NCBI GenBank assembly: GCA_051439505.1
Contig: JBFRWI010000153.1
Span: 1-19,792, forward strand
Reading direction: 5' to 3'
Source of the DNA: Hormoscilla sp.
GTDB taxonomy: Bacteria > Cyanobacteriota > Cyanobacteriia > Cyanobacteriales > Desertifilaceae
DNA length: 19,792 nt
A model generated the notes under the pieces. That model saw nothing but the letters and a program-made list of their open reading frames with translations, searched no databases and was not told where the DNA came from. This document shows, piece after piece, positions 1 through 19,792 of the stretch. Position 1 is the first letter of the stretch, and every line of letters starts with the position of its first letter. The position numbers and the translations under genes were made by a program.

Positions 1-1938
1 CGCCACTTCGGAGTCTTCGGAAGTTATCGCCGAGTCATCACCTGCAACTGGTTCATCATTAACTGCATCTATCGTTACCGTTACCGTCGCAAATGCCGTT
101 CCACCTTGACCATCGCTAATGCTATAACTGAAGCTGTCCGTGCCAAAAAAGTCAGCATCAGGAACATAGATTATTTCCTCATCGCTAATACTGACACTAC
201 CATTTTCCGGGTCGCCTAGGGTTACTTCTAACTCGTCATCCTCTATGTCCTCATCGTTGGACAGCAGATCGATCGCCACTTCGGAGTCTTCGGAAGTTGT
301 CGCCGTGTCATCGGATGCAGCTGGTTCATCATTAACTGCATCTATCGTTACCGTTACTGTCGCCGTGGAGGTCAAGTCACCATCAGAAATGCTGTAAGTA
401 AAGCTATCCGTTCCCGCAAAATTAGCCTCGGGAGTATAAATCAACTCCTGGCCGCTAACCGTAACCGTACCATTGACTCCATTGCCCGCAGTAACTGATA
501 ATGGATCTCCATCGGGGTCTGTTTCCTCAGAAGACACTGCGATCGCCACAGACCTGTCTTCCAAAGTTGTCACCGCGTTATCTTCGGCTATTGGAGACTG
601 GTTGATCGTATTTACCGTTACTGTCGCGGTGGCAGTCAACTCCCCATCACTAATACTGTAGATGAACCTGTCCGTTCCCGTGACTCCAGAGTTGGGAGTA
701 TATATCACCCGGTCTCCGCTGATGCTAGCAATGCCAAAAGAAGGGGAACTTACTCCACTGATCGATAATGTATCTCCATCTGGATCTGTGTCACCCCCCA
801 AGACATCGATCGTCACCGGGATGTTTTTAGTCGTCTCTGTCGTGTCATCCGATGCGATCGGGCGTTGATTATCCGCATTTACCCTTACCGTCACCGTCGC
901 CGTATCAATGCCACCAGGGCGATCGTCCGTAATACTATAGATAAAGCTATCCGTACCCGTGAAATCAGTAGCCGGAGTATATATCACCCCCTCACCGCTA
1001 ACAGTAACATTGCCGCCATTTGCAGATATTGGGTCAGCATCTCTCAATAATACTCTGTCCCCATCTGGATCTGTGTCATTCTCTAGCACATTGATGGCGA
1101 TCGGAACACCTGCTAGCGTTTCAGCATTGTCATCATCAGCATTTGGTCGCCGATTTAAATTCAGATCGAAATCATCAAACCCGATCTCAGTCGCTTCACT
1201 CCCCAGTTCTATGCGATCGACAACTCCGGAAAATGCGATCGCCACTTCCTCCCAATCAGTGAACTCGTCTTGACCTCCCTCTGTCTCCTCCAACTCCACC
1301 GGTTCAACTTCTAATTCTTCTTCTTGCAACCCCTGCCTTAACAAAGATCCATTTTCATCCAACACCCGCACTTGATGAGATATGTTCGGCGATGAATAGA
1401 AAAATGACAGTACACCCCCTGCCACTTCTGAGAGAGTAGTATTTACAGTTAAACCGATCGAACCCCCTTCAGCATAAGCAATGACATTATCGCCGCTAGG
1501 GTTATTATCAAATTCCCCTTCACCCCCTGCATCGGTGTCCTTCAGGACTAAAGCATTATCTGAGAACTCAATCGTGAAACCATTTCCCACGACATCGGCA
1601 ATTTGCTGAAAATTCCTCAAACTATCAATCTCATTATTTAATGGGGGAGGGGGATTTCCTGGTGGTACGGCAAGTCGCCCTTCCGCCCGTCCGAACATCT
1701 GAAAATGTTCCTCACCGCTGCGGAACTCCCCTCTGGCCACAGCATCCGCGACATCGGGATATTCGTTCAAGTAAAAAGTTTCATCAAAGCCATCAACCCG
1801 TGGAGGTGCCAGCAGTCGCCCTTCCCCCTGTCCGAACATCTGAAAATGTTCCTCACCGCTGCGGAACTCCCCTCTAGCCACAGCATCCGCGACATCGGGA
1901 TATTCGTTCAAGTAAAAAGTTTCGTCAAATGTAGGCAT
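1..1938 (-). CDS. Large acidic surface/secreted adhesin-like protein, 5' part (runs off window): 2 x YPDV-type repeats, an acidic domain, then at least 4 tandem ~91-95 aa Ig-like/cadherin-like (Big_9 / tandem-95 type) repeats
   Basis: Manual translation: open frame from ATG at 1938 (GGGAGG upstream) to base 1. It begins MPTFDETFYLNEYPDVADAVARGEFRSGEEHFQMFG, and later repeats read N-x-x-P-x-A-x-D-D...D-T-D-P-D-G-D...IYTP...F-x-G-T-D-S-F-x-Y-S-I-S-D-G...ATVTVT. No N-terminal signal peptide is visible. Confidence 0.9.
   Translation of the reverse strand, partial: MPTFDETFYLNEYPDVADAVARGEFRSGEEHFQMFGQGEGRLLAPPRVDGFDETFYLNEYPDVADAVARGEFRSGEEHFQMFGRAEGRLAVPPGNPPPPLNNEIDSLRNFQQIADVVGNGFTIEFSDNALVLKDTDAGGEGEFDNNPSGDNVIAYAEGGSIGLTVNTTLSEVAGGVLSFFYSSPNISHQVRVLDENGSLLRQGLQEEELEVEPVELEETEGGQDEFTDWEEVAIAFSGVVDRIELGSEATEIGFDDFDLNLNRRPNADDDNAETLAGVPIAINVLENDTDPDGDRVLLRDADPISANGGNVTVSGEGVIYTPATDFTGTDSFIYSITDDRPGGIDTATVTVRVNADNQRPIASDDTTETTKNIPVTIDVLGGDTDPDGDTLSISGVSSPSFGIASISGDRVIYTPNSGVTGTDRFIYSISDGELTATATVTVNTINQSPIAEDNAVTTLEDRSVAIAVSSEETDPDGDPLSVTAGNGVNGTVTVSGQELIYTPEANFAGTDSFTYSISDGDLTSTATVTVTIDAVNDEPAASDDTATTSEDSEVAIDLLSNDEDIEDDELEVTLGDPENGSVSISDEEIIYVPDADFFGTDSFSYSISDGQGGTAFATVTVTIDAVNDEPVAGDDSAITSEDSEVA
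1673..1929 (-). repeat. Intragenic direct repeat, 2 x ~116 bp with a 141-bp period, encoding the duplicated YPDV motif
   Basis: 1673-1788 and 1814-1929 differ at about 4 positions. Confidence 0.95.
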
Positions 1939-2069
1939 GGTCTCAACTTCCTCCCACCGATATATACGTAGGATATTTTAGGCCGCAGGGGTGGGTTACT
2001 CCGGTGTCTCCCAATCCTGCATCTTGTCAGTATTATATATTCTCTAACCAATTAAGCATACTTCTATAG

Positions 2070-2410
2070 GGGTGTGGTCAAAAACAGTTGATCGTTCGGG
2101 CGGCCCGGACAGTCGCCGGATCCCCCCAAACCCCCCTTACAAAGCTATACCTTACTCACATGTTTCTTAACATTTCTCAAAGAGCAGGGAGCAGGGAGCA
2201 GGGAGAGGAGGGGATCGAGTAGGCCGCATATATGGTGGTAAAAGTCAAGCCCGATGCTGTCGTCAAACCTCGAAACCATTGCCGCATAAGGCTTTCAAGA
2301 TTGTAAAGAATTATGTGAGTAATGGTAAGCTTACTCGTTACGAGGCTCTGCCTTGTAACGCAAGGGGGGGGTTTGGGGGGATCCTCTACAACAAATGCAT
2401 GACCACACCC
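2070..2410. mobile_element. Composite MITE with GGGTGTGGTCA terminal inverted repeats (IS1/IS1595-like GGnnnTG end), containing nested repeats
   Basis: GGGTGTGGTCA at 2070 and TGACCACACCC ending at 2410, the same ends as element 18686-18882. Inner inverted pair GGATCCCCCCAAACCCCCCTT (2118-2138) / AAGGGGGGGGTTTGGGGGGATCC (2362-2384). No target duplication. Confidence 0.8.
2147..2327. mobile_element. Nested inner MITE with TACC(A)TTACTCACAT-type ends flanked by AGCT; carries AGGGAGC heptamer repeats
   Basis: AGCT-ATACCTTACTCACAT at 2143-2161 and ATGTGAGTAATGGTA-AGCT at 2313-2331. Heptamer run at ~2181-2205. Confidence 0.65.
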
Positions 2411-2534
2411 GTTCACAGGTCAATAGCGGAGGCTCAATTCTAGCCAACTCACCCATTACCCAGTTATGAAACTCGTCCGATCGATCCAGATAAGCTACCA
2501 ACGGTCCAGCGTCAATCAACACTTTTCGTTTCAT
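2411..2534 (-). pseudogene. Truncated PIN-domain (VapC-like) toxin
   Basis: MKRKVLIDAGPLVAYLDRSDEFHNWV...PLLTCE is a typical PIN N-terminus. Similarity stops exactly at the MITE end (2410). ATGA overlap with the upstream antitoxin. Confidence 0.85.
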
Positions 2535-2770
2535 GATGCCTTCGGTCCTTCCAGGTACTTTTTATTATCAGAAAGATCGCCTATGCCACTTTCCAAACAG
2601 TCCGCCCATTTCTTAGCAGCAGTCAGAAAAGACACTGGTTCCTTCTCTTGAGTCTGAATTTATTCGGTATGGATATGACTATGCAAAAATAACACATTAT
2701 CCAGGACTTCCTGCTGTTTGGGAGAAGGAATAATTCTCAGCTTTTCGACAATTGTCTCTTCAATGTTCAT
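2531..2770 (-). pseudogene. DUF2281-like antitoxin with an in-frame stop
   Basis: MNIEETIVEKLRIIPSPKQQEVLDNVLFLHSHIHTE*IQTQEKEPVSFLTAAKKWADCLESGIGDLSDNKKYLEGPKAS*. TAA at 2660-2662 (codon 37). The final TGA overlaps the PIN ATG. Confidence 0.8.
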
Positions 2771-2785
2771 CAATTTAACCCCTTA

Positions 2786-3958
2786 TTAACATCTTGCTAA
2801 AGCTACTTTTGGTCTCAATCTTGCCAAAACTTGCTTGAGTACCATTGCCGTCCAATCGATATCTGCTGTTGTAGTATCGCGCCCCAGGGTCAGGCGAATT
2901 CCACCCAAAGCGGCTGATTCGCTATATCCCATTGCTAGTAAGATGGGACTGGGAGATAGTTTGCCGCTGTGACAGGCGGAACCCGCACTGATGCCAATTC
3001 CTGCTAGGTTCATTTGCCGCACCAGGGTTTTCCCCGTGATGCTTTCCGTATCTGTCAGGCAAAAACTGACGTGGTGGGGGAGGCGGTGCAGGCGATCGCC
3101 CGTGGGCACTAAACCCTCTACATCTGATAATCTATCAAACAGGCGATCGCGCAACCCATACAATCTGGGCATCTCCACCGCCATTTCTGCTAACGCCAAT
3201 TCCGCCGCCACCCCAAACCCGGCAATTGTTGGCACGGCCTGAGTTCCAGAACGCAGTCCCCTCTCTTGTCCGCCACCACCCAATAACGGCATTAACTCTA
3301 CCCCCGGACGCACGTAAAGGGCACCTGCACCTTGAGGACCGTAAATCTTGTGACTAGACACAGACAGCAAATCTACTGGTAAACGCTGAACATCTATAGG
3401 CAAACGTCCCGCCACTTGCACGGCATCAGTATGAAAAAGCACTCTACTCCCCCTGCGAGAACGGAGAATATTCCCCAATAGCTCGATCGGTTGTAAGGTG
3501 CCGACTTCACTCTGTCCGTAGATAATCGACACTAACACTGTATTGGGTTGTAAAGCCTCTTCCAGATCTCTAGGATTGACCCGTCCTTGGCGATTCACTG
3601 GCAACCGCGTTACTTCCCACCCCTGCTGTTCTAGAAATAGCGCTGGCTGTGCGACAGCTGAATGCTCCACACTAGAAATAATCACGTGCTGGGCGGTTCT
3701 ATAGTGGCGGGTAACGCCCGTAATCGCTAAATTGTCAGCTTCAGTGCCACCAGCAGTGAAGATAATCGAGGATGAATCCGGCGCATTCAATAATTTAGCC
3801 ACCTTTATTCTGGCCTCTTCCACTACCGTTGCCGCCCTTTGCCCCCATTGATGTAAGCTAGAAGGATTGCCCCATCTTTGGGTGAGAACTGATTGCATCG
3901 CCGCGATCGCCTCTGGGCTTGGGGGAGTTGTAGCACTATAATCCAGATAGATTTGCAT
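2786..3958 (-). CDS. iscS: Cysteine desulfurase, IscS/NifS (group I) family
   Basis: IYLDYSATTP N-terminus, HTDAVQ, SSHKIYGPQG (PLP lysine) and SAGSACHS (catalytic Cys). Confidence 0.92.
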   Translation of the reverse strand: MQIYLDYSATTPPSPEAIAAMQSVLTQRWGNPSSLHQWGQRAATVVEEARIKVAKLLNAPDSSSIIFTAGGTEADNLAITGVTRHYRTAQHVIISSVEHSAVAQPALFLEQQGWEVTRLPVNRQGRVNPRDLEEALQPNTVLVSIIYGQSEVGTLQPIELLGNILRSRRGSRVLFHTDAVQVAGRLPIDVQRLPVDLLSVSSHKIYGPQGAGALYVRPGVELMPLLGGGGQERGLRSGTQAVPTIAGFGVAAELALAEMAVEMPRLYGLRDRLFDRLSDVEGLVPTGDRLHRLPHHVSFCLTDTESITGKTLVRQMNLAGIGISAGSACHSGKLSPSPILLAMGYSESAALGGIRLTLGRDTTTADIDWTAMVLKQVLARLRPKVALARC

Positions 3959-4025
3959 AAGTCTTGAGTCTATTACATGCCGTTAGGGAACGGACTTGTT
4001 TAAGGAAGTGGATAGGATTTTCTAC

Positions 4026-4424
4026 CTAGCTGCCCGGTTTGCAAACGTTGTAGTCCTCGTGGGACAATACTTTTTGTGGCTCTAGGTTGCTACCTAGATC
4101 GCGGCAGATCATCCGGTAATGTCTAGTGATGGGGATGCTGACGATCAAGCGGTTGTGCCTCAGTCGCTTGCCACCAAATGCGGTGTAGTTATTGCAATCG
4201 GCCAATCCCGCGATGATCTGCCGCGCCTTGACAACTACATGCTTGGGCAAGGTAGTTAAATCGATCGGATCTTGCTCGAAGGTTGCCTGCCACTCTCTTC
4301 TTTGGGCGCGTTTTTGCGCTTGGCTTTGGGCCGCTTGTGCCAGTGCCATCTTCTCCTGCGCGCAACGATGACATTTTTGACCGTACCCTTTATGCCCGCA
4401 GGCAAAAGTCTTTTTTCTTTTCAT
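4026..4424 (-). CDS. Small basic protein: N-terminal CxH..CxxC Zn-binding motif, linker, putative RelE/ParE-like C-terminal domain
   Basis: Likely start is the ATG at 4424 (AGGAG upstream). MKRKKTFACGHKGYGQKCHRC...GKRLRHNRLIVSIPITRHYRMIC...VLSHEDYN. The fold assignment is inferred from the pattern only. Confidence 0.7.
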   Translation of the reverse strand: MKRKKTFACGHKGYGQKCHRCAQEKMALAQAAQSQAQKRAQRREWQATFEQDPIDLTTLPKHVVVKARQIIAGLADCNNYTAFGGKRLRHNRLIVSIPITRHYRMICRDLGSNLEPQKVLSHEDYNVCKPGS

Positions 4425-4590
4425 AGCGAAACTCCTATGGGCTAAATATGAAACCACCAAAGCATTGACAATGAGAATTGCCACTCCATTTTTGATATGC
4501 TAGCTGGAGTAGATTGCCGATGCCATCAATTATTATCAGATTAAAACAAATTTATCATTGATTTCAAGGATCCGATCCCCGATGGGGTGA

Positions 4591-4640
4591 TTGGAGACCG
4601 GTGATTCTAGACAGGTAATTGGGGACCGGTGATTGAGGAA
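4591..4640 (+). repeat. Degenerate 14-bp tandem repeat (GGTGATTGGAGACC-like) upstream of comA
   Basis: ggtgattggagacc ggtgattctagaca ggtaattggggacc ggtgattgagg, spanning roughly 4586-4638. Confidence 0.7.
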
Positions 4641-4650
4641 CGATAAGCAG

Positions 4651-6275
4651 ATGTCGAAATTTTTACCACTAAATCTAGTTTCTGCCTTGCTGCTGGGGCT
4701 GACTATGGGTTGTCAGAAAGTTCCGCCTCCCCAACCGCGACCAGAACCTTTGCCTCAAGATACTTGGATTGAGGTATATTTTAATCAGTCTCAGTCGGGG
4801 GAGTATACGGAACCTTACCGGGAGGTGAGGCGATCGGGGGACGACCTAGAACAAGAGATCGTTGATACGATTAATAAAGCGCAGTCATCGGTGGATGTGG
4901 CTGTGCAGGAGTTGCGTTTGCCGAAAATTGCTCAAGCTTTGGTCTCACGTCACCTTGCTGGGGTGAAGGTAAGGGTAATCTTAGAAAATTTTACTCTCTC
5001 CCTTTGAGTGACATGATGGCATCCGATGGGGGCGATGCTGCTGCGCAGCCGCTGCGCGATCGCAACCAGGAATACTGGCAGTGGCTAGACCGCGATCGGG
5101 ACGGAAAGCTTTCGGAAGCGGAAATAGATCGGGGAGATGCTTTGGGGATCTTACGTAATGCTAAGGTTCCCACGATCGACGATACTGCTGATGGTTCTGC
5201 TGGCAGCGGTTTAATGCATCACAAGTTCGTCATTGTCGATGGTCGGACCTTGATCGTGGGTTCGGCTAATTTCACTCCCAGTGGCATTCACGGAGATTTT
5301 TCCGCACCGAAAAGTCGTGGCAATGCCAATCATCTGCTAAAGATTGAAAGTTACGAGTTAGCAAAGCTGTTTACCCAGGAATTTAATGTGATGTGGGGAG
5401 ATGGTCCGGGAGGAAAGCCCGATAGTAAATTTGGTTTGCAAAAAACACCACGACCGGTAAAGCATCTGCGGCTGGGTGATAGCCTAGTATCAGTGTATTT
5501 TTCCCCCATTTCTCCTAGCAAACCTTGGAGTAAAAGCGGCAATGGACTGATTGCGAAAACGTTGGGTACTGCTAGTAAATCTGTTGACTTGGCCTTATTT
5601 GTATTCTCGGAACAGAAGCTGGTAAATGTCTTAGAAGCTAACCATCGCCGGGGTGTAGAGATTCGCGCTTTGATCGATCGCAGTTTTGCCTGGAGGAATT
5701 ACTCCGAAGCATTGGATATGCTGGGAGTGGCGATCGCCAAAGACTGTAAGTACGAAGCTGATAACCGTCCCTGGAAAAATCCGATCGCCACAGTAGGGGT
5801 GGCCATCATGCCTCCGGGAGACAAGCTACATCACAAGTTTGCGGTGATTGATGGAGAAACTGTAATTACAGGTTCTCATAACTGGTCGCCGGCGGCTAAT
5901 CATAATAATGACGAGACCCTGTTAGTGATTAAAAATCCGACAATAGCGGCTCATTTTGTCCGGGAATTCAACCGACTTTATACTGATGCCCAGCTAGGGG
6001 TTCCCGCTAGACTCCAGCGTCAACTTCTGGCACAAGAACAAGAATGTTCCCAGATTACTACCCCATCTAACTATAACTTAACTAGGCAGAAAGTCAACCT
6101 CAACACTGCGACCCAAGCAGAATTAGAAACTTTACCGGGTATTGGCCCGACATTGGCACGGCGAATTATCCAGGCGCGACAGCAAAAGCCATTTACTTCT
6201 CTAGAGGACTTGGACAATGTATCAGGAATTGGTCCCAAGATGTTAGAGAGATTGTCAAGTCGCGTCACTTGGTAA
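4651..6275 (+). pseudogene. comA: ComA-type competence protein (two HKD phospholipase-D/nuclease domains, EF-hand-like loop, C-terminal ComEA helix-hairpin-helix), split by a -1 frameshift at ~4990
   Basis: Signal/lipoprotein-like N-terminus (LLLGLTMGC), HHKFVIVD and HHKFAVID motifs, DRDRDGKLSEAE, and KVNLNTATQAELETLPGIGP. ORFs 4633-5007 and 5004-6275 join as VILEN-x-YSLPLS if one base is added at GAAAATTTTAC. Confidence 0.85.
5032..5063 (+). repeat. Small dispersed repeat (SDR5-like) at a HIP1 site inside comA
   Basis: GCGAT-GCTGCTGCGCAGCCGCTGC-GCGATCGC (24-nt period). The 21-nt core is identical to the reverse complement of 18754-18774. Confidence 0.75.
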
Positions 6276-6281
6276 AGGTTC

Positions 6282-6347
6282 GTAGTAAGGACTTTAGTCC
6301 TTGCGATCGCCCAAGTTTGTAGTAAGGACTTTAGTCCTTGCGATCGC
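6282..6347 (+). repeat. Two GTAG-type REP-like palindromes, each ending in HIP1; probably helps terminate comA transcription
   Basis: GTAGTAAGGACTTTAGTCCTTGCGATCGC at 6282 and 6319. Partial copy at ~7405-7420, and a stem variant (AAGCGCTTTAGCGCTT) on the minus strand at ~13597-13620. Confidence 0.85.
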
Positions 6348-6387
6348 TTTCTATTCTCCCAATACTTCGTAGGTTTTGGATATAGGT

Positions 6388-6602
6388 TGTCATTGCGAGG
6401 GGGGAGTGCGTAGCGACTAACTTAATATTTAATTGAGTTAACCCCCCGAAGCAATCCCCCGTTCCATATGAGATGAAGATCATTTCGGCGTTGTCGGTGA
6501 GATTGCTAGCCCTCCTGCGTCGGGCCGCTGCGCTAGCGGGGGGGGGGGATATTGGCGGAGATCCCTAAATTATCGGTTTCGGTTTCCCCCCTCGGAATGA
6601 CA
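6388..6602. mobile_element. GTCATTGCGAG-type palindromic MITE/REP doublet with a nested small repeat
   Basis: TGTCATTGCGAGGGGGG ... CCCCCCTCGGAATGACA ends, internal GAAGCAATC / GATTGCT arms, and an SDR-like insert at 6505-6537. Confidence 0.75.
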
Positions 6603-6625
6603 GCTTGTATCCCTTGAAGTATTGT

Positions 6626-7111
6626 CTATTCTCCTGCTTGCTGCAATACCTCAGCGTAAAGCTTCGCACTCACCCGAAATCCTACTTGTGCGATCAAATC
6701 ATCCATTAAAAGTTTAACCTCTGTAATTAATCCTGTACGTTTAGCGGTAATTAAAATCCCCAAAACCCCAGTTAACTTGAGACCATTACTACGGGCGACT
6801 TTTCGACCTAGTTCCTCGTCTATCAACAGCAAATCAGCATTTAATTCGATCGCCAGCACGATGGCTTCAATTTCCCCAGCATGCAGTCCCTTTGGGAAAG
6901 TACCGATCGGGCTGTAATCTGTGACATGCTGCGTTTTAATCCACGGGAGAGTTCGCACTGCGACTGCACCGACATCGGTTTTCCCAGCATTGGCAATTTC
7001 ATCATAAACTGCCGTAGGAATGATAATTTGATTGTATAGCTGTTGCAGCAGATTTAATTGCCCGATCGCAGCTATACTGATAATTGGTGAAGTATTACTG
7101 ACAACAATCAT
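6626..7111 (-). CDS. DUF3368 PIN-like protein (putative toxin)
   Basis: MIVVSNTSPII...LHAGEIEAIVLAIELNADLLLIDEELGRKVA...GVLGIL. TAATG overlap with the upstream gene. Confidence 0.88.
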   Translation of the reverse strand: MIVVSNTSPIISIAAIGQLNLLQQLYNQIIIPTAVYDEIANAGKTDVGAVAVRTLPWIKTQHVTDYSPIGTFPKGLHAGEIEAIVLAIELNADLLLIDEELGRKVARSNGLKLTGVLGILITAKRTGLITEVKLLMDDLIAQVGFRVSAKLYAEVLQQAGE

Positions 7112-7353
7112 TACCAACCCATTTCTGCAATAGTTTTGAGGTCTTCTCTAAACTCCTTGACTCCATAATGGATGGGAATTCGACGGCTACCTAGCAAGCG
7201 CAGAAATTGGAGTTGATTCATTTGGGCAATGTGACTGGCCTTGCCAAGGCTGATTTTTTTCTGGCGGAATAGCATAATGGCAATTTCTCGCAGGAATTCC
7301 GTCTCTGACATCCCGGCTGCTTCTAGAATTTCATCAGAAATAGTTACGCTCAT
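7111..7353 (-). CDS. UPF0175 family protein (putative antitoxin)
   Basis: EIAIMLFRQKKISLGKASHIAQMNQLQFLRLLGSRRIPIHYG pattern; GAGGTAG ribosome-binding site upstream. Confidence 0.88.
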   Translation of the reverse strand: MSVTISDEILEAAGMSETEFLREIAIMLFRQKKISLGKASHIAQMNQLQFLRLLGSRRIPIHYGVKEFREDLKTIAEMGW

Positions 7354-7680
7354 GCTTGCTACCTCCTATCCCTCTCTTGATTATAGCAGTAGTTCAATCG
7401 TGGCGGACTTTAGTCCTTGCTTGCAGGGGCGATCGCCCCGTAGTACAACTGTCCTACCCATAACTTCACCGGTGACGCTCGCGAGTGCATCTCACTATTG
7501 CACTTTTGCAATAATTTTCGCTAATTGCTAATTGCTAGCTTGCATTTAGCAAACCTGAAAGTCCCGCACAAAGCTAGTTTTCTCAATCTATCAATAATGA
7601 TATCGTGATGCTCTCAAACATAAATGTAAATAAAAACTATCTATAGCTTGGAAATTGGCCAATCTGAGATGCTCCCCTAA

Positions 7681-7737
7681 CAACTGACAACTAACAACTA
7701 ACAACTAACAACTTACAACTAACCACTGACAACTAAC
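7681..7737 (+). repeat. Heptamer short tandem repeat (STRR-like), ~8 x CAACTAA
   Basis: caactga caactaa caactaa caactaa caactta caactaa ccactga caactaa, abutting the kinase stop codon. Confidence 0.9.
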
Positions 7738-10276
7738 TGCATCCTGCTGCTACCTGAATTACCTGCAATAAAGTAGAAGATGCTGGCAGAGAACCAGTCG
7801 GTACTAGACAGGGAAATACTGAAAGACCCTTGACTTGATTAGCCGCCTGAGTAGTTGACTGACTCACTGTTACTAAAGGTAGAGAAGCAAGGGTTTCATT
7901 CTCACTCAAATCCTGCAACAAAGCGATCGGATTTAATAATTCGGTATCGTTGAGTAAGATGACATCAGGCTTCCAAATTTTTGCCAACAGTGAAGCCTGA
8001 TCTAGATCCGACGCTTCGATAATTCTGTGCTTAGGTGTGGAGTTTGACCCCCAGTTAAAGAGGCTGTAACAACCCATATTTACCGCATTATCACTTAAGC
8101 ACAAAACTGTCAGTTTCTCCGTCTCACTTATGCTTTCCTCACTGTCAGCCATTTCTGGCGGCGGTGCTGGTTGTGAAATTAGGCGAGATAGTCTCTTTTG
8201 CAAAACCTGGCTCTCTACAGGCAGGCTTAAAAAATCATCAACTATCATATCATCGAAGTTCGCTTCCCAAGCATTGCCGATCGCGATCGCCCGCATATGG
8301 CAAGTTGCTGTCTCAGATTTAAGTTGGGAGATCACCTCCACCCCCGATAACAGGGGGTTCGTCAAATTCAGTAATATTACCCTCGGTTGCAGGCACCGAG
8401 CTTTACGCAGAGCTTCCGCCTGAGAACGGGCAACCAGACTCAAATAGCCCAAACCCCGCAACTGCTCTGTTAAATCAAAAATGAAGTCCGGGTTTGTCTC
8501 TAAGATTAAGATTAACGAACTCCTGGTTATTGTCGATTCTACCCTAGATGAGAGGTCTGCTGCGGGTAACAGCAGAGTAAACTCGCTGCCTTTGCCTTCT
8601 GTAGAAATAAAAGTGACTTCGCCACCATGTAGTCGAGCCAGACCTTGAGTTAAAACCAGTCCCAAACCCGTGCTGGAACTGCTTTGAGTGAAGTGATTTT
8701 CTCGCCTTGGGAATTTTTGAAAGATTAACTGCTGCTGTGCTGCTTTAATTCCCACGCCTGTATCCCACACAGTAAAGCCAATCCAATTATGACTCCAGTT
8801 GCTGACTCGTAAGCCAATTTCACCTGTGGGAGCTGTAAACTTGACGGCGTTCTCTAGCAGGTTAAGCAGCATCTGCTGCAGACGCAGCTCGTCAGCCACG
8901 ATCGACTCTAAATTAGGTGCGATTTCCAGGAGCAAGCGTCGATCTCCGAGATCCGACAGTGACTGCTGTACCTGCTCTTTGGCCTTCTGGCAAACTTTGG
9001 CGATCTCAACAGAGTGAGGTTTCAACTCTAGTTCCCCAGTTTCTAGGCGACTCAAATCTACTAAATTGTTGACTATCTTCATTAGCTGACGCCCGCTTTC
9101 ACGGATCAGTCCAGCGTACCGGGCTTGCCGTTGAGTTAATGGGTGTTGCCCATCATTCAACAGCAGACTGGACAAACCGAGAATTGTAGTGATCGGCGTC
9201 TTGAGTTCGTGGCTGATGTGAAGTAAAAATTCATCTTTGCGGACCTGCTCTATCTCGGCATTTTCAGCTGACATTTTCCGTGCTTCTAACTGTGGTGAAA
9301 TCTGAGTCGCAAGCACCAGGCATAGGGGTTCTAGACCACGATTAGATCCCTTACATGTTCTGCCTTCAGGAGTGACTGCTCTATCATACTCCTCGCCGAT
9401 CGCTCCTACCCTTGTCAGCACCGGGCTACAAACCTCTTGTTCCCATTGAGCCCCATGTCTGTTACCTAAACTGGCTAACTCTAGGTGAGAATCAGGAATA
9501 TTCCCCAGAGGAATTTTCACGAACTGCCATAACCCAGCTGTTTCTTCTAGGACGGGGTCAAATTCGGGACTCCCCGAGCAACACAGAGTAGCTGTCTGTG
9601 CTAGACTTATCTGGGCCGCATAGGACGAGGGAGTTAACTTCTGGCAGGCAGTTTCTAGTCCGATCCAGTCCCGATCGGGAATTGCTTCGACCAAGCTGCG
9701 CCATGCCATATTTTCGCTCAAGACAACGCCAGAATTGCTTTGCAGCCTTAAGGGCATAGGTAAAATCTCCAACAGTTTCATCAAAGCATGGGCTATGAGT
9801 AGCTCTGGAGCCTTCGGTCTGATGCCCGGATTCTGGTATAGTATATTTGATTCATCTGTTGGGGTCGGTACTGGCTCTTTGGTGTCTTTACTGACTAGGC
9901 ATTTTAACAGGCTGTTGCGATCGAGCAGTCCCAAGAACTCTCCATCAGGATTTACCAAGGCTACTGGACCAATGCTAGTTCTCTGGTAGTCCCGACAGAA
10001 TTGAGACCAGTTCATGTCAGCTGGCATGGTCGCGATCGCTTCGGTGAGGGGGCTGCTGCCTAGGGGTTGCTGCCAATCTAGAGCCTTTCCCATCAGGTAG
10101 GGCATTAACTTGGAGAGATTTACTAATCCCACTGGTTGCCGGTGGTCATTGACCACTACGATCAGTTTCCAATGCCCCTGGCCAAATATGCTAGTGACTT
10201 CTGCGGCGGCAACAGTCTGGACGCAGATGGGCACTGGAGCGATAAATTCCAGTAGTGAGGTGCTATTCATTGACAT
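7733..10276 (-). CDS. Hybrid-type histidine kinase: N-terminal CBS-like pair, HisKA, HATPase, two C-terminal pseudo-receiver domains; divergent from kaiA
   Basis: IVVVNDHRQPVGLV and VALVNPDGEFLGLL (CBS-like), HISHELKTP (H box), LLNLLENAVKF, DTGVGI and GLGLVL. Receiver-like segments read QPRVILLNL and KPDVILLND. Start is more likely the ATG at 10276 than the non-ATG start at 10378. Confidence 0.88.
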   Translation of the reverse strand: MSMNSTSLLEFIAPVPICVQTVAAAEVTSIFGQGHWKLIVVVNDHRQPVGLVNLSKLMPYLMGKALDWQQPLGSSPLTEAIATMPADMNWSQFCRDYQRTSIGPVALVNPDGEFLGLLDRNSLLKCLVSKDTKEPVPTPTDESNILYQNPGIRPKAPELLIAHALMKLLEILPMPLRLQSNSGVVLSENMAWRSLVEAIPDRDWIGLETACQKLTPSSYAAQISLAQTATLCCSGSPEFDPVLEETAGLWQFVKIPLGNIPDSHLELASLGNRHGAQWEQEVCSPVLTRVGAIGEEYDRAVTPEGRTCKGSNRGLEPLCLVLATQISPQLEARKMSAENAEIEQVRKDEFLLHISHELKTPITTILGLSSLLLNDGQHPLTQRQARYAGLIRESGRQLMKIVNNLVDLSRLETGELELKPHSVEIAKVCQKAKEQVQQSLSDLGDRRLLLEIAPNLESIVADELRLQQMLLNLLENAVKFTAPTGEIGLRVSNWSHNWIGFTVWDTGVGIKAAQQQLIFQKFPRRENHFTQSSSSTGLGLVLTQGLARLHGGEVTFISTEGKGSEFTLLLPAADLSSRVESTITRSSLILILETNPDFIFDLTEQLRGLGYLSLVARSQAEALRKARCLQPRVILLNLTNPLLSGVEVISQLKSETATCHMRAIAIGNAWEANFDDMIVDDFLSLPVESQVLQKRLSRLISQPAPPPEMADSEESISETEKLTVLCLSDNAVNMGCYSLFNWGSNSTPKHRIIEASDLDQASLLAKIWKPDVILLNDTELLNPIALLQDLSENETLASLPLVTVSQSTTQAANQVKGLSVFPCLVPTGSLPASSTLLQVIQVAAGCS

Positions 10277-10522
10277 GGCCAAACAGCTTTGGCGGGCGGC
10301 GTTGCTAGCCTTGCCTTCGCGAGTCGAACCGGGGATCGCCCAGAGGCAAAGGCTTGGCCTATAAGGGCTACAGATCAATTATCGCTCTGGAGATGCACCT
10401 TTTGGTACCAGGTCATGATAATTTGTGACAATTTTTGTTTAAAGTTTTAAAATAATGTAAAGTATTATGAGGAAAACTCCGAGAAATCGGGTTTTTCTCG
10501 TCCACGCAGCAACTGACGCAAG

Positions 10523-11449
10523 GTGTCCCATACGGTCTCACGTTCTCCTCTGTCAATCTGTACCTTCCTCCGCTCTCCGGCCCTGGAGCGGTCGGTGCTC
10601 CAATCTTTGAGTGCCGATCGCTATCAGGTCATCCCCTGCGCCGCCGAGCTGGAATTTTTCCGCGTGCTGTCCCAGTCCAAGCAGCAGATCGATTGCCTGA
10701 TTTTGCAAGAGGTGCCGGAGTTGCCTCAAATTGTCCATCAGCTGAGTCAACTACGTACCCTCCTACCAATGGTAGTGCTTTCGCGCTCGCTCACTAAAAA
10801 TTCTGCTAGGCATGCCACTGACGCGACCGATCGCTTGGGCGCAATTGACGATCGCTCTTCGACACCAGGATTATATGATAGTTACTATAGAACTGCTATC
10901 CGGGTGGAAACAGCTCAACTCGAAAAGATTCCTGACGCGATCGAACTGGCGATCGCCGAATTCCTCAAGCTCTCTGCTCTGGGTGTTGACCTGTCCGATA
11001 GTAAATATTCCTTAGATGCTCTGACTACCCAGAGCTTGTTAACAGTTCAGCAGCGGCGTTTAGCCGATAAGCTTAAGGAGCGACTGGGATATCTAGGCGT
11101 GTATTACAAAAGAGACCCCAAAAACTTCTTCCGCTATCTGCCACAGGCACAAAAGCGAGAGTTGCTAGGGAACCTGAAAGCGGATTATCGAGAAATTATT
11201 TTAAGTTATTTTGATGATGATAATAGTCTGAATCAAATAATTGATGAATTTGTTAATCTCTGTTTTTTTACGGATATTTCGGTTTCTCAAATTGTGGAAA
11301 TTCACATGGATTTAATGGATGAATTTGCCAAGCAATTACAGCTGGAAAATCGCAGTGAAGAGATCTTACTTGACTATCGCCTGACCTTAATTGATATCAT
11401 AGCTCATTTATGTGAAATGTATAGGCGATCGATTCCCAGAGAATCATAG
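10523..11449 (+). CDS. kaiA: Circadian clock protein KaiA (long form with N-terminal pseudo-receiver)
   Basis: QQRRLADKLKERLGYLGVYYKRDP...LLDYRLTLIDIIAHLCEMYRRSIPRE; GTG start. Confidence 0.97.
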   Translation: MSHTVSRSPLSICTFLRSPALERSVLQSLSADRYQVIPCAAELEFFRVLSQSKQQIDCLILQEVPELPQIVHQLSQLRTLLPMVVLSRSLTKNSARHATDATDRLGAIDDRSSTPGLYDSYYRTAIRVETAQLEKIPDAIELAIAEFLKLSALGVDLSDSKYSLDALTTQSLLTVQQRRLADKLKERLGYLGVYYKRDPKNFFRYLPQAQKRELLGNLKADYREIILSYFDDDNSLNQIIDEFVNLCFFTDISVSQIVEIHMDLMDEFAKQLQLENRSEEILLDYRLTLIDIIAHLCEMYRRSIPRES

Positions 11450-11509
11450 TTGGGGTGATTAGTTGGGCAAGAAATGTAGAGCGAGGAAAAAGGAGAAAAG
11501 AAAAAGGTT

Positions 11510-11824
11510 ATGAGCCCGCTAAAAAAAACATACATTCTCAAGCTGTACGTGGCGGGAAATACTCCCAACTCGGTACGGGCATTGAAAACGCTGAATGATA
11601 TCCTGGAACAGGAGTTTCAAGGGGTATACGCCCTGAAGGTAATTGACGTGCTGAAAAACCCTCAGCTGGCGGAAGAAGATAAGATATTAGCGACACCAAC
11701 CCTAGCGAAGATATTACCGCCACCGGTGCGGAAGATAATCGGGGATCTATCAGACCGAGAAAAGGTGCTGATTGGACTAGATCTATTGTATGATGAACTA
11801 CGAGAGGACGAACGCAATAGTTGA
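11510..11824 (+). CDS. kaiB: Circadian clock protein KaiB
   Basis: [23 protein letters not shown]...[23 protein letters not shown]. Confidence 0.99.
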
Positions 11825-11896
11825 ACGATCTCCGAAGGCAGCGGCAAGAGGATGACAAAAGATCTACCTGTGGAGAAAGGAGAATGATAAGAAGGA

Positions 11897-13450
11897 ATGA
11901 ATAAAGTTAAGAAAAATCAACAGCAGGAAAAAAAGGTTCTGACTGGCGTCAAAAAGATTCACACCCTGATAGAGGGCTTCGATGATATCAGTCATTCCGG
12001 TCTGCCAGTGGGTAGAAGCACCCTAGTCAGCGGCACATCTGGAACTGGGAAGACTTTATTGGCAGTTCAGTTTATCTATAATGGCATCATCCATTTTCAG
12101 GAACCGGGGGTGTTTGTCACTTTTGAAGAGTCCCCCACGGACATTATTACAAATGCTCAAAGTTTTAATTGGGATTTGCAACAATTAATTGATGAGGGTA
12201 AGCTGTTCATTCTGGATGCTTCTCCGGATCCAGAAGGACAGGATATTGTCGGGAATTTTGACCTGTCGGCCCTGATCGAACGGTTGCAATACGCCATTAG
12301 AAAATATAAGGCGAAGCGGGTGTCGATCGACTCGGTGACAGCTGTGTTTCAGCAGTATGACGCGGCGAGTGTGGTGCGCCGGGAAATATTTCGCCTGGTG
12401 GCACGCCTGAAACAAGTAGGGGTGACTACCATCATGACTACAGAACGGGAGGGGGAGTATGGACCAGTGGCCAGGTTTGGGGTGGAGGAGTTTGTTTCCG
12501 ATAATGTGGTGATCGTCCGCAATGTTTTGGAAGGGGAACGCCGACGCCGGACGATCGAGATCTTGAAGTTGCGGGGTACGACTCATATGAAAGGGGAGTA
12601 CCCCTTTACCATTACCAATGATGGCATAAATATTTTCCCACTGGGGGCCATGCGACTCACTCAACGTTCTTCCAATGTTCGGGTTTCCTCTGGGGTGAAA
12701 ACTCTCGACGAAATGTGTGGCGGCGGTTTCTTCAAGGATTCCATTATTCTGGCCACGGGGGCCACGGGTACGGGTAAGACCCTTTTGGTGAGTAAGTTCT
12801 TACAAAATGGCTGTACTCAGGGCGATCGGGTAATCCTGTTTGCCTACGAAGAGTCGCGGGCCCAACTGTTCCGCAATGCTTCTTCCTGGGGAATAGATTT
12901 TGAGGACCTAGAAGGCAAAGGATTGTTAAAACTCCTTTGTTCTTACCCGGAGTCAGCGGGGTTGGAAGACCACCTCCAGATGATTAAATCGGAGATTACT
13001 GAGTTTAAACCCTCTCGCATCGCGATCGACTCTCTGTCAGCTTTGGCCAGGGGAGTAAGTAACAATGCGTTTCGTCAGTTTGTGATTGGCGTCACGGGCT
13101 ATGCCAAGCAGGAGGAAATTACAGGCTTTTTCACCAATACCACCGACCAGTTCATGGGGTCTCATTCGATTACGGATTCTCATATTTCCACGATCACGGA
13201 TACAATTTTGATGTTGCAGTACGTCGAAATCAGAGGTGAAATGTCCCGCGCCCTCAATGTATTCAAAATGCGGGGTTCCTGGCACGATAAAGGCATCCGC
13301 GAGTATAGCATCAGCGCCAACGGTCCCGAAATTAAAGATTCCTTCCGCAACTATGAAGGGATTATCAGCGGTTCTCCTTCTAAGATATCTGTCGATGAAA
13401 GGAATGAACTCTCCCGCATTGTCAGAGGGGTACAGGGGAAAATTGATTAG
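11897..13450 (+). CDS. kaiC: Circadian clock protein KaiC
   Basis: Two RecA-like domains with GTSGTGKT and GATGTGKT P-loops, EE catalytic pairs, and the SHISTITD phosphosite motif. Confidence 0.99.
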   Translation: MNKVKKNQQQEKKVLTGVKKIHTLIEGFDDISHSGLPVGRSTLVSGTSGTGKTLLAVQFIYNGIIHFQEPGVFVTFEESPTDIITNAQSFNWDLQQLIDEGKLFILDASPDPEGQDIVGNFDLSALIERLQYAIRKYKAKRVSIDSVTAVFQQYDAASVVRREIFRLVARLKQVGVTTIMTTEREGEYGPVARFGVEEFVSDNVVIVRNVLEGERRRRTIEILKLRGTTHMKGEYPFTITNDGINIFPLGAMRLTQRSSNVRVSSGVKTLDEMCGGGFFKDSIILATGATGTGKTLLVSKFLQNGCTQGDRVILFAYEESRAQLFRNASSWGIDFEDLEGKGLLKLLCSYPESAGLEDHLQMIKSEITEFKPSRIAIDSLSALARGVSNNAFRQFVIGVTGYAKQEEITGFFTNTTDQFMGSHSITDSHISTITDTILMLQYVEIRGEMSRALNVFKMRGSWHDKGIREYSISANGPEIKDSFRNYEGIISGSPSKISVDERNELSRIVRGVQGKID

Positions 13451-13482
13451 TAATCCTATTTTATTTCCTGGTTTACTGGTTT

Positions 13483-13575
13483 TCCTGGTTCCCAGGGTCT
13501 CCCTGGGAACCAGGAGTTGAGGCTCTGCCTCTTGTGAGTAATTTTCTCCTATGAGTGAGTGGGAGGAGGCAGATC
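13483..13575. repeat. GTTCCCAGG-type palindromic REP/MITE between the convergent kaiC and ATP-grasp genes; likely bidirectional terminator
   Basis: Perfect 15-bp stem TCCTGGTTCCCAGGG-tct-CCCTGGGAACCAGGA (13483-13515), then GAGGCTCTGCCTC. Related copies at ~2334-2361, 19433-19461 and 19530-19578. Confidence 0.8.
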
Positions 13576-13629
13576 CTCGGAGGGGGGTGACCGGGGAAAG
13601 CGCTAAAGCGCTTACTACAAACGGATTAT

Positions 13630-14469
13630 TCAGCTTAAAAAAGTCAACATCTGCTCGTACATCTCAATTACCTTGTGTTCGCCACCATCAGCAACAATAT
13701 GGGCAAAAGCGGGGGATGAATTTGCCTCAATTAGCCACCATTGCTTATTCTCATCAATCGCTAGATCTAAACCGCAAAAGGGAATCATTTTTTTTGCAAA
13801 TATTAGCGCACAAAATTTATCTATCTGGGCTAATAATCTCTCATCCTCGATTAAAATTGCCTTGGCACCCTCCCAATGTAACGGACTTAAATTTCCCTGA
13901 AAATTGGCCCCCCGAATGCTCTTTTCATAGGCTAAAGATAATTTCCCATTAACATAAACTGCCCGATATTCTGCTTTGATGTGCAGATATTCTTGCGCTA
14001 TGGCTACGCGATCGAAGTCTTTACTGTGGATATTAAATATAGTCTCGATCGCCTCATGCAGTTCCGATCTCCTATTTACCTTAAAAACATTATTCCCTGT
14101 CGTGCCGCTATTTCTCTTAACGATCAAAGGATATTGAAACTCCTTTTCAATGCTGGTTAAAATTTCTTCAAGAGTTTTTTCTTTTTGTTCTTGAATATAT
14201 TTAGGAGCGGCATGGGGATTGACAAATGCTTGGCCGCGAGGCATGTTTATGACATCCTTGAAAAAGGTGTAAAAGTAATCTTTATCTTTACATAATTGCG
14301 CCACTGCCTCTGAGTTTAACGGCGTTGTCCAATTAATAAACAGGTAGGATCGCTCGTTGCCTAAAACTTCCACCATAGTCCGATATCTATGGTAAATTTT
14401 ATAGTCCACACCCATTTTTTTACAAGCTTTAATCAAGGCTTTGAGATTTGTGTTCATAATACTTATCAT
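13630..14469 (-). CDS. ATP-grasp (RimK/cyanophycin-synthetase-like) ligase
   Basis: [32 protein letters not shown]...EYRA and CGLDL...WLIEANSSP motifs. ATGA overlap with the upstream kinase at 14466-14469 (alternative ATG at 14457). Confidence 0.85.
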
Positions 14470-16031
14470 AACCATTTTTGCAGGGTATTCTGCAAGCTTT
14501 CCATGGAGACCGGTTTGCTGAGGTAATCATTCATCCCCGCCGCCAGACATTTCTCCCGATCGCCCTCCATGGCCGAGGCCGTTAGTCCGACAATCACGGT
14601 ATTTGAGTCCTGTTCTCGGATAGCTTGCGTCGCCTGGTAGCCATCTAACACGGGCATTTGACAATCCATAAATATCATATCATAGTCCGATGCTGCTAAC
14701 TTGTCTAAGGCTTCTTGACCGTTCTGGGCCCATTCCGATTTGTAACCCAACTGTTTGAGTTGGTTCCTTAGGACCATGCGGTTTACTCTTGTATCTTCGA
14801 CAATCAATATTTTCACATCTACCACGGGCGTTATGTTACAAGCAGGGGGGTTTTGCGCCTTCTCAACAGCTTTTGCTTGGGCGATCGCCAGCTGTTTGAA
14901 GGGAATCTTAAACCAGAAACTGGCACCTTCTCCCAGGACGCTGTCCACGCCAATGGATCCTCCCATTAATTGTACCAGTTGCTGGCAAATTGCCAAACCC
15001 AACCCCGTTCCCCCATACTCGCGAGTCGTGGAGGGATTCGCTTGGGTGAAAGATTGGAATAGTTTTGCTTGCACTTCTGGAGTAATCCCAATTCCCGTAT
15101 CCTTGACTACAAAATGCAGGGTGATGGGTGAGTTAGGTGCAGCAGTTTCACCTTTTACTTGCAAGCTGACTTCTCCTACCTTGGTAAATTTAATCCCATT
15201 CCCGATCAGATTGAGCATAATTTGCCGCAGTCGATAGGAATCTCCAATCATTTTTTCCGGGACCTGTGGGTCGATGCGATAATTTAGTTTGATACCTTTA
15301 ACATCGGCTTGGGGTGCCAACAAATTTATCGTTTCTTTGACGGTCTCCTTGCAAGCAAATTCATGATATTCCAGCCGCATTTCCCCGGCTTCCAGCTTAG
15401 AAAAGTCCAGAAGATCGTTAATCAGCATCAAGAGGTTTTCGCCGCTGCTTTTCAGGGCTTCGACAAATTCTCTTTGTTCGGAATCTAGTTTTGTATTTAA
15501 CAGCAACTCCGTCAGCCCCAACACTCCATTCATGGGAGTCCGGATTTCGTGGCTCATATTTGCTAAAAACAGACTTTTCGCTCTTGTGGCTGTTTCGGCG
15601 GCGGCTTTCGCTTGTTGCAGTTCGATATTTTGAGCTTGCATTTGCTTGTGCAGTCGGCTCCCTTGCAGTTGATTCTCGATCCGCCCTAATACTTCGGGGA
15701 TTTGAAAGGGTTTGCTGATGTAGTCTGCACCCCCTACCTGGAAGGCTTTCACTTTATCGAAGGCATCGTCTAAGGCGCTTAAGAAAATTATCGGAATCTC
15801 CCGGGTAGTTTCGCTTACTTTCAGCTGCTGACAAACTTCGTAGCCATCCATTCCTGGCATCTTGATGTCTAGTAATATTAAATCGGGGGGATTGGATTTC
15901 GCAGAGGCGATCACCAGTTCTCCATCCGGCGATATCCGCACTTTGTACCGGTGTTCTGATAGAGTTTGGGTTAACAGTTCCAGATTCGCCGGCGTATCGT
16001 CAACTACTAATATCGTTCCTTTGTTACTCAT
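14466..16031 (-). CDS. Soluble hybrid histidine kinase REC-HisKA-HATPase-REC
   Basis: ILVVDD...[35 protein letters not shown] and [10 protein letters not shown]. Confidence 0.95.
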
Positions 16032-16066
16032 TCTGGTTACTTGTCAGTTATTCACTTTGCTGTTGT

Positions 16067-16309
16067 CCCGCCGGGGGTTGCAAACCCAAAGGCTTTTAGC
16101 TGAATTCCGTTGAAACCGACTAATAAATGATTTCCCAAGTAATTGTAGCATCTTTTTGACAAACTGGTATTATTTTTTGGATGTTAGTTGTCAATGGCTT
16201 TGCTTTTTATTCTCATAAAACCCACTCTCCAGCCTTGTCGCTGAAAGGTTTTCAGTCGGTTTTCAACCGACAAGAGGCTGTTAGCCTTATGGTTTGAACC
16301 CACGGCGGG
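16067..16309. mobile_element. Inverted-repeat MITE/REP doublet (CCCGCC..GGGTTCAAACC..GTCGGTTGAAAACCGACT family)
   Basis: 16067-16122 is an imperfect inverted repeat of 16251-16309. A third, interrupted arm lies at 19367-19488. Confidence 0.75.
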
Positions 16310-16330
16310 CTACTGCGGCTACTGCGAAGA

Positions 16331-18529
16331 CTACGAACTGGTTAATTCTAACAACTGCTTGAATTGGAATTTTTTCGCTAACTCTTCTAGGGTCGCAGCG
16401 ATCGCCCGATGTTCTCCTATTTTCTCTATCTGCATGAACATTGCTTCTAAATCTCCCTCCATCACTGCTTGGTGGAACTCGCTTCGCCACTCCGACGGAA
16501 AGCTTTTCATCATTTCTGGCGTCAGCTTAATTGTTGTCGCTTCGGTTGACCGTGCAGTTGGACTAGCTTCTTCATAAACATATTTGATTCCCAGATGTTT
16601 TTCCAGGGCTGTATATATTTCTTCCATCCGGAATGGTTTGCCGATCAAATCATCGAATCCCGCAGACAAAACAGATCTATGTTCCTCTGTCAACACGCTG
16701 GCAGTAACGGCAATGATTTTCGGCGCGTTAGCTTGCGATTTAATTTGCTGGCAAGCTACTTCCCCGTTCATGACTGGCATCCGCAAGTCCATGAATATGA
16801 GGTGGGGCACAAAGCTGCGGCAAAAGGCGATCGCCTCTTCCCCGTCCTTCCCTTCTAGCAAATCAAATCCTAAAGGTGCTAGCAGCTTAATTAACAGTTG
16901 CCGGTTGTCCCTTTGGTTATCGACAATTAAGATCCGATAGTGGTGTTTGGGATAAATGTCAATTATTTTTCCCCATGGTTGGGTAATTTTTACTGTGGCT
17001 TTCTCTACTATGGTAACCTTAACATTAAAAGCGAAAGTGCTGCCCTTGCCTACGGCGCTGCTAACCTCGATCGTACCCCCCATTAGTTCCAGGAAGCTAT
17101 GGGCGATCGCCAGTCCCAAACCGGTTCCCGACTGCGAGTCTTTGCCAGTAGCGGTTTGACTGAAGGGTTTAAACAGGTTAGCTAATTCTTCCGGGGCAAT
17201 TCCCGCGCCAGTATCTTCAACTTCAAACTCCAGCTTCGGAGTCATTCCCTCACCAGTACATCTAACCCGGACAGCAATTCCACCCCGGTCGGTAAATTTA
17301 ATCGCATTATTAATTAAATTTATCAATACCTGGCGCAACTTGACTTCATCGGTACAGACGTAACGGGGGAGATCCTCTGGCCGATCGACAATTAACTGCA
17401 ATCCCTTCTGCTGGCCTTTCAAGCCGAACAGATCTCTGATATTGTCTAGCAGCAGATAAAGGTCAAAGTTGGTTTCGTTAAGTGTCATCCGCCCCGCTTC
17501 AATTTTCGATACATCCAATACTTGGTTAATCAGCGTCAGCAGATATTCGCCACTGCGGGTAATGATGTCCAGGTTGCTTTGCTGGGAGGGGGTGATGTTG
17601 CGGTCTTTTGCCAGCAGCTGGGTAAAACCGAGAATGGCGTTCAGAGGCGTGCGCAATTCGTGAGACATGTTGGCCAGGAACGCACTTTTCGCCCGGTTGG
17701 CCACTTCCGCTGCTTCCTTTGCTTTCGCCAGGGCCACTTCCATTTCTTTGCGATCGCTGATGTCCGTTATTACCTCAACAAAGTTCGTCACCTTCCCGTT
17801 TTTATCATGTACCGGCGATATACTCAGTTGGTTCCAAAAAATTTTTCCATTCTTGCGGAAATTCTGAAGGACTACTTGACAAGAACGCCCTGTCTCAATA
17901 GCATGCCTAACCTCTGTAAATTCATCTTGATCTTTTTTATCTCCGCACAAGAAGCGACCGTTTTTGCCAATTGCTTCGGCGGCGGTGTACCCGGTAATAT
18001 TCTCAAACCCGGGATTGACGTAGATAATGGGATTATCTGGTCTTGTCGGATCCGTAACTATGATGCCGTTGGCCGAAGATTCGATCGCCCTTTCCAGCAG
18101 TTGCAATTGCTGATTTTTTTCCTCTAACTCTTGCTGGAGTCTTCTTTGTGTCAGGTGGCTTTCCACCCGCGCCAGGACTTCTTCTGCTTGAAAGGGCTTG
18201 GTGATAAAGTCAACACAACCCAGATCGAAGCCTTTGACTTTATCTACCGTTTCCGTTAACGCCGAGATAAAAATTATCGGAATCTCCCTGGTTTCTGCTT
18301 CCGCTTTTAAGGCTTCGCAAACGGCGTAACCGTCCATCTCCGGCATTCTAATATCCAGCAGGATTAAATCTGGCTTACTGGAGGCCACCGATCGCAGGGC
18401 CACTTCTCCGCTTTTTGCCGGGCGGGCTTTATATCCTTTGTTCGAGAGGATTTCGACTAGCAGCTGGAGATTTTTATGGTTGTCGTCAACTACCAATATA
18501 TTGCCACTGTTCTTGAGAGTTTCCATCAT
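16331..18529 (-). CDS. Soluble hybrid histidine kinase REC-PAS-HisKA-HATPase-REC
   Basis: [14 protein letters not shown] (DNPIIYVNPGFENITGY...NFRKNGKIFWNQLSISPV); [33 protein letters not shown]. Confidence 0.95.
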   Translation of the reverse strand: MMETLKNSGNILVVDDNHKNLQLLVEILSNKGYKARPAKSGEVALRSVASSKPDLILLDIRMPEMDGYAVCEALKAEAETREIPIIFISALTETVDKVKGFDLGCVDFITKPFQAEEVLARVESHLTQRRLQQELEEKNQQLQLLERAIESSANGIIVTDPTRPDNPIIYVNPGFENITGYTAAEAIGKNGRFLCGDKKDQDEFTEVRHAIETGRSCQVVLQNFRKNGKIFWNQLSISPVHDKNGKVTNFVEVITDISDRKEMEVALAKAKEAAEVANRAKSAFLANMSHELRTPLNAILGFTQLLAKDRNITPSQQSNLDIITRSGEYLLTLINQVLDVSKIEAGRMTLNETNFDLYLLLDNIRDLFGLKGQQKGLQLIVDRPEDLPRYVCTDEVKLRQVLINLINNAIKFTDRGGIAVRVRCTGEGMTPKLEFEVEDTGAGIAPEELANLFKPFSQTATGKDSQSGTGLGLAIAHSFLELMGGTIEVSSAVGKGSTFAFNVKVTIVEKATVKITQPWGKIIDIYPKHHYRILIVDNQRDNRQLLIKLLAPLGFDLLEGKDGEEAIAFCRSFVPHLIFMDLRMPVMNGEVACQQIKSQANAPKIIAVTASVLTEEHRSVLSAGFDDLIGKPFRMEEIYTALEKHLGIKYVYEEASPTARSTEATTIKLTPEMMKSFPSEWRSEFHQAVMEGDLEAMFMQIEKIGEHRAIAATLEELAKKFQFKQLLELTSS

Positions 18530-18685
18530 GGCCTAAATCTTCTTATTCGATCTTTTTTACTATCTAGCATATCTCAATCATGTGAGTTACACTAACACTT
18601 TGTCTTTACCTCTGTCGTCGTACTTCATAATGTAGAGAAATGCTAGAGAACTTTCATAGATTTGTGCTTCTATAGAGTAACCAGG

Positions 18686-18882
18686 GGGTGTGGTCAAAAC
18701 CCGTTGATCGTTTCTGGGATATACCAGCTGTCGGATACCCTGTAGGGGCGCTAGCGCAGCGGCTGCGCAGCAGCTAGCATTCTGGCGACAAATTATGACC
18801 ATAGATGACAGATGTTCTCTCAGAATGCTTCGCCCGGCACCCCGCGATAATCTCCCCGTACCAACTACTTTTGACCACACCC
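18686..18882. mobile_element. 197-bp MITE with 14-bp TIRs and an 8-bp target-site duplication
   Basis: GGGTGTGGTCAAAA / TTTTGACCACACCC, with GTAACCAG at 18677-18684 and 18883-18890 (one extra G on the left). Contains a GTAGGGGCG..GCATTC / GAATGCTTCGCCC REP pair and an SDR insert. Confidence 0.88.
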
Positions 18883-18973
18883 GTAACCAGCATACTAAAA
18901 AACTGGTAATTTCCGGAAAATACCGCTCCTTAGGCGGTTGACGCGGTTCGGCTCCGCTCACCGACCACGACGC

Positions 18974-18997
18974 AAAAAAGCCACTCTTCTGCGTGGC
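18974..18997 (-). terminator. Intrinsic terminator-like hairpin closing the omegaRNA
   Basis: GCCAC-GCAGAAGA-GTGGC-TTTTTT on the minus strand. Confidence 0.55.
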
Positions 18998-19243
18998 CAG
19001 TGACTATTTTGCTGCCTTTCGGCTCTCCCTAAAAAGGGGTAAAGTTTGCCTCGGTCAAGTTAAAGGAGCTTTTTACATCTAACTCACAAGGGACCACTAA
19101 ATCCATTCGTTCCGTTCCTTAAAGCCAGACGACAGAGCTACGAGCTGGCGCTCACCCCTAGGTGTCATGACCCCCCTAACGTAGGTCTGATCCTGGACCT
19201 GCACGCTTGCATCTTCCTTTCGGAGATAATTCCAACAAAGGTC
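18974..19243 (-). ncRNA. Orphan HEARO / omegaRNA-like structured RNA (IscB/IsrB guide scaffold)
   Basis: Minus-strand motifs in canonical order: GACCT..AGGTC-CAG, CTACGTT, GTCATGACACC, GCCAGCTC..GCTCTGTC, TAAC.TGACCGAGGCAAACTTTACC, then a GAAA hairpin. Stems GTTAGGGGGG/CTCCTTTAAC and GTCTGGCTT/GAGTTAGAT can pair. Confidence 0.8.
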
Positions 19244-19366
19244 AGAAATTACCGGATTTTATGCAAGAGGAAGATAAAGCAATTGAGTTTGCTTTCATAG
19301 CAATAATACTAATATACAGTATCTGTTTGCCGAACCGCTAGCCCCGATCGCTGCTAAGTCTCCTGG

Positions 19367-19760
19367 CCCGCCTTCCCTGTCTCGTGGGAGCGCTATTCGC
19401 ACTACCCACGAGACAGGGAGGGTTCAAACCCCGCGTTACCAGGCGGTCCCCAGGTAACGAGGCTGAAGTTGGTTTTCAACCGACTGAAAGCAAAGCCTTA
19501 TGGAAAAAGTATTTTACCTTCGTTTTACCCTCGTTCCCTGGCTCCCGCCTGGGAACGAGGGAACGAGGCTCCGCCTCTAGTTGCGAATGGTGCAAGATAT
19601 GAGTTTCAACTGAAATATTGCAACTGTCGCAACAAGCCGCATCTGGTTCACACAGGGGCCTTGAGCAACGTGAGTTCGTAGTTCGAGATTGCTAGCGCTC
19701 CTGCGTCGCGCCGCTACGCTAACGTACCTCGCAACGCTGCGCGGTTCGTAGTTCGTAGTT
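19367..19760. repeat. Cluster of nested palindromic repeats
   Basis: Perfect 15-bp stem 19374-19388/19405-19419, GTTACCAGG/GTTCCC-type hairpins (19433-19461, 19530-19578), an SDR-like element at 19691-19723, and GTTCGTA heptamers. Confidence 0.8.
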
Positions 19761-19792
19761 GGGGATCTCCCGAACGCAATCATGCGGGTTTG

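Follow-up and report, generated by a model that had tools for sequence, protein, structure and literature searches.

The IscB-type omegaRNA encoded on the minus strand of the window, the whole 19,792-nucleotide stretch of Hormoscilla sp. DNA analyzed here, is almost certainly the cargo of a non-autonomous, multi-copy mobile element (MITE) derived from an IscB transposon. Mobilization of this element in the manner of IS607 is very probable, and the complete explanation, a gene-less multi-copy MITE of an IscB transposon with IS607-type ends, is considered likely. The transposon ends are a more unusual feature than the RNA that they carry.

The MITE and its iscB-bearing relatives

BLAST against the source genome gave sharp bounds for a 382-bp element at 18888-19269 on the minus strand, of which 18889-19269 is the gene-less, IscB-derived, omegaRNA-only unit with the CT dinucleotides of both junctions, defined by boundaries shared among copies. 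The original prediction had placed the RNA at 18974-19262, and the unit extends past both of these limits, from 19269 to 18889. The source genome contains 23 left ends and 18 right ends of the element; nine left/right pairs lie on one contig each, and most of the remaining ends run into contig ends. Only members of this family were returned when both ends were compared with the source genome by BLAST. The complete copies comprise one with iscB (on contig C2, 1551 bp) and eight without the gene (357-449 bp), and the window copy is 90-94% identical to its sister copies. In the gene-less copies, iscB is replaced just after its ribosome-binding site by a module specific to the MITE, which lies in the window at 18974-19024 (minus strand) and is composed of a GAAA hairpin (19023-19014) and an intrinsic terminator (18998-18974). 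At the threshold used, 15 such modules were found in the source genome, each directly behind the 3' end of an omegaRNA, with the stem kept and the loop variable. The iscB copy on C2 has no such module and diverges just after 19025. Some copies are damaged: the one on C39 lacks part of a helix, that on C221 is truncated, and those on C1, C5, C232, and C203 carry insertions. Short palindromic repeats are inserted in the omegaRNA of the copies on C1, C5, C17, C203, C222, and C232, at loop or junction positions in the cases that were checked.

Read along the minus strand, the element opens with the left CT core (19268-19269; AG in the IS607 orientation), which is present at all 23 left ends and is the presumed crossover site; its register was set by alignment to the right end of IS607. 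The 5' (P1) stem of the omegaRNA, identified by pairing and in the minimum free-energy fold, spans 19206-19267 and encloses a repeat hairpin and a GAAA hairpin. Three CCGG(A/T)AATT-like repeats phased at 10 bp (19224-19255, minus strand) are putative binding sites for a serine transposase and also form a hairpin in the RNA. The HEARO/IscB omegaRNA core recognized by Rfam model RF02033 occupies 19039-19228 and includes a local AGGUC/GACCU hairpin at 19183-19200, and the MITE-specific module comes next. Beyond it, a short genomic repeat at 18943-18966 is called a secondary insertion, based on its matches elsewhere in the genome and on an alignment of the eight full MITE copies, the repeat being absent or of another length in other copies. 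A small hairpin led by GTCAAC (18923-18942, minus strand) is kept in the MITE copies; by eye, it resembles the start of the Y1-type omegaRNA at two other loci (L068 and L079). The far transposon end (18889-18921, minus strand; 34 bp) is a 100% match to the C2 and C41 iscB element ends, contains the motif GAAATTACC at 18913-18905, and closes with the right CT core at 18890-18889. The G at 18888, which is host derived and follows all 18 right ends, completes a CTG target that is the predicted TAM of IscB. On the other side, the host flank at 19270-19285 is the would-be guide and matches its own excised site alone. Dense short repeats with 50-180 genomic matches fill the surroundings of the element (18650-18887 and 19345-19792), and the genes at 10523-13450 of the window are, as we take them from their translations, the clock genes kaiA, kaiB, and kaiC.

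Intact iscB genes of 421 amino acids are present on C2 (complete element) and on C41 (partly assembled element), with the same ends as the MITE. Because of these two iscB copies and the 23 left and 18 right ends, we regard the window element as a non-autonomous derivative that has a terminator of its own, and not as a domesticated regulator. The encoded proteins contain RuvC and HNH motifs and match NF040563 at 478 bits. Over the C-terminal 86 residues, identity to most other cyanobacterial IscBs is only 33-42%, compared with 60-66% over the rest of the protein; the C terminus of IscB is the region that reads the TAM. The copy on C41 (L015, C41 32209) is inserted in what appears from translation to be an alpha/beta-hydrolase gene.

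In four genomes of the same genus, six right ends were found, all of them from iscB elements that are either full length or internally deleted, so that the expansion of the MITE looks specific to the source genome among the genomes searched. The closest iscB relatives with the same ends are in Hormoscilla records (87-93%) and Arthrospira platensis (77-78%), and other omegaRNA-only derivatives have arisen separately in other lineages (L120, L294, and L199-L219). An autonomous element with the window-element ends was found neither in six metagenome matches and plasmids nor in the 61 genomes of the G061 family, two of which have the RNA end. None was found in the 401 genomes of the order either, where, among the matches listed, the far end occurs in at least five genomes and the places inspected were iscB elements or MITEs. 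No element combining an IS607 tnpA with the window-element ends was found in any set searched. Isolated left ends of 24-27 bp that are followed by unrelated DNA (L093-L096, in G001-G004), with one site common to G001 and G004, are likely deletion scars.

Identity, fold, and expression of the omegaRNA

The HEARO/omegaRNA in the window is a real RNA gene. At the gathering threshold Rfam gives no match anywhere in the window, and the match to RF02033 at 19039-19228 (minus strand; 72.2 bits, E = 2.7e-14) is below the 83-bit gathering score; the sister copy on C166 scores 84.9, above it. The deficit of the window copy is attributed to its replaced 5' stem, the 5' stem of the model being the part that does not align. 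There are 14 HEARO matches in the source genome, and a scaffold 92% identical to the window copy lies directly upstream of the 421-amino-acid iscB on C2. The four HEARO hallmark motifs of the original prediction are all at the minus-strand coordinates it had given, and both GAAA loops are present, as is the GCCAC/GTGGC hairpin with U6. Its assignment of an IscB-type omegaRNA that has its own terminator and no nuclease gene was upheld at the locus. Taken alone, the terminator-like site at 18998-18979 (minus strand) is not above chance, since the terminator scan expects 1.4 such sites per shuffle.

The 5' stem that had been proposed, GACCT (19239-19243) with AGGTC, did not hold: it is paired in only 60 of 85 cells across 17 aligned copies, and this GACCT is within a variable stretch. 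Instead, AGGTC pairs locally with the GACCT at 19183-19187 (83 of 85 cells in the 17 copies; helix 4 in the covariation analysis), and the closing stem is formed by CTTGCAT (19267-19261) and ATGCAAG (19212-19206), which are paired in 111 of 119 cells of the 17 copies and in the minimum free-energy fold. Covariation among 16 distinct copies was modest (six pairs, with 17 cells changed on both sides) and far above that of slid controls, in an analysis that leans in its own favor because the structure was derived from the window copy. Of 500 shuffles, none reached the cell count and 10 reached the pair count. In the long helix 90-100/201-211, pairing holds in 186 of 187 cells of the aligned copies. 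In folding energy, the window copy does not surpass shuffled sequences (z = 0.10).

The RNA had been described as an orphan, which is correct for the locus, where there is no nuclease gene, and incorrect for the genome, which has the 14 HEARO matches and the two intact iscB genes. A genome-wide search for iscB with a matching scaffold and for sister copies returned these two genes and more than 20 insertions of the element. Since both iscB genes have the same scaffold (92% identical), the suggestion that the RNA is a guide acting in trans is plausible as to its use, but not as to its being a specially maintained single copy. The suggestion of a domesticated regulatory RNA was not borne out; the locus is one of more than 20 mobile-element insertions, which are polymorphic between sister genomes.

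For the 22 flank-derived 16-nt guides, no second CTG-adjacent site within two mismatches was found in the source genome; as a control, 15% of 200 random 16-mers matched at two mismatches. Guides with no other CTG-adjacent site fit self-maintenance and not regulation. Hexamers resembling a -10 element, scored with a rough home-made matrix, were found upstream of 10 of 22 copies, compared with a genome background of 15% (p = 0.011); the difference from the right flanks (3 of 18) was not significant (p = 0.10). No sigma-70 consensus was found on the minus strand. RNA-library contigs from four studies cover 19011-19270 and two of them reach the MITE-only module, a weak indication of transcription that applies at the family level only. 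Their loose ends at 19269-19271 show other flanks, so that no RNA library can be tied to the window locus, and in these data (Logan contigs) start, end, strand, and level are not readable. Neighboring bins without coverage do not serve as a control, as the locus may be absent from the organisms concerned.

Target sites, ends, and the mobilizing enzyme

The insertion flanks show no target duplication and no preference beyond the terminal CTG, the next positions being random. Empty counterparts were found for 3 of the 16 distinct complete insertions among the loci compared. Two are of the form flank-CTG-flank, the C43 site in three genomes and the C180 site in one; the third is a diverged paralogue, 81% identical, which reads TTG. 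The insertion of the element is polymorphic between sister genomes. Because CT also forms the start of the left end, these sites are most simply explained by a CT core at both junctions together with a host G. For the window copy, no empty site turned up in the genomes searched, four of the same genus among them, and the downstream kinase gene was not found in these four. Among five other insertions of the source genome, empty sites were found for two and none for those on C166, C39, and C203; for the IS607-A family described below, none was found for six insertions. The element has hallmarks of IS607, with neither TIR nor TSD and with the same dinucleotide, CT, at both junctions and in the empty CTG target. 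Y1-type elements also have no TSD, but their target motif is 4-5 nt long, whereas the target here is 3 nt.

The ends of the window element have neither the GTCA/TGAC (GTCAA/TTGAC) stem nor the paired terminal hairpins of Y1-type iscB loci. The autocorrelation of the repeats peaks at 10, with values of 0.65 in the C166 copy and 0.52 in the IS607 end, and the repeat motif is also present at the ends of an IS607 tnpA-tnpB family (IS607-A) of the source genome, on C213, C1, and C147. Reverse-complemented, the RNA end matches the IS607-A right end in an ungapped, in-register alignment, with 28 of 45 identities in the window copy and up to 31 of 45 in others. When the last 45 nt of the C1 IS607-A were scanned over 12.9 million positions of the source genome, the top matches were the three IS607-A ends, followed by window-element RNA ends at all seven positions scoring 29-31/45 and at 7 of the 12 positions scoring 28/45, all in exact register; the matching copies are one family, so that these matches are not independent. 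A scan with the IS607-A end of G002 was less sharp, with an unrelated site at 29 and the elements at 27-28. At the far end, the resemblance to IS607-A is confined to a 13-bp motif shifted by 1 nt (19/40), and the best score obtained without gaps does not exceed that of control loci. The IS607-B, Y1, and XisF-like loci scored 22-26/45, and the Y1 loci, at 22-24/45, are at background. The core dinucleotide of the window element is AG (CT), compared with TG in IS607-A, and is not GG. However, GG is not universal among IS607 elements, because those of the IS607-A group (NF033518) in these genomes end with TG and others with AG.

The TnpA of IS607-A belongs to NF033518, and five intact copies are present in G002, a genome in which the far end of the window element was not found. 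In the source genome, the tnpA of IS607-A is interrupted by a premature stop on C213, carries a deletion on C1, and is absent from C147, and the 93%-complete assembly yielded no cognate transposase gene that is intact. Given these three broken copies, the helper may be unassembled or lost, or may be a related enzyme. At L092 (G004 C29), an IS607-A remnant is followed within a few bases of its right end by a remnant of the window-element RNA end. A stand-alone IS607-type tnpA lies, judged from translations, within a phycocyanin gene cluster (L104, C151 near 17700), and its left end resembles the GG-core end of the sister family described below, not that of the window element. G076 has 56 resolvase-domain matches, mostly apparent IS607 copies, many of them with internal stops.

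A sister IscB family in three genomes (G122-G124), with members that carry iscB (L050 and L196) and members that do not (L199, L202, L210, L213, and L219), begins with CC and ends with CCC, which on reversal gives the classic GG core and a GGG target. Its far end is identical to the first 19 bases (19/19) of the left end of an IS607 element, L270, in the same genome (G123). G123 has ten occurrences of this motif, of which three belong to known MITEs, five show the MITE continuation before the contig ends, one precedes tnpA, and one is unassigned. By sequence comparison, the sister family appears to be a cleaner case for IS607 ends than the window element. An intact IS607-type tnpA (L264, G124 C59, 1398-2022) stands head to head with a sister-family iscB element (2300 onward), about 280 bp from its RNA end, and is probably a neighboring element. 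A quick tree was built from 67 distinct near-full IscB rows, partial rows being left out; in it, both families fall in one clade of 18 rows with an SH-aLRT of 99; 14 of these rows have repeat-type ends and four (L056, L200, L204, and L207) have unclassified ends. Repeat ends were labeled by eye in 15 rows, as the automatic end classifier left many rows unassigned. Outside the main repeat-ended clade, L055 has a repeat-type omegaRNA 5' end (3750-4000); it is on a long branch, its contig ends after the gene, and end swapping is possible. A separate, well-supported IscB clade (L227, L235, L238, and L247) has another non-Y1 RNA end upstream of iscB, which consists of phased repeats, and its downstream end adjoins GCGATCG.

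Other enzymes could in principle have moved the element. It could have been mobilized by another recombinase with a 2-bp core, either a large serine recombinase acting on an attP-like circle junction or an IS110-type enzyme. A circle junction of the element would place inverted 9-bp motifs 14 bp on either side of CT, as in the attP of a large serine recombinase, and this symmetric spacing can be seen in the ends; IS110 has a CT core, and one XisF-like large serine recombinase is encoded in the source genome. However, no such motif is present near that gene (C94), the flanks have no conserved target beyond CTG, and the repeats are tandem and common to IS607. The attP reading was dropped because IS607 ends carry the motif whereas the surroundings of the XisF-like gene do not, and we consider this kind of enzyme very unlikely. 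It is similarly improbable that the element is an ordinary IS200/IS605-type (Y1 TnpA) non-autonomous IscB element or a PATE with unusual ends. As far as the accessible text of PMC4810608 describes them, all ISC elements are Y1 mobilized; the absence of a TSD with a fixed one-sided target would also be compatible with Y1, the source genome has four Y1_Tnp matches, and the RNA end can fold as a hairpin. Nevertheless, the target is too short, the stem and paired terminal hairpins of Y1-type loci are missing, and the similarity of the ends to sequences near Y1 genes is at background, whereas the sister family has all 19 terminal bases in common with an IS607 element. None of the four Y1_Tnp matches of the source genome has shared ends nearby above background, and a Y1 helper, having no ends in common with the element, was dropped as a candidate.

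A further question is whether the RNA of an IS607-type MITE still acts. It might now be a passenger that spread by transposition alone, its scaffold persisting because the 5' part is a transposon end and the copies are young. The damaged and interrupted copies (C39, C221, C1, C5, C232, and C203), the folding z-score, and the weak enrichment of -10-like hexamers agree with this, but the whole scaffold and the terminator are kept in all eight full MITEs when about 45 bp per end should suffice for transposition, the long helix is paired in all cells but one, and omegaRNA-only derivatives have arisen independently in other lineages (L120, L294, and L199-L219). We therefore judge the passenger explanation unlikely, though less so than the other enzymes. 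That the RNA is a domesticated regulator or a trans guide kept for the kinase/ATP-grasp operon is highly improbable. The omegaRNA has the orientation of the kinase gene and lies 359 bp upstream of where that gene starts, and its terminator could damp read-through into the operon; yet the element has more than 20 insertions dispersed in the genome, the window copy being 90-94% identical to its sister copies, the locus was not found in the four same-genus genomes, the guide has no other target, and co-orientation with host transcription is, in the accessible text of Meers 2023, a general bias of IscB elements.

The preferred reading remains an IS607-type MITE, the RNA of which is, in our estimate, somewhat more likely to be used in trans than to be idle. 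An IS607 serine transposase (TnpA-S), provided in trans, would bind the 10-bp-phased repeats and, by analogy with IS1535 and CboIStron, would excise or integrate the element through the 2-bp CT/AG core, leaving flank-CTG-flank. In this arrangement iscB and its RNA would run antisense to the direction of tnpB in IS607. A host promoter would read through the left junction and produce a flank-derived guide joined to the scaffold, ending at the element's own terminator, and the RNA would be loaded into IscB from a full-length copy (C2 or C41). IscB would then cut the excised allele (flank + CTG) and spare the filled allele (flank + CTC), much as a difference of one position protects the end of CboIStron itself, and the element would be regained through repair templated by a filled chromosome. 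As transposase and nuclease would both be supplied in trans, the MITE would borrow both.

Relation to known systems and significance

Stand-alone, trans-acting omegaRNAs have been described (Altae-Tran 2021 as summarized in PMC10691335), as have omegaRNA-bearing PATEs (Meers 2023, bioRxiv 10.1101/2023.03.14.532601), and the accessible text of the latter derives the guide of the IscB omegaRNA from the 5' flank through read-through from a host promoter. As far as these sources describe them, the window element resembles both in being a mobilized omegaRNA with neither nuclease nor transposase, in having effector-bearing copies in the same genome, and in its expected action in trans. The effector-less copies are dispersed, their insertion is polymorphic, and a cognate effector is encoded elsewhere in the genome. 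In contrast to both, its ends are phased repeats with a 2-bp core and not Y1 palindromes, and a dedicated terminator module stands in place of iscB. ISC elements share their ends with tnpB elements in antisense orientation (Kapitonov 2016, in the accessible text of PMC4810608). The stand-alone omegaRNA is thus an already known kind, and so is the antisense end-sharing of ISC with tnpB elements.

Compared with the ISC/IscB-HEARO elements as portrayed in the accessible literature, the window family likewise has an IscB with RuvC and HNH, an upstream HEARO core, no TSD, a fixed 3' target, and ends in common with a tnpB element in antisense orientation. It differs in that these common ends belong to an IS607 (serine) element and not to IS605, in that the 5' stem is CTTGCAT/ATGCAAG enclosing repeats and not GTCAA/TTGAC, in that the target is CTG and not GTGA, GTGG, or ATGA, and in the divergence of its C-terminal 86 residues described above. 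IS607 elements have been characterized by the absence of TIR and TSD, helically phased 9-bp repeats, and a 2-bp core (accessible text of PMC6188088). In CboIStron, 40 and 60 bp of the ends are needed for transposition, the core is part of the TAM, and filled and empty sites are told apart at one position (accessible text of PMC10690162). The window element shares with IS607, IS1535 (PMC6188088), and CboIStron (PMC10690162), within what these texts describe, the phased subterminal repeats, the scarless empty site, the lack of TIR and TSD, the identical junction dinucleotide, and the short target that includes the core. However, the known members of the IS607 family covered there carry TnpB and mostly have a GG core, whereas the window family carries IscB or only its RNA, has a CT/AG core, and encodes no transposase.

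In the accessible text of Meers 2023, serine resolvases are associated with TnpB and not with iscB. No report of an IscB with IS607 ends was found in the literature searched, on which the 2021 Science OMEGA paper and its supplement may bear, and PMC9956272 has nothing further on the matter; published surveys counted neighboring genes and would miss elements that borrow their transposase. It is reasonably likely that a cyanobacterial IscB lineage switched from Y1 to IS607 ends, with the 5' stem rebuilt around the repeats, the TAM-reading C terminus diverged to match the targets (CTG in the window family, CCC in its sister), and terminator-bearing RNA-only MITEs using IS607 TnpA and IscB in trans for restorative homing.

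If the proposed reading is true, the family would run counter to the exclusion of IscB from IS607 elements that has been reported, and IscB, like TnpB, would have partnered with both transposase chemistries. It would also follow that the Rfam HEARO model under-scores the IscB clade of the window element. The co-evolution of TAM and target would be directly testable, with short TAMs (CTG and CCC) predicted, and the clade would be a source of compact nucleases with 3-nt TAMs.
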